Shown here one piece after another: positions 1-64,000 of a stretch of DNA of 64,000 nucleotides (the first letter of the stretch is position 1; the number at the start of each line of letters is the position of its first letter). This DNA comes from an uncultured Planctomycetota bacterium (GTDB lineage: Bacteria > Planctomycetota > PLA2 > JAEUHO01). Location: NCBI GenBank assembly GCA_963802335.1, contig CAWDIE010000002.1, positions 172,629-236,628 on the forward strand. The letters run 5' to 3'. The translations under genes and the position numbers were made by a program. The notes beneath the pieces were generated by a model that was not told the DNA's origin, searched no databases, and saw only the letters and a list, made by a program, of their open reading frames with translations.

Positions 1-295
1 GCTCCGTGTCGCAGAGCAGCGGGAAGTTCACGTCGTGCTTCTCATGGAACTTCGCCTGACGCGATGCGGGATCCGGACTGACGCCGAACACCTGCACACC
101 CAGGCCTTCGAACGCGCCCCGGGCATCCCGGAAATCGCATGTCTCCTGGGTGCACCCGGGGGTCGAGGCCTTCGGATAGAAGAAGAGAACGTAGGTCGCC
201 AGGTCCTTGGCGTGGATCGTCTCACCGCCCTGGTCTTCGAGTCGAAAGCGGGGAGCCTTCGACCCCACGTCCAGCGGCTTCTTCGCCTGTGCCAT
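1..295 (-). CDS. bcp: Peroxiredoxin Bcp/PrxQ (3' end runs off the window; absent from the ORF track)
   Basis: Manual translation from ATG 295: MAQAKKPLDVGSKAPRFRLEDQGG...VLFFYPKASTPGCTQETCDFRD...GVSPD...FPLLCD. The FYPKAxTPGCTxExCxFRD motif is the Bcp signature; GGAGGAG RBS upstream. Confidence 0.92.
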   Translation of the reverse strand, partial: MAQAKKPLDVGSKAPRFRLEDQGGETIHAKDLATYVLFFYPKASTPGCTQETCDFRDARGAFEGLGVQVFGVSPDPASRQAKFHEKHDVNFPLLCDTE

Positions 296-394
296 GCGCC
301 TCTCCTCCGGGTTTCGCTGGGGATTCTCGCAGGCGGAAGGGGCCGCGGCGAGGCCCCTGGTCGCGGTAGGCTGCGCCCGGGCAGGAGGCGAGCC

Positions 395-814
395 ATGCGC
401 ATGGTCCAGACAGGAATCGAGGTCCCGACCCCGGGGCGGGGGGCCATCGAGGTGAGCCGCGCCGTGGCCGACGTGGTGGAGGCGTCGGGGGTGGCCACCG
501 GCTTGTGCGTTGTCTACTGCCGCCACACGTCCTGCAGTCTCGTGATCCAGGAGAACGCGGATCCGAGCGCGCGCGCCGACCTGATGGCCTGGCTCGAGCG
601 GCTCGCGCCGGATGGCGACGCCGCGTACACCCATCGCGCCGAGGGTCCCGACGACATGCCAGCCCATCTGCGGGCCGCCGTGACCTCGACCTCCGAGTCG
701 ATCCCCATCGCCGACGGACACCTGGCGTTGGGCACCTGGCAAGGCCTCTTCCTGCTCGAGCACCGCAAGCGACCCCATCGTCGCCACCTGCTCGTCCACG
801 TGATGGGCGCCTGA
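395..814 (+). CDS. yjbQ: YjbQ/UPF0047 family protein (secondary thiamine-phosphate synthase-like)
   Basis: HTSCSLVIQENADP, EGPDDMPAH and LGTWQG motifs; AGGAGG RBS before ATG 395. Confidence 0.9.
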   Translation: MRMVQTGIEVPTPGRGAIEVSRAVADVVEASGVATGLCVVYCRHTSCSLVIQENADPSARADLMAWLERLAPDGDAAYTHRAEGPDDMPAHLRAAVTSTSESIPIADGHLALGTWQGLFLLEHRKRPHRRHLLVHVMGA

Positions 815-817
815 GGG

Positions 818-1780
818 GTGGTGGGGCTCTCCGGCGAGGGGCGACGCGCCGCCCTGCTTTCCCGTGTCGGCCTCGGTCTCGCGGTCACGCTCCTGTTCGC
901 GGTCGGGCCGGCGTGGGCCGCCACCACCGCTGTCGCCGCGATGACGTACCTCGACGCCGCCGTCCTCGGCATCGTGGAGGGAGTGACCGAGTATCTCCCC
1001 GTCAGCTCCACCGGGCACCTCATCCTCGCCCAGCGTGCGCTGGGACTGCCGGCGTCCGAGGCGGCAAACGCATTCGCGATCGTGATCCAGGCGGGGGCCA
1101 TCGCGGCCGTGCTGCTCCTCTACCGCTCGCGCGTCGCCTCGATGTTGCAGGGGCTCCTCGGTCGCGACGAAGCCGGCCGTCGTCTCCTGCTCGCCGTCCT
1201 GGTGGCCTTCGTGCCGGCCGCCGTGGTGGGCCTCCTGTTCAACGACTGGATCGAAGAGCAGCTCTTCGGCCTCTGGCCGGTGGTCGCCGCCTGGTTCATC
1301 GGCGGCCTGGCCATCCTCGCTTTCTCGGGGCGGGGGCGATCGCCCGGGGCCCGGGACCTCGGCGACCTGACCTGGCGGCTCGCACTCGTGATCGGGCTCG
1401 CCCAGTGCCTGGCGCTCTGGCCCGGGACCAGCCGCAGTCTCGTCACCATCGTGGGGGGGCTCGCCGTCGGCCTGAGCATCTCGGCCGCGGTCGAGTTCTC
1501 GTTCCTGCTGGGCCTTCTCACGCTGACCGCCGCCACGGCCTACAAGGCGCTGGACAGCGGCGCCGTCATGCTCGAGGCCTACGGTCCCGGCACGATCGTC
1601 GTCGGCTTCCTCACCGCCGCCGTGTCCGCTGCCCTCGCCGTGCGTTGGCTCGTCCACTGGCTCACGCGCCACGGCCTCGGGGTCTTCGGCTGGTACCGGA
1701 TCGCCCTGGCCTTGATCGTGGCCGGCCTCCTGCTCGCGGGGGCGCTTGCCCCGACGCCTACGCCGTTGCCTGCACCGTGA
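818..1780 (+). CDS. uppP: Undecaprenyl-diphosphate phosphatase (BacA family)
   Basis: [24 protein letters not shown] and PGTSRS motifs; multi-TM. The start may be further downstream (ATG 941). Confidence 0.93.
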
Positions 1781-2693
1781 CGAGGGTGAGGTAGGCGACA
1801 TACACGGTGAGCAGCAGGATGCCCTGCCAGCGGCGCAATCGTCCCCCGAACCACGAGAAGATCCCCACCGCGACGATGAGCCCCGTCATGAGCGGAAGGT
1901 CGAATTGGAACAGGCGACCGCCATCGTCGGGCTGAGGCAGGATCACGCCGGCGACGCCCAGGACCAGCAGGAGATTGAAGATGTTCGACCCCACCACGTT
2001 GCCGACGGCCAGCTCCATCTGACCCTTGCGGGCGGCGGCGACGGTCGTCGCGAGCTCCGGCAGGCTGGTTCCGAAGGCCACCAGCGTCAGGCCGATGACG
2101 ACTTCCGAGACGCCGAGCCACCGCGCGACTTCGGAGGAGCCGAGCACGAAGAGCTTGGCGCCGCCGACCAGCGAGGCGAGGCCGAAAATCGCCATCGTCA
2201 GCTCCGCCCACGGACGGTGCGGATCCTCGTGGGGCTGGGGCGCGGGGCGTCGACCCGCGGTGGCGAACGCGTAGAGCGCATAGATCGTGAAGGACCCGAG
2301 GAGCAGCGCACCGTCCAGCCGGCCGAACTCGCCGTCCCGGAAGAGGAACCACACGGCGAAGCTCGCCACGATGGCGATGGGCAGCTCGACACGGCGGATG
2401 AAGCCGTCAACCATCACCGCGTGGATCGTCACCGCGACGCCGAGGATCAAGGCGACGTTGGCGATGTTGGAGCCCACGACGTTACCCGAGGCGAGTCCCG
2501 CCTGGCCCTCGCCGGCCGCGATGGCGCTGACGGCGAGCTCTGGTGCCGACGTGGCGAATCCCAGGATGAAGACGCCGGCCAACGAGGATGGCATCCCGCG
2601 TCCCCGCGCGAAGCGGTCGGCGCCGTCCACGAGCCAGTCTCCGCCCTTCCAGAGGAGGAGCACGCCTGCGATGAGGTAGAGGGCCGGAAGCAT
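1758..2693 (-). CDS. Ca2+/Na+ antiporter (YrbG/CaCA family)
   Basis: Two alpha repeats: ATSAPE...[10 protein letters not shown] and GTSLPE...[10 protein letters not shown]; about 10 TM segments. Confidence 0.92.
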
Positions 2694-2755
2694 GGGCTCA
2701 TGTGTAGCGGCGACCGGGGGTTGGGGGAAGCCCGATCGCCGGGTAGCTTGCGGGC

Positions 2756-3955
2756 GTGCCTCGAATCGACCGTCTGACGGCGTACCGCCGCCGCCGCGAA
2801 CGCCTGGTGCTCGGCCTCATGAGCGGCATGAGTCAGGATGGCCTCGACCTCGCCCTCGTGCGCCTCGCCGACGCCGCGCCCGAGCGGGCCTCACCACACG
2901 GCCTCGACGTCGAGCTCGTCGCCCACGCCACGCGGCCGTACGGAGACACGCTGCGCGAGCACATTCGCGGTGCCCTGAGCGGCGGCGCCCGCGAGGTGAA
3001 CCTCCTCGGGTACGACCTGGCGGAGCGCTGGGCGGCCGACGTGCTCGCGTTCCTCGCCGAGGTCGGCGTCGATCCCACCGCGGTGCATGCGCTCGCTTCC
3101 CACGGGCAGACGATCGACCACGTCCCCGCCGACCCGGCGGGGGGGCGTCCCGCTGCTACGCTCCAGGTGGGTGACGGGGATGTCCTAGCCGAGCGCACCG
3201 GTCTCCTCACCGTGTCCGACTTCCGTTGTCGTGACGTCGCCGCCGGCGGCGACGGCGCGCCGCTCGTTCCCTACGCCGAGTGGGCTCGGCACGCCCGGCC
3301 GGGCGAAGTGAGCGCGAGCCAGAATTTGGGGAGCATCGCGAACGTCACCGTCGTGACGGAGGCGCTCGACGACGTGCTCGCGTTCGACGCGGGTCCCGCC
3401 AACGCGCTCATCGACGCGTTCGCACGCAGCGCTACGGGCGAGGCCAACGCGATCGATCGGGACGGGGGCCTGTCGGCCGCGGGGCGTGTCGATCCGGACC
3501 TGCTCGCCTACGCCCTCGCGACCCGCCAGACGTACCTGGACCGCGAGCCCCCGAAGAGCGCCGGCTACAGCGAGTTCGGTCCGGCGTGGGCGATCGACCT
3601 CGCCCCGCGACTCGCCGCCGTGGCCTCCGCCGATCGGGTGCGCACCGCGGTCGAACTGACGGCCGTGTGTCTCGCCGATCAGTACCGCCGCTTCATCGTG
3701 CCTCGCTGGCCGACGCTGAGGGACGTGCGCGTGACCGGAGGTGGCGCGCTCAACCCCACGCTCATGGCGTCGCTCGACACGCATCTCGGCGCGCTCGGCC
3801 TTCGCCTCGTCGTCCCCGAGCGTCGCTGGATCGACGCGAGTGAAGCCGTGGCGTTCGCCATCCTCGGAGACGCTACGCTCCGCGGATTGCCCGCCAATGT
3901 GCCGAGCGCCACCGGGGCCCGGCGCGCCGTGCCGCTCGGGAAGATCTCCCTGTAG
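2756..3955 (+). CDS. anmK: Anhydro-N-acetylmuramic acid kinase
   Basis: GLMSGMSQDGLD, SHGQT, DFRxRDVAAGGDGAPLVP, NLGSIAN, FDAGPAN and GGGALN motifs. Confidence 0.93.
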   Translation: MPRIDRLTAYRRRRERLVLGLMSGMSQDGLDLALVRLADAAPERASPHGLDVELVAHATRPYGDTLREHIRGALSGGAREVNLLGYDLAERWAADVLAFLAEVGVDPTAVHALASHGQTIDHVPADPAGGRPAATLQVGDGDVLAERTGLLTVSDFRCRDVAAGGDGAPLVPYAEWARHARPGEVSASQNLGSIANVTVVTEALDDVLAFDAGPANALIDAFARSATGEANAIDRDGGLSAAGRVDPDLLAYALATRQTYLDREPPKSAGYSEFGPAWAIDLAPRLAAVASADRVRTAVELTAVCLADQYRRFIVPRWPTLRDVRVTGGGALNPTLMASLDTHLGALGLRLVVPERRWIDASEAVAFAILGDATLRGLPANVPSATGARRAVPLGKISL

Positions 3956-3978
3956 GGGCAGAGCGGTAGGGTACGCGC

Positions 3979-4440
3979 ATGTCGCCGCCGCCTCCCCTCC
4001 GCGTGCCCGTCGAGATCCTGGCTCACGCCGAAGGACTCGACCTCCCCAGCTATGCCACGGCAGGCGCAGCCGGCATGGACCTGCGCGCCGCCGTGGCGTC
4101 TCCGCTGACACTGAGGCCCGGCGAGCGGATACTCGTGCCCACCGGCCTGCGCATTGCCGTGCCGCCCGGCTTCGAGGCCCAGGTGCGTCCCCGGAGCGGG
4201 TGGGCCTTGCGTCAGGGCGTCATCGTGCCCAACGCGCCCGGCACGATCGACAGTGACTACCGCGGCGAGGTGATGGTCATTCTGGCGACCATCGGCACGG
4301 AGCCGGTGGAGGTCGCCCGCGGCGCGCGGATCGCCCAGCTGGTCTTCGCGCCCGTCGCGCGCGGGGCGTGGGCGGTCGTCGAGCGGCTCGACGAGACCGC
4401 GCGCGGTGCCGGGGGCTTCGGCCACACGGGGCACGCCTGA
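3979..4440 (+). CDS. dut: dUTP diphosphatase
   Basis: [27 protein letters not shown] and [10 protein letters not shown] motifs. Confidence 0.97.
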
Positions 4441-4516
4441 GCCCCCGGCCCCGCGAAGGGGACCTGGCGGGGACCTGCGCCGACCCGGTATGGCGCTGAC
4501 GCGGCGCGAGCCCACG

Positions 4517-4546
4517 AAAGCGCCCCCGCGCCGAAGCGCGGGGGCG
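4517..4546 (-). terminator. GC-rich hairpin with a cUUCGg loop between the convergent dut and octaheme cytochrome genes
   Basis: 11-bp stem 4521-4531/4536-4546; loop reads TTCG on the minus strand, followed by CTTT. The U-tract is short. Confidence 0.55.
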
Positions 4547-4603
4547 TGAGGGTGAGAGGCCCGGGGCCCCGCGTGGGCTCCCGCGTAGGGAGCCGTGGCT
4601 TGG

Positions 4604-7183
4604 TTAGTTGCCCATCGGGATTCCGGTGGCCGGGTAGCCCAGGACCTCGAGGTTCGTCATGAGGTCCACGACGGGCTCCAGCACCGGCATCCACTTGCCG
4701 CCGTTCCACGTCAGATCGTCCGTCGTGAGGCCGGTGCCTTCCAGCGCGGTAGCGGCATCGGCCGGGCGGTAGCCGGACGGATCGTTGGGGGCGAACCAGT
4801 TCAGGACGAAGGTGTTCTTGCTGTCGCGTACGTACGTGGTGTCGCCGTGGATGTCCACGTTCGTTCCAGCCAGCACGTCTTCGCTCGACGTCGCGAGGCC
4901 AAGGTCCACGAGTTCCTGCACCTGGTAGTAGCGCCATGCGTAGACGGGGAACTCGAAGGTGCCCATCGGACCCATGTCCACGAGTTCCTTGCGACCCACG
5001 GGGATCTTGTGGGCGAGAACACCGTTGCCGCCGTGGCAATCCGCGCAACCGGCCGCACCGAGCGCCTGCTCCTTCGGCTGAACGCCGTGTCCACCGAGGG
5101 TGACGTTCGAGAAGGCCGGGTAGTTCGCCACGGCCTGGAGGAACGCCTCCTGCTGATCCGGCGGGAGCTGCTGGGCCTGCATCTGCAGGAACATCTTCAT
5201 GAGACTGCCGTCGGGCAGCTTCATGCTGATCGTGTCCTTCACGCTCTCGTACATCGGATACCACTGGTAGTCGGCCGGGAAGCCCATGGGGCCGTTGAAC
5301 CCCATGAACTGGCGGAGGCCGGCGTTCGATGCCATGAACATGTCGAACAGGAAGTCCTGGCCGGCGTCGATGATGCCGTCGGCGTTCTGGTCGAACTCCG
5401 AGCCGGTCTTGGCGAGGTAGTGCTCGAACCCGAAGTCGGCTTTGTCGAAGTACGCCAGGTTGGGGAAGATCTGCATGAGCGCCATGGTCTGGACGCTCGG
5501 GTCGGGGTTGCCGAAGTCGGCCAGCGTGACCGCGCGAACCTCGTCCGGTGTCATGTCGAGCATGTCGAGCGCGTAGAACGCTTCCGCATTGCTTCCATTT
5601 GCGAAGAAGCGATACATCGAGTGAGCGTTGTACGGGCCGACGTCGTTGTCGACCGTGGCGCCGTTGAAGTAGCGCGAGTCGAAGACCATGCCGTTCGCCA
5701 TCGGCTTGAACGGGACGACCTGGGCATTCGGCATGCCACGCACCGCCAGCGTCTGGGCGAGGAAGCTCGTGCCGCCGTTGAACCAGACCAGCATCGGGCG
5801 GGTCTTGAACGCTTCCCAGTCCGCATCGATGTCGGCCCGGTCCTCCGCGATGTACATGTCTGCGACGACGAGCTTCGTGTCGCGACCGTCTTCGTTCCGC
5901 GCGAACGAGACGTGGCCGCCGTGACCGAAGAGCGAGTAGGTGATGCCGCTCGCCCACGTGATGTGGCAGGCCTGGCAGGAGAACGTCTCGAGGTGGCGGT
6001 CGCTGTGGATCAGTGCGTTGGCTTGCTGCAGGTCAGCGACGTCGTGGCACGTCTGGCAGGTCAGGTCGGTCGGATCGTTCGGATCCGGCGCCGTCCCGGG
6101 AGGCGGCGGCGTGTAGTCCGCCGCGGCCAGGTCGCCGCCGACCATGTGCCCACGGACGTACTTGTGGTCGTCCACGGTATGGCAGGTGGTGCACTGGTTG
6201 GTCGTGCCGGCGAACGGGCCCGTATCGAGGGCCGCGTGGACGTCGTGACCCTCGAGGAACAAGGTGCCGCGCTTGTACCCCGTGCGCGCGTGCTCATGGC
6301 AGCGCAGGCAGGCGTGCTCGTCGGGGTTCGTGATCGACGACAGGGCATCCAGGCTGCGATCCTGCGCTACGGTCGGCCACGGCGTGTCCGGCTGTCCGTC
6401 GCCGGTCGTGTCCACCATCAGCGGGGCGTCGAGGACGCCGTCGCCGTCCGTGTCGATGACGAGGTCCGGCTGACCGTCGTGATTGAAGTCGGCGTTGTCG
6501 CGCGAGTCGCGCGCCACACCCACCAGGGTCGGCGAGTGTGCGTCGGGCGTCGCGGTGCCGGCGATGTCGGCCAAGACGCCCTCGGTCGGGTGCGACTTGT
6601 ACTCTTCCGCGTGACACACCAGGCAGTCGATGCCGCCGTCGATGAGCTGCGTGGCCTGCCCCTGCGGATCGGCGACACCCATCTGCTGGAACATGCTGGC
6701 GAAGAAGCCCTCCATGACCGGCAGGTAGCGACCGACGTGGCACTTGGCGCACTCGCCCAGGCCGATGTTGCTCGTCGAGTTCGTGAGGCCCGTCGTCGCG
6801 GGGAGACCGCAGGCGCGATCGAGCATGCCGTGCGCGCCGCCACCGGGGAACAGCACGCGCGGCGTGCGGCCGGTGAGCTTGAAGTGGACGGAGTCCTTCA
6901 CCTCGGCGACGGCATCTCCGTGGCACTTGATGCAGAGCGAACCAGCGAGGTCGCGGTCGACGTCGTCCTGCGTGACACGCTCGCCGTTGACGATGTAGGT
7001 GGCGCTTGACGGGTCGTACTCGAAGAAGTGCACGGGGACCGTGTTGCCGCCGGGCGGAAGCGGAATGGTGGGCCGGGCTTCGTGCCCGCCGCCGCACGCA
7101 CTGAGTGCGCCGAGGGCGATGAGGGCGGTGAACAGCGACAGGACGAGGTGGCGTGCTGTCTTGCCTTGGCGCGTGTGGGCCAT
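4604..7183 (-). CDS. Octaheme c-type cytochrome lipoprotein, divergent octaheme tetrathionate reductase (OTR)-like, 859 aa
   Basis: Start MAHTRQGK at 7183 with GGAG RBS; lipobox LSAC. Eight CxxCH (CIKCH, CAKCH, CLVCH, CLRCH, CTTCH, CQTCH, CQACH, CADCH) in a 7+1 layout with OTR-like landmarks DVH, WFNG, PFKP and HGVQPKEQALG. Acidic DxDxDG loops. Confidence 0.85.
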   Translation of the reverse strand: MAHTRQGKTARHLVLSLFTALIALGALSACGGGHEARPTIPLPPGGNTVPVHFFEYDPSSATYIVNGERVTQDDVDRDLAGSLCIKCHGDAVAEVKDSVHFKLTGRTPRVLFPGGGAHGMLDRACGLPATTGLTNSTSNIGLGECAKCHVGRYLPVMEGFFASMFQQMGVADPQGQATQLIDGGIDCLVCHAEEYKSHPTEGVLADIAGTATPDAHSPTLVGVARDSRDNADFNHDGQPDLVIDTDGDGVLDAPLMVDTTGDGQPDTPWPTVAQDRSLDALSSITNPDEHACLRCHEHARTGYKRGTLFLEGHDVHAALDTGPFAGTTNQCTTCHTVDDHKYVRGHMVGGDLAAADYTPPPPGTAPDPNDPTDLTCQTCHDVADLQQANALIHSDRHLETFSCQACHITWASGITYSLFGHGGHVSFARNEDGRDTKLVVADMYIAEDRADIDADWEAFKTRPMLVWFNGGTSFLAQTLAVRGMPNAQVVPFKPMANGMVFDSRYFNGATVDNDVGPYNAHSMYRFFANGSNAEAFYALDMLDMTPDEVRAVTLADFGNPDPSVQTMALMQIFPNLAYFDKADFGFEHYLAKTGSEFDQNADGIIDAGQDFLFDMFMASNAGLRQFMGFNGPMGFPADYQWYPMYESVKDTISMKLPDGSLMKMFLQMQAQQLPPDQQEAFLQAVANYPAFSNVTLGGHGVQPKEQALGAAGCADCHGGNGVLAHKIPVGRKELVDMGPMGTFEFPVYAWRYYQVQELVDLGLATSSEDVLAGTNVDIHGDTTYVRDSKNTFVLNWFAPNDPSGYRPADAATALEGTGLTTDDLTWNGGKWMPVLEPVVDLMTNLEVLGYPATGIPMGN

Positions 7184-7347
7184 GACGGTGGTCTCCAGGA
7201 GGCGGGTCGCCCTATTCGGGCAGCGCCCGCGCGATGCGTGGCGGGATGCGATGGACATCCCACACCTCATCATCACCGCTGCCGCCCAAATGGGCATGGT
7301 CCGGGGGGGGGGTATCCCTCCCCCCTGGAGGGGAGGGGGCTCTTGAC

Positions 7348-8028
7348 TCAGACCGCGCAGGATCCGCCCGAGGCGCCCACCAGACCGTTCTCCACCGCGT
7401 AGCGAACCGCTTCGGCGCGCGTCTTGAGACCGGTCTTGCGGTAGACCTGCTTCAGGTGGCTGCGCACCGTCGACGGCGCGACGAAGAGCCGGTTGGCGAT
7501 CTCGACGTTCCCCAGTCCCTCGCCGACCAGGCTCAGCACCTTCACCTCTTGTCCGGTCAGGCCCTCGCTGGCCGTGTCGCCAGCCGGCCCCGTCGCGCGC
7601 GTGGCTTGGAGCAGGCGTTCGGTCGCCTCTTCCGAGAGTTGGACCTGGATCAGGCGCTCGGCCGTGACGTCGCAGAAAATGACAGCACGACCGATGCGAT
7701 GCCCGTTGCGATCGACGCAGTTCGTGGCGTTCACCTTCAGGGTGGCGCGTCGCGGCCAACGAATCTTGACCTCCCCCATGCCGCCCTCGGCGGACGTCTC
7801 GATCTCGTGCCAGAACGCGCTGAACTGGGGGTCGCGAAGGACGTGACCGAAGAGCTCCCCCTCGCATTCACCGAACCGCCGACCTAGGACGCCCAGCGCG
7901 GACCGGTTGGCCCACGTGACGCGGCCTTGGACGTCGAGCGTGACCAGTCCGATGCACATGCCCTCGAGGGCCCCGCTGACCAGACAGCTCGAAATGCAGG
8001 GTTTCTCCGGGGGGATCTCGCGAATCAT
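7348..8028 (-). CDS. PAS-domain LuxR-family (HTH) transcriptional regulator
   Basis: PAS-like GLVTLDVQGRVTWANRSA and C-terminal LTGQEVKVL...GLGNVEIANRLFVAPSTVRSHLKQVYRKTG. Start uncertain (8028 or 8061). Confidence 0.88.
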   Translation of the reverse strand: MIREIPPEKPCISSCLVSGALEGMCIGLVTLDVQGRVTWANRSALGVLGRRFGECEGELFGHVLRDPQFSAFWHEIETSAEGGMGEVKIRWPRRATLKVNATNCVDRNGHRIGRAVIFCDVTAERLIQVQLSEEATERLLQATRATGPAGDTASEGLTGQEVKVLSLVGEGLGNVEIANRLFVAPSTVRSHLKQVYRKTGLKTRAEAVRYAVENGLVGASGGSCAV

Positions 8029-8163
8029 GGCGTATCCAGGGTGGGGGGCTCGATGGAACACTTTACCAGTGCCCCCGCGCCACTCCCCGCGGGCGCGCCG
8101 CCATGTTCAGGGCTTCTTGGGTGGGCAGGACGGCCCCCCCGCCGGGGGCTGGGGGGCCGGGGG

Positions 8164-9033
8164 TCAGCCTCGCTTACGACCGGCGGCGCGGGTTCCCAGG
8201 TAGACACCGCCCGTGACGGCGACGAGGAGCCCGAGGAAGGCCCCCAGCGCGGGCGGCAGCCAGCGCGACGGGCCTCGATCCACCATCGCCAGGACACCCT
8301 GGAGGATCTCACTGGTCCGTTCGAGGAGCCGCGTGGTCTCCTCGACCTGGGCGGCATTGCGCCGGATGGCCTCCGTGGTCGTCTGGACCGCCGCCTGATT
8401 CTCAGCCAGCACGGTGGAGGTCTCCGTCAAGAGGCTGCGGGCGCCGCGAATCTCGGCTTGGGTCTCCCTGAGCAGGTCGCGGCTCGAGGCCACCGTGACC
8501 ATGGCTTCTTCGAGGGCGGTCTTGCCGGTCTTGAGGGCGCCCAACAGGCTCCCGACCTCTTCGCTGGTGGCCGCGAGCTGCCCGCCGCTCGACACCAGCG
8601 TCGTCTCCAGGCCCTGCATCCTGGTGTTCATGGTCCTGAGGAGTCCAAGGCCCTGGCCGAGCGCCTCGTTGGTCTCACCCATCGTGTTCATCGTGCGGCG
8701 CAGGGTGCCTTCGCTCTCGCCGAGAAGCGCGGTCGTCCGCTCCAGCCGCGTCGCGCCGGCCTGGATCGCCCGGTCCGCCGACTCGAGCTCCTGTCCGGCG
8801 CCGGCAATCGCTACGTTCATCCGCTCCACGAGGGCGACGCTCTCGTCGACGCTGACGTGGGCCCTCTGCATGCGAGCACACGTCTCGTCGAGGAGTGGCG
8901 TCATGCGGTCGACGGCGGCGCAGGCCGACGGCATGCTCGTGAGGCCGCGGCAGCCGCCGAGGCCCACGGCGAATGCGCCGAGACAGAGCACCATCCACGC
9001 GCCTGAGACCGGCTGGCCCGGCGTACGCATCAT
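8164..9033 (-). CDS. Hypothetical lipoprotein with a long coiled coil and C-terminal TM helix
   Basis: GGAGG RBS; lipobox-like LGGC; about 200 aa of heptad-patterned helix; C-terminal hydrophobic segment followed by a basic tail. Confidence 0.7.
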   Translation of the reverse strand: MMRTPGQPVSGAWMVLCLGAFAVGLGGCRGLTSMPSACAAVDRMTPLLDETCARMQRAHVSVDESVALVERMNVAIAGAGQELESADRAIQAGATRLERTTALLGESEGTLRRTMNTMGETNEALGQGLGLLRTMNTRMQGLETTLVSSGGQLAATSEEVGSLLGALKTGKTALEEAMVTVASSRDLLRETQAEIRGARSLLTETSTVLAENQAAVQTTTEAIRRNAAQVEETTRLLERTSEILQGVLAMVDRGPSRWLPPALGAFLGLLVAVTGGVYLGTRAAGRKRG

Positions 9034-9121
9034 CGACCTCCCGCTCGGGGCCCCTCGCCGAGGCTCCCACCCCGACCCATCCATCATCGGTCGAGGCCCG
9101 GGGGCTCGGTAGAGTCCTCCT

Positions 9122-9487
9122 ATGCCGGAAACAAGCATCCCTGTTGGCAACCTGGGCCCGAAGGGCCGTCGTCAGCGACGCGTGCTCGGCGTCGTGTTCC
9201 TCCTGCTCGGGCTCGCGGGACTTGCGTGGGTCGCCTTCACCGACCCTCCCCTCGCGCCACGGTTCCTGATCGCCATCCCCTTCTTCGTCGCCGGCCTGGG
9301 GCTGTTCCAGGCCCGCGCTTCGACCTGAGTCGTGCTCGCGTCGCGCGGTCTGCGCGACCTGGACGCGGGCGTAGAGCCGGTCGAGGACGAGGCGGCAAGG
9401 GCAGCGCTTGGGCGCATCGCCCGCGGCGTCTGGGGCAAGACCCTGGCCCTCGCCGCCGCTGGTCTGGTCGTCGCCCTCCTGCTCTGA
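9122..9487 (+). CDS. Candidate small membrane selenoprotein (121 aa, Sec69 encoded by TGA 9326-9328)
   Basis: The frame continues past the TGA for 52 codons with high-GC3 usage (VVLASRGLRDLDAGVEPVEDEAARAALGRIARGVWGKTLALAAAGLVVALLL), ending in a third hydrophobic helix; SECIS-like hairpin 11 nt after the TGA. Confidence 0.75.
9340..9358 (+). promoter_or_regulatory. Bacterial SECIS-like hairpin
   Basis: GTCGCGC-GGTCT-GCGCGAC, a perfect 7-bp stem starting 11 nt after the in-frame TGA. The GGUCU apex resembles the E. coli fdhF SECIS loop. Confidence 0.72.
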
Positions 9488-9525
9488 GGGGAGGGGGCCC
9501 CGACTCGATCACCTGACATCGCACG

Positions 9526-9560
9526 AAAACGCGCCCCGGCGGCAAGCCACCGGGGCGCGT
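9526..9560 (-). terminator. Rho-independent terminator of the HMA gene (possibly bidirectional)
   Basis: Stem ACGCGCCCCGG 9529-9539 pairs with CCGGGGCGCGT 9550-9560, with an inner GGC-AA-GCC pair; short T run on the minus strand; lies between convergent genes. Confidence 0.65.
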
Positions 9561-9586
9561 GGGTTGTTGGGTGCCTGGACGCGCGA

Positions 9587-10192
9587 TCAGCGCGTGGAAG
9601 GCGACGTCCGGCGGACCGGCGTGGAGCGGACGGTAACGGTCCGCGTGCGGGTCGGCTGGGCCGTGGCGGCCGCGGCCGTGGCCGGGAAGCCGGCACGGCG
9701 GCAGGCCCGGATCAGGCCGTTCTGGTTCGTGCGACGGTTGTCGTAGCTCACCTTGGCCACGTTGCGGCCACTGCACCTGACCTCACGAACACCGGGAACG
9801 CGGCGCAGCGCCGCCTTCACGCGTTCGGTGCCTCCCTGGCGGTCCATGTTGTTGACCGACAGGGTTACGTTCTTGACCGGAATCATCGAGGCCGAGTAGC
9901 CGACGCGTCGCACGGCCGAGACCAGCTCCTGGTTACAGGCCTGACCCTGACGGCGAACGACGGTGGCCTCGTCACGACGACGATCCACGGTAGCGGATTG
10001 AACACCACGCACACGGCGCAGCGCCGCGGTCACATCGACCGCGCAAGGGCCTCACCCCATCCCGCTGAGTTGAAGGTAGACACGCTCCGTCTTCACGACG
10101 GTACGTACAGTCGACGTCCCAGCCTCGGCGGCCGCCGCGAACGCGAGCGTCGCCGCGAGGCCGACGGCGGTGAGGATTCGAATACGAGCCAT
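9587..10192 (-). CDS. Candidate secreted heavy-metal-associated (HMA/CopZ/MerP-like) selenoprotein, two HMA domains (201 aa, Sec47 at TGA 10052-10054)
   Basis: ATG 10192 with GGGGAG RBS gives signal peptide MARIRILTAVGLAATLAFAAAAEA, then LQLSGMG-TGA-GPCAVDVTAALRRVRGV, i.e. GMxCxxC with the first Cys as TGA, in frame with ORF 9587..10033. Confidence 0.85.
10025..10043 (-). promoter_or_regulatory. Bacterial SECIS-like hairpin
   Basis: On the minus strand: TGA-GGCCCTTG-CGCGGTC-GATGT-GACCGCG, a 7-bp stem with a G-initiated loop just after the in-frame TGA. Confidence 0.6.
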
Positions 10193-10496
10193 GGGCTGTG
10201 ATCTCCCCGTGACATTTCACAAAGGCGGGGAGGTTACCCGTCCCGGCCGACGCTGATGTCGAAAAACCATGCGTGTTCCAAGCCAGAACCACCGTCGACC
10301 ACGAGCGCACTTCGTCTGAAACCCCGCTTCGTTCATGTTTCCTGAAGGTGTGAGGGGCTCCTTTGAAGTCGAACGCAACAGAGTCTGCACAACGTGGGGC
10401 TAGCTGCCGGCTGGCCCCCGTTCCTTCAGCGCTCATCCCCGATCGCGTTGCCGGTAACCGGGGCCGGTGCGCTCCACGGTAGACCCGCCGATGGTG

Positions 10497-11567
10497 TCAG
10501 GAGCGGACGCGCGAGCGGGGAATGACACGCTTCGGAGGTGGCGTCGCCTCGGCCGGGGGCTGCGAGTACGCCATCGGACGTGCTTCGGTCTCCAGGCCGG
10601 AAGTCCTGATCTCGCCCTCCTCGTCCGAGCTCCAGGTGAGCGCGAGCACCAAGGGGAAGGTGCCCAGCGAGACCAGCAGCATGAAGCCGCTGACCGCCTC
10701 CAGAGGAAGATGGAGCCAGCCCTGCGCCACGCGGACATAGTCGTTGGTGAGGCCGAAGGAGCCGTTCGTCATGTAGAGCGCGCGCGCTGACTCCGTGAAC
10801 GTCAGGCCGGCCGTCAGGACGACGTTGCGGACCAGCAGGAACCAGCCCACGCACGCGTAGAGGGGGCGTTCGGCCTCGTGCTCGATGGCCTCCCCGGTGC
10901 GGGCCCGCCAGAGGAAGATCCCGGCGAAGACCAGCTCGCCGAGGTGGCCGGAGAGCAGGAAGCCCACCTCGCGGATGCCCTCGAAGAACGTGAGCAGGGG
11001 CCAGAGGACCAGCAGGCCGATCGCAAGCGCGCCAAACCGCCCCTGCTGACGCGCGATCACGACACCCGCGACGAGGCCGAGGCCGATCAGCGCCATGATG
11101 ACGGGGTTTTGCGGCTGATGGAACGCCGCGGCGTGCCCGCGAAGGCTGATGGCCGGCCACGCGGGGCAGCCTACGAACCACGAATAGACCACGTGCCCGG
11201 TCTCGTGGAAGAGAGAGCCGATGAACCAACCCATGAAGCGAAGCGTCGGCGTGAGGGTGAACGCGAGTGCCAGAACCATGCCGATGATCAGGTACCGCCA
11301 CCCGACTGCGATCTGCGGGCCCCGCCGCCGAATCGCCGCAGGCAGGGCGACCTCCAGGTGCGGCCGTCCCGGCGTCGTCCAGACCTGGCCGGGCGCGGGA
11401 GGAGGCGACGCCGCGTACACCGACGTCGGGGACACCGGCGCGGGGGCGGCGGACGCGGGAGGGCCATCCAGGTGCGACGCGCGGCCGCGTAGTACACCGC
11501 AGAGGCCGCAGTGGGTGGCGTCCTCCTCGTCTCGTGCGTAGCCGCAGGTGGTGCAGGGGGTGCCCAT
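10497..11567 (-). CDS. Zinc-ribbon membrane protein with HExxH (M50/site-2 metalloprotease-like)
   Basis: N-terminal CTTC...CGLC; LFHETGH within a hydrophobic segment; several TM helices; TND candidate third ligand. Confidence 0.72.
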   Translation of the reverse strand: MGTPCTTCGYARDEEDATHCGLCGVLRGRASHLDGPPASAAPAPVSPTSVYAASPPPAPGQVWTTPGRPHLEVALPAAIRRRGPQIAVGWRYLIIGMVLALAFTLTPTLRFMGWFIGSLFHETGHVVYSWFVGCPAWPAISLRGHAAAFHQPQNPVIMALIGLGLVAGVVIARQQGRFGALAIGLLVLWPLLTFFEGIREVGFLLSGHLGELVFAGIFLWRARTGEAIEHEAERPLYACVGWFLLVRNVVLTAGLTFTESARALYMTNGSFGLTNDYVRVAQGWLHLPLEAVSGFMLLVSLGTFPLVLALTWSSDEEGEIRTSGLETEARPMAYSQPPAEATPPPKRVIPRSRVRS

Positions 11568-11643
11568 CGAGTACCTGATCGACCGGCGGGGGCCTGTGAG
11601 TCAATGAACTCTCAACCGGCTGCGAAGGGCTCCTTGACCTGAC

Positions 11644-12351
11644 CTAGCGTGATCCAGTATCCGAGGCGATCGCCTCCGCGATGGCCACGCCCGACGACGT
11701 ACCGAGTCGGGTTGCGCCGGCTTGAAGCATGGTGCGAGCTGCTGCGAGCGTGCGAATGCCTCCCGAGGCCTTGACGCCGAGATCGGGGCCGACCGTGCGG
11801 CGGAGCAGGCGAACCGCCTGTACCGAGGCCCCGCCGGCACCGAATCCGGTCGACGTTTTCACGAACGCGACGCCCGCGTCCTGAGCCACGCGCGCCGCGC
11901 GCACGACCTCGTCCTCCTCGAGCTGGGCGGTCTCCAGGATTGCCTTCACCCCTCGACCCTCCGCCGCTTCGACGACGGCCCTCACATCCTCGGCGACCGC
12001 CCTCCAGTCGCCTTCCTTGAGGCGGCCCAGCGGGACGACCATGTCGATCTCGTCGGCACCGAGCCGAACGGCATCACGGGCCTCGAAGGCCTTGGTCGCC
12101 GTCGTCGTCGCGCCTAGTGGAAATCCCACCACCGCGACGGCTCGCACGGCAGATCCACCCAGCGCCTCATGCACCCGTTGGATCCACGACGAGGCGACGC
12201 AGACCCCGGCAAAGCCGTACACGAGCGCCTCTCGGCACAAGCGATCGACATCCACCGACGTCGTATCGGCTCGAAGCGCTGTGTGGTCGATCGTCGCCAG
12301 CAAGGACGACGCTTCACCCGCCTCCGGCGGCACGCGGCTTTCGCTCGGCAA
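11644..12351 (-). CDS. deoC: Deoxyribose-phosphate aldolase
   Basis: IDHTAL, VGFPLG, GADEIDMV, KAILET, VKTSTGF, VKASGGIR and RLGTSSG motifs. TTG start chosen from the GGAGGAG RBS. Confidence 0.95.
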   Translation of the reverse strand: MPSESRVPPEAGEASSLLATIDHTALRADTTSVDVDRLCREALVYGFAGVCVASSWIQRVHEALGGSAVRAVAVVGFPLGATTTATKAFEARDAVRLGADEIDMVVPLGRLKEGDWRAVAEDVRAVVEAAEGRGVKAILETAQLEEDEVVRAARVAQDAGVAFVKTSTGFGAGGASVQAVRLLRRTVGPDLGVKASGGIRTLAAARTMLQAGATRLGTSSGVAIAEAIASDTGSR

Positions 12352-12653
12352 CCTCGCGCTCCTCCTCCGTGCAACACGCTCCTCCGTGCGACACGCATGC
12401 ACAGGAGCTTAGGAGTACCACGTGACCACGTCCGCCTTCCAAGGAAGGCGTAGGTCCAGGCCCGACTAGCGCCTTGCCAGCCCTGAGGTCGCCCTGAGGT
12501 GGCCCCCAGGTGGGACCCGTGTGGCCACGGGGGGCGCACGGGTTGCCCAAGGGTCGCGTCGACATGGTCCCGGGGATGGTCCTGAGCTGACCCTCTCGTA
12601 ACCACCGCTGACCCTCAGCGGGCCGGGCCGGGCTCCTGTCTGATCTTCCCTCG

Positions 12654-12990
12654 CTATGGCGGATCCGGGTCGGATGGCGGGCGGGTGTGCGGCCGTCGCG
12701 GGGCTTGGGTGGCCTGCGAGGCCTGCAGGGCCCGCGAGGCTTGCGGGGCCTGCGCGGCCTGCTCGCAGCGGGGGGGGGGCGCGGGTGCGACGGCCATGGC
12801 CTCGGGCTGGGGCTCGTAGCGGATCTTGCGGCGATCGGCGCGGATGAAGGGCACGAACAAGACACGAGCAAGCGGGGCCGACACCCCCGAGAGGCCTGAT
12901 ACATGGGGGCGGGGGCGCCGCCACCTCTGCCTCCGCGCCCGACCCGCGCTTCTGCTTCTTGCCGCGGCGCGTCGCTACGACGCTCGACAC
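12654..12990 (-). other. Possible small hypothetical protein, apparently frameshifted near the C-run at about 12905
   Basis: Plausible peptide pieces in two frames (SSVVATRRGKKQKRG... and ...LARVLFVPFIRADRRKIRYEPQP...QAPQASRALQASQATQAP); no recognisable family. Confidence 0.25.
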
Positions 12991-13090
12991 GTCGATGCGA
13001 CCCGGACGCCCAACCGGCTACATCGAAGATAGGAATCTTCGCTTTCCCGACGCGCGCCATCGACCGACGCAACCGTCCTACCCCACCGTC

Positions 13091-14245
13091 CTACGCCATG
13101 GACCGGATGCGCCGCGCGGCGTCGACCACCCACGACGCCGCGCGACGCACCTCGTCCTGCGTCGTGCGGCGGCCGAGGACGAAGCGGACGCTCGAGTCCG
13201 CCGAAGTCTTGTCCACGCCCATGGCTCGAAGTACCGGGGATGGCTCCATCGTGGCGCTCGCGCACGCCGACCCCGTTCCGAACGCGACCTTGCCTGCGCC
13301 GAGAAGGAGGGCTTCGGCCTCGACGCCGGGGAGGGTCAACGTGGAGACGTCGGGCAGCCGGGCCGAAATGCTGCCGAGGATCGTCGTGCCGTCGACGCCG
13401 TCGACGACGGCCCCCTCGAGATGGTCGCGCAGGCCCGCCACCCGGATGCTGTCCTCCTGCCTCTCCTCGCGCGCGATCTCGGCCGCGCGGCCCAGCCCCA
13501 CGGCGCCAGGCACGTTCAGCGCGCCACCGCGCCGGCCCCTTTCGCCACCGCCGCCATGGATGAGCGGCTCGAGCCGCACGCGCGGCTTGCGGCCGCGGAC
13601 GTAGAGGGCACCAATACCCTTCGGACCGAAGAGCCGTCCACCGGAGAGGCTCAGCAGATCCACGGCGAGGTCTTGGACATCCAAAGCGATCCAGGCGGCC
13701 GCGGCGGCGGCGTCGGTGTGGAGGTAGGCGGGATGGTCGGCTAGCGCGGTGGCCAGTTCCGCAAGAGGTTGGAGGGTTCCGACCTCATGGTTGGCGATCT
13801 GCAGCGAAACCAGGATCGTGTCGTCGCGAAGCGCTTCCAGGATGGCGTCGATGTCGATCCGCCCCTGCGCGTCCGACCCTACGGCCGAGACCTCGAAGCC
13901 CCGCTTGGCTAGCCACGCACAACTCTCACGGACCGACGCCCGCTCGATCACCGACGTGATGACGTGCCGTCCACGCGCCTCCCGGGCCCAGGCCGTGCCC
14001 TTGATCGCGAGGTTGTCGGCCTCGGCCCCGCCCGACGTGAAGACGACGTCCCGGGGCGCGGCTCCGATGAGATCCGCCACGTGTGCCCGGGCGGTCTCCA
14101 CGGCTTGCTCGGCGTCCCAGCCGAACGCGTGCTGCCCGCTCGCGGGGTTGCCGTAGCGGTCGGCCAGGAACGGGGCCATGGCCTCGAGTACCCGTGGATC
14201 GACGGGGCTGGCGGCCTGATGATCGAGGTAGACGAAGTCCTTCAT
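13091..14245 (-). CDS. IscS/NifS-family cysteine desulfurase homolog with a degenerate PLP site
   Basis: YLDH, YGNPAS, FTSGGAEADNLAIKG, NHEVG, GPKGIGALY and GSAC are conserved, but SGHK reads SGGR, EH reads ER and DAxQ reads DAAA. Confidence 0.88.
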   Translation of the reverse strand: MKDFVYLDHQAASPVDPRVLEAMAPFLADRYGNPASGQHAFGWDAEQAVETARAHVADLIGAAPRDVVFTSGGAEADNLAIKGTAWAREARGRHVITSVIERASVRESCAWLAKRGFEVSAVGSDAQGRIDIDAILEALRDDTILVSLQIANHEVGTLQPLAELATALADHPAYLHTDAAAAAAWIALDVQDLAVDLLSLSGGRLFGPKGIGALYVRGRKPRVRLEPLIHGGGGERGRRGGALNVPGAVGLGRAAEIAREERQEDSIRVAGLRDHLEGAVVDGVDGTTILGSISARLPDVSTLTLPGVEAEALLLGAGKVAFGTGSACASATMEPSPVLRAMGVDKTSADSSVRFVLGRRTTQDEVRRAASWVVDAARRIRSMA

Positions 14246-14334
14246 GCATCCGGAGGATACGCCCTGGCAGGGCGGATCCCGCCCCCCGGCTACAATCGGG
14301 GAACTGCAGTCATCCCTCGCGAGGTACGTCGCCC

Positions 14335-14664
14335 ATGTCCATCACACTCACCCCCAAGGCCGCCGAGAAGGTGCGCCAACTCATGACCCAGCCCGACCAG
14401 GAGGGCGCGACGGGCCTCCGTGTCAAGGTGGTCGGCGGTGGGTGTTCGGGCCTCAGCTACAACATCGCCCTGGAGCGCGAGGCCGGGGACGGCGACAAGG
14501 TCATCGAGTCCGAGGGGATCACGATCTACATCGATCCCAAGAGCGACCTGTTCATCAACGGCACGAAGATCGACTACCACGAGTCCATGATGGGCTCCGG
14601 CTTCGCGTTCGAGAATCCCAACGCAACCGGTGGCTGTGGTTGCGGCAGCTCCTTCAGCGCCTGA
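14335..14664 (+). CDS. iscA: A-type Fe-S cluster carrier (IscA/ErpA/HesB family)
   Basis: GGGCSGLSY and NPNATGGCGCGSSF motifs. Confidence 0.95.
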   Translation: MSITLTPKAAEKVRQLMTQPDQEGATGLRVKVVGGGCSGLSYNIALEREAGDGDKVIESEGITIYIDPKSDLFINGTKIDYHESMMGSGFAFENPNATGGCGCGSSFSA

Positions 14665-14665
14665 C

Positions 14666-15280
14666 TTGAGTACGGCGCTCAAGCACTTCCTCGAGCGGGC
14701 GGCGGCCGACCATCTGGGGTCGTTCGACCTGTGGTTCCCCTCCTGCTTCGCTTGGCGGGCACTCTGCGCCGATTTGCCCGCCATGCTCGAAGCGAGCGGG
14801 CGCCCTCTGCCCGAGGACGAAGCCGATACGCGGGACCTCGTGGCGACGGCAGGCGCCGTGTTCCGTGCCGGGCACCTCTTCACGCTCGTGGTGCTCGCCG
14901 CGGCCGCCGAAGGGCAGCGCGATCCCCAAGAGGTGCTCGACCACTTGACCGGGAGTCTCGACGACGACGAAGAGGCCCACTTCGAGGCCGCTGTGGGCGA
15001 GGCCCTCGGCGACGTCGAAGCGCTTCTCCTCGATGCCAGCCCGCCTGCCGCGAGCGAGACGGCGCAGGAGGCGGCGCAACTCGTGCGGGTCTCCTGGCCG
15101 GCGGTGGAGCACCTGCTCGGGAGCGATGAGGGCCGACTGTTCGAGCAGGCCGGAGAGGCCGCGCCCCTGCTCTGGAGCATGGCGCGCGTCGGAGCCATCC
15201 TCGCTGCGTTTCGCTGGATGGCGGCTGCGGCCCTGGTCGACGACTGGCCGCAGCTCGAGCCGGGCGAACCGGCCGCTTGA
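14666..15280 (+). CDS. Hypothetical acidic helical protein
   Basis: TTG start 1 nt after the iscA stop; open frame with typical codon usage; no motif recognised. Confidence 0.6.
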   Translation: MSTALKHFLERAAADHLGSFDLWFPSCFAWRALCADLPAMLEASGRPLPEDEADTRDLVATAGAVFRAGHLFTLVVLAAAAEGQRDPQEVLDHLTGSLDDDEEAHFEAAVGEALGDVEALLLDASPPAASETAQEAAQLVRVSWPAVEHLLGSDEGRLFEQAGEAAPLLWSMARVGAILAAFRWMAAAALVDDWPQLEPGEPAA

Positions 15281-15444
15281 TCCCGGCGGGGCCCGTGTCC
15301 GTGGATCCCCGCCTTGCCCCGACGGACGGTCGGCCCACGCGCGTCCCCGGGCCCGCCACCCGGCGGGGGTGACGGGGGGGCGCGACACCGGCGCGGACGC
15401 GGGTAGCATTCCCCTCCTCCGAAATTCCTTAGCGAGAGAGATCC

Positions 15445-16416
15445 ATGAGCGAGACCCAGGTCGAGAAGGTCACCATCATCGGTAGCGGGCCCGCCGGCTG
15501 GACCGCGGCCATCTACGCAGCCCGCGCCTCGCTGGATCCCCTCGTGTACGAGGGCGCGCCGAGCCAGCAGATGATCCCCGGCGGTCAGTTGATGTTCACC
15601 ACCGAGGTGGAGAACTACCCCGGCTTCCCCGATGGGGTCGATGGCAAGGAGATGATGAAGCTCTTTCGCGACCAGGCGGCCCGCTTCGACACCCGCATCG
15701 TGACCGACGACATCGTCGAGGTGGACTTCAGCCAGCGCCCCTTCACGCTCAAGAGCGGCGAGGGGTACGAGATCAAGACGCACACCGTCATCATCGCGAC
15801 CGGTGCGAAGGCCAAGTGGCTGTGGCTCGACAACGAGCAGCGACTGGCTCAGTCCGGTGGGGGCGTCTCGGCCTGTGCCGTGTGCGACGGCGCACTGCCG
15901 GCGTTCCGTGACCAGCACCTGGTGGTCGTCGGTGGCGGGGACACCGCCATGGAAGAAGCCCACTACCTGACCAAGTTCGCCTCGAAGGTGACGATCGTCC
16001 ACCGTCGCGACGAGCTGCGTGCCAGCAAGATCATGCAGGACCGCATCCTCAAGAGCCCCAAGGTCGATGTGGCGTGGAACAGCCAGGTGACCGACGTGTT
16101 CGGGGATCCTGTCATCTCGGGGGTCGAACTCACGGACACGCAGACGGGTGAGAAGCGCAATCTCGACTGCAAGGGCCTGTTCATCGCGATCGGCCACGAG
16201 CCCAACACCAAGTTCTTGGGTGGGGCGATCACCACCGACGAAGATGGCTATCTCGTTCTGGAGGACGTAGCCAAGACCACCACGAACGTCGACGGCGTGT
16301 TCGCCGTCGGCGACGTGACGGACAAGGTGTACCGTCAGGCCGTCACCGCCGCGGGCATGGGATGCAAGGGCGCCCTGGACGCGGAGCGTTGGCTGGCAGC
16401 TCAGGGCATCGAGTAG
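15445..16416 (+). CDS. trxB: Thioredoxin-disulfide reductase
   Basis: IIGSGPAG, GGQL..TTEVENYPG, CAVCDG, GGGDTAMEEA, HRRD and YRQAVTAAG motifs. Confidence 0.97.
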   Translation: MSETQVEKVTIIGSGPAGWTAAIYAARASLDPLVYEGAPSQQMIPGGQLMFTTEVENYPGFPDGVDGKEMMKLFRDQAARFDTRIVTDDIVEVDFSQRPFTLKSGEGYEIKTHTVIIATGAKAKWLWLDNEQRLAQSGGGVSACAVCDGALPAFRDQHLVVVGGGDTAMEEAHYLTKFASKVTIVHRRDELRASKIMQDRILKSPKVDVAWNSQVTDVFGDPVISGVELTDTQTGEKRNLDCKGLFIAIGHEPNTKFLGGAITTDEDGYLVLEDVAKTTTNVDGVFAVGDVTDKVYRQAVTAAGMGCKGALDAERWLAAQGIE

Positions 16417-16445
16417 CGCCGCCCCGTACCTCGACGCAGCCTCGT

Positions 16446-17652
16446 CTACGGCATCGGGACGAGCGAGTAGATCTTGCCGCCTTCGTACGAGCAGACGTAG
16501 AGGTCTCCGTTGGCGTCCTCGGCCAGGGACGACGGGCTCTGCACCTTCGCCACGGTGCGGAAGTCCCGTCCCTGCCCCGAGGAGACGTCGATGGTGTAGA
16601 TGGAGCCGCGCCCGATGTCGGGCCAGACGTAGCGACCCTTCAGCGTCGGGCAGCGGGGGCCACGGCTGATCACCCCCCCGATGCCCGCGGTGAGGTCGTC
16701 ACCGTCGTCGCGGAGGTACTCGAAGACGGGCTTCACGAACGCCTGACCCTGTAGATTCGCGGGAATCGGTTCCATCGGCCGCGTGCCCTCGAAGAAGGGC
16801 CACCCGTGGTTCTTGCCCTTCTCGATCCGGATCACGGACTCGTGGCATCCCGGCCCCTTGGTCGCCGGCTCCGTCGTCCAGAGGTTGCCCTGGGCGTCGA
16901 ACGAGCAGCGCCAGGGATTGCGCATGCCGTAGGCCCAGATCTCCCGGCGCACCCCTTGCTGGACCGTGGCCCACGGGTTGTCGGCGGGAATTGCGTACGG
17001 CAGTCCGGGATCGTTGCGGTTCACGTCCAGCCGCAGGATCTTCCCCAGCAGGTTGTTGGGGTTCTGGGACGTCTGGACGGCTTCCTTCTGCTTGGCGTTG
17101 TCCCCCGTGCTCATCCACAGCATGCCGTCGGGGCCGAACGCCAGCCAGCTGCCGTTGTGCATCGCGAGGCTCTTCGGGACGTAGAGCAGCGCGCGCTCCG
17201 TGGCGACGTCACACGCCTGCCCGTTGGTGCGGAACTCGGACAGCACCACGTGGAAGCCCTGCTGCGGGTTGCCCATCACGTAGGTGACGTAGATCTTGCG
17301 ATTCTGGGCGTACTGGGGGTGGAACGCGAGGCACTGCAGACCGCCCTGGGCTCGCGGGAAGACCTTGGCCGACAGGTCGAGAAAGAGCGACGGCTGCGGC
17401 ACGGGACCCTGACCCGACCACGAGGCGATGCGCTTGACCTTGCCGCCCTGTTCGAGGACGACCCAGGCGCCACGGCCTCCGGGCTCGGGCACGATCACCA
17501 TGGGCTTTTCGAACGTGACGCCCGGCCACGTCTCCGCGAGGCCGATGCCGCCGAGGGGCTCCGGGTCGGCGGCACGCGCCGGCGTGGCCAAGGCCAGCAC
17601 CGCCGACGATGGCGATCGAGAGGAGGGCGAGACGCGGGGGCGAGACCGGCAT
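16446..17652 (-). CDS. PQQ-dependent sugar dehydrogenase (glucose/sorbosone dehydrogenase beta-propeller), secreted; probable 1-nt frameshift near 17604
   Basis: AFHPQY, HNG..LAFGPDGML, GKILRLDV and WAYGMRNPWR motifs. Removing one G joins signal peptide MPVSPPRLALLSIAIV to AVLALATPARA-ADPE. Confidence 0.85.
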
Positions 17653-17837
17653 GGGCAATGGCTCCGGGGAAGGCCCGCATCCTACCGAGTGGGTCGGGTC
17701 GGGACGACCGGCCCCGCGCAAGCGGCCCGGGAGGCCGCACACACCGCGAAGCGGACCGGGAAACGGGTCCGGACCCAGCGGCGGTCCTGCTACCCTCACT
17801 TCCCAAGCGTCGGTCGGCGTGGACCGGGAGGGCCGGC

Positions 17838-18338
17838 TTGTACTTCGAGTTCGCCAATGTCCTGGTTTTCGCCCTCCTCGGCGCGGCATTCGTCGTCGGC
17901 AGCCTGCTGCTCGGTCGTCTGCTCCTGCGCCCGGCGTCCACCGATGTCGGCGGCAAGCGCGAGATCTACGAGTGCGGCGAGCCGACCGTCGGTCCCGCCT
18001 GGCTGCGCTTCGACATCCGCTTCTACACCGTCGCCCTGATGTTCGTGGTCTTCGACGTCGAAGTGGCGCTCCTCTTCCCCTGGGCCACGGTCTTCAGGTC
18101 CTTCGTGGAGGAGGGCTTGGGGTGGTTGGCGTTCGCCGAGGTGGCCGTTTTCCTTCTGATTCTCGTGTCGGGCCTCGCCTACGTGTGGGCCCGGGGCGAC
18201 ATCGACTGGACCCCCAAGCCAGGTGTGTCGCCCCGGACGACCGATTTCAGCCGCCGCCCCGAGCGGGCCGGGCGCGTGGTCGCCCCGCCCCGGGCGCCCG
18301 TGAGCGCCACGTCCACGCCGGAGGCCCGCGATGCCTGA
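17838..18338 (+). CDS. nuoA: NADH-quinone oxidoreductase subunit A
   Basis: [20 protein letters not shown] and PWA motifs; TTG start after GGGAGG. Confidence 0.95.
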
Positions 18339-18933
18339 CGCGGCCCCCGACGTCCCCTTCGACCCGGAGCTCGAAGCCACCGTCGCGCTGACCAAGCTCG
18401 AGTGGCTGCGCGGGTGGGGGCGACGCAACGCCTTGTGGCCCGTGTCCTTCGGCCTGGCTTGTTGCGCCATGGAGATGATGGCGACGGCCTCCACGAAGTA
18501 CGACCTGGACCGGTTCGGAGCCGGCGTATTCCGCGCCTCCCCTCGGCAGAGCGACGTCATGATCGTGGCGGGTACGGTCACCCACAAGATGGCCGCCCGG
18601 GTGAAGCGCCTCTACGACCAGATGCCGGACCCCAAGTACGTGATCGCCATGGGCGCATGCACCGTCGGCGGCGGCCCGTACGTGAAGTACGGCTATCACG
18701 TCGTGCAGGGCGTGGACCTCGTCGTGCCCGTCGACATCTACCTCCCGGGCTGCCCCCCGCGCCCCGAGGCCTTGATCGACGCGATCCGCAAGCTCCAGTT
18801 CCGTATCGCGGAGAGAGGGAGCGCCACCCTCGACCCCGAGGTGGTCGAGACGAGTCGTGCGCACGCCCGGCGGATGGCCGCGACCGGCGGCGTGCCGCCG
18901 GCGGTGCTGCCCGGTGGGAAGGGCGACCGATGA
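18331..18933 (+). CDS. nuoB: NADH-quinone oxidoreductase subunit B
   Basis: [21 protein letters not shown] and [10 protein letters not shown] motifs. Confidence 0.97.
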
Positions 18934-19505
18934 GCAAGGTCCGGGAGGACACGCCGGCGCCCACCCCGGACCCCGTCACCGAGGCGGCCGCGGCTCGACT
19001 CGAGGCGTCCTTGCCGGATGCCGTGCTCGACGTCGTGTCGACGGGCCGGCACCCGAGCATCACCATTCGGCCGGAGTCGCTCCGCGACGTCTGCTTCCTC
19101 CTCCGGGACGACCCGGCGCTGCTCTACGACTGCTGTCACCTCGTGTCCGGGGTGGATTGGCCGGCCACCGAAGAGATCGAGGTCGTCTATCACCTCGTCA
19201 GCTACGCCCGGAAGACCGACGCGGCCTACCGGGCGCGTGCCGAGAAGAACGACGGGTGGATCTGCGTGAAGGCGCGCGTCCCGCGCTCGGCCCCCTCGAT
19301 CGCCAGCGTGGCCGACATCTGGACCGGCGCCGACTGGCACGAGCGCGAGACCTTCGATCTCCTCGGTGTTCGCTTCACGGGACGCGCTGAACTGCGTCGC
19401 ATCTTGCTTCCCGAGGACTGGCCGGGTCACCCCCTGCGCAAGGACTGGGACTTCCCGGTGGCCTACCACGGCGTACCCATCATTCCGCCGGAGGCCCAAC
19501 CGTGA
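18930..19505 (+). CDS. nuoC: NADH-quinone oxidoreductase subunit C
   Basis: [20 protein letters not shown] and GHPLRKD motifs. Confidence 0.95.
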
Positions 19506-20683
19506 CGACCCGCTCGGGCGAGCCCCCGCACCCTGCCCTCCACGAGCACGAGCCGCTCGTCGGCCGAGACCTCCGCACGGAAGAGCTCGTCTTCAACATG
19601 GGGCCGCAGCACCCCGCCACGCACGGTGTGCTCCGCGTCGTCATCAAGTCCGACGGGGAGGTGGTTCGCGAACTCGAACCGCACGTCGGCAACCTGCATC
19701 GATGTTCCGAGAAGATCGGGGAGTCGATCCCCTACGCCCAGTGGTTGCCTTACGTGGACCGCTGGGACTACCTCGCCGCGATCAACAACGAACACATAGC
19801 GTGCATGGCGATCGAGCGGCTGGGCGGCGTCGACGTCCCGGAGCGCGCGGAGTACATCCGCGTCATCATGGCCGAGATCCAGCGCATTCTCAGCCACTTG
19901 ATGGCGATCGGCGTCTACGGGCTCGACCTCGGGGCGTTCACGCCCTTCCTTCACCAGTTCCGCGAGCGCGAGCGCGGGCTCGACCTGCTCGATCACATCA
20001 GCGGCGGCCGGCTGCTCTACCACTACGTGCGCATCGGCGGCGTGCGTCGCGACCTCACGCCCGAGTGGCTCGACGAGTTGGACGTGTGGCTGGGGCACGT
20101 GGAGCGACGGCTCCCCGAGTACAACACCCTCCTGCTGCACAACCACATCTTCCAGGAACGCACCTGCGGCGTCGGGGTCATCGATCGCGAGACCGCCATT
20201 CGCTGGGGCGTCTCGGGCCCGGCCCTGCGGGCCGCCGGTGTGGACTTCGACGTCCGCCGCGACGCGCCCTACTCGGTCTACGACCGCTTCGATTTCGAGG
20301 TGCCCGTGGCGCCCAGTCCCGTCGCCGGCGTGGTGGGCGACTGCTTCGCTCGGCACTGGCTCCGCGTCCGCGAGGTCGAGGAGTCCGTCAAGATCATCCG
20401 GCAGGCGCTGGCTGCGATGCCCGAGGGGCCGGTCATGGGGCGCGTGCCCCGTGGATTCAAAGCGCCCGTCGGCGAGGTCTACGTGCGGGGCGAGAACCCC
20501 CGCGGCGAACTCGCCGTCTACATGGTCTCGGAGGGCAAGGACAAGGCCTATCGGTGTCGCTGCCGCGGCCCGTCGTTCAGCAACATCGCGGTCATCACGG
20601 AGGTGAGTGAGGGCGTTCTGCTCGCGGATCTCGTCGCGCTGATCGGCAGCCTGGACATCGTGCTGGGGGAGGTGGATCGCTGA
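19502..20683 (+). CDS. nuoD: NADH-quinone oxidoreductase subunit D
   Basis: NMGPQHPATHGVLR, ENPRGE and DIVLGEVDR motifs; no NiFe CxxC motifs. Confidence 0.97.
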   Translation: MTTRSGEPPHPALHEHEPLVGRDLRTEELVFNMGPQHPATHGVLRVVIKSDGEVVRELEPHVGNLHRCSEKIGESIPYAQWLPYVDRWDYLAAINNEHIACMAIERLGGVDVPERAEYIRVIMAEIQRILSHLMAIGVYGLDLGAFTPFLHQFRERERGLDLLDHISGGRLLYHYVRIGGVRRDLTPEWLDELDVWLGHVERRLPEYNTLLLHNHIFQERTCGVGVIDRETAIRWGVSGPALRAAGVDFDVRRDAPYSVYDRFDFEVPVAPSPVAGVVGDCFARHWLRVREVEESVKIIRQALAAMPEGPVMGRVPRGFKAPVGEVYVRGENPRGELAVYMVSEGKDKAYRCRCRGPSFSNIAVITEVSEGVLLADLVALIGSLDIVLGEVDR

Positions 20684-21789
20684 TGCGCGGGTGGCTCGAC
20701 AACTGGATCGAGAACTCGGAGTTCCTGCAGTCGCTGCCGGTCGAGTTGATCTACGGCCTGGCCATGGTCGTCGTGGGGGCACTCGTGCTGACCGGGGCCG
20801 CCGTCACGGCCGGCGAGTCCGTCTGGCTCGAGCGGCGTGTCGCCGGTCGCATGCAGGCCCGTATTGGACCCAACCGGGTCGGCCCGCAGGGTCTTCTGCA
20901 GTTCCTGGCCGATGCGCTCAAACTGCTCGGCAAGGAAGACATCATCCACAGCAAGGCGGATCGCCTGCTCTTCATCCTCGCGCCCGTCATCGTCTTCATG
21001 GGCGCGTTCGTCGGATTCGCCGTGATCCCATTTGCGTACGGCGTCGTCGCGGCGGACATGAACGTAGGGCTGTTCCTCGTCCTGGCGCTGACCAGCGTCG
21101 AGGTCGTCGGCGTGATCATGGCCGGTTGGGCCAGCAACTCGAAGTGGGCCGTCCTCGGGTCGATGCGTGAAGTCGCCCAGATGGTCAGCTACGAGATGCC
21201 CCTGGGGATCTCGGCTCTCGCCGTCGTCCTCCTGGGAGGTACGCTCAACTTCACCGACCTCGTCCAGCAGCAGGGGGGCGGCTTCTGGAACTGGTACGTG
21301 TTCCGCGGACCGTTCGCGTTCATCGCATTCTTCACGTTCGGCACGGCGGCCCTCGCGAGCCTGAAACGGGCTCCGTTCGACCTGCCGGAGGCGGAGAGCG
21401 AGCTCGTGTCCGGGTTCCACACCGAGTACACGGGGTTTCGCTTTGCCGTCTTCTTCCTCGGCGAGTACGCGGGGATGATCCTGTTCGCCCTGGTCACCAC
21501 GCTGATCTTCCTCGGCGGGTGGGATCCCGGATTCGGCATGCGCCTCGATGAAGGTGTGGGTCGCTGGCTCGGGTTCCTCGTCGTGCTGGCCAAGACGATG
21601 GCGCTCGTCTTCGTGATGATCTGGATCCGCTGGTCGCTGCCGCGCTACCGCGTCGATAAGGTCATGTACCTCTGCTACAAGGTCCTCCTGCCCTGGAGCA
21701 TCGTCTGCGTCGTCGGCGTGGCACTGCAGGTCCTTCTCGCATCCTCACTTCCCTGGGAGGGCCTCTCCCAGTGGCTCATGGGGAAGTGA
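20683..21789 (+). CDS. nuoH: NADH-quinone oxidoreductase subunit H
   Basis: ERR..GRMQARIGPNRVGP, GWASNSK, RAPFDLPEAESEL and PRYRVD motifs. Confidence 0.97.
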   Translation: MRGWLDNWIENSEFLQSLPVELIYGLAMVVVGALVLTGAAVTAGESVWLERRVAGRMQARIGPNRVGPQGLLQFLADALKLLGKEDIIHSKADRLLFILAPVIVFMGAFVGFAVIPFAYGVVAADMNVGLFLVLALTSVEVVGVIMAGWASNSKWAVLGSMREVAQMVSYEMPLGISALAVVLLGGTLNFTDLVQQQGGGFWNWYVFRGPFAFIAFFTFGTAALASLKRAPFDLPEAESELVSGFHTEYTGFRFAVFFLGEYAGMILFALVTTLIFLGGWDPGFGMRLDEGVGRWLGFLVVLAKTMALVFVMIWIRWSLPRYRVDKVMYLCYKVLLPWSIVCVVGVALQVLLASSLPWEGLSQWLMGK

Positions 21790-21790
21790 G

Positions 21791-22264
21791 ATGAACTACC
21801 TCCAGAAGATCGTCCACGGGGTGCGTACGGCGGCCAAGGGCATGGCGCTTACGTTCCGGCACTTCCTCACGAAGCCGACTACGGTCCAGTACCCCGAAGA
21901 GGAACCCTACTTCAGTCCCTATGAGCGAGGTCTGCACGAATTCGAGCCCGAGAAGTGCATCATCTGCGATCTCTGCGCCAAGGCCTGCCCCGTCGATTGC
22001 ATCTACATCGAGCAGGAAGGCCGCGGCAAGACCGCGACGCTCACGCGCTACGCGATCGACTACAGCAAGTGCCTGTTCTGCGCGCTCTGCACCGATCCCT
22101 GCCCCGTCGACTGCATCCACATGGGCCCGCAGTTCGACCTCGCCGCGTTCCAACGCTCGGAAGGTGGGGTCGTCATCGAGTTCACCGAGGGCGAAGGCTG
22201 GTGGCGTACGGCGAAGACCAGCGCGCAGCCGGGCGTCGGTCTGAAGGCGCATACCGATGAGTGA
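21791..22264 (+). CDS. nuoI: NADH-quinone oxidoreductase subunit I
   Basis: TVQYPEE and two CxxCxxCxxxCP motifs. Confidence 0.95.
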   Translation: MNYLQKIVHGVRTAAKGMALTFRHFLTKPTTVQYPEEEPYFSPYERGLHEFEPEKCIICDLCAKACPVDCIYIEQEGRGKTATLTRYAIDYSKCLFCALCTDPCPVDCIHMGPQFDLAAFQRSEGGVVIEFTEGEGWWRTAKTSAQPGVGLKAHTDE

Positions 22265-22814
22265 CGTTGCCCTTCCCCTGCTGGCCGCCTCGGGCGAGGT
22301 CACCCCGTGGATTCCCACGGGTATCTTCGTGATGCTCGCCGTCTTCACCGTGGGCTCCGCCTTCGTCGCGGCGCTCGCCCCCCGCATCGTGCACGCCGTC
22401 TTCGGCCTGATGGGGGCGTTCCTGGGCGTGGCGGGACTCTACGCCTTGCTGGGGGCGGACTTCGTGGCGCTCACCCAGGTCATCGTCTACGTCGGAGGCA
22501 TCCTCGTGCTTCTCGTCTTCGCGATCCTGTTGACGCAGCGGGTGCGGGGGCGCTTCGAACCCGAGGGGCAGGGCAAGCTCCTTTACCCGATCGCGGCCGG
22601 CGTTGCCGTCTTCGTGGGGCTCTTCTTGGCCATGCGTGGGACCGACTGGCGGGCCGAGGCCACGCTTCCCGCGCCCGAGCCCACGACCGCCGAGATCGGG
22701 CGCGCGCTGCTCGACCCCGAGCGCTACCTCGTACCGTTCGAGTTGGCCTCCGTCCTGCTCCTCGCCGCCCTCATCGGTGCGGCCTACCTCGTTCGCAGGA
22801 GGCGCGACGCATGA
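22257..22814 (+). CDS. nuoJ: NADH-quinone oxidoreductase subunit J
   Basis: QVIVYVGGILVL and PFELASVLLLAALIGA motifs. Confidence 0.95.
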   Translation: MSDVALPLLAASGEVTPWIPTGIFVMLAVFTVGSAFVAALAPRIVHAVFGLMGAFLGVAGLYALLGADFVALTQVIVYVGGILVLLVFAILLTQRVRGRFEPEGQGKLLYPIAAGVAVFVGLFLAMRGTDWRAEATLPAPEPTTAEIGRALLDPERYLVPFELASVLLLAALIGAAYLVRRRRDA

Positions 22815-23116
22815 CCATCGGGCTCGAGGGCTATCTGACGGTCGGCGCACTGCTCTTCGCCGCAGGGCTCATCGCCGTTTTGTCCCGACGCAACGCCGTC
22901 GCCGTGCTCGTGGGGATCGAGCTCATGCTCAACGCGGCCAACGTCAACTTGGTGGCCTTCGACCGCTTCCTCGGAGGAACCCGCGGGCAGATCTTCACCC
23001 TCTTCGTCCTGGTGATCGCCGCGGCGGAGGCCGCGGTGGCCCTGGCGATCATCATGAACGTCTTCGATGCCACGGACCGCGTGAACGTGGACCGCATCGA
23101 CAGCCTGAAGGGATAG
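22811..23116 (+). CDS. nuoK: NADH-quinone oxidoreductase subunit K
   Basis: RRN, IELMLNAANVN and AAAEAAVALA motifs. Confidence 0.96.
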   Translation: MTIGLEGYLTVGALLFAAGLIAVLSRRNAVAVLVGIELMLNAANVNLVAFDRFLGGTRGQIFTLFVLVIAAAEAAVALAIIMNVFDATDRVNVDRIDSLKG

Positions 23117-23120
23117 AGCC

Positions 23121-25073
23121 GTGTCGCTGCTCGCGCTCGCACTCGTCTGTCTCTTCGCCCCGGTCTTCGGGTTCCTGCTGCAGTACTTCCTGGGCCGCTC
23201 GATCCTTCGCCGGGGCGATCTCCTGACCGTGCTGGCGATTCTGATCTCGCTCATCTGCTCGATCCTGATCGCGGCCGACGCGCTCGGCGACTCGACGTCC
23301 CATCAGTGGACGCATGCGTGGTTCAGCCCCTTCGGCGCCGACGCGGCTCCGCTCACCGTGGGGATCGCCATTGACGGCCTCACAGCCGTCATGCTCGTCG
23401 TGGTGTGCCTCGTGTCGTTCCTCGTGCACGTGTTCAGCCTGGGCTACATGCAGGGCGACGCCAAGTACCCGCTTTTCTTCGCGTGGCTGCAGATGTTCTC
23501 GGTCTCCATGCTCCTACTGGTGCTCGCGGACAACCTGCTGCTGCTCGTGGTGGGGTGGGAACTGGTTGGGCTCTGTTCCTACAAGCTGATCGGCTTCTGG
23601 TCCGAGAAGCAGGCCCCCGCAAACGCGGCCCGGAAGGCCTTCATCACCACGCGTATCGGTGACCTCGGGCTCTTCCTCGCCCTCATGGTCATTCATGCGG
23701 AGGTCGGCACGTTCGACATCGGCGCGCTGCGCGAGGCGGTTGCCTCCGGCGCGTTCCAGGGACCGTGGCTCACGGTCGCCGCGTTCGGGCTCGTTGCGGG
23801 CGCGGCCGGGAAGAGCGCGCAACTCGGCTTCCACGTCTGGCTCCCGGACGCCATGGAAGGCCCCACGCCCGTCAGCGCCCTGATCCACGCCGCCACCATG
23901 GTGGCCGCGGGCGTCTACCTGCTCGGGCGATTCATGTTCATGCTCCCGCCCGAGGTGCTATTCGTCGTCGCATCGCTCGGGGCCGTCACCGCGCTCATGA
24001 GCGGGTTCATTGCGCTGGCCCAGGACGACATCAAGAAGGTGCTCGCCTACTCCACCGTGAGCCAGCTGGGCTACATGTTCCTCGGGCTGGGCGTGGGGGC
24101 TTGGCACGCCGCGCTCTTCCACCTCACGACGCACGCGTTCTTCAAGGCGCTCATGTTCCTGGGCTCGGGCTCCGTCATCCACGCCTGCCACCACGAGCAG
24201 GACATGCGGCGGATGGGCGGGCTCTGGAAGAAGCTGCCCGTGACCGGGACGACCTTCCTCGCGGGGGTGCTGGCGATCGCAGGCCTGCCGTTCCTGTCCG
24301 GGTTCTACTCGAAGGACGCCATCCTCTCCGGCGCCTACCACCGCTACCCCGTGCTGTTCTGGATCGGGCTCGCGGCCGCCGTCCTGACGGCCTTCTACAT
24401 GACCCGCCTCTTCGTCATGACGTTCCTTGGCAAGCCCCGGGACCAGGGCCTTTACGATCACGCGCACGAGGGCCCCGTCTCCATGCGCATGCCGCTCGTG
24501 GTGCTCGCCGTCCTCGCCGTCGCGGCGGGCTGGGGCTCGTGGCACACCACCCTGCTCGATCCCCCCACGGACGTCGTCGTCGCGGGGGTGCACACCGTCG
24601 GCGACGCCGTTCACTTCGAGCACTCCAGCAAGGTGATGGCGATGGCGATCGCCGCCGGCGTCGGCGGCCTGGTGCTCGGGTGGATCGTGTTCTCCGCCCT
24701 TGCGGCCCGCTTGGATCGCCTGAAGCGTCCCTGGCGGGGACTCGAGAAAGCGGCCGCCGGCAAGTTCTTTTTCGACGAGCTATACCGCGAGGTGCTGCTG
24801 CGCCCCGTGTATCTGCTCGCCCGCGTGTGCGGCATCCTCGATGCCGAGGGCATCGACGGGGTCGTGAATCTCGTGGGGCGGGACACGAGGGCCCTGGCTC
24901 GCCTGTCCGGGGAGACCGACACCCGGGTCGTGGACGGCGCCGTGAACGGCGTGGGGGCCGCGGCGCAGGTCGGTGGTCGCAGCGTGTCACGTCTCCAGAA
25001 CGGCCGGGTGCGCTTCTACCTGTCGCTCGCCGTCGGGGTCGTCGCCCTGCTCATTGTGTGGAAGGTCCTCTAG
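23121..25073 (+). CDS. nuoL: NADH-quinone oxidoreductase subunit L (extended lateral helix)
   Basis: WELVGLCSY, GKSAQ, WLPDAMEGPTPVSALIHAATMV, LAYSTVSQLG and HAFFKA motifs. Confidence 0.97.
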   Translation: MSLLALALVCLFAPVFGFLLQYFLGRSILRRGDLLTVLAILISLICSILIAADALGDSTSHQWTHAWFSPFGADAAPLTVGIAIDGLTAVMLVVVCLVSFLVHVFSLGYMQGDAKYPLFFAWLQMFSVSMLLLVLADNLLLLVVGWELVGLCSYKLIGFWSEKQAPANAARKAFITTRIGDLGLFLALMVIHAEVGTFDIGALREAVASGAFQGPWLTVAAFGLVAGAAGKSAQLGFHVWLPDAMEGPTPVSALIHAATMVAAGVYLLGRFMFMLPPEVLFVVASLGAVTALMSGFIALAQDDIKKVLAYSTVSQLGYMFLGLGVGAWHAALFHLTTHAFFKALMFLGSGSVIHACHHEQDMRRMGGLWKKLPVTGTTFLAGVLAIAGLPFLSGFYSKDAILSGAYHRYPVLFWIGLAAAVLTAFYMTRLFVMTFLGKPRDQGLYDHAHEGPVSMRMPLVVLAVLAVAAGWGSWHTTLLDPPTDVVVAGVHTVGDAVHFEHSSKVMAMAIAAGVGGLVLGWIVFSALAARLDRLKRPWRGLEKAAAGKFFFDELYREVLLRPVYLLARVCGILDAEGIDGVVNLVGRDTRALARLSGETDTRVVDGAVNGVGAAAQVGGRSVSRLQNGRVRFYLSLAVGVVALLIVWKVL

Positions 25074-25098
25074 CCGTGACAGACAGCCAGGTGTCCCC

Positions 25099-26640
25099 AT
25101 GCTGACGCTCACCGTCTTCCTCCCGATCGTCGGTCTCTTGCTCGTGCTGATCGCACCGGAGCGGATGGCGCGCGTGATCAGCGTGGCGACGTCCCTCGTC
25201 GTCCTGATCCTCACCGTGCTCGTCTGGCAGAAGGCGAGCCACGCGGACGGCGGCCTGGCTGCGCTGCAACTCCGCGAGACCGTCCGTTGGATTCCCGCGC
25301 TCAACATCCACTACGACGTCGGCGTCGACGGCATCGGCGTGAGCCTCCTCCTCCTGACCTCGTTCGTCTCCTTCACGGCCGCGCTGGCGTCCTGGAACAT
25401 CCAGTCCCGGGCCCGGGGCTACCACAGCATGTTCTTGCTGCTGCTCACCGGCATGCTGGGCGTCTTCGTCGCGCTCGACCTGTTTCTCTTCTACATGTTC
25501 TGGGAGATCATGCTCCTCCCGATGTACTTCCTCATCGGGGTGTGGGGCGGCCCGCGGCGGCGCTACGCGGCGATCAAGTTCTTCCTCTACACGCTCTTCG
25601 GGTCCGTCCTGCTGCTCGCGGGCATCCTGATCGTCGTCCTCACGAATACGGACGCGGCGGACATGCCGATCTGGGAGATCCCCCGCCTCGCGGCAATCGC
25701 CAAGGTCCAAGGGGGGCTGCTCCCGGGGAGCGAGGGCCTGTCGCTCGCCGTGTTCCTCGGGATGTTCATCGGGTTCGCCATCAAGATCCCGTCCTTCCCG
25801 TTCCACACGTGGCTCCCCGATGCGCACGTCGAGGCGCCCACGCCGATCTCGATGATCCTGGCCGGTGTCCTGCTGAAGATGGGGGGGTACGGCCTTCTGC
25901 GCATCGCCTACCCGTTCTTCCCGGACGCCGCGCTCAGCGTCTGGTGGCTGATCGCCACCATCTCCGTGATCGCCATCGTCTACGGTGCGCTGGTCGCCAT
26001 GGCGCAGACGGACTTCAAGAGGCTGATCGCGTACTCGTCGATCAGCCACATGGGGTTCGTCACCCTCGGCATCGCGGCCTACACGGCCGGGGGCATCAAC
26101 GGCGCGATGTACATGATGCTCGCCCACGGCACCATCAGTGCCATGCTGTTCATGATCGTGGGGGTCATCTACGACCGCGCCCATCACCGCGACATCGATC
26201 GCTTCGGTGGCCTGGCCTGGACGATGCCCAAGTACGGCATCCTGGCGTCGTTCGCCTTCTTCGCCAGCTTGGGTCTGCCGACGCTCTCCGGTTTCATCGC
26301 GGAAGCCACGACGTTCGTGGGGGCCTTCGGCAGCCCGATCGACGGCTACCGCCTGTTCGCCGTCATCTCGCTGCTCGGCGTCGTGATCACGGCGGGGTAC
26401 TACCTCATCACGCTCCAGAAGGTCTTCCTCGGGACGACCCCCGACGCGTACGTCGATGCCAAGCGCTTCCCCGACGTCAGCGCGCGTGAGCTGGCGGTTC
26501 TGGTGCCGCTGGCCATCGTGACCCTCTACATGGGCCTCTTCCCGGCCACGGCGATGGACATGTACGCCGGCGTCGTGGACTCGATGGTCGAGGTGTTCGA
26601 TCAGGCTATTGCCGCGGCCGGCATGGGAGGCGGCTCTTGA
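25099..26640 (+). CDS. nuoM: NADH-quinone oxidoreductase subunit M
   Basis: FWEIMLLPMY, AIKFFLYT, FHTWLPDAHVEAPT, LKMGGYG and AYSSISHMG motifs. Confidence 0.97.
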   Translation: MLTLTVFLPIVGLLLVLIAPERMARVISVATSLVVLILTVLVWQKASHADGGLAALQLRETVRWIPALNIHYDVGVDGIGVSLLLLTSFVSFTAALASWNIQSRARGYHSMFLLLLTGMLGVFVALDLFLFYMFWEIMLLPMYFLIGVWGGPRRRYAAIKFFLYTLFGSVLLLAGILIVVLTNTDAADMPIWEIPRLAAIAKVQGGLLPGSEGLSLAVFLGMFIGFAIKIPSFPFHTWLPDAHVEAPTPISMILAGVLLKMGGYGLLRIAYPFFPDAALSVWWLIATISVIAIVYGALVAMAQTDFKRLIAYSSISHMGFVTLGIAAYTAGGINGAMYMMLAHGTISAMLFMIVGVIYDRAHHRDIDRFGGLAWTMPKYGILASFAFFASLGLPTLSGFIAEATTFVGAFGSPIDGYRLFAVISLLGVVITAGYYLITLQKVFLGTTPDAYVDAKRFPDVSARELAVLVPLAIVTLYMGLFPATAMDMYAGVVDSMVEVFDQAIAAAGMGGGS

Positions 26641-28112
26641 GCGACTTCGAGGCCATCCTCCCGGCCGGACTGCTCGCGCTCGGCATCCTCGGCGTGCTGG
26701 CGAGTGATCTCACGTCCAAGGGCCGCCGGCCCCTCGGGGCGATCGCCGTCGCACTCGTCGCGTTGGCGGCGGCTGCGGTGGCTGCGCTCGTCGGGCCGCG
26801 TACCGAGACGGGGACCGTGCTGGGCGTCCTCCGCCCGGACACGTTCGGCGTCGCCTTCACGGTCTTCTGCTGCGCCACGGGCTTCGTCACCATCCTCGCC
26901 ACGATGCGCGGCGAGGCGTTCCGGCGGCCCGGGGGCGAGTTCCTCGTCCTGATCCTCTCGAGCGTGCTGGGCATGTCGCTTCTCGCCCAGGCGGTCGACG
27001 TGATCGCGCTGTACCTCGCGTTCGAGACCGTCTCGATTCCCTCGTACGTGCTCGTCGGCATGCGGCGCGGGGATAGGCGTGCGAACGAGGCGAGCATGAA
27101 GTACGTGCTCTTCGGTGCCGTCTCGTCCGCCTTGATGCTCTACGGTCTCTCCTGGCTCGTCGGTCTTGCCGGGGGGACGTCGCTGGAGGCCCTCGGCGCG
27201 GCGGTGCAGAACGGCGCGGCGGCCGAGCCGGCGTTCGTCGTGGCTGCCGTGCTCGTCCTGGCCGGCTTCGCGTTCAAGATCTCAGCCGTGCCGTTCCACT
27301 TCTGGGCACCCGACGTCTACGCAGGAGCGCCCGCAGCCGTCGGTGGGTTCCTCGCGGTGGCCAGCAAGGCCGCTGGCTTCGCCGCCCTCGTGCGCGTCGT
27401 GGGCGCGACGCATCCGATCGTGCCCGATGCCGCGGATCCCCTCCGCACGTTCGCGTACACGGGCAATACGTTCATTCTCGCGATCTCGATCCTGGCCGTC
27501 CTCACCATGACGGTGGGTAACCTCGCGGCCCTGCGCCAACGGGAGATCAAGCGTCTTCTCGCCTGGTCGAGCATCGCGCATGCGGGCTACATCCTGCTGG
27601 CGATCGCCGTCTGGTCCGAGCTCGGGGCCACGGCGTTGATGGTCTACCTGATTGCCTACCTGTTCATGAACCTGGCGGCATTCCTCCTGGCGGGCATCGT
27701 GATTCGGGAGCGCGGCACGGGTGACCTCGCGGCCTTCCGTGGCCTGGGTGCGCAGAGTCCGGTGCTCGCCGTCGGATTCGCCATCGTGCTGTTCAGTCTC
27801 ACCGGCCTTCCGCCGTTCCTGGGGTTCGTCGGCAAGATGACCGTCTTCTACGCCGTCTTCGCGAAGGGCTACGTGTGGCTCGGCGTCATCGGACTCCTGA
27901 ACGGCGTCATCTCGCTCTACTACTACGCGAAGATCCTCGTCAGCATGTACCTGGCCGACGCCGACGACGTGGCGCCCGAGCCCTTCCGCTTCCGCCTCGC
28001 GGATGGACTGCTCGTCGCGCTCCTCGTACTGCCGATCCTCGTCCTCGGTATCCTCTGGTCTCCTGTGTACGACATGGCCGCGCGCGTCGTCCCGGCGATC
28101 TTCGGAGGCTGA
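26637..28112 (+). CDS. nuoN: NADH-quinone oxidoreductase subunit N
   Basis: EASMKY, FKISAVPFHFWAPDVYAGAP, KRLLAWSSIAHAGY and SLTGLPP motifs. Confidence 0.97.
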   Translation: MSDFEAILPAGLLALGILGVLASDLTSKGRRPLGAIAVALVALAAAAVAALVGPRTETGTVLGVLRPDTFGVAFTVFCCATGFVTILATMRGEAFRRPGGEFLVLILSSVLGMSLLAQAVDVIALYLAFETVSIPSYVLVGMRRGDRRANEASMKYVLFGAVSSALMLYGLSWLVGLAGGTSLEALGAAVQNGAAAEPAFVVAAVLVLAGFAFKISAVPFHFWAPDVYAGAPAAVGGFLAVASKAAGFAALVRVVGATHPIVPDAADPLRTFAYTGNTFILAISILAVLTMTVGNLAALRQREIKRLLAWSSIAHAGYILLAIAVWSELGATALMVYLIAYLFMNLAAFLLAGIVIRERGTGDLAAFRGLGAQSPVLAVGFAIVLFSLTGLPPFLGFVGKMTVFYAVFAKGYVWLGVIGLLNGVISLYYYAKILVSMYLADADDVAPEPFRFRLADGLLVALLVLPILVLGILWSPVYDMAARVVPAIFGG

Positions 28113-28115
28113 TCG

Positions 28116-29398
28116 ATGTCGACGCCCGCCCCCGTGGAACGCATTCAGCGCCTCAACGAACTGCTCACGCGATCCGTCTACAGCCCGATGAGCTACTTCT
28201 TCGAGGCCGATCCGTACGTGGTCGATGCGGACCGCCCCCTGATCGAACTCGTCGACGCGCTTCGTGGCGAGGACGATCGTTACGCTCTGATGCTGGCCGA
28301 GGTCTTGGAATCGCTGGGTGAAGTGCCGGAGGTCGGCGCGTTCCCTCTCTGGTACCGCGACCTCAACTACTTGAGTGTGCCCTACCTGGCCAGCGTGGTG
28401 CTCGAGCAGATGCGGGGCGACGTGGCGCGGATCGACGCCCTCGTCCCGCTGATGGGGGACGCGAAGCCGGCGGCGCGTGCTGCCTTGGACTCGTTTCGGG
28501 CGGATCGCGTCGAGCAGATCGAGCGCTTGGCGACACCCATCGAGCAGGCGCTCGAGCGCGAGGCCGAGACCTACGCGCGCGAGGCCGCCGAGGCGAAAGC
28601 CGCGCGGGACCTGATCGCGGCCGAGAAGAAGGCCAAGGCCGACGCGGCGCGCAAGGCCGCCCGCAAGCCTGTGCCCTCGAAGGGCGGCGCGGCGCCTGCC
28701 TCCGCCGCTTCGGAATCGAAGCTCTCGCCGAAGGAGCGCGCCCGCCAGGCGATCCTCGCCAAGCGCGCGGCGGCGGCGGCGACAGCGGACCTGCCCGACC
28801 CGGACGAGAAGGGCATCAGCCCCAAGGAGAAGGCCCGCCGGCAGATCCTCAAGATGCGCGCCGCCAAGCAGGCCAGCGCCGAGCCAGGCGCAGGGCCGGC
28901 AGCCGCCGCGCCGGACCCCGCGGCCGCGCTTCCGGATCCGAACGAGGAGGGCATCAGCGCGAAGGAGAAGGCGCGCCGCCAGATCCTCAGGATGCGCGCT
29001 GCGAAGGGCGCCCCCGCCCCGCCGCCGCCACCACGCCCGAGCCGGGGGCCGCCGACGCGTTGCCCGATCCCGACGAAGAGGGCATCTCACCCAAGGAGAA
29101 GGCCCGGCGGAAGGTGCTACGCATGCGGGCCGCGAAGGCGGCTGAGGCGCCGGCGGCTGCCCCGACTCCGCCCACCGACGAGCTGCCCGATCCCGACGAG
29201 GAGGGCATCTCGCCCAAGGAGAAGGCCCGTCGGAAGGTGCTGCGCATGCGGGCCGCGCAGGCGGCCGAGACGCCGCCCGCGTCGCCCGCGCCGACACCGA
29301 CGGAGGATCCCCCCCTGCTGGATCCCGACGAGCCCGGCATCAGCCCCAAGGAGAAGGCGCGGCGCCAGGTGCTGAAGATGCGGGCCAGGAAGTCCTGA
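28116..29398 (+). CDS. nuo-operon-associated protein: helical N-terminal domain plus repeat tail; frameshift at about 29010-29060
   Basis: Starts 3 nt after the nuoN stop. The LPDPDEEGISPKEKARRxxLxMRAAK unit continues from ORF 28116.. into ORF 29060..29398 in another frame. Confidence 0.75.
28791..29395 (+). repeat. Five coding repeats of about 26 codons separated by Ala/Pro linkers
   Basis: Units start at 28791, 28929, 29060, 29183 and 29315; a partial unit (SPKERARQAIL) lies near 28720. Confidence 0.9.
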
Positions 29399-29558
29399 GC
29401 CGGCGGGAGGGACCCTGATCGCCAGCGTCGCGCCTTGACCTTCGGGCGCAGGCCCATCCAGGACACCCGGTGGCTCGTTCGCCGGGCCCTAGGCGCGCAA
29501 GCTCTCGCTCGATCGCACTCTGCCGTTGTCACGGCGCGCGCTTCATGGGTTATGCAGG

Positions 29559-31310
29559 CTACGGCTTGACGGAGAGGAGCTCGAAGATCGGCGTGAGCTG
29601 TGTGCGGCCCTTCACCTGGATGGGTTCGAGGGCTTTGACCTCGACGTAGTCCTTCACGAGATCGTAGGTCGTGTCGCTCAGCAGCACGGTCATCCCCTTG
29701 GCGACCTCCTGCAGACGCTTGGCCAGGTTCACGCTGTCGCCCATGGCCGTGTAGTCGAGCCGCTTGGGGCTGCCCACGTTGCCGACGACCGCTTCGCCTG
29801 TATGGACGCCGATGCCGAACGCCAGCCGATCCGCTTCGGGCACGGTGGCGTGGTACCGCCGGATGTCTTCGAGCATGAGCGCCGCGGAGCGTACGGCCCT
29901 CAGCGCGTGATCCTCCTGCGGGCGCAGTGGGGTGTTGTAGAGCGCCATGACGGCGTCGCCCATGTACTTGTCGATGATGCCGTCGTGGGCGTGAATCGCA
30001 TCCGACGCCAGGGTCAGATAGGCGTTGATGATCTCCACGAGCTTGACCGGATCCAGCTTCTCCGAGAAGGTCGAGAAGCCACGGATGTCGCCGAACAGGA
30101 TCGTGATCAGCTCGCGCGTTCCGCCGAGCCGGAGATCCTGAGCGGCCTGGAGTCCATCCACGACCTCCGAAGGCAGGTACCGGCGCACCCCCGCGATCTG
30201 GGCCTCGCGCCGCTTCGCCTCGGTCTGGTCGTCCACCACGATGGCGACCCCCTGGGCGGCGTCGTGCGCGTCCATCAGGGGGCTGAGGTTCATGCTGAGG
30301 TAGGCGAGCCCTCGACGGGGCAGGTCCGCCTCGAACTCGATCGCCGAGAAGGTCTCTCCCGTTTCGCGGACCTGCGCCAGGAGGCTGCAGAATCGATCTC
30401 CCAGGGGGGGGAGAATGCTGGGCAACGGCTGGCCGATCGCGTCGTCTCCCTCTTGGTGGAGCATCTTTCGGGCTGGAGGGCTCAACAGCGTGACGCGGCC
30501 CTCGTTGTCCGCGGTCAGTACGCCCGAGGTGATGGAAGCGAAGATGTCGTCCTGGAGGCTCTTCATCTCCGAGATCTCGTCCAGCGTCGACTTGAGCCGT
30601 GTGAAGAGGCGCGCATTCTCGACGGCGACGCCCGCTTGGTGCGAGAAGGCTTGGAGCAACTCCCGGGTGGACTCGTCGAAGAGACCCGCCTGCAGCTTGT
30701 TGTCGGCGTAGATCACGCCCGTCACCTGGTCCTTCACGCGGAGCGGGACGCAGAGGATGGAGCGGAGCTGGAAGCTGACGATGCTCTTCGCGCCCTGGAA
30801 GCGCTCGTCCTCCTGCGCGTTGGTCGTGAGCACGGCCTCACCCGATTCCTCGACCCGACGCAGGATGCTCTGGCTCACGGTGTGGTGGTCGGAATCCGCC
30901 AGCGCGCTCGCATCCATGTTGCGGGCGACGCGGAACTCGAGCTCGCCGGTCTCCTCGTTGCGGAGCATCAGGTAGCCGCGCTCGGCTCCCGTGAGCTTGA
31001 TGATGGTGTCCATCACCTCGTTGAGGACCTGGTCGACTTCCAGCGAGGAGTTCACCAGCGCGGCCGTCTCCGCGAGCGCCCGCAGGTTCTTCGTCTCGCG
31101 CTCGAGCTTCTTCGAGGCGAGCGTCACCTTCTTCAGTCGGCTGTCGAGGTCGTTCAGCAGGTTGACGGCCAAGGGGGGGAGCCGCGGAACGGGCGTGGGG
31201 GAGGGGCCCCGCGGCCGGACCAGGAGATTCTTGAGATCTGCGGCGGCGCGGGTGAGGCCGTCGAGTTCGCCGGCGAGCGAGTCCCCCGGAGCGCGCGAAC
31301 GATCGGACAT
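29559..31310 (-). CDS. GAF-PAS class III adenylate cyclase
   Basis: GAF (AERG, LCVPL, GVIYAD, ENARL), PAS, and cyclase motifs FGDIRGFS, DKYMGDAVM and DYTAMGDSVNLAKRL with the Lys/Asp ATP-specificity pair. Confidence 0.93.
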   Translation of the reverse strand: MSDRSRAPGDSLAGELDGLTRAAADLKNLLVRPRGPSPTPVPRLPPLAVNLLNDLDSRLKKVTLASKKLERETKNLRALAETAALVNSSLEVDQVLNEVMDTIIKLTGAERGYLMLRNEETGELEFRVARNMDASALADSDHHTVSQSILRRVEESGEAVLTTNAQEDERFQGAKSIVSFQLRSILCVPLRVKDQVTGVIYADNKLQAGLFDESTRELLQAFSHQAGVAVENARLFTRLKSTLDEISEMKSLQDDIFASITSGVLTADNEGRVTLLSPPARKMLHQEGDDAIGQPLPSILPPLGDRFCSLLAQVRETGETFSAIEFEADLPRRGLAYLSMNLSPLMDAHDAAQGVAIVVDDQTEAKRREAQIAGVRRYLPSEVVDGLQAAQDLRLGGTRELITILFGDIRGFSTFSEKLDPVKLVEIINAYLTLASDAIHAHDGIIDKYMGDAVMALYNTPLRPQEDHALRAVRSAALMLEDIRRYHATVPEADRLAFGIGVHTGEAVVGNVGSPKRLDYTAMGDSVNLAKRLQEVAKGMTVLLSDTTYDLVKDYVEVKALEPIQVKGRTQLTPIFELLSVKP

Positions 31311-31644
31311 GCGACTCCCTCCGCCGATGGCCTCCGAACGGTACATGTACCACGGTCGCCCCCGTCGCCCGGCATGCAGCGCCGCGCCGCGGGGCAGCGC
31401 TCTGGCCTGCCTGACCGCTCCCCCCTGTCGCCCGGTCGAAGCACGAGCGGTCGCCGGCGCGAGCGCTCGGGGCCCCTGGTGGGACGAGGCATGACCTTGG
31501 CCTCAGTCTTTGGTCCTAAACTCTTCCTAAATGTCTTCTGGCCGCATGCGATGGCCTCCCCGGATGGAGGCGGATCTCGTAAGGTACGTCATCACGCGTC
31601 CGGGCACGGCGGACGGATGAATGGCCTCGTCCGAGGAGGGATGT

Positions 31645-32636
31645 ATGCGTTCCGCGACCCGTCTGATGCTCTGTCTTGCCTTGCTCGCCGCTGTGACCTT
31701 CGGGGTTTTCGCGCAGCCCGCCCATGCCGGCCCGATCGTCGAGGGGAGCGCTCTACGGCGTGTTCTCCCAGTCGGGCTCCTTCGGTGAGGGATACGACCC
31801 GACCGAAGCAGTACACCGTCGTGCGCTTCCTGGACTTCGGGGGCGCGGCACTACCCGGACAGTCTGCAGCCCATTGCCTGGCCGTCCGTCGGCAACTTCG
31901 ACCCCTTCGCTCCCGATTCCGGTGTCGTGCCGGGCGGCGAGTTCTTCCTGATCGGTAGTGTCACGGGCGGGCCCGGGTTGGAGAACGACCACCTGATCCT
32001 CAGCGTTGATGGCGCGGACCGAGGGCACCCACCGAGCTGTTCACACTTCTTCGTCAGCCCATCCGAGGGGCCGCTGCACGACGAATCTCATTGCGTGGTA
32101 CCGCCGGAGTATGCGCCGGGCAGGTCCCGTCGAGACGGTCATCCGCGGCACTTCTGGGCCAACTACGGCGAGGAGGGCGTCGGTCAGAACGTCGCCAGCG
32201 AGTTCTTCGGCCTGGATCTGCTGGATGGCGGCCCTTTCAGCGGGACAGCAAGGGCGCTGTCGTGCAACTCATCCAGCGGAACCTACGAGTTCGACGGCGG
32301 GTCCGAGGATCTATTCGGCTACAACCCGGACGGGGCTCGACGTGCTCTCTGCGACCTCTGTCTGGGCTCGTCTCTCGACAGCTCTGAGTCCTCCGAAGGT
32401 GGCGAACGCTGTTCGTCTACACGCTGTCAGCACTTCTTGCGACTGTGACCCGGGCAACGAGCACTTCATCACGGCGGGCTCGGACCGGAATCACGTCGCT
32501 CCGAATCAGTTCGAGTACCCGTAACGGGGACGATCGATCGTGAACCCCGTCCCGGAGCCGGCCTCGCTCGTGCTCCTGGGCTCGTCGCTCATCGTCGGGG
32601 TACGGCGTTCGCCGCCGCCGTCAGCGCGCGGCCTAG
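31645..32636 (+). pseudogene. PEP-CTERM-sorted secreted protein broken by multiple frameshifts (pseudogene or read errors)
   Basis: GAGGAGG RBS; signal peptide MRSATRLMLCLALLAAVTFGVFAQPAHA-GPI; coherent acidic segments in shifting frames; terminal VPEPASLVLLGSSLIVGVRR. Confidence 0.75.
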
Positions 32637-32749
32637 TCCCTGCACCGAGCCCTCCGAGGGCCCCGCGTCCCTCCGCCCACGGGCGAGGAACGAGGGGCCT
32701 TCCTCATTTTCGGCGTGCCTCAGCCGCCCGGGTCCTGGCCTCGAATGGG

Positions 32750-35700
32750 CCTAGCTCGCGGGCCGGCCAGCGGATGCGTGAGGTAGTGATCGCGGTGCAG
32801 CGGATCCTGGATCTCCTCGGCCCGAGCGGCGACGAGCTCGCGCGCCCGCTCCAGGTACGTTGCGCCATCGTTACCAAGGACCGTCCCCAGCACGTAGCAG
32901 ATGTCCGGGCCCTCCTTGGTCGGCAGCTCTCGCCTGTCCCCACCACGGCGGCCAGGCGCTCGGCGAGCGACCGGCGCCTGCGTCTGCGTTCTCCGAGCAG
33001 CCACGTCGCCCAGATCGCGGTACGCGGCCAGGAGCGTGCGCGTGATGGGGGCGCTGGCCGGCCGTCGTCGGCCGTCGCGCAGGCTTCCTCCAGGATGGGT
33101 AGGGCCTCGCGGGTGCCGTGGCCGAGAAGAGCGTCGCGGCGCCCTGGGCCTGTAGGACCGTCACCCGCAGGCGTGGGCTCTCCAGCCGTCGGCCAAGGCC
33201 AGGGCGCGCTCGAAGCAGGCGCGTGCGCCGTGGCCTCGTCGCCCTGCTCGGACCGGCATCGCGGCCGAGGAGCGTCTCGAACTCGAGCTGGACGGGCTTC
33301 GCCCCTGCTCCCTCGGCCAGCGCCGAGTCCCTCCTCCAGCGCCTCCGCGGGCCTCCTCGAAGCGCCCGAAGTCCTGGGCCGTCTTCGCCCAGGCGCGAAG
33401 TGCGTCGATCGACACCGCTCTGCGCGCCGCGCCTGACGGAAGATCGTCAGGGCCCGGTCGAGACACTCCCGGGCGGCCACCTCGTAGCCCAGCGCTGCGT
33501 ACGCGCGCCCCAGATTGCAGGTCGGATGGCCCTCCGCGATCAGGCTGCCCAGGCGCTGCGCGATCCGGATGGCCTCCTGGAACCGCGCGGTGGCTTCCTG
33601 GAGGCGCCGCTGACTCACCAAGGTGTTGCCGATGTTGTTCAGCAGCGCGCACTCGCCACGCAGATCGCCGAGCTCGCGGAAGATCGCCAGCGCCTGCTCC
33701 TTGGCCTCCAGGGCGCCTTCCTCTTCTCCCAAGTCCGGCATCACGGTTCCCAGCGAAGCGAGGCTGCGGGCTTCGCCGTGGCGATCGCCGATCTCCTGGC
33801 GGATGGCAAGCGCCTCGCGCCAGTGCTGGGCGCACGCCCCGAACTCGCCCCAGTGCCGCACGACCGCACCCAGCGTATGAAGGGCATTCGCTTCCCACTG
33901 ACGGCTTCCCGCTTCACGAGCCAGGGCCAGGGCTCTTGTCGCCTTCGCGTGCGCCGCTTCGTAGTCGCCCGGTGCGCCAGTCCGTGACTCCCTGGAGGCA
34001 GGCAACCTGCGACTGTCGGTCCGGCGTCGTTCGCCGCCTCGGCGAGACCGAGAGCCTCCTCCAGGATCGCGACCTGGTCCGCGCGGCGGCCGAGGGCGCC
34101 GTAGCAGTCCCACTGGCGTCGGGCTACGTCGAACCGAATGGCCGGTTCTGCGTCTGCGATGGCCTTCTTCACCCGCTCGAGGAACGCCGCCACGTACGTC
34201 GCGTGGTAGTTACCCACGGCATGGGCACTAGCCGCCACGGCGAGCGGCGATACCTCGTCCTCGCGCTCACCCGCGATCAAATGGCGCACCACCTCGAAGG
34301 CCACGGCGGGCGGCGGAGGCTCCTCTTCGTGTGCCTCGAGCAGCGTGTCCGCCGCGAGGGAGTGGTACTCGGTCCTCAAGTCCGGGGAGATCCCCTGGTA
34401 GAGGACCTCCGCGATCTGTCGCGTGGCGAAGCGGAAGGAGTCCTTGCCCGAGCTTCGCAGGACGCGGTACTTCCGCTCGAGCAGGGCGAGCCGCTTGAGC
34501 AGCTTGATCCGACGCTCTTCCAGCATCTTGGCCACGATGGATGCCTGGAACTCGTGGCCGAGAATGGCGGCGGTCTCGAGGGTCTCGCGAAGGTCCTCGT
34601 CGAGATTGGCCAACTTGAAGTGGATGAGCTGGGCGACCTTGGACGGCACCTCGAAGAGCCCGACCTCGCGCGTCAGAACGAACCCCGTCTCGTCGGGGGC
34701 GAGCGCCCCCGTGGCCTTGAGCTGGGCGATGACCTCGAGGATGAGGAGGGGATTGCCCTCCGACCGTCGGAAGAGGAGGTCCCCCAGGGCGTGCACGGTC
34801 TTCTGGTGGACCACGACTTCGCGCACGAGGACATCACACTCCGCGCGTGCCAACTGCTCGATCGGTAGGGCGTCGACGTTCTCACGGCCTGCGGTCTCCG
34901 AGAGGAGACGGTGCAGGCGCGAGCCTTCCTCCACCTGCTCGTCGTCGTAGATCCCGAGGAGCAGGAGGTTCGCGTCGCCCAGGTTGCGCGCGAGGAAATC
35001 GAGCAGATCGAGGCTGTCCTCGGCGGCCAGATGGAGGTCTTCGAGCACGACGACGACCGGACGCTCCTGCGCGGCGCGGTGCAGCAGGGCATCGAAGGCC
35101 GCCAGCAAGGCGTCCTGGGATAGCGGCGGGGCCCCCTCGGAGAGATCGGCGAGGATGAAGCTCGCCAGCGGGCCCACGACGCCCGGCCGGTCCGGCAGCA
35201 TGGCCGCCAGGCGTTCTTCCAACTCGCCGCGTCGATCGCCCGTCGCCTCGTCGTCGATTTCGAGGAGGTCGTGCGCAACGTCCACGAACGGCTGGTAGGC
35301 GCGCCCCCCTTTGCCAACGGCGCGGCCGGCTGCCACGCACGGGCCACCCGGGGCGTTCAGCCCTTCGAGGAACTCGTAGACCACGCGGGACTTCCCTACA
35401 CCCGAAGGGCCGCGCACGAAGGCCATGCGCCCGGCTCCGGCGCCCGCGTGCGCGAACACTGCGTGCAGGCGATCGAGTTCCTCGTCCCGGCCGATCAAGC
35501 CGACTTCCCGGTTCATCCGCAGGCGCTTCAGGGCCCGCTCGGATCCGGAGGCCTCCCGTGTCGTCGCTCGCGACTGCCACCACGCGCTCTGGGGGCCCTC
35601 GCTCAGGATGCTCCGCATCTCCCCGGCCGAGGCGAAACGGCTCGTCGGCTCGCGCTCGAGGCAGGTGCTGATGACCTCGTCCCAGAAGGGGTCGATGTCC

Positions 35701-36440
35701 GCCTGGAGATCCCTCGGGCGCGTCAGGTCACCCGAGAGCTTCTGGGAGAAGAGAGAAACCACGTCCTCGGCCTCGAACGCGCGGCGTCCCGTGGCCAACT
35801 CGAAGAGAACGGCCCCGAAGCTGTAGATGTCGGCGGGTTCCAGAATCTCGGCGTCCGCGTCGAGCTGCTCGGGCGCGGCGTAGTGCAGCGATCCCACGAA
35901 CTCCCCGCTCTCGGTCAGGGTGTGCCCGCGCATCGCGAGTCGGGCGACACCGAGGTCCATGATCAGGACCTTGTGGGAGGTCGTGATGACGATGTTCTCG
36001 GGCTTGATGTCCCGGTGGATTACACCGTGCTCGTGGATGGCCTGCAGGCCCGCGAGCGCCTGGTCCCCAATGAGGTAGAGAAGGTGGTCGGGGACCACGC
36101 CGAGCTCGGTTCGAAGGTCGTCGAGGGTCTGCCCTTCGACGTACTCCAACACCATGTAGTGGCAGGGCGTGCCGTCGAGATCGGCTTGTCCTGCCGCGTG
36201 CGTGCGAACGACGTTCGGGTGATCGAGGGCCTGCCCGATCTCTCCCTCGCGCTGAAACCGCGCGAAGTTGCGCTCGTCGGCGACCAACTCCGCATGAAGC
36301 GCCTTGATCGCGACCTCGGTCCCCGCCGGACCGGCCGGGCCATCGGCCGTGGAGACCGCCCGGTACACCGAACCCATGCCACCCCGGCCGAGTTCCTCGG
36401 CAACCTGGTAGATGTCGAGTGTGGTGCCTTCGAGCTTCAC
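32750..36440 (-). CDS. Ser/Thr kinase - AAA/STAND ATPase - TPR protein; several frameshifts in the TPR part, 3' end approximate
   Basis: LGRGGMG, VAIK, HRDIKPEN, DLG, APE; Walker A GPSGVGKS and Walker B VVVLEDLH; EGNPL; TPR-like EALAIRQEIGDRHGEA in ORF 32704..34113; GTG start with GGAGG. Confidence 0.85.
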
Positions 36441-36586
36441 GTACCCCTCCCCGGGGAGGCTTGATTCTACGGAGGGCCGGGCCAAAGAGCGCTCCCCCCC
36501 TGAATCCACGGGCCTGTCCGCGTCCCTCGCCCACGCCAGCGGCTTCGGCGTGTGCCGGTCGGTGCCGACACGCCCTCCCGGTTTCG

Positions 36587-37270
36587 TCAGTCGGGAAGGC
36601 GTGCCACATCGAACACGCGGGCCCGGAAGTACGAGAAGCGGCCCTCCTCGAGATCCCACCAGACCTCGGCCGTGGCGGGCACACGAAGGCCACCGCCGCG
36701 TGTCTCGCCGCCGAAGCGGCCGCCCCACGGAGTGAGCTCGGTCTTCCCACCCACGGCGCGCGGGCGTGCCGCCGCGTGGACCTCGCGCACGCGCCCGTCG
36801 TCCTCCACGACGAGGTCCACGACCGCTTGTCCCCCAGGCGAAGGCGTCGCGACGCGAAGCCGGTTCGCATCGATTGCCATCACGTCGAGGGCGCGACTTG
36901 TGAGTAGCGCGCACGGGCACCACGGCAGCTCGGCCAGGTAGCGCTGCGCTTGGGCCAGGCTCGTCGCGTCGTCGGTCGCCCGCGCCAGGGGGAGGATCCC
37001 CCAGAGCCTTACCGTCAGGCTTCCTCGGCCGCGTTCGAAGGCATCGCACACGTGAATTTTCAGGGCCGGGCCCAGACGCACCCGGGCGCGCCACGAGAAG
37101 CCCACCGTCACGGCGCTCATGGTCTGCGTGGCTCGGAATGGCAGCCAGGGCTTGCCCGGCGCCAGGCGAAACTCACCTTCCTGCCGAAAGCGTACGCCCC
37201 CCGCGCACGTCTCCCCCGCGGTCAGCGACCACGCGCGCAGGCGATCGAGCGGGGAGGTCGGCGGTGACAT
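36587..37270 (-). CDS. DUF6544-like conserved protein
   Basis: QEGEFR...WLPFRATQ, FSWRARV, RYLAELPWCP and TPWGG pattern (family recalled from memory). Confidence 0.7.
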   Translation of the reverse strand: MSPPTSPLDRLRAWSLTAGETCAGGVRFRQEGEFRLAPGKPWLPFRATQTMSAVTVGFSWRARVRLGPALKIHVCDAFERGRGSLTVRLWGILPLARATDDATSLAQAQRYLAELPWCPCALLTSRALDVMAIDANRLRVATPSPGGQAVVDLVVEDDGRVREVHAAARPRAVGGKTELTPWGGRFGGETRGGGLRVPATAEVWWDLEEGRFSYFRARVFDVARLPD

Positions 37271-37300
37271 GCCGGAGCTCTACGGCTGCAGCAATCCGGG

Positions 37301-38320
37301 CTACCGGCCGTAGAAACCACTTCGCATCTGGGAACCCCGGAGTACGCGCTGGTAGAAGCTGTTGGCCTCGGGACTCTCGGGATCGAGCGCCAGCGCGTCG
37401 TTGGCCATCCCCAGCGCGTCGTCGTACGCGCGCCGAATCAGGTAGACGCTGCCTGCGTGGATGTAGGCGTTGATTGCGTCCCGCACGGCCACGCTGCGGA
37501 CCTCGTCGATGTAGGCGAGCATGGCATCGTCGCCCGTGGCCATCGCCGACAGCTTGTCGAGGTCCTTGATGGCCTTCTCGAAGCGCTTTGCCGCCGTCTT
37601 GAAGACGTCCTTCGAGCGGTTCGTGCTCTTGGTCCGCAACCCCTTTGTCACGAGATCCTGCGCCTTGCGGATCCTGGCCTCAATCGGAGCGATCTTCTGA
37701 ACCACCCGCTCCTGGGTCTTGATCGCGGCGGCCTCATCCTTGGGGAGATAGCGGACCATGCTGGTCACGAAGCGTTCCTGGTCAGCGTTCAACTGCCAGA
37801 GGTGGACGGAGGCGAGCAACTGACGAGCCTCCTCAGCCGCCTTCGTGCCTTCCAGCTCCGTCAGGATCTTCGAGGTGACGCTCTTTGCCTGCTTCCAGTC
37901 CTCGCGCTTCACGGCTCGCCGGGCGAGGTCGAGGAGGCGCTCGGCAATCCCCTCCTTGATCTTCGGGACGATCTCCGTCTCGAACTTCTTGACGAGGTCC
38001 TTGTCCAGGCGCTCTGCCTTGTGGTACTGGCTCCGTGCCTGGTTGAACATGCCGTTTTCGAACGCGTAGACGGCTAGTCGCAGGTGGGACTCGGCGTCCT
38101 TGTCGATGCGCTTCGACCACTCCGTATAAAAGTAGTGGGGGTCCAGATCGTCCGGGGCGATGACGACGGTCTTGCCCTGCGCGACCACGGCGATGCCTTC
38201 CTTCCCGACCGCCTGGATCTCACCCTCGATGGAGTCGCCGGTGAGCATGAGGATTTCGTCCGCGGCCAGAGCGGGCAAGACGAAAACGGTGACCATCAGG
38301 AAGGGAAGCATCCAGCGCAT
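37301..38320 (-). CDS. Secreted helical/TPR-like hypothetical protein
   Basis: Signal peptide ending ALA-A; TPR-like ALALDPESPEA; GGAG RBS. Confidence 0.75.
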   Translation of the reverse strand: MRWMLPFLMVTVFVLPALAADEILMLTGDSIEGEIQAVGKEGIAVVAQGKTVVIAPDDLDPHYFYTEWSKRIDKDAESHLRLAVYAFENGMFNQARSQYHKAERLDKDLVKKFETEIVPKIKEGIAERLLDLARRAVKREDWKQAKSVTSKILTELEGTKAAEEARQLLASVHLWQLNADQERFVTSMVRYLPKDEAAAIKTQERVVQKIAPIEARIRKAQDLVTKGLRTKSTNRSKDVFKTAAKRFEKAIKDLDKLSAMATGDDAMLAYIDEVRSVAVRDAINAYIHAGSVYLIRRAYDDALGMANDALALDPESPEANSFYQRVLRGSQMRSGFYGR

Positions 38321-38552
38321 CTTGGGTCTCCTTGCGGGGCCTAGGACCTTACCTCTGGATGCGGGACGGATTCAACGTCGCGTCGAGGGGCCGCCGCCGC
38401 GCCAGGACCGCCTTCGGGTGTCGTGAGAACGAGCGGTGCCCCGCGGCACCGCCGGCCACGACGGGGGGATGGTAGATTTCCATGCGCGGCCACGGCGGCT
38501 CTCCCCCGTGCCCGGTCATCGGCCCCTCCTCTCGTGGAACCGGACCCCCTCC

Positions 38553-40259
38553 ATGCATGCTCCGACCCTGTCCTTCGAGTACCTGCGGCAGCAGATCGTC
38601 GGCGTCGATTCGACGTTCGAGACGCCCTTCGGGCGGCGCATGATGGTCTACTGCGACTACACCGCGTCCGGGCGTTGCCTCAACTTCGTCGAGCGCTACC
38701 TCCAAGGGTTGCAGCGGATCTACGCCAACACGCATACGGAGGACGATCGGACCGGGCGGAGCATGACCCAGCTCCTTCACGAAGCCGAGGCCAGCATCAA
38801 GCGGGCCGTCAACGCGGGCCCCCACGGACGTCTGATCGCCTGCGGGACGGGGGCGACGGGAGCCATCGACAAGTTCCAGCAACTGGTCGGGGTCGCGCTG
38901 CCACCCGTCACGCGTGACCGCTTGCGTGCCAAGGCGCAGGCCTTCTTGGGCGAGGACAAGGTCGCCGAGTTCCAAGCGTTCCAGCGCGACCAGCAGACGG
39001 TCGTGTTCGTCGGCCCCTACGAGCACCACTCGAACGAGGTGTCGTGGCGAGAGGGGCTCGCCACGGTCGTCGATGTCGGGCTGCTTCCGGACGGCGGGAT
39101 CGATCTGGAGCACCTCGAGGCATTGCTGAAGGATCCGCGTTACCTCGACCGCCCGCGCATCGGCTCGTTCTCGGCGGCGTCCAACGTGACCGGCATGCGT
39201 TCGCCTGTGCCTGAGATCGCCCGCCTTCTGCACCGGCACGGCGCGATGGCCTGCTTCGACTACGCGGCCAGCGGGCCCTACGTCCGGATCGACATGAATC
39301 CGGCGGACGATCCCGAGGCTGCGCTCGACGCAGTCTTCATTTCGCCGCACAAGTACCTGGGGGGGCCCGGGTCCAGTGGAGTCCTGGTCTTCAACGAGCA
39401 TCTGTACCGACGCGATCTGCCGCCGAGCGTGAGCGGCGGAGGAACGGTCGACTACGTGAGCCCGACCGATCAGGACTTCGTCCGGGACATCGAGGAGCGG
39501 GAGAAGGCGGGCACGCCCGGCGTCCTGCAGACCCTGAAAGCGGCCCTTGCGTTCGAGGTCAAGAACGCGGTGGGCGTGGACCGCATCGAGGCGCGCGAGA
39601 CCGAGCTGCTCGAGCGTGCCATCGGACGCTGGCAAGCGCACCCGCGCATCGAGATCCTCGGCAATCCCGACCCCAGGCGTCGCGTGAACATCGTGTCCTT
39701 CAATCTCCGCGATGCATCGGGCCTCTACCTGCACCCCAAGCTCGTGACCGTGCTCCTGAACGACCTGTTCGGTATCCAGTCCCGGGCCGGGTGCTCATGC
39801 GCGGGACCGTATGGACACCGCCTGCTCGGCATCGACCAAGACACATCCGAGGCCTACCGCGCCTGGGTTCGGAAGGGGTACCAGGGCATCAAACCCGGTT
39901 GGTGCCGCGTGGGTTTCCACTACGTGATGGACGATTGCGAGGCCGACTACGTCCTGCAAGCCGTCGAGTTCCTCGCGGAGCACGGCCACCGGTTCATGCC
40001 GCTCTACACCTTCGATGCGGGCACCGGTGCCTGGACGCACCGCACGTTCGATGAGTCGGAAGAGCGATTCTCCCTGGAGGCGGCCCTCGAGTACGCGGAC
40101 CCGACGGAGACGGCGCTTGCCTCCGACATACGACGCCACGTCTATGCGTCCTACCTCAACGAGGCGACGCGCCTTGCACAGGAGCTCGGTGAGCCTGAGC
40201 CGTCCACCCGACCCGATCTCCAGGAGACCTTCGGCGACCTGCAGTTCTTCGCCTGCTGA
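38553..40259 (+). CDS. Class V PLP-dependent aminotransferase / SufS-like cysteine desulfurase family
   Basis: DYTASGR, YANTH, YEHHSN, SNVTG, SPHKYLGGPG (PLP Lys intact) and RAGCSCAGPY motifs. Confidence 0.9.
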   Translation: MHAPTLSFEYLRQQIVGVDSTFETPFGRRMMVYCDYTASGRCLNFVERYLQGLQRIYANTHTEDDRTGRSMTQLLHEAEASIKRAVNAGPHGRLIACGTGATGAIDKFQQLVGVALPPVTRDRLRAKAQAFLGEDKVAEFQAFQRDQQTVVFVGPYEHHSNEVSWREGLATVVDVGLLPDGGIDLEHLEALLKDPRYLDRPRIGSFSAASNVTGMRSPVPEIARLLHRHGAMACFDYAASGPYVRIDMNPADDPEAALDAVFISPHKYLGGPGSSGVLVFNEHLYRRDLPPSVSGGGTVDYVSPTDQDFVRDIEEREKAGTPGVLQTLKAALAFEVKNAVGVDRIEARETELLERAIGRWQAHPRIEILGNPDPRRRVNIVSFNLRDASGLYLHPKLVTVLLNDLFGIQSRAGCSCAGPYGHRLLGIDQDTSEAYRAWVRKGYQGIKPGWCRVGFHYVMDDCEADYVLQAVEFLAEHGHRFMPLYTFDAGTGAWTHRTFDESEERFSLEAALEYADPTETALASDIRRHVYASYLNEATRLAQELGEPEPSTRPDLQETFGDLQFFAC

Positions 40260-40268
40260 TCCCGATGT

Positions 40269-41072
40269 CTAGAGGGTCACCCACGCCGAGGGCGCGTCGC
40301 GGGGGGCAAGGGTGACCTCCAGGCCGGCGCGCGCGAGCGGGACCGCCGTCGCGAGGGCACGCTCAGGCGTGTTGCAGTTGCCCGAGAGGTGGGACAGCAC
40401 CACGGCACGAAGGCCCGATCCACGGGTGCTCATGACCAGTTCGACGGATTCCTCGTTGGCCAGATGACCGTGGGGGCCGGCGATTCGCTCCTTCAAGTGG
40501 AGTGGGTAGGGCCCGAGCTCCAGGAGCTGGGGGTCGTAGTTCGACTCCAGGAAGGCGGCGTCGAGCCTAGTAAAGACGTCCCGCAGCCCATCGAACACGT
40601 GACCGAGGTCCGTCAGGATGCCGAGCCGGCACCCCTCTGCCTCCACCACGAAGACGGCGCTGCCTTCCGCATCGTGCGGGGTGGCCACCGTGTGGACGCG
40701 GGTTGCGCCGAAGTCGACCGTGCTGCCCGGCGCGAAGCGGCCGCGCTGCTCCACGCGCCCGACCTTCCCGTCGATCCGCCGCCAGGTCCCCGCAGAGGCG
40801 AGCACGGGGACGTGGTGGCGGCGGGCGATCACACCCGCGCCGCAGACATGGTCGTGATGGCCGTGTGAGAGCAGCACGGCATCCAGACTGTCCAACCCCA
40901 CACCTCGGAGCGCGGCGCGCGCAGCCAGTGTGCGCCCAGACACGCCGACGTCGAATAGCAGGCGCGCGTCGCCTGTCTCGACGTAGATGGCGTTCCCGTT
41001 GGAACCGCTGGCCAGGGCGACGGCGCGCACGTGAATCGGACCTCCCGAACCCGGAGTGAGACGAGCACCCAT
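40269..41072 (-). CDS. MBL-fold metallohydrolase (YycJ/WalJ-like)
   Basis: LASGSNGN, SHGHHDH, HDA, TDLG, ESNYD, GHL and HLS motifs; start uncertain (41030 or 41072). Confidence 0.9.
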   Translation of the reverse strand: MGARLTPGSGGPIHVRAVALASGSNGNAIYVETGDARLLFDVGVSGRTLAARAALRGVGLDSLDAVLLSHGHHDHVCGAGVIARRHHVPVLASAGTWRRIDGKVGRVEQRGRFAPGSTVDFGATRVHTVATPHDAEGSAVFVVEAEGCRLGILTDLGHVFDGLRDVFTRLDAAFLESNYDPQLLELGPYPLHLKERIAGPHGHLANEESVELVMSTRGSGLRAVVLSHLSGNCNTPERALATAVPLARAGLEVTLAPRDAPSAWVTL

Positions 41073-41161
41073 TCTGCCCCGCCGCGGTGACGTGCGCTTG
41101 GCATCCCGTCCTGCACCGTATCGTGGCGCCGGGATCACCGCCGATGCCCCAGGGAGCCGTC

Positions 41162-41776
41162 ATGGAGAAGCCTGCACCCGCCGATCACCCGATCCACGAG
41201 CTCATCGCTCGCCGATGGAGTCCCCGCGCGTTCTCCTCGGAGGCCGTGAAGCGCGCAGACTTGCTGAGCCTCCTCGAGGCGGCGCGCTGGGCCGCGTCCT
41301 GTTTCAACGATCAGCCGTGGTCGTTCCTCGTCGGAGAGAAGGGCGATGGCACCTGGCAGGCAATCCACGACGTGCTCGTCCCCGCCAACCAGGCGTGGGC
41401 GGGCTCGGCCCCCGTGCTCATGCTGAGCCTCGCCCACGGGAGTTTCGTGAGGACCGGCAAGCCGAACCGGCACGCGCAGTACGACGTGGGGCAAGCGGTT
41501 GGCGGCATGGCGCTTCAGGCCACGGCACGCGGCCTCTTCGTGCACCAGATGGCCGGTTTCGACGCCGATGCCGCCCGGGCCGCCTTCTCGATTCCCCCTG
41601 CGCACACGCCCATGGCCGCGATCGCCGTGGGCTACGGCGCCGAGCCCGACACCTTGCCGCCCGACCTCGCCGAGCGCGAGGCGGCCCCGCGCGATCGCGT
41701 CCCGGTGTCGAGCTTCACCTTCGCCGGCTCCTGGGGGGAACCCGCCGCGCTCGCCAGGAGTCCGGGCGAGAATTGA
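41162..41776 (+). CDS. Nitroreductase family protein
   Basis: RWSPRAFS, AARWAASCFNDQPW and HQMAGFD motifs. Confidence 0.93.
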   Translation: MEKPAPADHPIHELIARRWSPRAFSSEAVKRADLLSLLEAARWAASCFNDQPWSFLVGEKGDGTWQAIHDVLVPANQAWAGSAPVLMLSLAHGSFVRTGKPNRHAQYDVGQAVGGMALQATARGLFVHQMAGFDADAARAAFSIPPAHTPMAAIAVGYGAEPDTLPPDLAEREAAPRDRVPVSSFTFAGSWGEPAALARSPGEN

Positions 41777-41779
41777 CGG

Positions 41780-42454
41780 TGCCCGTCTCCCGCCAATCGT
41801 CACGCGTACGGACGATTGGATGTGGCGGATCGCGGCGGTGGCGGTGCGGCGCTCCTGGTCGCCCGTCGCCCGGTCGCGGGCGGCCTCCAGGGCCGGCACG
41901 GCGCTCTGCGCATCGGCGCCGATGCCACTCAGGGCGTTCATTGCATTGAGGCGGGTGGCTTCCGCGTCCGCTTCCAGGAAAGGCACGAGGGACGCGACCC
42001 CGGGCGCGGCCAGCTTTCCGTAGTGGGTCAGGACCTCGATCGCGGCCGCCTTCTCCTCCGGCGTGCCGGTCTCGAGGACACCAAGCAAGTAGGGGGCGAG
42101 CGAGGGCTTGCCCGTCGCCGTGCGGAGCGGGCCCAGCATGCGCGGGTCCCCCGGGAAGCGGACCACCGCGCCGAGCAACGGGCGCGCCAGGGGGGCGGCG
42201 TCCGCGCCGAGGCCCTCCGCCACGAGGCCGGCGCTGGTGACCACCGTGACATCCGGGTCGTCAAGCAGGGTGGCCAGGAGCTCGGTGGCCGCCGGGCCGC
42301 GTGCCCGCAAGGCCTTCACGGCGTCACCGTCCCCCCGCGCGAGGCGTCCGCGCCAATGGGCTACGTCGCTCAAGCCCGGGGCGGGTTCGCCGCCACAGGC
42401 CGTTACGACGAGGGCCACCAGGACCCAACCCACGTAGCTCGCCACCTTCGCCAT
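41780..42454 (-). CDS. HEAT-repeat lipoprotein (3' end uncertain; natural stop apparently lost)
   Basis: GAGGAGG RBS; lipobox VTAC; HEAT-like LLDDPDVTV and ALSGIGADAQSAVPAL. As read, the frame runs antisense through the nitroreductase to 41135. Confidence 0.7.
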
Positions 42455-42517
42455 GTTCGTCCTCCTCTGCCGGTCCACGGTACCGTCTCCGTCCTGCGTC
42501 ACGACCATGGAGTTCAG

Positions 42518-42721
42518 ATGCCCGCTGAATCGACCCCGACCCCCGAGTGCCTGGTCTGCAAGCGAGGGGAGGAGGAGACCCCCCTGCTGAGCCTTCGCTA
42601 CCGCGGCGGCGGCCTCTGGCTCTGCCCCCAGCACCTGCCCATCCTGATCCACGATCCCTCGCGTCTGACCGGACTCCTGCCCGGAGCCGAGAACCTCTCC
42701 CCCGCGGACCACAAGGACTGA
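42518..42721 (+). CDS. Small putative zinc-binding protein (CxxC...CxxH)
   Basis: CLVC...WLCPQHLP; GGAG RBS; 8 nt upstream of thiI. Confidence 0.7.
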   Translation: MPAESTPTPECLVCKRGEEETPLLSLRYRGGGLWLCPQHLPILIHDPSRLTGLLPGAENLSPADHKD

Positions 42722-42729
42722 GCCGCGCC

Positions 42730-43929
42730 ATGACCTCGGCTGCCGATCAACGCCTCCTCCTCGTCCACTACGCCGAGATCGGCCTCAAGCGTGGGCACCG
42801 TGTCAGCTTCGAGCGGCGGCTTCGCGATCGGCTGAATGAAGGGCTCAAGAGCGCGGGCATCGACGTCGGCGCCTCCTACGTCGGGCGGCGGTACCTGATC
42901 CGGATCCCCTCCCCGGATCTCTTCCCCCGGGCACTCGAGGTCGTTCGGCGCATTCCCGGCGTGGCGAACGTACAGCCCGCCTATGCCGTGCCAAGCGACC
43001 TGGACGCGATCCGGGACGCGGCTTCCCGAGCGCTGCTCGAGGCACCGCCGGGTTCGTTCAAGGTCGAGACCCGCCGCTCCTGGAAGAACTTCCCGCTCAA
43101 CTCCATCGAGATCAGCCGAGCCGTGGCGCCTGCCTGCCTCGAAGCGACGCAGCGCGAGGTCGACGTCCATCACCCCGACGTCACCGTGCGCGTCGAAGTG
43201 ATGAAGGAAGCCACCTACGTCAGTGCCGGGCGTCTCCAAGGAGCGGGCGGACTGCCCGTCGGCAGCACGTCGCGCCTCCTGTCCTTCCTCTCCGGGGGAA
43301 TCGACAGTGCCGTCTCCACGTGGATGATGGTCCGGCGTGGCGCCCGCGTCACCGCGGTCCACTTCCACAACCGCACGCACGAAGGCAACGCCGTGCTCGA
43401 CAAATTGGAGGACACCTGCGGCGTCCTGGCCTGGTCGTCCGGGCGGATGCCTTTGCTCGTCGTGCCTTTCGAAGCGTGTCAGCGGGCGCTCGTCGCCACC
43501 GTGCCGGCCGAGTACCGAATGATCTTGTATCGCCGCGCCATGTTCCGCATCGCGGCGGGACTGGCGGTGCAGGAGAAGGCACTCGGCTACGTGACCGGGG
43601 ACAGCCTGGGGCAGGTCGCGAGCCAGACCGCGGAGAACCTGCGCACCATCCACGCCGTCGCCGACCTGCCCGTGTACACGCCCCTCGCCGGCAGCGACAA
43701 GGTCGAGATCGTCGATCGCGCCCGTCGCATCGGTACCTTCGACATCTCGATCCGTCCGCACGCCGACTGCTGCTCGTTCCTGATCGCTCCCCACCCGGCC
43801 GTCAAGAGCACGGTGGAAGAAGCAGAGCGCTACGAGGAGGGCGTGGACTGGGCGTCCCTGGTCGCCGAGGCGGTCCAAGGCACCGAACGCATCGTCTATG
43901 CGCCCGACCCCTCGGTCTTGCCCGCCTGA
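42730..43929 (+). CDS. thiI: tRNA 4-thiouridine synthase (THUMP + PP-loop, no rhodanese domain)
   Basis: YAEIGLK, GGLPVG, SGGIDS, TGDSLGQVASQT and DCC motifs. Confidence 0.95.
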   Translation: MTSAADQRLLLVHYAEIGLKRGHRVSFERRLRDRLNEGLKSAGIDVGASYVGRRYLIRIPSPDLFPRALEVVRRIPGVANVQPAYAVPSDLDAIRDAASRALLEAPPGSFKVETRRSWKNFPLNSIEISRAVAPACLEATQREVDVHHPDVTVRVEVMKEATYVSAGRLQGAGGLPVGSTSRLLSFLSGGIDSAVSTWMMVRRGARVTAVHFHNRTHEGNAVLDKLEDTCGVLAWSSGRMPLLVVPFEACQRALVATVPAEYRMILYRRAMFRIAAGLAVQEKALGYVTGDSLGQVASQTAENLRTIHAVADLPVYTPLAGSDKVEIVDRARRIGTFDISIRPHADCCSFLIAPHPAVKSTVEEAERYEEGVDWASLVAEAVQGTERIVYAPDPSVLPA

Positions 43930-44462
43930 CCCGTCTTGCTGTCAGGCGTCTCTCCCGGATCAGCGTCCTTCGGGCACGGCACGGCTGGCGGTTCGCACGG
44001 AACCTGCTCCCAGCGCCAGCCCTGGATCGTGGACCGGGTCTCGGTTCCGGTTTGCTCGTTCTCGTAGTAACAGAATCCCGAGTCCCGCGCTTCGGGTTCG
44101 TACCCCTTGAAAACCCGGACCTTCCGGGTGCCGGCTGGCACGCGGGTCCAGGTGTGACCGTAGGTCGCCTTGCGCACCGTGCCCGTGAGCGGGTCACAGA
44201 CCTCCTGTTGGAGGGGGACGCGGCGGTTCAGCCAGATCTCCTCCTCCACCTCCTCGTACTGGGGCACGAAGCGGATCATCTGGGTCGCCTTGGCCTTGCG
44301 CTCGCAGACGGGGCGCTCGACCTCCTCCACGATCGGCACCCGCTCCCAGCGCCATCGCCCCCCCGGTCCCGGGCCGTCGGCGCGCGGAGGGCGCTCCCCC
44401 GAGCAGGACGCCAGCAGGGCGGCGAGGAGGACCATGAGGACGGCGCGCGGCAGGTCGTGCAC
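43896..44462 (-). CDS. Hypothetical beta-strand-rich lipoprotein
   Basis: Lipobox LASC; V/E/T/R/Y-rich strands, five further Cys; GGAG RBS before GTG. Confidence 0.6.
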   Translation of the reverse strand: MHDLPRAVLMVLLAALLASCSGERPPRADGPGPGGRWRWERVPIVEEVERPVCERKAKATQMIRFVPQYEEVEEEIWLNRRVPLQQEVCDPLTGTVRKATYGHTWTRVPAGTRKVRVFKGYEPEARDSGFCYYENEQTGTETRSTIQGWRWEQVPCEPPAVPCPKDADPGETPDSKTGQAGKTEGSGA

Positions 44463-44544
44463 GGGATCTCCCGGGGGCCCGGTCGGGCCCTCGGCGGCCC
44501 AGCCTACCGGGAGGCGTGATTCCCGCACGCCTTCCGGGAAAGGA

Positions 44545-44582
44545 TGGACAGGGCTCTTGTCTAGGTTATTATCTGTACACAA
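44545..44582 (+). promoter_or_regulatory. Sigma70-like promoter overlapped by TnnACA-type boxes (possible CarH/LitR operator)
   Basis: AT-rich island: TGGACA-16 nt-TATTAT, and imperfect palindrome TTGTCTA...TACACAA immediately before the AGGAGG RBS. Confidence 0.5.
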
Positions 44583-44594
44583 CAGGAGGTCGCG

Positions 44595-45341
44595 ATGTCC
44601 AGCTCGATCGGTGTCCAACTCGTCCTCGGTGCGACCGGTGGGGTCGGTCGCGCCGTGACCCGCCTGCTCCACGAGGCGGGTGCCACCCTCGTCCTCGCCG
44701 GCCGCAGCGGCAAGGACCTGGAGCGTCTGGCCGAGGAGATGGGCGCCGACGCCCATGTCCTGGATGCCCGCCGCACGGACGACGTCGCCGACGCCTGTTC
44801 CCAGGCCGTCGAGCGGCACGGTCGCCTCGATGGCCTCGTGAACTGCGTGGGGTCCCTCCTCCTCAAGCCTGCCCACCGGACTTCGGACGACGAGTGGGAC
44901 GACACGATTGCTACGAATCTCCGCTCCGCCTTCGCAACGGTTCGGGCCGCGGCCACGACCATGCGCAAGACGGGCGGGAGCGTCGTCCTCGTCTCGTCGG
45001 CCGCTGCCCGGTTGGGTATGGCCAACCACGAAGCCATCGCGGCCGCGAAGGCCGGCATTCTCGGCCTGACGCTCTCCGCCGCCGCCACCTACGCGTCGTA
45101 CGGCATCCGCTACAACGCCGTCGCCCCCGGTCTCGTGCGAACCCCGCTCACGGAGGGGATCACCCGCGTCGAGGCGCAGGTCAAGGCCTCCGAGGCCATG
45201 CACCCGCTGGGGCGCCTGGGGACGCCGGATGACGTGGCGCGGGCGATCGTGTGGCTACTCGACCCGGCCCAGTCCTGGCTGACGGGGCAGGTGATCGGTG
45301 TCGACGGCGGCTTGGCTACCGTCCGCAGCCGCCGGGCCTGA
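44595..45341 (+). CDS. Short-chain dehydrogenase/reductase (atypical)
   Basis: GATGGVG, VNCVG, NAVAPG and TGQVIGVDGG motifs; IAAAK in place of YxxxK. Confidence 0.92.
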   Translation: MSSSIGVQLVLGATGGVGRAVTRLLHEAGATLVLAGRSGKDLERLAEEMGADAHVLDARRTDDVADACSQAVERHGRLDGLVNCVGSLLLKPAHRTSDDEWDDTIATNLRSAFATVRAAATTMRKTGGSVVLVSSAAARLGMANHEAIAAAKAGILGLTLSAAATYASYGIRYNAVAPGLVRTPLTEGITRVEAQVKASEAMHPLGRLGTPDDVARAIVWLLDPAQSWLTGQVIGVDGGLATVRSRRA

Positions 45342-45353
45342 GGGAGGGTCGTC

Positions 45354-45785
45354 GTGTCATCCCTCCTCGTCCTCCACTTCGCCGTGACGTGGGCCATGGT
45401 GGGCCTCATCTGGCTCGTCCAGGTCGTCAACTATCCCCTGTTCGCCGAGGTCCCCGCCGATCGATTCCGTCGGTACGAGAAGCGTCACGTCCAGCGAATC
45501 GGCTACGTCGTCGGGCCGCTCATGATCGCGGAGGCGCTCACCGCCGTGCTCCTCCTCGCCCTGGCACCTCCGGGGGCCATGCAGTCGGTGGCCTTGATCG
45601 GCGCTCTCCTCCTCCTTGCGATCTGGCTTTCCACGGCGTTCCTGCAGGTGCCCCTCCACGGCAAGCTGGAGGCGGCCTACGACGAGGCCGTCCATCGCCG
45701 CCTGGTGCTCACCAACTGGGTGAGGACCGGGGCCTGGACCGCGCGCGGCCTTCTGCTTCTCCTGGCCCTGCTCGCCTCGGCGTGA
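45354..45785 (+). CDS. Conserved four-TM hypothetical protein
   Basis: GLIWLVQVVNYP, QVPLH and NWVRT; four hydrophobic segments. Confidence 0.75.
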   Translation: MSSLLVLHFAVTWAMVGLIWLVQVVNYPLFAEVPADRFRRYEKRHVQRIGYVVGPLMIAEALTAVLLLALAPPGAMQSVALIGALLLLAIWLSTAFLQVPLHGKLEAAYDEAVHRRLVLTNWVRTGAWTARGLLLLLALLASA

Positions 45786-45853
45786 GGCGTGCATGCCCCC
45801 AGGGCCACCTGACCGGCTGACGCTTCGCGTACCCTGGCGCCAGGAGCCCGGCG

Positions 45854-46741
45854 TTGAAGCAATCGACATCGACGAATCGACCCCACGGGGGCAGGGGCGC
45901 GTCCTGGCTGAGGAGCCTGAGTCTCCTCCTCCTGGTCGGCGCGCTCCTGTCTCCCCCGGCGTTGGCGGACATGCCCGTACCCGGCATGCACGGCTACACA
46001 CGACACGCCACCGTCGATCTGGGGCCCTACGCCGACGCCACCGCCCGCTGGTATCGCGTTCAGAAGGGGGACACCCTCAGCGAGCTCGCGGAGCGCTACC
46101 TGGGCCAGACGGATCGGTGGCCGGAGATCACCGCGCTCAACCCCGGCCTCACGGCCGGAACGCTCCAGGCCGAGACCGAGATCCTCCTCCCTCCGCGCGA
46201 TCTGCCCACCTCGTCCGACGCCAGCGCGGCGGCGCCGGGCGAGCCGAAGTCGTGGTGGGACTTCTTCACGCACACGATGCCGGGGGGGCGCCTCCAGCGA
46301 CTCGACGTCGACGGTAAGATCCCCCCGTCTCCCTACGGGGGCACCCAGCTGGTCGCGGTGCGTCACGACAAGACCGCCGAGCTTCTCGAGGAGCTGGAGC
46401 ACCAGGGAGGCGCACACGACTTGCTCGGGCGCCTCGAGCGGGAAGGCAAGGCGTTTTTCGCCGTGTCCGAGCGAGGCCTCGCCGCCCACGCCAACATCGA
46501 GGACGCGTCCCCGATCGAGCGACAAGAGGCCGCCTACCGCGTGGTGGACATCCGGGACGGGCGGATCGAGCTGGAGCTGCTCTTCGAGCGCTCCTACGAC
46601 GGCGAGGGGCGGGAGGTGGCGCGCGACGCGCGGCGCGTCACGCTCCGCGACGGCCTGCTCCTCGGCCTCGGCCTGCTCGCCGTGGTCTTCATCGTCTGGC
46701 GGGTTCGCGTCCGGCGAGCGCGTGGAGCCGAGGCGGCCTGA
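45854..46741 (+). CDS. Secreted LysM-domain protein with C-terminal membrane anchor
   Basis: Signal peptide ending ALA-D; YRVQKGDTLSELAERYLG...WPEITALNP; C-terminal TM plus Arg-rich tail. Confidence 0.82.
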   Translation: MKQSTSTNRPHGGRGASWLRSLSLLLLVGALLSPPALADMPVPGMHGYTRHATVDLGPYADATARWYRVQKGDTLSELAERYLGQTDRWPEITALNPGLTAGTLQAETEILLPPRDLPTSSDASAAAPGEPKSWWDFFTHTMPGGRLQRLDVDGKIPPSPYGGTQLVAVRHDKTAELLEELEHQGGAHDLLGRLEREGKAFFAVSERGLAAHANIEDASPIERQEAAYRVVDIRDGRIELELLFERSYDGEGREVARDARRVTLRDGLLLGLGLLAVVFIVWRVRVRRARGAEAA

Positions 46742-46871
46742 GCGTTCGCCCGCGACGGGCGAGTCCGCCGACGGGCCTGTGGGGGCACCTCCTCGGGCGG
46801 GCTTTGATGGAAGGGCTACCCATCCCGTCGCGCGTCCCGTAGCCTTCGCTACCCGGTCGGAGGTGGTCGTC

Positions 46872-48854
46872 ATGCAGCCCAATCCCCTGCTCACGCTCTT
46901 CAAGGGCCTCGCCTTCCTCGTCCTGGCGTTCCTCGTGGGGCTCTCGACGTGCCAGGGGGGGAATCTCGAGGACAAGGTGACGGCCTTGAGCGGCAGGGTC
47001 AGCGAGCTCTCTGGGCAGGTCGAGGAGCTGGCTCGGGTCGCGCGGAGTCGGGAACGCTTGCCGGCTGCCGCCCAAGGCGGCACCCCGGCCCATGCGCAAC
47101 GCATGCCCGTCGTTCCCGAGCGCCTGGATCCCGAGCGCCCGCTGGGGGTCCTGGGGCGCTATCCGGACTTCCTCCAGATCGACACCTACCAGGAAATCCC
47201 CGCCGAGGCCGCCGGACACGACGACGGATCGATCGGGCTCTGGTACGGCCCGGAGCCCAAGGGGTTCAACTTCGTCACCGAGAACGAGGGGAGCCTCTCC
47301 TCCGAGGTCGAGGAGTACGTCGGGGGGTCGCCTGCCGAGCGCCACGTCGAGAACCCCTCCATCTGGGGCCCCTCCCTCTGCTGGCGCGTCGAGGTCAGCC
47401 CCGACTTCAAGGAGTACACCCTCTTCTTCCGCAAGGACGCCACCTGGCACCGGCCGCCGGTCGCCCTGGAGGCCTATCCGCACCTCCAGGGGCGGCGCTT
47501 GGTGAGCGCCAAGGACTATAAATTCACGCTCGACATCATCCGCAATCCGCAGACCGACTGCGCTCCCCTCCGCGGCTACTTCCGCGACGTGGAGAGCGTC
47601 GACCTCATCGACGACCACACGTGCGTCGTGCGCTGGAGTAAGACGCTCTTCCACTCCATCACGTACACGCTGGGTATCAGCATCATGCCCGAGTTCGTGT
47701 ATGCGTACGGCGAGGACGGCCGTCGTTTCCCGGAGTCCACGATCGGTCAGTCGTTCAACGACCACTTTCTGAACCGGGAGGGCGTCGTCGGCTGCGGACC
47801 GTACCGCTTCGCGTCGTTCGAACCCGGACAGCGCATCCTTTTGGAGCGGTTCGAAGACTGGTTCGGCATTCGCGAAGGCAAGCGCTATCCCATCCGCGAG
47901 CGTCGGTTGCTCATCTACCCGGACCCCGTGACGAACCTGCTGAAGATCCGCGGGGGCGAGGTCGAGTGGGGAGGGCTCAGCCCCTCGCAGTACAAGGAAG
48001 CCATCCTCGACAACACCAATCCGAAGAGCCCGTTCAAGAACGGGGAGATCGTCAACTGGCGCGGGCCGGAGTCGGCGTATCTCTACATCGCGTGGAAGAA
48101 CACCCATCCCCTCTTCCGCGACAAGAACGTTCGGACGGCTCTCACGTACGCCTGCAACCGGTTCGAGATCTGCGAGAAGATCTTCCTCGGGCGGTACGAG
48201 CCCATGTCCAGCCCGGTCTATCCGCGGAGCCTGGAGGCGGATCCGGACCTGAAACCACTTCCGTTTGACCTGGACAAGGCGGCCGAGCTCCTCGACGCAG
48301 CCGGTTGGAAGCGCGGCAGCGACGGTCGCCGCCGCAAGGTCGTGGACGGCGAAGAGGTGGTATTCGAGTTCACCCTGGCTTATCCCAGTGGCGGCTCGGA
48401 CTTCCCCGCGGCCCTCAACCAGTTCAAGAACGACCTCCTCAGTATCGGCATCAAGATGACGCCCGAGGCCTACGAGTGGACGGTCTTCCAGAAGAAGCTC
48501 CACGACCGGGAGTTCAGCGCCTACACACTGCTCTGGCTCACCAGCGGCTGGGAGCACGACTTCGACCAGATCTGGCACAGTCGGGGGATCGAGGATCCGG
48601 GCTCGTCCAACTCGGTCGAGTTCAGCAACGAGACCGTCGATCGCTTGTCCGACGAGCTCCGCGTCACGATGGATCGCGAGAAGCGCATCGAGCTGGTCCG
48701 CGAGATCGGGCGGACGCTGTACGAGGAGCAGCCCTACACCTTCTTCGGCTGGCGCACGAATTTCAATGTGGCCCGCTCCTATGTGAAGAACGCGCAGTAC
48801 CTCTATCGCATCACGCCCTTCGACCGCACCTACCCGATGTGGATCGAGAAGTAG
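46872..48854 (+). CDS. Opp/Dpp-type ABC transporter substrate-binding protein (family 5)
   Basis: N-terminal TM, VSAKDYKFT, GCGPYRF, VRTALTYA, KAAELLDAAGW and EEQPYTF motifs. Confidence 0.9.
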   Translation: MQPNPLLTLFKGLAFLVLAFLVGLSTCQGGNLEDKVTALSGRVSELSGQVEELARVARSRERLPAAAQGGTPAHAQRMPVVPERLDPERPLGVLGRYPDFLQIDTYQEIPAEAAGHDDGSIGLWYGPEPKGFNFVTENEGSLSSEVEEYVGGSPAERHVENPSIWGPSLCWRVEVSPDFKEYTLFFRKDATWHRPPVALEAYPHLQGRRLVSAKDYKFTLDIIRNPQTDCAPLRGYFRDVESVDLIDDHTCVVRWSKTLFHSITYTLGISIMPEFVYAYGEDGRRFPESTIGQSFNDHFLNREGVVGCGPYRFASFEPGQRILLERFEDWFGIREGKRYPIRERRLLIYPDPVTNLLKIRGGEVEWGGLSPSQYKEAILDNTNPKSPFKNGEIVNWRGPESAYLYIAWKNTHPLFRDKNVRTALTYACNRFEICEKIFLGRYEPMSSPVYPRSLEADPDLKPLPFDLDKAAELLDAAGWKRGSDGRRRKVVDGEEVVFEFTLAYPSGGSDFPAALNQFKNDLLSIGIKMTPEAYEWTVFQKKLHDREFSAYTLLWLTSGWEHDFDQIWHSRGIEDPGSSNSVEFSNETVDRLSDELRVTMDREKRIELVREIGRTLYEEQPYTFFGWRTNFNVARSYVKNAQYLYRITPFDRTYPMWIEK

Positions 48855-48870
48855 CGGGAAGCAGAGCCCG

Positions 48871-50319
48871 ATGCGCACCTACATCCTCAAGCGCCTCCTG
48901 CTCATGATCCCGACGCTGTTCGGGATCACGCTCATCGTGTGGTTACTCATGGTGGCGGCGCCAGGGCGGCCGGGCGAGAAGGCCCAGGCCTTCGGCGCCG
49001 ACGCCAGCCTGGGTAGCGATCCGACGAAGGAACGGGAAAAGGGAGAGTCCCAGCGGCTCTTCCGCCGCCAGTTCGCGCTCGATCGCCCCGTCTTCTGGAA
49101 CAGTTGGACCACCTTGTCCGTGGAGGAGGTCGGCGACACCGTGCGGGCGTGGGCGAGTTCGGACTCCTCGATCAAGGAGAGGCGCGAGGCCAAGGAACAG
49201 CTCGAGGATTGGGGCAACTACGCAGTACCCGCCCTGATCGAGCTCCTGACGACCACGGAAGGCGAGGCCCAGGACGACGTTCTGTACTGGCTCCGCATGA
49301 GCTCGTACCAGGCTCCGGTCAAAGCCTACGGCCGCGACCTCGACGCCGAGCAGGTCGCGCGAAACGATCGGTTCCGGGCCGAGAACGTGGAACTCGCCAC
49401 ATGGACTTGGAAGGAGGGGGCCCCGGCGTCGGTGCGAGAGCCGATCGTCCAGAAGTGGACGGCTTGGTTCGAAGAGAACAAGGGACGTTGGGACAGGACC
49501 TTCTTCGAGCGGATGAAGGTCGGCGTCATGGACACGCAGTTCGCCACCTATTGGGGCAACGTGTTCCAGTTCAACCTGGGCGTCAGTCACGTGCACAAGC
49601 GGCCGGTCGTCGAGCTGATCCTCGAGCGCCTTCCGGTCACCCTGACGATCTCCTCTCTGGCCATCCTGATCGCCTACGTGCTCGCCATCCCGCTGGGCAT
49701 CTTCAGCGCCGTGCGTCCCTACACGGTGGGGGACCGCATCACTACGGTCTTCCTCTTTCTGCTCTACAGCCTCCCGTCCTTCTTCGTCGGTACCGTGCTC
49801 CTGCGGTTCTTCACCGTCGGCGATCCGTTCGACTGGTTCCCGAACTCAGGATTTCACAGCGAGGGCTACGCGGACCTCAACACTTGGGATCAACTCAAGG
49901 ACACCCTCTGGCACATCACGCTGCCCTTGGCTGTCATGAGCTACGGCGGCCTCGCCGCCCTGTCCCGCTACGCGCGTACCGGGATGCTGGACGTGATCCG
50001 GTCCGACTACATCCGAACCGCGCGCGCCAAGGGACTCGGTGAGGCGGCGGTGATCTTCCGTCACGCCGCCCGCAACGGAATGATGCCGGTTGTGACGCTG
50101 CTCGGGACGATCCTGCCCACCCTCATCGCCGGCTCCGTCATCGTCGAGTACATCTTCAATCTCAAGGGCATGGGGCTTCTGGTCATCGAGGCGATCTCCA
50201 ATCGCGACTACAATATCGTGGCCGGCGAGATCCTCATCGTCGCCGCGCTCACGCTCGTCGGCCTGCTCCTCTCTGACATCCTCTATGCGGTGTTGGATCC
50301 CAGGATCTCGTACTCGTGA
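48871..50319 (+). CDS. Opp/Dpp-type ABC permease (OppB-like) with a large inserted loop
   Basis: YILKRLLLMIPTL, DYIRTARAKGL, HAARN and DPRI motifs. Confidence 0.92.
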   Translation: MRTYILKRLLLMIPTLFGITLIVWLLMVAAPGRPGEKAQAFGADASLGSDPTKEREKGESQRLFRRQFALDRPVFWNSWTTLSVEEVGDTVRAWASSDSSIKERREAKEQLEDWGNYAVPALIELLTTTEGEAQDDVLYWLRMSSYQAPVKAYGRDLDAEQVARNDRFRAENVELATWTWKEGAPASVREPIVQKWTAWFEENKGRWDRTFFERMKVGVMDTQFATYWGNVFQFNLGVSHVHKRPVVELILERLPVTLTISSLAILIAYVLAIPLGIFSAVRPYTVGDRITTVFLFLLYSLPSFFVGTVLLRFFTVGDPFDWFPNSGFHSEGYADLNTWDQLKDTLWHITLPLAVMSYGGLAALSRYARTGMLDVIRSDYIRTARAKGLGEAAVIFRHAARNGMMPVVTLLGTILPTLIAGSVIVEYIFNLKGMGLLVIEAISNRDYNIVAGEILIVAALTLVGLLLSDILYAVLDPRISYS

Positions 50320-52010
50320 GTGCCGCCACCGCCCAGAGCGCCGCCAAGGCGCGAACCAGCGTCTCCTACTGGTCGGTCGTCGGGTCGCAGCTCAAGAAGA
50401 ACCGCATCGCCATGGGGGCGGCGCGCACGGTGGCTGCCCTGGTGGCCATGGCCGTGGGCGCGCCTCTGCTGGCCATGAACGCGCCGCTCGTGGCACTCGA
50501 CGTGACCGGCGTCCACATCCCGCTGCTCACACCCGAGGGCATGGGCGTCCACGCGCCCCTGCTCGACACCCTCTTCAACCGGGATATGTACCCGAGCGGC
50601 GTCGACGTCTTCTTCAACCTGCTCCTCGTGGTCGGTGTTGTGTGGTTCGTTGGCGCGCGCATTCCGGCAGCGCTGCTGCGTCGGAAGGAAGTGGGGCTTC
50701 ACGCCATGGTGAAGCCGCGGTCGCGTCTGGCCGACGGCATGGCGCTGAGCGCCGCTGGTTTGCTCGTCGTGCTCAGCTTCCTGCCCGAAGGCAGCGGTGG
50801 GTGGCCCGTGACGCTGCTAAGGGCCATGGCCTGGATCGTCCTCTTGCCCGCGCTGCCGTGGGCCGGCCCCATCGCTCTGTTTTTCGCCGGCGCTTGGATC
50901 GTCATCGCCGGGCCCGCGTTTCTCGGCTGGCTCCTGATCGCGCTCGCGTTTCCCACGGTGACTGGCCTCGTTCTTCTCGCCTATCTCCTCCTCGGCGCGG
51001 TGACCGGCGCGATCCAGGGCTCCTGGGCCCTCCTCTGGCTCATGCTCCCGGGGGTCGTGGGCGGACTCCTCTGGGTCTACGCTGCGCGCCGATCCGACGA
51101 GGCGCCCGGCGATCTCCGCCGCAGCGATCGGCTGCGGCTGGCGCGTTGGGCGAGCCTGGTCTTGTTCCTGGTCGCGTTCGTCGTGCTGGTTCGCTTTCCC
51201 CAGACGCGGCCCGTCATCGACTGGACGAAGACGCTCGCCACAACCGAGGCCAGGGGCGTAATGCCACCGATTCCCTACCACCCCGACAACGTGGGAGAGC
51301 AGGGGCTCGGGCCGGCGGAGCGTTCCCGGCAGCGGCCGTCCAAGGACCACGTGCTCGGCTGCGACCTGAACGGGCGCGATGTCGCCGCCCGGCTGATCTT
51401 CGGCACCCGCATCTCGCTGACCATCGGACTCGTTGCGGTGTCGCTGTACGTCACCATCGGGGTGATCCTCGGCAGCCTCGCGGGGTACTACGGTGGTTGG
51501 GTCGATATCCTGATCTCGCGCGCCGTCGAGGTGATGATCTGCTTCCCCGTGCTGTTTCTACTGCTCACGATCGTGGCCGTATTCGACACGCGGAGCATCT
51601 TCCTGATCATGGCGGGCATCGGCATCGTGGGATGGCCGACGGTGGCTCGTCTCGTGCGCGGCGAGTTCCTTCGCCAGCGAAACCTCGACTACGTCACCGC
51701 GGCCCAGGCCCAGGGCCTTCCCGAGTGGCGCGTGATCTTTGGGCACGTCCTGCCGAACTGCGTCGGCCCCGTGCTCGTCTCGGCGACGTTCGGCATCGCT
51801 GCCGCGATCTTGACGGAGTCGGGCCTCGCGTTCCTGGGGCTCGGTGACACCACGGCTGCGTCGTGGGGACAGATGCTGAAGGACGGGCGTGACTCTGGTC
51901 TCTGGCACATGATCTTCTCGCCGGGTTTCGCCATCTTCTTCGTCGTGACGGTGTTCAACCTGCTCGGCGAAGGACTCCGCGACGCCCTCGACCCGAAGCT
52001 GAGGAGGTGA
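50316..52010 (+). CDS. Opp/Dpp-type ABC permease (OppC-like) with extra TM helices
   Basis: [29 protein letters not shown] and [11 protein letters not shown] motifs. Confidence 0.92.
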
Positions 52011-52012
52011 GG

Positions 52013-53044
52013 ATGGCCGAGAACGAGAGAGACGTCCTACTCTCCATCCAGGACCTCCGCACGTGGTTCTTCACCGATGCGGGGGTCGTCAAGGCGGTCG
52101 ACGGCGTGTCTTACGACATTCACCGGGGCCGCACGCTGGGCGTGGTGGGGGAGTCGGGTTGCGGGAAGAGCGTGACCGCGCTCTCCATCATGCGCCTGAT
52201 TCCCGATCCGCCGGGACGCATCGTCGATGGCCGAATCCTCTTCGAGGGGAAGGACCTCACGAAGCTCCCCATGAACGAGATGCGGGACATCCGTGGCGCG
52301 GATATCGGCATGATCTTCCAGGAGCCCATGACCTCGCTGAACCCCGTGTTCACGGTCGGCTACCAGATCATGGAGCCGGCCATGCTCCACCTGGGGGTTT
52401 CCCCGGATGAAGCACGGTCCATGGCGATCGACGTCCTCGACAAGGTGGGGATCCCCGCGCCCGACAAGCGCATCGACGAGTATCCCCACCAGCTGTCCGG
52501 TGGCATGCGTCAGCGCGTGATGATCGCCATGTCGCTCGTCTGCAACCCGAAGCTCCTGATCGCCGACGAGCCGACGACCGCGCTTGATGTGACCATCCAG
52601 GCGCAGATCCTCGACCTGATGCAGCAACTCCAGGACGACCTGGGTATGGCGATTCTCGTGATCACCCACGACCTCGGCGTCGTCGCCGAGGTGTCCCATG
52701 ACGTCGTGGTCATGTACGCCGGGAAGATCGTCGAATACGCCGATGTCATGACGCTCTACGAGGAGCCGCGGCATCCCTACACCATCGGGCTCTTTCACGC
52801 GGTGCCGAAGCTGGGCGCCCACCAGACGCGGCTCGACACGATCGCCGGCGAGGTACCCAATCCGCTCGATTTTCCCTCGGGCTGCAAGTTCCACCCCCGC
52901 TGCCCGTTTGCCTTCGACCGGTGCAAGGAGGAGGAACCCCCGCTCACGGAGCTCGACAGCGGACACAGCGCCGCCTGCTGGATGATCGAGGAAGGGCGGA
53001 CGGCCGAGCTGGGCGACCGCAAGGCATGGGAGGGACGGTCGTGA
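52013..53044 (+). CDS. oppD: Oligopeptide ABC transporter ATP-binding protein
   Basis: [28 protein letters not shown] and GCKFHPRC motifs. Confidence 0.92.
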
Positions 53045-54120
53045 CCCAGGCGACGGACACGCGCGCGGGCGCCGATCAGCCGCCCTCTGCGACGGGCGAG
53101 CCCCTCCTCTACGTGAAGGCCCTGCGCAAGTGGTTCCCCGTCAAGCAGGGGCTCTTCTCCCGGACGGTCGGCCAGGTGAAGGCCGTCGACGACATCGACC
53201 TCCACGTGCGACGCGGTGAAACGCTCGGCCTGGTGGGCGAATCCGGCTGTGGGAAGACCACCGCGGGCCGCTCGATCCTCCGGCTCATCGAGCCTACGGC
53301 GGGGACGATCCGCTTCGAGGGCGAGGATGTGCGCGCAGCCTCCGGTCTCGAGCTTCGCAAGCTCCGCCGGCGCATGCAGATCATCTTCCAGGACCCCTAC
53401 TCATCGCTCAATCCGCGAAAGACGGTGCTCGACATCGTCGGCGAAGGCATGCGCGTGCACGGTCTGGCCCGCGGCCCGGAGGTCCAGGTCCGTGTCGAGG
53501 ATCTCTTGGATCAGGTCGGGCTGTTTCGCCGGCACGTCACGCGCTATCCGCACGAGTTCTCCGGCGGGCAGCGTCAGCGCATCGGGATCGCGCGGGCGCT
53601 CGCGCTCGAGCCCGAGTTCATCGTCTGCGACGAGGCCATCTCGGCGCTGGACGTGTCCGTGCAGGCGCAGGTGATCAATCTGCTGCGGGAGCTCCAGCAG
53701 CAGCACAACCTCGCCTACCTCTTCATCGCGCATGATTTGTCCGTGGTGGAGTTCCTCGCCGACCGCGTCGCCGTCATGTACCTGGGACGCATCGTGGAGA
53801 CCGCGCTCTCGGCGGACCTCTTCCGGGATCCGATCCACCCCTACACCAAGGCGCTCTTCAGCGCCGTGCCCATTGCCGATCCGCGTCGGAAGAAGGAGCG
53901 CATCCTCCTGCCCGGCGATCCGCCGAGTCCACTCAACCCGCCTACCGGATGCCGCTTTCATCCGCGCTGTCCGATCGCCGAGCTGCCCCTCTGCGCCGAG
54001 GTCGATCCGCCGGCCGTACAAGCCGGGGAAGGGCACGTGTTCCACTGCCACGTGGAGCAGCGCGACCGCAAGCTGGACCCCGTGACGGAGACCCCGCCCG
54101 CGCCGGCAACAACCCCATGA
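53041..54120 (+). CDS. oppF: Oligopeptide ABC transporter ATP-binding protein
   Basis: [29 protein letters not shown] and GCRFHPRC motifs. Confidence 0.92.
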
Positions 54121-54256
54121 CGGTGCGGTTGTAGCAACCCTGCGACGGTGGGCATTCCCCCTTCGCGTACGCCTCGCAAGCGTGCGGACTCGACGCACCG
54201 CATCGACGACGAGGCAGCCCCGCTTGCCGCAGCTCGTCGCGACCTCCGTTGGCGCG

Positions 54257-54874
54257 CTACTCGACCGTGCAGCGGGCTCGGCCGGAGGTCGCATCGGCGA
54301 TCGCCCGGAGGAACGACGCCACCTGGGCGACCGGTACGTCGACGACGAAACGGGCCTCGGCGCCGTACTGCGCGTCCCGGGGCTCGAGCCGGGCCCCATG
54401 TAGGACGCCCTTCACGGCCCCGGAGAGATCGTAGGCGTGCGCGATCTGCACGGCTTGGGTCAGCAAGCGGACGGTGATCTCCGCGTGTTCGAGTACCTCC
54501 GCCGCGGCGCCGCCGTAGGCCCGAGCGAGGCCACCGACACCGAGCTTCGTGCCCCCGAAGATGCGGCTCACGACGACGGCCGTGCGTGTCAGCTCGAGCC
54601 GGTCGATCTGCATCAGGATGGGCTTGCCGGCGCTGCCGGACGGCTCCCCGTCGTCGCTGTAGCGGAAGCGCTCTCGGTCGATGCCCAGTCGCCAGGCGTA
54701 GGCGTGGTGGTTGGCGGTGGGGAACTGGGTTCGGGCGGCCGCGAGCAGCGCTGCAACGTCGTGTTCGTCCGTGATGGGGGCGGCCGTCGCGATATGGCGC
54801 GAACCCTTGATCTTGGCGGGTTCGTGCTGGATCTGTGCGACCACGGTTCGGAAGGAACGCGGCGTCGAGGACAT
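54257..54874 (-). CDS. yigZ: YigZ/IMPACT family protein
   Basis: KGSR, ANHHAYAW, SDDGEPSGSAGKP and FGGTKLGVGGLARAY motifs. Confidence 0.92.
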   Translation of the reverse strand: MSSTPRSFRTVVAQIQHEPAKIKGSRHIATAAPITDEHDVAALLAAARTQFPTANHHAYAWRLGIDRERFRYSDDGEPSGSAGKPILMQIDRLELTRTAVVVSRIFGGTKLGVGGLARAYGGAAAEVLEHAEITVRLLTQAVQIAHAYDLSGAVKGVLHGARLEPRDAQYGAEARFVVDVPVAQVASFLRAIADATSGRARCTVE

Positions 54875-55140
54875 CAGGCGGCTCCGTGTCAGGGAGAGTG
54901 TGACCGGGAGATCGGGTCCCTGTCTCGTTCCACTTCTTCGTGGCCCTGTGGTTCGGCTTCGAGCGCCCCACGCCGCCGAGGAAGGGCCGGCAAGATCCCT
55001 CGCAGGCGGCGACCCCGCACTGGTGCTTGCCGGTCGCTTTCGCCGGCCCGATCGAGTGGAATCGTTCTGGCCGGAAGCGGCCTGCGGGCGACGGTCCCCC
55101 ATCCGCGGGCGTGCGACGTTCTCAAGACCAGGAGGCCGCC

Positions 55141-57117
55141 ATGCGATTTGCCGCGATCTCACTCGCCGTCCTTTTCCTTGCCGGGGCCGCGCAGGCCGCG
55201 CCCGGGGAGGGCCGGCCCTACGACGGCCACCTGCCCGACGCCGCGCCCGAGCACGTCGCCGTCGTACAGGTGCTCGACGGCTTGTCCGGGCGGCCGATCG
55301 AGGGGGTCTCCGTGCGGTGCTACCTCGAGTGGGCGGGTACGGGCTTCGTCCGCGCAGAGCTCTTGGGACAGACGGCCACGGATGCCTTCGGCCTGGCGTC
55401 GATTGCCCGGGCGCTGCCGGCCGGCGACGCGCACTGGGTCTTCGACCGGGCGGGGTACGCCGTGCACGAGGCGTATGGGAGCTTCCCGCCGGACCGGGTC
55501 TGGCTGCTTCCGGGACGCGAAGCGGTCGCTCGCCTCGTCGATCCGTTCGGTCGTCCGGCCGCGGGCGTCGAGGTGAACATGATCCTCGGCTGCGGCCACA
55601 GCCCTGCGGTTCGCACGGTACGTACGAATGCCGAGGGCGTCTTCCGGTTCCGAGACGTCGATCCGGGAGCCGGGCGGGCGTGGATCCGGATGGCGGGCGC
55701 GATGGCCGACTACTTCGACGTTCCCGCGCAAGGTGGCGTCCTGACGACGGACCCCGGGACATCGATCCGGGGCACCGTCGTGGACGGAGAGGGGGAGCCC
55801 GTCGCCGACGTCGTCGTCGCGTCGCTGCAGCGTCAGCGGGGGCCCACGGCCCTCAGCGACGGGACGGGACGCTTCCGCCTCGCCAGTCTGGAGCCCGAGG
55901 GCGAGGTCTGGTTCTTCCACGAGAGCTGGCGCGGCGGAGACCAACCGTTTCTCGTCCTGACCGACGTCGATCTACCGGCGATTCCCGGCGCCCGGCCTCC
56001 GCTCCGGATCGTCCTTCCGCCCGCGACGGTCGAGGACGAGGACGAGTACCGGTCATTCCTCGACCCGGCTGCGTTTCCCGTCCCGATCCGCGTCCTCCAC
56101 GCGACGTCCGGAAACGAGATGCCCGATGTGTCCTTGATCCTGCTGTCCCAGCGCACCGGCCTCGGCACCATCGACGAAGAGGAACTCGACGACGCGTACG
56201 ATCCCACCGGGCGCCGCGTCATCCGCGTGGGCCCCGGGAGATACGTCGCCGCCTCCGCTTCACCGTTCGAGCCGTACCGCATCGACCTCCCGACGCCGGT
56301 GGAGATCTCGGTTGAGCAGACGCAACCGATCACGGCGAATGCGGTCGCGCAACCGATCCTCGCGTTCGAAGGAGTGACGGCTGCGATGGGAGACTGGGAC
56401 TTCCACCTCGTGCTTACGTACGCAAGCCTGTCCGTCGATCCCTTCGAGGAGGACGAGAAGGTCCACCTCCCGCCCGACGACGCCGCCACCGTCCGTGTGT
56501 GGAACGGGGCCTCCGTCCGCTGGTTCCCGGTCGAGGCCGCAAGAGGAGGCGTCCGCAAGGTGGCGATCGGCGAGATCCCCTCGCCGGAACCCGTCGAGGA
56601 AGACGAATGCGGTCCGTCGAACGGGGTGGGGGAACTCCGCCTGCTCGACGCGTCAGGAGAGCCGATCGCCGGGCGGGCGGCTCGAATCGAACGCCGCAAT
56701 TATGCGAGTTGGGGGAGAACGGACGAGGACGGGTGGTTTGGCTCGATCGGCCAGTCGGCCTCCGGCCCTGGGTTCTTCTCTCTGCCCGCCACGTCCGTCG
56801 CGCCGCCGTTCGTTCTCGAGGTGGAGGGCTACGTCACGCGGGTCGTGACGGTGGAGACATCCGGCAACGTGACCTTGCGCTATCCCGCCGGTGAGATCGA
56901 GTTGAGCGTCGTCGATGCCGACGGCACGCCGCTCGACTTCGGTTGGTGCGTGGACGGCATGACGGGCGAGGGGCATGGGGGGAGACTCATGCTCGGCGGG
57001 GTCGAAGCGGGGCGGCGGAAGGTCGTGGTCGGGGCGGCGGGGTACCGCTCACAGCTCTTCGTCGTGGATGCACCGGAAGAGGGAGTACGTGTCGTGCGGG
57101 CCGTGCTGCGGCCGTAG
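55141..57117 (+). CDS. Secreted protein with carboxypeptidase-regulatory-like (prealbumin-fold) domains
   Basis: AGGAGG RBS; signal peptide; repeated GxVVDxxGxPxxG and TDxxGxF strands. Confidence 0.78.
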   Translation: MRFAAISLAVLFLAGAAQAAPGEGRPYDGHLPDAAPEHVAVVQVLDGLSGRPIEGVSVRCYLEWAGTGFVRAELLGQTATDAFGLASIARALPAGDAHWVFDRAGYAVHEAYGSFPPDRVWLLPGREAVARLVDPFGRPAAGVEVNMILGCGHSPAVRTVRTNAEGVFRFRDVDPGAGRAWIRMAGAMADYFDVPAQGGVLTTDPGTSIRGTVVDGEGEPVADVVVASLQRQRGPTALSDGTGRFRLASLEPEGEVWFFHESWRGGDQPFLVLTDVDLPAIPGARPPLRIVLPPATVEDEDEYRSFLDPAAFPVPIRVLHATSGNEMPDVSLILLSQRTGLGTIDEEELDDAYDPTGRRVIRVGPGRYVAASASPFEPYRIDLPTPVEISVEQTQPITANAVAQPILAFEGVTAAMGDWDFHLVLTYASLSVDPFEEDEKVHLPPDDAATVRVWNGASVRWFPVEAARGGVRKVAIGEIPSPEPVEEDECGPSNGVGELRLLDASGEPIAGRAARIERRNYASWGRTDEDGWFGSIGQSASGPGFFSLPATSVAPPFVLEVEGYVTRVVTVETSGNVTLRYPAGEIELSVVDADGTPLDFGWCVDGMTGEGHGGRLMLGGVEAGRRKVVVGAAGYRSQLFVVDAPEEGVRVVRAVLRP

Positions 57118-57180
57118 TTCCCCAGCATGGGGCACCGTACCTCGTGCCTCTTCGGGGCCCTACCCCGTAGACTCGTGACC

Positions 57181-58281
57181 ATGCCCACCCCCCGCGTCCT
57201 CGAGCCGTACACGTTTCCCCGCACAGGACACCGGGCGAAGAATCGCCTCGTTCTCGCGGCGATGACGAACATGCAGAGCCACGACGACGGCACGCTCGGC
57301 GACGACGAGCTGGCGTGGCTCGCTGCGCGGGGACACTTCGGCGTCGTGACGACCTGCGCCGCACACGTCGCCATCGACGGTCAGGGATGGGACGGGGAAC
57401 TGGGCGTGTTCGACGATGCGCACCTCCCCGGCCTCACGCGGCTGTCCGCGGCCCTTCGAGCGGCGGGGGCGCTCTCGTGGGTGCAGATCTTCCACGGGGG
57501 CGTTCGGGCGCCGTCTCGGTTGACCGGGCAGCAGCCCATGAGCGCGAGCGACTTCGAACTCGACGCCCCTGGGTTCGAGCGCCCACGCGCGGCGACCGAG
57601 GAGGACATCGAACGCACGATTGGCGCGTTCGGTGCCGCGGCCCGTCGCTGCGCTGAGGCCGGCTTCGACGGCGTCGAGATCCACGGCGCGCACGGCTACC
57701 TCATCACGCAGTTCTTGGGCACCGTGTCGAACACCCGGGACGACGCCTGGGGCGGTTCGCTCGAGGGGCGCGCGCGCTTCGCCCGCGAGGTGGTAAGGGC
57801 CGTGCAGGCCGCGACGCCCGAGGGCTTTCTCGTCGGCATCCGGATCTCGCCCGAGCTTCCCGAGCAGGGGGTCGAGCTCGACGACGCGCTCCAGGTCGCG
57901 CGGTGGCTTGCCGACGACGGCGTCGACTTCCTGCACGTCTCCAACTGGGACAGCTTCCAGCCCCCGAAGGCTCATCCCGAGAGCGACAAGCCGCTGACGA
58001 CGTGGTTTCGGGATGCCGTGGGTCCGACGGTCCCGCTCGTCGCCACGGGTGGGGTCTGGACGCCGGGGCAGGCCGACGCCGTCCTCGAGCACGGTGCCGA
58101 CCTCGTCGGCCTCGGCCGGGCGGCGATCGGCAACGCCGCCTGGCCGAGGGACGCCGCCGATGGCGACTGGACGCCGGCGCGTCCGCCGTACACGCCCGAG
58201 CACCTGCGCGGCCAGGCCGTGGGCGAGAAGCTCCTGGGGTACATGCGGAAGTGGCCGGGCTTCGTGTCCGACGGGTCGTAG
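57181..58281 (+). CDS. NADH:flavin oxidoreductase (Old Yellow Enzyme family)
   Basis: KNRLVLAAMT, AGFDGVEIHGAHGYL and WGGSLEGR motifs. Confidence 0.93.
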   Translation: MPTPRVLEPYTFPRTGHRAKNRLVLAAMTNMQSHDDGTLGDDELAWLAARGHFGVVTTCAAHVAIDGQGWDGELGVFDDAHLPGLTRLSAALRAAGALSWVQIFHGGVRAPSRLTGQQPMSASDFELDAPGFERPRAATEEDIERTIGAFGAAARRCAEAGFDGVEIHGAHGYLITQFLGTVSNTRDDAWGGSLEGRARFAREVVRAVQAATPEGFLVGIRISPELPEQGVELDDALQVARWLADDGVDFLHVSNWDSFQPPKAHPESDKPLTTWFRDAVGPTVPLVATGGVWTPGQADAVLEHGADLVGLGRAAIGNAAWPRDAADGDWTPARPPYTPEHLRGQAVGEKLLGYMRKWPGFVSDGS

Positions 58282-58418
58282 GCGAGGCCCCTCCCCCGCG
58301 GTTCGCCGGGCGGGGGCTTGCGAATACCCCTGGGCGCGGCTCCCGTGTAGCCGGCCGAAGTTGGCGGACCGGTGACTGGCACCGTACTGCCGTTATGGAG
58401 GTATGCTCGCCCTCGGCC

Positions 58419-59906
58419 ATGGCACCCACCGACCCGGAAGAGAGCGCCGCTTCGCGACTCCGCCGCGCGGTCGTCAAGGTGTTGACCGTCATCGACCCGC
58501 CGGATTACGACCAGCCGTGGCAGACCCGCGGCGTCATGAACGTCACCGGGTCCGGCGCCATCGTGAAGACGACGGACGGTCCGCGCATCGTGACCAACGC
58601 GCACGTCGTCGAGGGCCACGTCTTCGTCGAGGTGCGTCGCTATGGCGATGCGCGCAAATTCGTTGCGGACGTCGTCGGCATGTCGACGCACGCCGATCTC
58701 GCCCTCCTTCGGGTCGACGACGAAGCCTTCTTCCAGGGAATCGAGCCCATTCCCCTGGGGGCGCTGCCGGCGCTCGGGGACCGCGTCACGGTGTTGGGCT
58801 TCCCCATCGGCGGCGACCGTCTCTCGGTGACCGAGGGGGTCGTCTCTCGCATCGAGATGACCACCTACGCGCAGAGTCAGCGCAACCTGCTCGCCATCCA
58901 GATCGACGCGGCCATCAACGCCGGCAACAGCGGGGGACCGGTCGTGCGCGACGGGAAGCTCGTGGGCATCGCCTTCCAGGCCTTGGAGGACGCCGCCGAC
59001 ATCGGCTACGTCATCCCGGCGTCCACGGTGCGGCACGTGCTGCGGGACATCCAGGATGGTGCGATGGATGGGTTCCCCTCGCTCGGCGTGCGCATCCAGA
59101 CGCTCGAGTCCCCTCCGCAGCGGCGTTCGCTGGGTCTCGACCCCAACGGGGACGGCGTCCTCGTTCGGCACGTGGAGTTCGAAGGCAGCGCCTGGAAACG
59201 GCTGACGGTGGGGGATGTGCTGCTGGCGGCCGATGGCGTCGCCGTCGCGCCGGATGGCACCATTCCGTTTCGGGGTGCGGAACGCATCGAGTACCTCCAC
59301 CTCTCGGCGCAACGGGAAGTGGGTGAGCGGATGAGCGTACTCGTCCATCGCGCCGGCAAGCGACAAGAGGTAGAGCTGGTCCTACGTCGCCCCCGTCTGC
59401 TTGTGTCCGAAGACGATGCCACCACGAAACCGCGCTACTTCATCTTTGCGGGGCTCCTCTTCGTGCCTCTCTCCCGGGGGTACCTGGAAACCTGGGGAGA
59501 GGACTGGACGACGCGTGCCCCCGCCCCCTTCGTGTCGCTCTACGAGTCGGGCAAGCGGTCGCAGCGCACCCAGGAAGTGGTGGTGCTTCAGAAGGTCCTC
59601 GCGGACCAGCTGAACCGCGGCTACCACGACACCGAGAGCGTCGCGGTGGAGCGCGTTCAGGGACGTGGTGTGAGGAGCCTCGCGCATCTCGTGAATCTCG
59701 TGCAGAAGGCCGAGGGGGAGTTCGTGACCTTCGATCTGTACGACGGTCGGCGGGTGGTGATCGACCGGGTCGTAGCCGTCAAGCGGGGGGCTGAGCTCCT
59801 CGAGCGCTACGGTGTACCCCGCCCGCGCAGCGCGCGGGTCCGTGCCCGCGCCGCGCGGTCGCGCGCGCGGGCGCCGAAGAAGCGCGGACGGGGAAGGAAG
59901 CGGTGA
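58419..59906 (+). CDS. Deg/HtrA-like serine protease with PDZ domains, no signal peptide
   Basis: Triad motifs TNAHVV, ADLALL and NAGNSGGP; second PDZ-like region PRYFIFAGLLFVPLS as in Deg2-type proteases; basic tail. Confidence 0.9.
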   Translation: MAPTDPEESAASRLRRAVVKVLTVIDPPDYDQPWQTRGVMNVTGSGAIVKTTDGPRIVTNAHVVEGHVFVEVRRYGDARKFVADVVGMSTHADLALLRVDDEAFFQGIEPIPLGALPALGDRVTVLGFPIGGDRLSVTEGVVSRIEMTTYAQSQRNLLAIQIDAAINAGNSGGPVVRDGKLVGIAFQALEDAADIGYVIPASTVRHVLRDIQDGAMDGFPSLGVRIQTLESPPQRRSLGLDPNGDGVLVRHVEFEGSAWKRLTVGDVLLAADGVAVAPDGTIPFRGAERIEYLHLSAQREVGERMSVLVHRAGKRQEVELVLRRPRLLVSEDDATTKPRYFIFAGLLFVPLSRGYLETWGEDWTTRAPAPFVSLYESGKRSQRTQEVVVLQKVLADQLNRGYHDTESVAVERVQGRGVRSLAHLVNLVQKAEGEFVTFDLYDGRRVVIDRVVAVKRGAELLERYGVPRPRSARVRARAARSRARAPKKRGRGRKR

Positions 59907-61063
59907 GCGCTGCGAAACAGAGCGTCCTCGTGCTCGGCGCAGGGCGCGTCGGAGCCGAGGTCGCGCGCGACCTCGCGACGACCTTTGCCGTCGCTTCGGC
60001 CGACCGCGATGAAGCTCGACTCCGGGAGGCGCTGGGCGGCAGCCCGGTGGACCTCCTCCCGGTGGAGGTGGGCGACCCGTCGGCGCTCGAATCCCTGGCT
60101 GCGCCCTACGACTATGTGGTGGACGCCCTGCCCGGCTTCCTCGGCTTTCGAACGCTCGAGACGCTCCTCACGATCCGCAAGAACGTCGTCGACATCGCCT
60201 TTGCGCCTGAGGATCCCTTCGCCCTGGACGCGTTGGCGCGAAGGCACGCCGCCACCGCGATCGTCGACATGGGCGTCGCGCCCGGCATGAGCAACGCGAT
60301 CCTCGGGCACGTGAGGAGTCGCTGGCGTGCGGTCGAACACTTCGAGTGCCTCGTGGGCGGCCTCCCCGTCGTGCGGACCTGGCCCTTCGAGTACAAGGCG
60401 CCCTTCTCCCCGGCCGACGTGCTGGAGGAGTACACGCGCCCGGCTCGGTACGTCGAGCAGGGGCGCCTGGTCACGCGGGCGGCCCTCACCGACATCGAGC
60501 GGATCGAGGTCGACGGCGTGGGCACGCTGGAGAGCTTCAACACCGACGGGCTCCGCACGCTGCTGCGCCTGGGGGACGTCCCCTTCATGAAGGAGAAGAC
60601 GCTCCGCTATCCCGGCCACGCTCGCCTGATGGAGGCCCTCCGTGAGGCGGGCTTGCTCGATCCGGAGCCTCGCTGGGTCGGCGAGAGCAGGGTTGCGCCA
60701 AGGGACGTCACCGCCGCCGTGCTGGAAGAAGCGTGGCGGCTCGACGAAGGCGAGAGCGAGCTCACGGTCATGCGCGTGACGCTCCGGGGGGTGGATGAGG
60801 ACGGACGCGACGTCGAGCAGGTCTGGCGCCTGCTGGATCGGGGAGACGCCGCGCGCGGCGTCTCCAGCATGGCGCGCACGACCGGCTACGCCTGTACGGC
60901 CGCCCTGCACCTCCTCGCCCGGGGCGACACCCCCGGCCCGGGCATCCTCGCGCCCGAGGACCTTGCCTCCGACGCCGACGCCTTCGCCTCTCTGCTCGCC
61001 TACCAGGCCGAGCGGGGCGTTGCCTACGACGTCGAGACGACGTACGCCAGCGATAGTCAATAG
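59903..61063 (+). CDS. Saccharopine dehydrogenase / lysine 6-dehydrogenase family protein
   Basis: LGAGRVG, GVAPGMSN, EKTLRYPGH and SMARTTG motifs. Confidence 0.9.
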   Translation: MSAAKQSVLVLGAGRVGAEVARDLATTFAVASADRDEARLREALGGSPVDLLPVEVGDPSALESLAAPYDYVVDALPGFLGFRTLETLLTIRKNVVDIAFAPEDPFALDALARRHAATAIVDMGVAPGMSNAILGHVRSRWRAVEHFECLVGGLPVVRTWPFEYKAPFSPADVLEEYTRPARYVEQGRLVTRAALTDIERIEVDGVGTLESFNTDGLRTLLRLGDVPFMKEKTLRYPGHARLMEALREAGLLDPEPRWVGESRVAPRDVTAAVLEEAWRLDEGESELTVMRVTLRGVDEDGRDVEQVWRLLDRGDAARGVSSMARTTGYACTAALHLLARGDTPGPGILAPEDLASDADAFASLLAYQAERGVAYDVETTYASDSQ

Positions 61064-61155
61064 GCTGCGCAAATCGATAGGCATCACATGAGTTCGGCGT
61101 GCCTATCTTTGGCTCCAGCGATCATGAGGCCTCGTACTACAGAGGAACCAAGATC

Positions 61156-61521
61156 ATGAATGCCGAAGCCGCACGTCGCACTTCGCACCGCTTCGCTACG
61201 CGACGGGTCCTGCGCATCGTCGGTCGCATCGTCCTGCTGGCCTGGGCGGGGTTCTGGACGTGGTTCAACCTCGCCTCGCTCATCGGCGAGATGGCCGACC
61301 TCGGCGTCTGGATCAACCACGGCCTCCTCGCCGCCGTGATCGTGGCCGTCACCGTGCTCGCCTTCCTGTGGCCCCGCGTCGGGGGGATTGCGCTGCTGGT
61401 GCTGACCGTGGGGCTCGCCGTCTTCTTCCGCGGGGTCGAGCCCTTCGTCGCGCTGATCTTCCTCGCGCCCCCGGCTGTGGCCGGATTGCTCACCCTGGTG
61501 ACCGCTCCCCGCGGTCCGTAG
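61156..61521 (+). CDS. Small hypothetical membrane protein
   Basis: Four hydrophobic segments; GAGG RBS. Confidence 0.65.
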   Translation: MNAEAARRTSHRFATRRVLRIVGRIVLLAWAGFWTWFNLASLIGEMADLGVWINHGLLAAVIVAVTVLAFLWPRVGGIALLVLTVGLAVFFRGVEPFVALIFLAPPAVAGLLTLVTAPRGP

Positions 61522-61528
61522 GACCGAC

Positions 61529-61567
61529 AAAAAAGGCGCCCGCGTCCCTGATGGGGACGCGGGCGCC
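61529..61567 (-). terminator. Rho-independent terminator of the OTR gene
   Basis: 14-bp stem GGCGCCCGCGTCCC/GGGACGCGGGCGCC followed by T6 on the minus strand. Confidence 0.88.
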
Positions 61568-61606
61568 GGCGCGGGAAGGACGGCCTCCCCGGGAGCGTTG
61601 CGGAAG

Positions 61607-63322
61607 CTAGTTACCGACGGGGAAGGGGTTCCCACCCGGGTAGCCGATGGCCTCCCACTCGACGAGACCCGGGGCGTGGCAGTCGGCGCAGCTGTTGCCG
61701 TTGCCCAGCGCGTCTTCCTTCGGGGCGACCTCGTGGTTCACCGTCAGGTACATCACGGTGTCGACCCACTGAATGCTGCCGCTGAAGTCGGGCTGCCCGT
61801 TGTAGTCGGCGCCTTCGGCGAGGGCCGGACCCCACTCGTAGCCCTTCCAGTACGCGTCCGTGTCGTCGGCGTTGTAGGGGAAGAGGTGGGGGACGAGGAC
61901 CGTGAGGCTCTTCTGGTCGGCGGCCTGGTTCCCGATCATCTTCTTGAAGGGGTAGAGCATGATGCCCCCGTCCATCGGGTCCGCCGCGGGGGCGCCGAGG
62001 ACGACGGGGGCGGTCTTGTCGGCCGGGTTCATGAAGCCGTCGTTGCCAACGAACGCCCGGTTCCACTTGCCGTCGAAGCGACGGAGCACGGGCCGGTAGT
62101 CCTTCGCCCAGACGAAGTCGCCCTTCATCACGTTGTAGTCGGGCATGCCGTTCTCATCGAGGACGGGCTCGCGGTCGGCGTCGCCGGCCGTTTCCCAGTA
62201 CCACTCGACCTTGGTCGGCGTGAAGCGTGCGATCGCGGGGATGTGGCAGACCTGGCAGGCCAGCGTCGAGTGCGAGTTCACCACGGTGTTCTCGTGGTTG
62301 GGGTTCGGGTGGCAGTCACGGCACCCCTGCATGTTGCCTTCGTCCGTGTGGTGGATGGGCATGCCGCCGACACCGTGGTCGACGACTTCGTGGCAGCGCT
62401 GGCAGGCGAAGTTGCCTCCGTCGGTCGCCATGTGCACGTCGTACTTACGCGAGGTGTCGAGCAGGTTCATGGCGATGTCGCCGTGCTTGACGTTGTCGCC
62501 ACCACCGGCCTTCGCGTGGCAGGGGAGGCAGCCGTAGCGGCCGGGCGAACCGACGGCCTTGGCGATCTCGTTCAGGTCGAGCGTCGCGACGGGGGCGCCG
62601 GCCTTCTTGGGGTCCTTGGCGTAGGTGTTGGTCGTGTCGTGGCAGACCAGGCAGTCGAGGCCGGAGGGATCGTCGAAGTCGTAGTCGACGTTCGCGGCCC
62701 AGCCGATGCCGATGTGGCACTGCGTGCAGCGGGCCTCGTTCGAGCCGATGGCGATGCAGAAGTTGTTGATCAGGTTGGTCTTGCCGACCATGTCGTTCTC
62801 GTAGCCCTCGACGTTGTTGTCGTCGCCTTCCCATAGCCAGTGGCCGGTGTCGATGAGGTCCATGCCGGCGTCCATGTGGCACGTGAGGCAGGAGTCGGTG
62901 TCGACGTAGGCGTTGGCCGTGAAGTAGGGGTCGTGACCCTGGAAGATGGTGCAGTCGGCATCATCGTCGTCGGTCTGATCGGCCGTGTCCGTAGCGACGG
63001 CCAAGAACGTGCTGTCGGCGTAGACCGTGCCCGTGGAGTCCCACATCATCTCGTAGGGGGCGGTCGCGTCGATGCCGACGGACACGCCGTCCACGAAGAA
63101 CTCGACCTGCGTAACGCCGTTGTCGTCGATCGCGTTGGCGGCGATCTGGACCATGCCGGCCAGCAGCTGGCCGTTGACGGGAGCCGTCAGCGTGACGACG
63201 GGGTCGGTATCGACGGGCGGAAGGGGCGGAAAGAACGGGTCGTCATCGCTGCTCCCGCAGCCGGCCAGGAGCGGCGCGGCCACGACGAGAACGGCGAAGA
63301 GCGCCAGATGCGAGCGTCGCAT
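61607..63322 (-). CDS. otr: Octaheme tetrathionate reductase (OTR) family cytochrome c; lipoprotein with N-terminal Ig-like domain
   Basis: Lipobox LAGC; Ig-like VEFFVDG...TAPY..WDST; eight CxxCH; HWLW, GKTNLINNFC, GGGDNVKHGD, DVHM and NHEVAPKEDAL signatures. Confidence 0.93.
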   Translation of the reverse strand: MRRSHLALFAVLVVAAPLLAGCGSSDDDPFFPPLPPVDTDPVVTLTAPVNGQLLAGMVQIAANAIDDNGVTQVEFFVDGVSVGIDATAPYEMMWDSTGTVYADSTFLAVATDTADQTDDDDADCTIFQGHDPYFTANAYVDTDSCLTCHMDAGMDLIDTGHWLWEGDDNNVEGYENDMVGKTNLINNFCIAIGSNEARCTQCHIGIGWAANVDYDFDDPSGLDCLVCHDTTNTYAKDPKKAGAPVATLDLNEIAKAVGSPGRYGCLPCHAKAGGGDNVKHGDIAMNLLDTSRKYDVHMATDGGNFACQRCHEVVDHGVGGMPIHHTDEGNMQGCRDCHPNPNHENTVVNSHSTLACQVCHIPAIARFTPTKVEWYWETAGDADREPVLDENGMPDYNVMKGDFVWAKDYRPVLRRFDGKWNRAFVGNDGFMNPADKTAPVVLGAPAADPMDGGIMLYPFKKMIGNQAADQKSLTVLVPHLFPYNADDTDAYWKGYEWGPALAEGADYNGQPDFSGSIQWVDTVMYLTVNHEVAPKEDALGNGNSCADCHAPGLVEWEAIGYPGGNPFPVGN

Positions 63323-63752
63323 TGGATGTCTCCTGCTGTGGCGAAAAGTGCCTTGAAACGGGGATCGACGAGGCCTTGGGGCCAGCGCGGCCGCGTGTCT
63401 CGCACGCCGTCGAGTGCCCGTCGGGTCTCCTGTCGCTAGGGAATCTAGGTAGTGCTTCCCACCTGGCAACGATTACCAGCCGCAGGCAATTGGCCCGAAT
63501 TCAGGCAAAATCCTGCGAATAACTCGCAGTTCAGATTAGCCGAGGCGCGCGCCACGAATCCTCGCGGGGCGACGGCTGGATGCGGGGCGCGGCTTGGCGG
63601 GCCGGCCAAGCCCGCCGAAGAGGAATTGAAATTTCCCGCATCCAAATCACAGCCAACGTACCGAATCCGGGGGTCGACCGGCCGATCCATAGGTGGTGCG
63701 GATCGTCGGCAACGTGAAGGGCGATTCTCGAACCAGTTCTGAGTCTTTGTGC

Positions 63753-64000
63753 TCAGGATCGATGGGTCGGGGCGCGCGAATCGGGCCGTCCGGACCGGCG
63801 CCGGCGCCGGGCTCCGAGCAGGACGCCCAGGCCGCTCGCCATCAGGGCGAGACTCGCCGGCTCCGGTACGACCGGAGCGGCGAACACCCCCGGACTGGGC
63901 GCCTTGAGGCGCAGGAAGTCCGCGTCGTTGTCCCCCGTGTCCGTGCTGAAGGCGTCCCGCGAGAGGCTGAAACCCGCCGAGACGTCCGGGGCCCACAGTC
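63753..64000 (-). CDS. 3' end of a PEP-CTERM protein (5' part outside the window; absent from the ORF track)
   Basis: Manual translation: ...SLSRDAFSTDTGDNDADFLRLKAPSPG...VPEPASLALMASGLGVLLGARRRRR...stop. Confidence 0.85.
   Translation of the reverse strand, partial: LWAPDVSAGFSLSRDAFSTDTGDNDADFLRLKAPSPGVFAAPVVPEPASLALMASGLGVLLGARRRRRSGRPDSRAPTHRS

Follow-up and report, generated by a model that had tools for sequence, protein, structure and literature searches.

Selenocysteine (Sec) takes the place of cysteine almost exclusively at positions where the Cys is chemically reactive. The same view of Sec-for-Cys replacement at reactive Cys residues is stated in the review of prokaryotic selenoproteins to which we compare our results (PMC13188914). 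According to this review, the SECIS element of the E. coli fdhF type is an intracoding hairpin just past the UGA, with a small apical loop that begins with G-G/U. The bSECIS model presented there has a loop of 3-9 nt on a stem of 4-16 bp, G in the first two loop positions, a distance of 16-37 nt from the UGA and a minimum free energy (MFE) of -7.5 kcal/mol or lower (PMC13188914). Bacterial selenoproteins known to reside in the membrane are YeeE/YedE (GUxSG), a putative mercuric transport protein (C/SxxU), the SO_0444 family transporter (UxC) and the SaoP permease (PMC13188914, Table 1). A further membrane protein that bears on the present work is YgaP of E. coli, described as a dimeric membrane sulfurtransferase (PMC4730233).

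Here we describe a gene from the window, by which we mean the whole 64,000-nucleotide stretch of DNA from an uncultured Planctomycetota bacterium that was analysed. The gene is interrupted by an in-frame TGA that is followed by a hairpin, and the original prediction, made from the sequence of the window, took it to encode a hidden membrane selenoprotein. We compared the locus with homologs from genomes and metagenomes, analysed the hairpin across loci and modelled the protein. On the basis of these comparisons we estimate a probability of roughly 0.87-0.9 that the interval 9122-9487 constitutes one 121-residue gene with a genuine Sec codon.

Results

The open reading frame listing of the window gave a frame of 68 aa at 9122..9328 on the + strand, ending in ...FQARAST-TGA. 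When this TGA was translated as U, the frame ran on through residues 70-121, a further 52 codons, before it met a second TGA, as had been predicted, and homologs could be aligned over residues 1 to 121 of the read-through protein. G+C contents at the three codon positions (GC1/2/3) were 0.74/0.51/0.82 before the first TGA and 0.88/0.52/0.87 after it, and this similarity points to the same coding signature on both sides. A scan of 8950-9650 for promoter and terminator consensus sequences gave no match. Features of the gene are listed in Table 1.

The original prediction had suspected that proteins of this kind are routinely truncated in annotations, and the public records agree with this. NCBI records of metagenome-assembled genomes (MAGs) labelled Planctomycetia bacterium contain only the N-terminal fragment of 67-68 aa, annotated as 'hypothetical protein'. 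A word-based protein search retrieved mostly shortened forms of 67-69 aa without informative names, a cluster look-up of family members returned 'hypothetical protein' only, and a protein-atlas look-up of a natural Cys homolog led only to unnamed clusters.

Table 1. Position of the gene, its predicted Sec codon, the candidate SECIS hairpin and the modelled protein elements in the window.
Feature	Position	Strand	Remarks
Complete gene	9122..9487	+	ATG start; 121 codons including predicted Sec69; TGA stop at 9485-9487
In-frame TGA (predicted Sec69)	9326..9328	+	TGA in 30 aligned loci; Cys in 7 genomic homologs
N-terminal motif N10-L-G-x(6)-R19 (NxG..R..R)	9149..9178	+	Conserved in the best 150 of 889 representatives; only part aligned with DUF2892 by hhalign
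Hydrophobic helix 1, residues 21-40	9182..9241	+	Model helix H13-40; mean hydropathy 2.08
Hydrophobic helix 2, residues 48-62	9263..9307	+	Model helices H44-49 and H51-66; Q63 and ...T68-U69 come next
Polar loop after Sec69, residues 70-102	9329..9427	+	Model helix H70-74; beta-hairpin E77-79/E84-86; helix from residue 90
SECIS-like hairpin	9340..9358	+	Stem GTCGCGC (9340-9346) with GCGCGAC (9352-9358); apical loop GGTCT (9347-9351), GGUCU in RNA
Hydrophobic helix 3, residues 103-121	9428..9484	+	Within model helix H90-120; mean hydropathy 2.05

We searched 61 related genomes, the genome of the window included, with the read-through protein. Full-length matches with exactly one internal TGA were found at 19 places in 18 genomes, one of these places being a paralog in the window's own genome (G000:C3:58279-58641). 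In all TGA-bearing translations from this search, the TGA sat in the motif QAxxxT-U-VxxAxRGxR. Genome G021 carried a Cys form without TGA, which reads ...DV-C-VVLAVGG. Weak partial matches in G024, G035 and G008:C5 were dropped as non-members or unconfirmable.

A profile of 42 sequences was run against 401 genomes sampled evenly across the phylum, and 34 genomes matched. One TGA was present in 23 of these (24 places), which belong to five taxonomic families (f1, f26, f55, f83 and f96). Full-length forms without TGA were found in 8 genomes, seven with Cys and one with Ser (G218), and the remaining 3 genomes contained only 75-residue two-helix relatives. A related-locus search with a single protein yielded one true relative, a Cys form from a Planctomycetota MAG; another locus from this search, L086, was a false relative. 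When 1.84 billion representative proteins were searched with a profile, 2543 hits had E<=1e-3, and 889 of them also passed E<=1e-10. Of these 889, the best 150 were about 120 residues long each, with conservation of Asn10 (149/149), Arg19 (149/150), Gln63 (144/150) and Cys69 (148/150).

In all, 30 homologous loci in 29 Planctomycetota genomes have a single in-frame TGA in the same column, and Cys occupies this column in 7 genomic homologs as well as in the metagenomic representatives counted above. Homologs with TGA or Cys at position 69 and with conservation on both flanks are what the original prediction had anticipated. From these alignments, most family members use Cys, and several Planctomycetota lineages are predicted to use Sec.

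We examined selection on the frame downstream of the TGA at two evolutionary distances. The closest homolog pair (L013/L018) showed 14 synonymous-only and 8 non-synonymous codon changes in the 45 codons after the TGA, with 7/4/18 differences at codon positions 1/2/3, resembling the upstream part. At shorter range, public metagenome contigs of a strain that is about 3.5% different were compared over 8900-9700. Neither record 2 of run X1 (covering 9158-9647) nor record 8 of run X6, from another study (covering 9132-9344), differed at 9326-9328; the TGA is therefore kept in independent data from two other studies, a point on which the original prediction depended. Between Sec69 and the final TGA, this strain has substitutions at 9364, 9442, 9451, 9464, 9472 and 9479; all six are synonymous, and one of them (9364) falls in the polar loop. 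The 25 nt 3' of the stop contained 8 substitutions and 2 indels, and this difference between the two sides of 9485-9487 places the true end of the gene there. Both comparisons indicate that the frame downstream of the TGA is under purifying selection.

A perfect 7 bp hairpin begins 11 nt after the TGA, where it had been predicted. Taken alone in DNA of 69% G+C, this hairpin is statistically unremarkable. Folding of a 66-nt stretch of the window gave z = -1.88, with 7/200 shuffles folding equally well, and a 48-nt stretch gave z = -0.70, with 45/200; the minimum-energy fold of both stretches is a pairing other than the hairpin. Since the single-sequence fold is no better than shuffles, the case for a SECIS element rests on comparison across genomes.

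We therefore aligned the 48 nt from the TGA, without gaps, for the 30 Sec loci, in which the hairpin corresponds to columns 15-21 and 27-33. Paired cells amounted to 80.0%, against 73.9% in shuffles, and the covariation score was 0.220, against 0.124; for each measure, none of 500 shuffles reached as high a value. Changes on both sides were seen in 5 of the 7 hairpin pairs, for example in L006, L008 and L010. Slid controls gave 13.8-69.5% paired cells, with the top value at -2, which arises because the hairpin sits in a (CG)n-rich stretch. Three of the 30 Sec loci (L011, L014 and L070) lack the consensus hairpin and form other or weak folds.

Comparison with the Cys forms showed a loss of the hairpin where TGA is absent. 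The core 5 bp were intact in 24/30 Sec loci versus 0/7 Cys loci, the mean hairpin dG was -13.25 versus -7.91 kcal/mol, and the codon of Gly76 was GGU in 23/30 Sec forms versus 0/7 Cys forms, in a control that comprises 7 Cys loci only and among related genomes that are not independent. For reference, GGU makes up 14.9% of the Gly codons in 13 genes of the window. Loop positions 1-2 are GG in all Sec and Cys loci, because they lie within the Gly76 codon. Arg75 and Arg78 were found in 27/30 and 28/30 Sec forms, respectively, and each in only 84 of 150 Cys forms (the best 150 of 889). The CGC codons of these two arginines build the stem of the hairpin, and as the hairpin overlaps the conserved RGxR peptide motif, constraints on the RNA and on the protein are partly confounded.

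The window element lies within all the limits of the bSECIS model as given in PMC13188914, with its GGUCU loop, 7 bp stem, 18 nt spacing and -14.2 kcal/mol. It resembles the fdhF-type SECIS in being an intracoding hairpin just past the UGA with a small apical loop beginning G-G/U, and with pairing and covariation above 500 shuffles, the proposal of an fdhF-like SECIS stands as far as that model reaches (PMC13188914). Unlike the fdhF-type element, the stem in the window is built from codons of a family-specific RGxR motif, and it has no match in Rfam, a scan of 9250-9450 at E<=10 having returned five chance-level matches and no SECIS family. The bulged U that we take to be part of the fdhF element has no evident counterpart in the window hairpin.

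Genes for tRNA-Sec, SelA (447.5 bits), SelB (329 bits summed) and SelD were all found in the host genome, which accordingly contains the four components (selA, selB, selC and selD) that the original prediction called upon. The N-terminal piece of SelD in this genome itself contains a TGA. SelA was found in 53 of the 61 relatives and in 16/17 other genomes with a TGA form; the exception, G004, is 92% complete.

An AlphaFold2 model was built from the 42-sequence alignment, with Cys in place of Sec, and had a pLDDT of 95.5 and a pTM of 0.85. The protein is confidently modelled as a three-helix membrane protein (elements in Table 1), in which Sec69 is placed directly past the second helix, in line with its predicted position after a two-helix hairpin. 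Across 151 sequences, residues 21-40 of helix 1 are almost uncharged. The polar loop comprises a short helix, a beta-hairpin (AxRGxRDLDxGxEPΦxD) and a basic amphipathic stretch. With Foldseek, the closest PDB structure had E = 0.6 and TM below 0.45. At the sequence level, the top PDB entry in a profile search was lipoprotein signal peptidase (E = 0.11), and YgaP was not among the matches.

To place the protein in the membrane we counted Lys and Arg residues in the 151 sequences. On average the N-terminus contains 4.8 of them and loop 2 contains 7.05, against 1.45 in loop 1 and 0.3 in the C-tail. By the established positive-inside rule, these counts predict that the N-terminus and loop 2, which contains residue 69, are cytoplasmic. 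Judged by this rule, Sec69 probably faces the cytoplasm.

Discussion

The locus most likely represents a previously unlisted bacterial selenoprotein family that employs the standard bacterial Sec mechanism. The UGA would be decoded as Sec by the SelB/tRNA-Sec system of the host, recruited by the hairpin with its apical loop beginning GGU, and translation would run on through the conserved polar loop and the third membrane helix to the stop at 9485-9487. The product would be a 121-residue integral membrane selenoprotein of a widespread three-helix family of ~120 residues, with Asn10, Arg19, Gln63 and Cys/Sec69 as its invariant residues. Residue 69, at the cytoplasmic end of helix 2 and the start of a short helix, may act as the reactive centre in thiol/selenol redox or transfer chemistry, and a second Cys, before Asn10 or at 78, could pair with it in about three quarters of relatives.

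Among the 119 prokaryotic selenoprotein families in Table 1 of PMC13188914 (2026), none is a small three-helix membrane protein. The protein matched no Pfam or NCBIfam model listed there, families listed by cd or PTHR entries only being compared by description; within that table, the suggestion that the family may be undescribed holds. Like the YeeE/YedE, mercuric transport, SO_0444 and SaoP selenoproteins (PMC13188914), the protein is predicted to be integral to the membrane, with Sec replacing a conserved Cys. Unlike these, the window protein and 19 relatives do not match PF04143, PF02411, NF033936 or NF040733. A term search of the BSepDB and deep-Sep papers gave no mention of membrane or Planctomycete candidates. 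We found no description of the family in the main texts of the literature on DUF2892 selenoproteins, Planctomycetota selenoproteins and bacterial membrane selenoproteins, the families of Haft & Tolstoy (2025) being compared via their NCBIfam models.

Sec is a marker of reactive, usually redox-active, Cys residues, and its presence thereby singles out the functional residue in a large family that has no name and comprises 889 representative clusters at E<=1e-10. We infer that Sec69 is probably redox-active, and the distribution of a second Cys is informative in this respect. In 150 Cys forms (the best 150 of 889), a second Cys was found at the N-terminus, just before Asn10, in 84 sequences and at position 78 in 27, with both in 0 and neither in 39; the corresponding numbers in the 30 Sec forms were 17, 2, 0 and 11, although kinship among the sequences inflates the contrast. 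Mutually exclusive positions are the pattern expected of a resolving Cys. The window copy has no Cys besides Sec69, and would depend on a thiol from outside or on a second subunit.

Genes adjacent to the family were also surveyed. In 5 related loci, the directly upstream gene on the same strand encodes an AhpC/TSA-type protein with a signal peptide. This neighbour has an in-frame TGA at UxPC (U-G/K-P-C) in 4/5 loci and CGPC in G021, and G021, the sole genome with a CGPC neighbour, also has the Cys form of the new family. Like the second Cys, this association speaks for a redox role. The window copy is surrounded by genes for a multihaem cytochrome, a LuxR/PAS regulator, a coiled-coil protein, a degenerate HMA protein (downstream) and DeoC, and no redox neighbour of this copy was identified. 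Neighbourhood clustering of 38 loci revealed no neighbour common to the whole family; those specific to lineages were AhpC/TSA, GBBH-like_N, esterase, cupin and an FG-GAP/TPR giant.

We consider the chances about even that the protein provides a cytoplasm-facing, membrane-anchored selenol redox site. A more specific proposal, which we regard as speculative and improbable as it stands, is a new membrane-integral fold of selenol/thiol oxidoreductase in which a peroxidase-like active site, reached by convergence, would be made up of Asn10, Arg19, Gln63, Thr68 and Sec/Cys69 on the cytoplasmic side of the membrane. Its substrates would be of the membrane phase (lipid hydroperoxides, a lipid-soluble disulfide or a quinone), and recycling would be performed by the N-terminal Cys or Cys78, or by an external thiol in copies with Sec only. 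The features that we associate with Prx and GPx enzymes and that recur here are the interchange of Sec and Cys at one invariant residue beside a conserved Thr, invariant Arg, Asn and Gln residues, and a facultative second Cys at alternative positions. Unlike Prx and GPx, the new family is modelled as a three-helix membrane bundle without a thioredoxin fold. A thioredoxin-fold thiol peroxidase (Prx/GPx) was itself rejected as an identity for the protein, the model being helical with one small beta-hairpin and giving no PDB match at E<=0.001, and no AhpC or GPx Pfam model being matched.

Sec69 of a genuine selenoprotein could also serve as a ligand or carrier instead of a redox catalyst. It would then hold a soft metal (Hg or Cu, in a MerT-like manner) or, in a distant relative of YgaP/DUF2892, a persulfide or selenium species. 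The original prediction had likened the protein to YgaP/DUF2892 sulfur-related domains, and the likeness is genuine but weak: the NxG..R..R motif does align with DUF2892, but scores remain below the Pfam threshold and the profile match is confined to this N-terminal motif. When hhalign was used to compare the family with 25 sequences of this phylum that truly belong to DUF2892, 20 N-terminal columns aligned with a probability of 14.7% and E = 0.0018. The window protein matched no model in Pfam-A or NCBIfam, and PF11127 (DUF2892) gave no match at E<=10. No Pfam model exceeded its cut-off in 20 Sec-lineage members or 10 Cys forms, and NCBIfam gave no match for 20/20 Sec-lineage members at E<=0.1, except one chance PhoB match, and none for the 10 Cys forms. 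PF11127, with a cut-off of 25.3 bits, was matched below threshold by 2/20 relatives (best E = 0.014) and 1/10 Cys forms (E = 0.25). The 75-residue relatives (MQCNID...GWCAVRAMG), which match positions 7-73 of the family profile, came closest, with E = 1.9e-4 and 21.9 bits.

The new family shares with DUF2892 an N-terminal NxG..R..R..G motif, two membrane helices and a conserved Cys shortly past helix 2. It differs in its additional conserved polar loop with a beta-hairpin and third helix, and in the context of the Cys, which is QAxxxT-C/U-V here and C-P/G in the 25 DUF2892 sequences. Unlike YgaP, it has no rhodanese partner. Resemblance to DUF2892 is weak, and a distant common ancestry is possible. 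The degenerate heavy-metal-associated domain encoded downstream of the window copy, and the existence of membrane selenoproteins for metal or sulfur transport (PMC13188914), would suit a ligand or carrier. However, invariant Asn, Arg and Gln residues would be untypical soft-metal ligands, rhodanese or metal-resistance genes do not recur beside the family, and a second Cys that is facultative and occupies mutually exclusive positions is better accounted for by the resolving-Cys pattern. We regard metal or chalcogen carrying by residue 69 as doubtful.

Other explanations concern the decoding of the UGA. The hairpin could help an ordinary residue (Trp, Cys or Gly) to be inserted by a near-cognate tRNA; structured RNA 3' of a stop codon can promote read-through, and the inserted residue cannot be told from sequence analysis alone. 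Against this, the codon stands in for Cys specifically, and other genes in the carrier genomes end in TGA. The complete Sec machinery of the host and the SelA of 16 among 17 other carriers also argue against it, as does the fit of the hairpin to the SelB-type SECIS model of PMC13188914 in spacing and in its G-G/U loop. We consider read-through of this kind very unlikely.

A second explanation is that the TGA is a real stop in a split gene, from which a 68-residue two-helix protein and, by coupled translation with a restart at a GTG beside the stop, a one-helix protein of ~50 residues would be made. A GTG directly follows the TGA in 20/30 Sec loci (the window has GTC, then GTG), gene callers yield a product of 67-68 aa, and the 75-residue two-helix relatives stand alone. 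However, in L004 and L009 the codon next to the TGA is not GTG, and unbroken Cys forms conserve Val70 just as well (135/150, best 150 of 889), which explains the GTG as a Val codon. The break also coincides with the invariant Cys column of the family in 30/30 loci, and a split gene would give no role to a conserved GGU-loop hairpin that decays in Cys forms. Further, Sec and Cys forms were interleaved when 62 sequences were analysed by maximum likelihood, in a tree whose resolution was poor owing to the small number of usable columns (119). Changes between the two numbered 11 in the most parsimonious account, with at least 2 forced by well-supported branches, and such a pattern is usual for Sec/Cys exchange. 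A split gene is thus extremely unlikely. Finally, a pseudogene could arise by mutation of a Cys codon (TGC/TGT), one base being enough to turn TGC into TGA, but the identical TGA in 30 loci from at least five taxonomic families, its retention in both copies of the host genome and purifying selection on the downstream frame make this chance negligible.

Conclusions

With decoding of the UGA as Sec, a gene known as a fragment of 67-68 residues would gain its full 121-residue product, and the family would join the few selenoprotein families that are integral membrane proteins. Our understanding of Sec decoding itself is unchanged by a new family. The Sec and Cys forms illustrate cleanly how, in nature, an RNA signal can shape the sequence of a protein: the stem codons of Arg75 and Arg78 and the GGU of Gly76 appear to be held fixed in Sec forms and relaxed in Cys forms. 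Most broadly, the predicted Sec69 provides a testable hypothesis for an unnamed family of 889 representative clusters.

Conservation and loss of residue 69

Comparison of the window gene with metagenome sequences showed that several short contigs from other organisms (run records X1-3, X1-4 and X7-13) matched only the TGA codon together with the hairpin (window 9323-9365). These matches mark the segment as the part of the gene best conserved at the DNA level. A serine replaces Cys/Sec69 in one full-length homolog (L090/L137; G218:C18:37851-38195; ...GARTS-RRLATRG), a protein that has naturally lost the reactive residue.

The genome that contains the window (G000) also encodes a paralog 49% identical to the window copy; its Cys column is likewise occupied by TGA, and it has a SECIS-like hairpin. 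The paralog carries an N-terminal Cys (TTACPTN), which is absent from the window copy.

Features discussed in this section
Feature	Location	Strand	Remarks
Family paralog	G000:C3:58279-58641		L023, L056; outside window
75-residue two-helix protein	L087:283-507	-	
75-residue two-helix protein	L088:307-531	+	
75-residue two-helix protein	L089:283-507	-	
Upstream AhpC/TSA gene	L048:6390-7517	-	also L049, L053, L046; Cys form L052 (G021)
SelD	G000:C1:126618-127540		L033, L035; outside window
Large ORF, eight CxxCH motifs	window 4604-7867	-	matches cytochrome c7/c3 and MtrC-like families
Convergent gene downstream of family gene	window 9587-10033	-	heavy-metal-associated domain match, E = 2.3e-6

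Neighboring genes and SelD

In five related genomes, a signal-peptide AhpC/TSA (TlpA-like) protein is encoded immediately upstream of the family gene. Its gene contains an in-frame TGA within a U-G/K-P-C motif in four of the five; the motif is CGPC in G021, the sole genome of that genus having a Cys form of the membrane protein. Inspection by eye of the product of the convergent window gene revealed no usual CxxC metal site. A homolog of the large CxxCH-containing ORF also lies near the family gene in genome G028 (L047:6880-9711).

The SelD match in G000 consists of two pieces in different frames, and a TGA lies inside the N-terminal piece. This SelD is probably a selenoprotein in its own right.

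Short relatives and DUF2892

Three other Planctomycetota genomes encode 75-residue two-helix proteins (MQCNID...GWCAVRAMG). All three proteins matched the family profile over its first 73 positions and scored slightly below the cut-off for PF11127 (DUF2892), and for this reason they may represent an evolutionary link between the family and DUF2892.

Follow-up and report, generated by a model that had tools for sequence, protein, structure and literature searches.

Results

Layout of the HMA Gene

The window analyzed here is a 64,000-nucleotide stretch of DNA from an uncultured Planctomycetota bacterium; this DNA is present in salt-marsh and sediment habitats. On its minus strand, it contains a gene for a small protein with a predicted signal peptide and two HMA domains, the first of which carries an in-frame TGA in its metal-site loop. 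The features of the gene, by window position, are listed below.

9587 to 10192, minus strand: coding sequence, 201 codons plus a TGA stop, with codon 47 as selenocysteine (Sec); orthologues align over the full length
10192 to 10190, minus strand: start codon ATG, read from the sequence
10203 to 10208, minus strand: candidate Shine-Dalgarno-like GGGGAG, 10 nt 5' of the ATG, assigned by sequence alone
10121 to 10192, minus strand: predicted signal peptide, residues 1 to about 24, with a basic n-region, a 17-residue hydrophobic core, and AEA followed by G
9884 to 10090, minus strand: HMA domain 1, residues 35–103, from Pfam HMA, the AF2 model, and Foldseek, with GMG-U-GPC in the beta1-alpha1 loop
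10052 to 10054, minus strand: in-frame TGA, codon 47, read as Sec at the first Cys of GMxCxxC
10025 to 10043, minus strand: candidate SECIS hairpin 1, CGCGGUC/GAUGU/GACCGCG, nt +12 to +30 from the U of UGA
10002 to 10024, minus strand: hairpin 2, conserved and abutting hairpin 1; 9 bp, G-U rich, loop CGUGU
9668 to 9877, minus strand: HMA domain 2, residues 106–175, fold intact and metal site lost (NMDRQGG), from the AF2 model and the orthologue alignment
9590 to 9667, minus strand: basic C-terminal tail, residues 176–201, of low model confidence
9589 to 9587, minus strand: stop TGA
9522 to 9560, minus strand: probable intrinsic terminator, a 14-bp GC-rich hairpin followed by UUUUCGU, from the RNA fold

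The first-pass annotation had placed a signal peptide and a ribosome-binding site 46 codons upstream of an in-frame TGA, at the first Cys of a GMxCxxC motif, in a very Arg-rich protein. Each of these statements agrees with the layout above. As read from the sequence, the N-terminus, MARIRILTAVGLAATLAFAAAAEA, is built like a signal peptide, and this pattern is identical in kind in all eight full-length members of the clade. A lipoprotein reading was rejected because the signal peptide contains no Cys. The Sec site lies within LSGMG-U-GPCAVDVTAALR. The mature protein contains 30 Arg in 177 residues and has a pI of about 11.7–11.8; across the eight full-length members, the mature pI ranges from 9.8 to 11.7. 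Within the tail, the stretch AQPTRTRTVTVRSTPVRR is identical in the database relatives P0004 and P0005 (overall identity 76–89%), which is unusually conserved for a region modeled with low confidence. The gene looks monocistronic, given the 304 nt that separate it from the upstream gene and the hairpin terminator downstream. A scan for consensus promoters and terminators at the HMA gene scored nothing, despite the strong hairpin and U-run after the stop codon.

Genomic Context and Selenocysteine Machinery

The neighbors of the gene in the window encode an unannotated HExxH membrane protein, DeoC, small membrane proteins, a coiled-coil protein, a PAS-LuxR regulator, and a multiheme cytochrome. 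The deoC and HExxH-protein neighbors are common to the nearest genus only; other genera have a dUTPase, ABC ATPases, a cyclophilin, or an ECF sigma factor beside the gene. The HExxH neighbor (10497 to 11567, minus strand) is a 356-aa multipass membrane protein with an N-terminal CxxC...CxxC ribbon, an HETGH motif, and no Pfam match; it lies directly upstream of the HMA gene both here and in the nearest genus (60–64% identity, L047 and L048). The cytochrome (4604 to 7171, minus strand) is a lipoprotein-like protein of about 855 aa with weak matches to MtrC/MtrF domains and to cytochrome c7/c3, and the PAS-LuxR regulator at 7348 to 8061 comes after it.

The comparison of neighborhoods across genera found no conserved functional partner, and mer or cop partner genes are neither near the gene nor conserved among the neighborhoods. 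A search of the genome, which is 87% complete, found no MerT, and the best MerA match, at 318 bits, stays below the cut-off of 454. The genome carries a CopA-like ATPase elsewhere. Some 33 kb away from the window, it also encodes a Cys-type protein with one HMA domain (L090, G000:C2:139304-139483, minus strand), whose signal is lipobox-like (LLLAAC) and whose site reads WEMHCPGC. This lipobox-like signal together with the Cys site indicates that the genome has an exported Cys-HMA protein as well.

The first-pass reading would have fallen had the genome lacked sel genes. Instead, selA (512 bits), selB (307 bits, rising to 329 when its C-terminal piece is included), selD (285 bits), and tRNA-Sec (71.5 bits) are all present, each above its curated cut-off. 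The selD gene is itself a selenoprotein gene, with one in-frame TGA in its N-terminal part (GAAG-U-AAKL; L003, G000:C1:126618-127540), and selA lies directly upstream of it. Within the family, selA is found in 27 of 29 genomes, among them all seven carriers of the HMA selenoprotein gene.

Fold and Family Membership

Pfam HMA (PF00403) matches the protein in two stretches with 47.3 bits against a gathering threshold of 24.8. An AF2 model built from a seven-row alignment (mean pLDDT 80.9, pTM 0.64) contains two beta-alpha-beta-beta-alpha-beta units, at residues 35–103 and 106–175, with block mean pLDDT values of 84–96 over residues 31–170. Confidence is low at residues 1–7 and 9–30 (pLDDT below 50) and in the tail (block means 55–71). 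When this model was compared with the PDB by Foldseek, tandem HMA pairs ranked first (B. subtilis CopA, 2rml and 1p6t, and ATP7B; E about 1e-9), followed by the single domains of PacS, MerP, and CopZ (rmsd 1.1–1.8 Å, target-normalized TM 0.87–0.94). A sequence profile search of the PDB agrees, with the tandem pairs of CopA and ATP7B at 77.8 and 164.9 bits. The best NCBIfam matches are NF041115, UxxU_metal_bind (78.4 bits, cut-off 95), and MerP, TIGR02052 (75.6 bits, cut-off 92.55); every NCBIfam match falls below its cut-off. In the GMxCxxC loop, domain 1 has G-M-G-U-G-P-C, with Sec for the first Cys, whereas domain 2 has N-M-D-R-Q-G-G where relatives have DMGCSGC or GLxCGxC, so the loss of CxxC from the second domain, recorded at first pass, stands. 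The protein is a Pfam HMA member and, by all computational criteria, a selenoprotein. It does not belong to MerP, NF041115, or NF045683.

Conservation of the TGA Codon

When 61 related genomes were searched, 23 matching places were obtained, and all were read. They comprise seven full-length TGA orthologues, 11 Sec-free paralogues, one truncated copy, and four unrelated single-HMA or ATPase loci. A metagenome scan added one further TGA member (L082) and one unrelated single HMA domain (L083), and a search with the four closest sequences gave three loci, all already among the genome-search matches. The TGA stands at the same alignment column, that of codon 47, in all eight loci with readable DNA, and none has TGC there. 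These loci come from seven species genomes of one Planctomycetota family (the window's own genome, G010, G008, G020, G022, G027, and G012) and from the metagenome contig L082. The site motifs among the seven orthologues are GMG-U-GPC, GLT-U-GPC, GVT-U-GSC, GVT-U-VSC, and DLT-U-VVC. In the 11 Sec-free paralogues, the domain-1 site is degenerate and domain 2 has LHCxxC.

A family profile separates the clade sharply. In the 29 genomes of the family, seven matches exceed 220 bits, each with one internal TGA, and the next match scores 104 bits. In a 401-genome sample of the phylum, matches occur in 11 genomes outside the family, all at no more than 93 bits and without internal stops; as judged from scores and frame lengths, nine of the 11 lie in open frames of at least 560 aa, as expected for ATPase N-termini. 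In the truncated family copy (L056, G011:C122:5355-5675, minus strand), domain 2 is intact (CGGC) and the latter half of domain 1 is present. It is without the N-terminal part that would hold the Sec site, and the stop codons upstream of it stand close to where a 4Fe-4S-type gene ends; either decay of the copy or an assembly join could account for this.

Coding conservation extends to both sides of the UGA, and a single HMA domain spans codon 47. The codons upstream of the TGA show synonymous changes with the amino acids kept, which indicates purifying selection on these 46 codons. In HMA models and PDB chains, the residue that aligns with the TGA is the first Cys, and the TGA is kept among members only 32–50% identical to the window's protein. 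Assembled contigs from the runs of two studies, one of which may be the assembly's own source, cover 10052 to 10054 and list no alternative base. Since the TGA is kept across loci and the contigs of the two studies agree, both a base-call error and a recent nonsense mutation, either of which would have undone the first-pass reading, are excluded. An altered genetic code was also rejected; the HMA gene itself ends in TGA, and the TGAs of the paralogues are terminal stops.

Database Relatives

A word-indexed protein search returned only two close relatives. P0004 (148 aa, 89% identical) begins at a GTG just past the TGA and carries the source name copper chaperone CopZ, and P0005 is a fragment. 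An exhaustive profile search covered 1.84 billion cluster representatives and had 121 matches at E <= 1e-30; 29 of the 150 best matches were read. Ten of these 29 are ORFs of 115–155 aa that start at profile positions 52–61, just after the site; three of the ten are ORFs of loci already identified. P0018 is full length and has W at the Sec column (SGMT-W-VGC). This W is probably the TGA translated under a TGA=Trp table, which would hide a selenoprotein as a Trp variant. In P0048, the domain-1 site is degenerate (GKGA) and the domain-2 site is kept. The remaining matches that were read are generic Cys-type multi-HMA proteins or ATPase fragments. Full-length matches in a single stretch reach at most 175 bits, in comparison to 220–243 bits for true members, and no Cys-form orthologue was therefore found, either among the 29 read of the 150 best matches or among the TGA-column loci. 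As for Cys homologues, the nearest are ordinary HMA domains.

Hairpins Downstream of the TGA

Bacterial SECIS elements are expected to be stem-loops shortly 3' of the UGA with a conserved G or GU in the apical loop. Hairpin 1 fits these general rules of spacing and loop: it has 7 bp and a G-initiated loop, and its stem starts 8 nt after the UGA, just as the first-pass annotation had described it (CGCGGUC-GAUGU-GACCGCG). The local 71-nt fold energy is unremarkable in such GC-rich DNA (z = -0.72). Because fold energy alone is unconvincing here, the hairpin was judged by sequence comparison. In a seven-sequence alignment, whose members, like those behind the other hairpin statistics, are kin and not independent samples, the helix pairs in 85.7% of cells as compared to 33–63% with slid partners. 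Two stem pairs show compensatory changes, and one of these, from U-A to C-G, costs two amino-acid changes (V...T to A...A). RNAalifold with eight sequences recovered the same helix independently, together with the adjacent second helix. The covariation proposed as a check at first pass is thus present in a hairpin that is itself conserved.

Synonymous variation gives a second line of evidence. Among the five closest sequences, it is found at 1 of 9 invariant-residue codons within codons 50–61 and at 31 of 36 elsewhere (Fisher p = 4.7e-5). Such reduced synonymous change is the signature of RNA constraint over coding sequence. Folding of the 24 nt that follow the site gives a mean of -12.7 kcal/mol in the Sec genes (n = 8), compared with -5.7 at the matching site of the paralogues (n = 11), -5.7 in the genes' own domain 2 (n = 8), and -5.4 in domain 2 of the paralogues (n = 11). 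The hairpin is absent at the matching sites of the Sec-free paralogues and of domain 2, whereas it follows the TGA in every Sec copy. Its loop ends in GU in seven of the eight loci; the exception is G012, the most distant member, in which the hairpin is weaker and shifted (-7.2 kcal/mol).

In hairpin 2, synonymous changes in codons 62 and 63 convert G-U pairs to G-C pairs. This second helix may belong to the SECIS or be an accessory element. Even with a permissive threshold, Rfam had no meaningful match in 9400 to 10400 and no family for the hairpin. Comparison of the hairpin with the SECIS of the genome's own selD gave no obvious shared loop motif. Several of the more divergent contigs align to positions 10001 to 10081 alone, an 80-nt stretch that contains the TGA and both hairpins; this stretch is the gene's most conserved DNA across related populations. 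Some short contigs of relatives list a stem change at 10038 and none at its partner, 10030. Position 10030 lies near the ends of these contigs, where we suspect that differences go unlisted, and the comparison is uninformative there.

Evolution within the Sec Clade

In a maximum-likelihood tree, the Sec clade (19 rows) is separate from seven paralogue rows with support of 100/99. Within it, the CxxC of domain 2 is kept in 12 rows and lost in seven, with losses in at least two or three places: the window's protein with P0004 and P0005; P0116 with G008 and P0046; and G020. P0037, the sister of the first of these groups, retains the domain-2 site. The Sec site of domain 1 is kept wherever DNA is visible, and P0048 alone has lost the domain-1 site. 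Because the domain-2 site is lost here and the domain-1 site is lost in P0048, a relay between two sites is not essential.

Discussion

Comparison with Known Systems

The HMA site is the textbook example of a pair of thiolates that binds Cu(I) and Hg(II). The closest familiar protein in layout is MerP (TIGR02052; 1afi and 1osd), which is likewise an HMA protein with a signal peptide for export and has its GMxCxxC loop in the equivalent place. Domain 1 reaches target-normalized TM values of 0.87–0.93 to MerP structures, and the MerP model aligns with residues 15–103. The protein described here differs in that its MerP score stays under the family cut-off, it has two domains rather than one, Sec replaces the first Cys, and it is much more basic. 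It is also outside any mer operon: its neighbors are unrelated and, in the 87%-complete genome, MerT is missing from the search results and MerA stays below its cut-off. The tandem HMA domains of Cu-ATPases (B. subtilis CopA a/b, 1p6t/2rml; ATP7B domains 5–6) are the best two-domain match by both profile and fold. Those pairs are cytosolic parts of pumps with CxxC in both domains, whereas this protein is stand-alone and predicted to be exported, with Sec in domain 1 and no site in domain 2.

Sec-containing HMA proteins had been noticed before, as the first-pass annotation stated, and several have catalogue entries. Among the selenoproteins in the GOS table are a "Mercuric transport protein MerP" (two sequences) and a UxxC cation ATPase (PMC2398784). 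MerT, the UxxC cation ATPase, and NF041115, a "metal-binding protein" with UxxU, are listed in reviews from 2022 and 2026 (PMC9312934, PMC13188914), and MerT-related selenoproteins appear in a 2022 preprint (10.1101/2022.07.06.499078). The GOS protein, compared by its table row, is a predicted MerP-like selenoprotein of metagenomic origin that might belong to the same clade as the present one. NF041115, the best NCBIfam match (residues 34–104), is also a Sec-containing HMA-type metal-binding protein. That family is a 74-position single-domain model with two Sec residues, UxxU (PMC13188914); the protein here scores short of the family's cut-off, has a single Sec, in UxxC, and adds a signal peptide, another HMA domain, and a tail. 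The Sec P-type cation ATPase and the MerT/CopZ fusion NF045683 share UxxC in an HMA motif and a predicted soft-metal Sec ligand (PMC2398784, PMC9312934, PMC13188914). Those proteins are membrane transporters or fusions, unlike the present 201-residue soluble protein with predicted export. The match to NF045683 (66.1 bits vs a cut-off of 375) covers only the CopZ-like end of that model (positions 137–230 of 235) and none of the MerT membrane part.

The first-pass annotation had also called the exported tandem architecture unusual, and only part of that statement survives. MerP is exported, and so are some Cys-type proteins with tandem or multiple HMA domains (P0133, P0007, P0035, and P0086), so that the architecture as such is not new. 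What is new is the Sec-bearing tandem HMA clade, a small uncatalogued Planctomycetota branch below every curated family cut-off. A full-text literature search, whose scope ended short of the supplementary candidate table of PMC4807772, turned up no account of a UxxC selenoprotein with exported tandem HMA domains, in Planctomycetota or elsewhere.

Proposed Function

The evidence favors a stand-alone gene for an exported HMA selenoprotein that captures or hands over a soft metal in the periplasm through a Se/S site, and we give this reading as a whole a probability of about 0.65. Its parts differ in strength. That the TGA encodes Sec in a genuine selenoprotein is very probable, and a role in soft-metal binding is the likelier one by a modest degree of belief. 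The first-pass annotation had arrived at the same exported HMA selenoprotein with a UxxC site, for which it suggested a role as metal chaperone or redox protein. The selenoprotein portion is upheld by the conserved TGA and hairpin, the sel genes, and the agreement of the contigs, and export is indicated by the signal-peptide pattern.

During translation, the UGA at codon 47 would be decoded as Sec, with SelB and Sec-tRNA(Sec) presumably recruited by the hairpin 8 nt downstream, as its anatomy and conservation suggest. The signal peptide would direct export through the Sec translocon, with cleavage predicted near AEA/G, and yield a mature basic protein of about 177 residues that is modeled as two ferredoxin-like HMA domains. 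Domain 1 would present Sec47 and Cys50 in the beta1-alpha1 loop, where MerP, CopZ, and the HMA domains of ATPases hold Cu(I) or Hg(II). A soft metal ion could then be captured or handed over in the periplasm through a Se-metal-S site. Domain 2, having lost its ligands in this lineage, is probably a structural or docking module. In the absence of a mer/cop context or a partner gene, the proposed function rests on the fold and the site. Selenolate has an affinity for Hg. This affinity and the MerP-like layout favor mercury as the metal, whereas the absence of mer genes favors copper. The extreme basicity counts against a metal-chaperone role, which does not account for it.

The least probable of the alternatives, and one that we consider highly improbable, is that the TGA is a true stop, in either a decayed gene or a gene for a 46-residue exported peptide followed by a 148-residue cytoplasmic HMA protein that starts at GTG. 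Automatic annotation does call the 148-residue ORF (P0004, "copper chaperone CopZ"). However, such a stop would split beta1 from alpha1 of one domain, and the 46 codons before it encode a signal peptide and are under purifying selection. It would also have to persist in members of 32–50% identity, at the column of a metal-binding Cys of HMA models, beside a conserved hairpin and in a genome with the full Sec machinery. A second alternative takes its lead from the basicity: the exported protein might attach mainly to a partner protein or to an anionic polymer, either of the envelope or outside the cell, with the HMA fold as a scaffold and Sec of secondary importance. The high pI of all eight members, the conservation of the basic tail among the closest relatives, and the dispensability of ligand sites in one or other domain in several lineages are in line with this idea. 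Yet a costly Sec codon and its SECIS are kept in every member with readable DNA, which argues that the site is what the protein is for, and Pfam and NCBIfam detect no polymer-binding domain. We therefore regard polymer or partner binding as improbable.

UxxC is a classic redox motif, and in such motifs, as here, Sec is the N-terminal, exposed member of the pair. Accordingly, the protein might be a genuine selenoprotein in which Sec47-x-x-Cys50 cycles between the selenol/thiol and selenenylsulfide states, for example, as a periplasmic reductant, a peroxide or polysulfide scavenger, or a partner of envelope redox proteins. MerP itself was crystallized in an oxidized form (1osd), metal-resistance genes are absent nearby, and most bacterial UxxC selenoproteins in the review tables are thiol oxidoreductases (PMC13188914, PMC2398784). 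The fold, however, is HMA rather than thioredoxin-like, all close structural and profile matches are metal-binding domains, many clade members retain a canonical GxxCxxC in domain 2, and no conserved redox partner gene was found nearby. A redox role is thus unlikely, although it deserves more weight than the other two alternatives, and soft-metal capture or hand-over through the Se/S site remains the preferred reading.

Implications

No curated NCBIfam model captures this clade, which means that its members are misannotated wherever they are present. Gene callers either break the gene at its TGA and name what is left as a cytoplasmic "CopZ" (P0004) or print Trp at the site (P0018). A natural HMA site with selenolate as its first ligand, in a small, soluble protein with predicted export, would allow a direct comparison of Sec with Cys in metal affinity, exchange kinetics, and redox stability. 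Nearly all members of the Planctomycetota family have the Sec trait, and the gene adds a metal-type selenoprotein to the family's selenoproteome. A bolder and still speculative proposal, which we hold only tentatively, is that the clade is obligately Se-dependent, an exported HMA lineage with no Cys-form orthologue in which selenolate does what thiolate cannot in the periplasm of sediment Planctomycetota. If so, examples of such a task might be the capture of Hg(II), methylmercury, or Cu(I) against competition from sulfide, or staying reactive in an oxidizing compartment, and the protein would offer the first natural Se-metal HMA site open to biochemistry.

Follow-up and report, generated by a model that had tools for sequence, protein, structure and literature searches.

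A planctomycete IscS lineage that keeps its cysteine loop while its PLP site has decayed, encoded beside an A-type Fe-S carrier gene

IscS is the hub of sulfur trafficking, and roles of the protein that do not depend on catalysis are known only from one archaeal in vitro case. Desulfurase activity of E. coli IscS is lost on any one of the substitutions H104Q, Q183E, K206A and D180G, according to PMC9978102, which also says that K206A still binds some PLP and has very low turnover. The archaeal precedent is A. fulgidus IscS (IscS2; PDB 4eb5, 4hvk, 4r5f), a class I fold in which the Schiff-base lysine is replaced by aspartate and the loop cysteine is retained; PMC7585200 describes it as inactive and as lending its cysteine to a cluster on IscU, where the loop cysteine is a ligand of [2Fe-2S] (see also PMC13066941). 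PMC7585200 also reports that IscS1 of Methanosarcina acetivorans lacks the catalytic lysine and suggests that it acts like the A. fulgidus protein; IscS1 is likewise archaeal and has IscU1 as its partner. The literature covered, subscription papers lying outside it, held no account of a bacterial or planctomycete IscS clade without the lysine.

Here we describe such a clade, starting from one gene (iscS*; product P0001) in a 64-kb window, by which we mean the whole stretch of DNA analysed. Like A. fulgidus IscS, P0001 combines the class I fold and a loop cysteine with loss of the Schiff-base lysine, and it aligns with that protein at E ~1e-84 (TM 0.94 to the AF2 model). Unlike the archaeal protein it is bacterial, has Arg rather than Asp in place of Lys (R, L or T in the Lys-less members of the clade), and has also lost His104 and Asn155; and whereas A. 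fulgidus IscS is encoded and complexed with IscU, the neighbour here is an A-type carrier, with no linked IscU found. Since P0001 scores higher against NFS1/IscS (340 bits) than against the A. fulgidus protein (286-288 bits), and since the nearest canonical relatives of the clade on the tree are planctomycete, the comparison points to a lysine loss independent of the archaeal proteins, A. fulgidus IscS not itself being on the trees. The archaeal precedent reduces the novelty of the finding.

Replacement of the PLP site in a full-length IscS fold

The host genome is 70% G+C, and long spurious ORFs are common in the DNA of the window. Sites are numbered by E. coli IscS from NC_000913; the replacements below were placed by alignment with that protein, and the roles given for His104 and Gln183 follow PMC9978102.

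13091..14245, minus strand: iscS* (P0001), 384-aa IscS-fold protein with decayed PLP site and retained Cys loop
14024..14026, minus strand: GCC, Ala74 at the Thr76 position
13940..13942, minus strand: CGG, Arg102 at the position of ring-stacking His104
13787..13789, minus strand: CAT, His153 at the position of pocket Asn155
13703..13705, minus strand: GCC, Ala181 at the position of Gln183 (H-bond to the PLP phenolate)
13691..13693, minus strand: Trp185 at the Lys187 position, codon located by counting from the start of the CDS
13637..13639, minus strand: GGA, Gly203 at the His205 position
13634..13636, minus strand: CGG, Arg204 at the position of Schiff-base Lys206
13520..13522, minus strand: GCG, Ala242 at the Thr243 position
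13262..13264, minus strand: TGC, Cys328 on a flexible loop (pLDDT <50 at 328-332)

An earlier, sequence-only reading of this DNA had called the gene a full-length, unframeshifted IscS homolog, and this is borne out. The ORF is open throughout from an ATG start, matches PF00266 end to end (2.8e-63, residues 5-368), and can be aligned without a frameshift, over residues 2-383, to both NFS1 and E. coli IscS (E ~1e-100), at 43-44% identity to E. coli IscS and human NFS1. The AF2 model is confident (pLDDT 94.1), with the Cys loop as its only disordered part, and superposes with a TM of 0.97 on NFS1 (0.95-0.97 across NFS1 and E. coli IscS). Family match, homology and fold together place the protein in the class V group of fold type I aminotransferases. 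It nevertheless falls below all three NCBIfam equivalog cut-offs for IscS/NifS (NF010611, TIGR02006, TIGR03402), with 407 bits against 548 for the IscS equivalog, 396 against 643 and 387 against 531.

Relative to E. coli IscS, P0001 carries T76A, H104R, N155H, Q183A, K187W, H205G, K206R, S241G and T243A. The sequence-only reading had noticed most of these as motif changes, and alignment reproduces each: SGHK reads SGGR, with the Arg codon CGG at 13634-13636; EH reads ER (His104 to Arg102); DAxQ, DATQ in E. coli, reads DAAA (Gln183 to Ala181); and RSGT reads RGGA (Ser241 to Gly, Thr243 to Ala), while FTSG (FTSGATE to FTSGGAE), GPKG and GSAC(A)S are intact. Three changes had been overlooked, namely Thr76 to Ala, Asn155 to His (VNNE to ANHE) and Lys187 to Trp. 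That the replacements are not read errors, as had been argued, holds on three grounds: it takes two base changes to turn CGG into a Lys codon, the pattern is shared by P0002, a relative at 84% identity, and near-identical strain contigs from other public runs, which cover the gene in part, differ almost only at third codon positions.

The protein thus lacks both the Schiff-base lysine of class I desulfurases (Arg204) and the PLP contacts His104, Gln183 and Asn155 (Arg, Ala and His, respectively), and keeps Asp180 (D178 in P0001), which faces the pyridine nitrogen, and Arg354, which holds the substrate carboxylate. Also kept is the mobile-loop cysteine (GSAC328AS); low pLDDT in this loop is consistent with flexibility, and the tip of the IscS loop has been reported as disordered (PMC2854127). 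With His104, Asn155, Gln183, His205, Lys206, Thr76 and Thr243 lost, neither an internal aldimine nor a hold on PLP is expected, and the protein should be unable to make persulfide from cysteine. The earlier proposal of a pseudoenzyme unable to desulfurate cysteine is in this way supported by the losses at the site together with the E. coli mutant data in PMC9978102: P0001 is replaced at His104, Gln183 and Lys206, three positions at which a single change already abolishes activity there, and at four or more further PLP-contact positions. These data also weigh against the reading that P0001 is still a working desulfurase or lyase, acting through non-covalent PLP or PMP or by another route. Retention of Asp180 and Arg354, and the residual PLP and very low turnover described for K206A (PMC9978102), would suit such an enzyme; we regard it as very unlikely, since Lys206 is gone along with six other residues of the site.

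A clade under purifying selection

The clade comprises 50 rows and 44 distinct sequences, with support of 100 in both FastTree and IQ-TREE. Within one planctomycete family, 16 of 29 genomes and 10 of 16 genera carry a member. In a clade-profile search of representatives the clade was merged into a single 50%-identity representative (P0031), and its size was therefore not taken from that search. Other representatives without the lysine are P0121, P0136, P0217, P0219, P0238 and P0248. The clade sharing the lysine loss, for which the sequence-only reading had advised a search, exists: Lys206 is R, L or T in 29 of the 44 members, and the 75-row tree shows no fewer than 11 changes at this site. The lysine is kept in the other 15, five of them with His205 too (the P0011/P0013 type, for example), so that some chemistry might be left in part of the clade. 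His104 survives in one member and Asn155 in none, and the window copy has the most decayed PLP site of all. Among 48 positions invariant across 92 canonical sequences, the clade loses six (N35, H104, N155, Q183, G186, K206).

Other features resemble E. coli IscS and human NFS1, from which the clade differs in having lost the PLP-holding residues. Cys328 is present in 44/44 members and in all of the best 120 matches; Arg354 and Trp45 are each present in 44/44; the patch R220/R223/R225 is found in 41, 41 and 43 members, respectively (P0001 itself has Gly at the Arg220 position), and E309/E311 in 42/44. Unlike E. coli IscS, in which Arg379-Lys391 form the C-terminal helix that binds IscU (PMC2854127), these proteins are without most of that helix: P0001 ends at the Ser384 position, and the tail has a median length of 5 residues in the clade, compared with 23 for E. 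coli IscS.

Several residues around the old site motifs are the clade's own (K187W in 42/44, A75G in 40/44, M151Q in 39/44, N35H in 37/44, K105R in 35/44, D79 in 44/44), and Asp180 (41/44), Glu156 (43/44) and Arg354 are retained, so that the pocket could still bind something. This pattern favours a reading in which the former PLP site has been re-purposed for another ligand or a metal, making the protein a sensor, a carrier or a new enzyme rather than an adaptor. One form of it is a PLP-free IscS fold with a rebuilt pocket (Trp187, Asp79, Gly75 and Gln151 with Asp180, Glu156 and Arg354) and Cys328 holding sulfur, metal or a small Fe-S cluster, within an undescribed thiol-based module for Fe-S repair or delivery that would include Orf216, the A-type carrier and thioredoxin reductase; Lys206 would then be free to drift, which fits its 11 or more replacements. 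The residues that replace PLP contacts are, however, highly variable (Q, A, S, H or V at Q183; H, A, P or Q at N155), which looks like decay and not like a new fixed site, and P0001 has N33 in place of His, A103 in place of Arg, and D196 where 31/44 members have His. We therefore consider re-purposing unlikely, in its general form and in the specific one alike.

The gene is selectively retained under purifying selection, as the test suggested with the sequence-only reading now indicates. NG86 estimates of dN/dS are 0.116, 0.087 and 0.102 for three pairs of closely related clade members that lack the Lys or the His, and 0.21-0.29 for three canonical pairs. P0001 and P0002 (84% identical) differ at 61 of 384 columns with zero gaps, and the differences avoid conserved positions: they affect 31 of 94 variable sites but only 4 of the 103 that are highly conserved (Mann-Whitney p=1.4e-10); P0001 holds the clade consensus at 100 of the 103. 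When 300 neutral simulations with substitutions only were run to equal divergence, 87% acquired a stop codon, and five of six strain SNPs between near-identical contigs are synonymous. These results bear directly on the idea of a decaying pseudogene, open by chance in a genome of this base composition. Loss of the gene from six genera of the family, the state of the window copy's PLP site and the frequency of spurious ORFs all speak for it. Frameshift, internal stop and truncation are lacking, however, and the pairwise dN/dS near 0.1, the gap-free full-length comparison with P0002 and the strain SNPs run against relaxed selection, as the confident AF2 fold does against decay; the idea is extremely improbable.

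Public records name clade proteins 'cysteine desulfurase', which credits these genomes with more capacity to mobilise sulfur than is warranted.

The locus and a proposed accessory role

As the sequence-only reading had stated, the gene is divergent from iscA with trxB nearby; a third gene lies between these two.

14246..14334, no strand: divergent intergenic region iscS*/iscA, 89 bp
14335..14664, plus strand: A-type Fe-S carrier (IscA/ErpA-like), PF01521, invariant Cys C37, C101 and C103
14630..15280, plus strand: orf216, conserved, acidic (pI 4.2), all-helical, one invariant Cys
15445..16416, plus strand: trxB, thioredoxin-reductase-like flavoprotein, end of the conserved row iscA-orf216-trxB

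Scanning 12300-15500 found no consensus promoter or terminator, the divergent intergenic regions of eight loci were not alignable (34% column identity), and an Rfam search of 11500-16500 gave no match at E<=0.1. Orf216 belongs to no Pfam family and has no usable Atlas match; its fold found no Foldseek match at E<=0.001, and its top VIA Z of 5.5 is under the chance level for helical bundles. Exact-match metatranscriptome contigs from two runs fall within iscS* (X11, 13804-13945) and over iscA/orf216 (X10, 14530-14807), although they are fragmentary and may derive from library DNA.

No iscRSUA-hscBA-fdx operon surrounds the gene, unlike in E. coli. Of the 16 genomes with iscS*, 13 have it adjoining iscA(-orf216-trxB); in genus g16 it follows trxB instead, and in one genome (G010) its contig also carries iscA and trxB. 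In the sister family, the best matches of 10 genomes (loci fetched, of 11) keep His104 and His205-Lys206, and nine of them (L025-L029, L031, L035, L036, L039) are canonical IscS genes divergent from iscA, as iscS* is. These proteins share its short C-terminus (377-398 aa; 439 aa in L039) at 42-48% identity but keep His104, Asn155, Gln183 and His205-Lys206, and their iscA adjoins neither orf216 nor trxB, unlike at the iscS* locus. Within the family, iscA and orf216 are each present in 26 of 29 genomes, including genera without iscS*, so that IscA does not depend on it. The six genera that lost the gene kept iscA-orf216-trxB, and at eight such loci in seven genomes the search for remnants beside iscA gave only short chance matches (E>=2.7). 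No gene's presence follows that of iscS* in phylogenetic profiles of the 29 genomes. One locus thus offers a natural experiment in bacteria, spread over a whole family, with three arms: an active enzyme (sister family), a dead but selected one (ten genera) and an empty site (six genera). Comparing these arms and the Lys206-keeping members could reveal which functions belong to the IscS body and Cys loop alone, and also the order of steps in the decay of a PLP site.

The reading we prefer, with a probability of about one half, is that iscS* is a retained, catalytically dead descendant of an IscS gene ancestrally divergent from iscA, with an accessory role resting on the Cys loop and docking surface. 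What purifying selection has conserved is the mobile Cys328 loop, Arg354, Trp45 and the Arg220/223/225 patch; such a protein would still dimerise and dock partners as IscS does. From conservation and the archaeal precedent we infer that Cys328 may either ligate an Fe-S cluster as it forms or act as a thiol that passes on sulfur mobilised by another protein; this sulfur could come from the SufS of the SUF operon or from an intact NifS/IscS-like paralog. The protein would supply the adjacent A-type carrier module iscA-orf216-trxB, in a role that is probably accessory, since the six genera without the gene keep that module.

The genome has other sources of sulfur. The row sufB-sufD-sufS-sufU is on contig C7, placing SufU off the iscS* contig, and a second SufS is on contig C8. 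When E. coli IscU and this genome's NifU_N-like protein were used as tblastn queries, neither the window nor any of 23 related loci gave an IscU-like gene at E<=1e-3; an odd NifU_N-like protein occurs in 29/29 family genomes. The second, intact iscS sought at the suggestion of the sequence-only reading is a class I IscS/NifS-type gene on another contig (G000:C8:445216-446328), 45% identical to iscS*.

Persulfide carrier, heterodimer partner and scaffold were the possible roles put forward by the sequence-only reading. IscS enzymes are obligate dimers whose active site uses Thr243 of the partner subunit. This sharing, with the presence of such a paralog in the same genome, is what would recommend iscS* as a regulatory or structural subunit heterodimerising with the intact protein. 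We think this quite improbable, because a comparable second match (44-46% identity) occurs in only 4 of the 16 iscS* genomes (G000, G008, G020, G009), and one of the others (G014, 90% complete) has no other match at E<=1e-40; the two genes also lie on separate contigs. Within the window itself, the two further sulfur genes named by the sequence-only reading were recovered: an intact class V enzyme of 607 aa with its Lys present (38436-40259) and a rhodanese-less ThiI (42730-43929).

Fold and PLP site of iscS*

iscS* encodes a folded, selected IscS-type protein from which the PLP site is gone. The gene (13091..14245, - strand), described in the sequence-only reading as a full-length, unframeshifted IscS homologue, is indeed an open frame of 384 aa, covered end to end by Pfam Aminotran_5 (2.8e-63); its best solved-structure matches, human NFS1 and E. 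coli IscS, span residues 2-383 (E about 1e-100), followed in that ranking by Archaeoglobus fulgidus IscS, which is Lys-less (4eb5, 4hvk, 4r5f; about 1e-84). The top NCBIfam models are IscS, NifS and DndA, each scoring under its own curated cut-off (for IscS, NF010611, 407 bits vs 548 bits). A confident AlphaFold2 model (60-row input alignment, mean pLDDT 94.1) drops below 50 only at residues 328-332, the Cys loop, and gives TM values of 0.95-0.97 against NFS1/IscS and 0.94 against A. fulgidus IscS.

The site was compared by aligning iscS* with the IscS of E. coli K-12, taken from its annotated record; Thr76, His205 and Thr243 of IscS are phosphate-binding.

E. coli IscS residues and their counterparts in iscS* (codons at window positions, - strand)
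Ala75-Thr76 to Gly-Ala (Ala74, GCC, 14024-14026)
His104 to Arg (CGG, 13940-13942)
Asn155 to His (CAT, 13787-13789)
Gln183 to Ala (GCC, 13703-13705)
Gly186-Lys187 to Ala-Trp (Trp185, 13691-13693)
His205-Lys206 to Gly-Arg (GGA, 13637-13639; CGG, 13634-13636)
His235 to Gly
Ser241 to Gly
Thr243 to Ala (GCG, 13520-13522)
Cys328 retained (TGC, 13262-13264)

Every motif named in the sequence-only reading is as described there; the changes at Asn155 and Thr76, and to Trp at position 187, had escaped it. Asn154, Glu156, Asp180, Ser203, Arg240 and Arg354 are also retained. Passages of PMC9978102 give the roles of His104, Asn155, Asp180, Gln183, Lys206, Cys328 and Arg354 in IscS, and report loss of desulfurase activity in the variants H104Q, D180G, Q183E, K206A and C328S. 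Residual desulfurase activity, in a protein that keeps Asp180 and Cys328 and has lost His104, Gln183 and Lys206, is a less likely reading; iscS* presumably cannot make persulfide, and sulfur would then have to come from SufS or the intact NifS/IscS-like paralog.

The planctomycete clade and the likely order of residue loss

Among the best 120 database matches of iscS*, Lys206 is missing in 25 (20 Arg, 5 Leu), His104 in 38 and Asn155 in 36; Cys328 is present in all 120. The nearest relative, P0002 (84% identity, 384 aa), has the whole replacement pattern in common, and those that follow show 50-60% identity. A clade sharing loss of the Lys, which the sequence-only reading had proposed seeking, was found: 50 rows (44 distinct sequences), Lys206 absent in 29/44, grouped with support of 100 in both a FastTree tree (93 rows) and an IQ-TREE quick tree (LG+G4, 75 rows). 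Neither tree includes the truncated rows L023, L033 and L037 or L011, a duplicate, and 18 paralog and distant rows were additionally omitted from the second; site-trait columns were kept in the underlying alignment.

Canonical residues among the 44 distinct clade sequences
His104: 1/44
Asn155: 0/44
Gln183: 13/44
His205: 29/44
Lys206: 15/44 (rest Arg 22, Leu 4, Thr 3)

On the 75-row tree, position 206 requires a minimum of 11 changes and position 104 a minimum of 12. From these change numbers and the residue counts, it is likely that loss of His104 and Asn155 came first, on the branch leading into the clade, and that Lys206 was then replaced repeatedly. Loss of the Lys recurs elsewhere in the superfamily, since the pair P0046 and P0089 (His104Gln, Lys206Leu) is nested inside the canonical clade and Lys206 is missing in 8/149 other nearest 50%-identity representatives, two of which (P0128 and P0160) seem to belong to the planctomycete clade. 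Lys206-less lineages outside it include P0046 and P0089, and P0121, P0136, P0217, P0219, P0238 and P0248, with patterns such as His104Gln with Lys206Leu or Met, or His205Asn with Lys206Asp.

Across 92 canonical sequences, 132 positions are at least 90% conserved, and the clade has given up the canonical residue at 24 of these; 48 are invariant, of which six are lost (N35, H104, N155, Q183, G186, K206). By residue counts, the docking surfaces of E. coli IscS, as mapped in Table 3 of PMC2854127, are kept or tightened: Trp45 occurs in 44/44, Arg220, Arg223 and Arg225 in 41, 41 and 43 of 44 (vs 74%, 86% and 49% of the canonical set), and Glu309 and Glu311 in 42/44 each; in iscS* itself, Gly stands in place of Arg220. 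The C-terminal helix (Arg379-Lys391), which binds IscU in E. coli according to a passage of PMC2854127, is mostly missing from iscS*, and likewise from active orthologues in the sister family of the window's order. Clade-specific residues have also become conserved (Trp187 42/44, Gly75 40/44, Gln151 39/44, His35 37/44, Asp79 44/44). We infer that selection maintains the IscS body together with its docking patches and its mobile Cys; the conserved pocket residues, together with the new clade-specific ones, leave room for a re-purposed PLP pocket.

Selection, distribution and ancestral state

The purifying selection for which the earlier reading had suggested a search is evident in clade pairs (dN/dS 0.087-0.116).

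Pairwise identity and NG86 dN/dS
L020/L023, type His-Arg: 96.5% aa identity, 0.116
L032/L046, type Glu-Thr: 92.3% aa identity, 0.087
L015/L033, type Asn-Lys: 90.4% aa identity, 0.102
Three closest canonical sister-family pairs: 86-89% aa identity, 0.21-0.29

In the window's own lineage selection was judged from protein differences between iscS* (P0001) and P0002. Their 61 differences over 384 gap-free columns avoid conserved sites, affecting 4/103 sites with 90% or higher conservation among the remaining 42 clade members and 31/94 sites less than 50% conserved (Mann-Whitney p=1.4e-10); iscS* keeps the clade consensus at 100/103 conserved sites. A stop codon arose in 87% of 300 substitution-only neutral simulations run to the P0001-P0002 divergence. 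A pseudogene is a less likely reading, given the gap-free alignment with P0002 and the low dN/dS of clade pairs. In a small sample from near-identical strain contigs (two DNA runs, partial gene cover), 5/6 iscS* differences are synonymous, the sixth being M333V. These contigs differ from the window more densely (9 differences/131 bases) than within iscS* at 12403-13090, a 690-bp stretch between deoC and iscS* with no Pfam or Rfam match, where the only ORFs are Arg/Pro-rich and probably spurious.

The window's order holds 40 species genomes in two families. Within its own family the clade protein occurs in 16/29 genomes and 10/16 genera, 12 of the 16 carriers lacking Lys206 and 4 keeping it; in those four, position 205 is Asn and position 104 is either Asn or Gly. 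In the other 6 genera (genomes 55-93% complete) only a more distant paralog was found (37-43% identity), and at 8 loci from 7 non-carrier genomes iscS* is cleanly absent from an intact GSDH-trxB-orf216-iscA row. For the sister family the best match was fetched for 10/11 genomes. His104 and His205-Lys206 are present in every one of the 10, Asn155 and Gln183 also in the eight rows of this family on the 75-row tree, and 9/10 adjoin iscA. As sister-family orthologues are canonical and mostly beside iscA, the ancestral state, judged from sequence, is an active IscS divergent from iscA. One genome, G020, holds two dead-type copies (L017, L058; G020:C7:636735-637877 and G020:C2:755288-756412), one Lys206Leu and one Lys206Arg. 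In the second, the Cys loop is changed (AAGPECGV), and iscA does not lie close by.

Neighbouring genes and a possible role

The order iscS* / iscA-orf216-trxB bears out the divergent iscA and nearby trxB of the earlier reading; the intact class V enzyme and the rhodanese-less ThiI that it also placed in the window are likewise present.

Genes of the window
14630-15280, +, orf216, between iscA and trxB; acidic, pI about 4.2
38436-40259, +, class V protein, 607 aa, Lys present (SPHK), long C-terminal extension
42730-43929, +, ThiI with ferredoxin-like, THUMP and PP-loop domains and no rhodanese domain

Lacking that domain, ThiI needs an outside persulfide donor. IscA is an A-type carrier (PF01521) with three invariant Cys; iscA and orf216 each occur in 26/29 family genomes. 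Orf216 (pI 4.0-4.9 and one invariant Cys in 17 orthologues) is modelled as a confident all-helical bundle (pLDDT 92.8), with no Pfam family, usable Atlas match or clear PDB fold match, and does not lie beside iscA in three sister-family loci examined. No IscU-like gene was found in the 64-kb window or 23 related loci.

In the sole studied precedent, A. fulgidus IscS, passages of PMC7585200 and PMC13066941 describe the loop Cys as fourth ligand of the cluster on IscU. Here the host is bacterial and the linked gene encodes an A-type carrier, not IscU; the clade also differs from archaeal Lys-less IscS in that His104 and Asn155 were lost early, with 11 or more changes at Lys206 coming later. Given the archaeal Cys ligand and this linkage, our best guess is that iscS* may lend its Cys loop, as ligand or as relay partner, when clusters or sulfur are handed over to the IscA-Orf216-TrxB module, a role that would be accessory, since six genera do without the gene. 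Lys-less IscS is already known in archaea; searches of the non-subscription literature found no account of such a clade in bacteria or planctomycetes. Beyond that precedent, these genomes offer a natural comparison of IscS in three states: active, dead but kept, and lost.

Elsewhere in the genome, contig 7 carries a sufB-sufD-sufS-sufU row, contig 8 a second SufS and contig 3 a third class V paralog. The second, intact iscS that the earlier reading had proposed seeking is represented by a NifS/IscS-like paralog (C8:445216-446328) keeping His, Asn, Asp, Gln, His-Lys, Thr and Cys; that iscS* is its heterodimer partner is less likely than the hand-over role.

Several further genes were observed. 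Where genera have lost iscS*, relatives of the third class V paralog (G000:C3:760830-761960) in genus g5 (L047, L048, L050, L052, L054) show drift at sites that are also altered in iscS* (His104 is Tyr; His205 is Val, Pro or Ile; Lys206 is Asn in L052). L002 (G000:C8:336446-337555) is a SufS-type desulfurase within a 770-aa open frame, preceded by ~360 Pro/Ala/Ser/Glu-rich residues that look disordered, a layout that we take to resemble encapsulin cargo desulfurases. At 10497-11567 (-) lies a 356-aa predicted membrane protein that falls in no Pfam family and whose N-terminal motif reads Cys-x2-Cys ... Cys-x2-Cys. A 116-aa NifU_N-family protein (1.1e-20; G000:C1:104977-105324; L042:1486-1836, -), from which, when the sequence is read by eye, IscU's third cluster-ligand Cys appears to be missing, has relatives in 29/29 family genomes.
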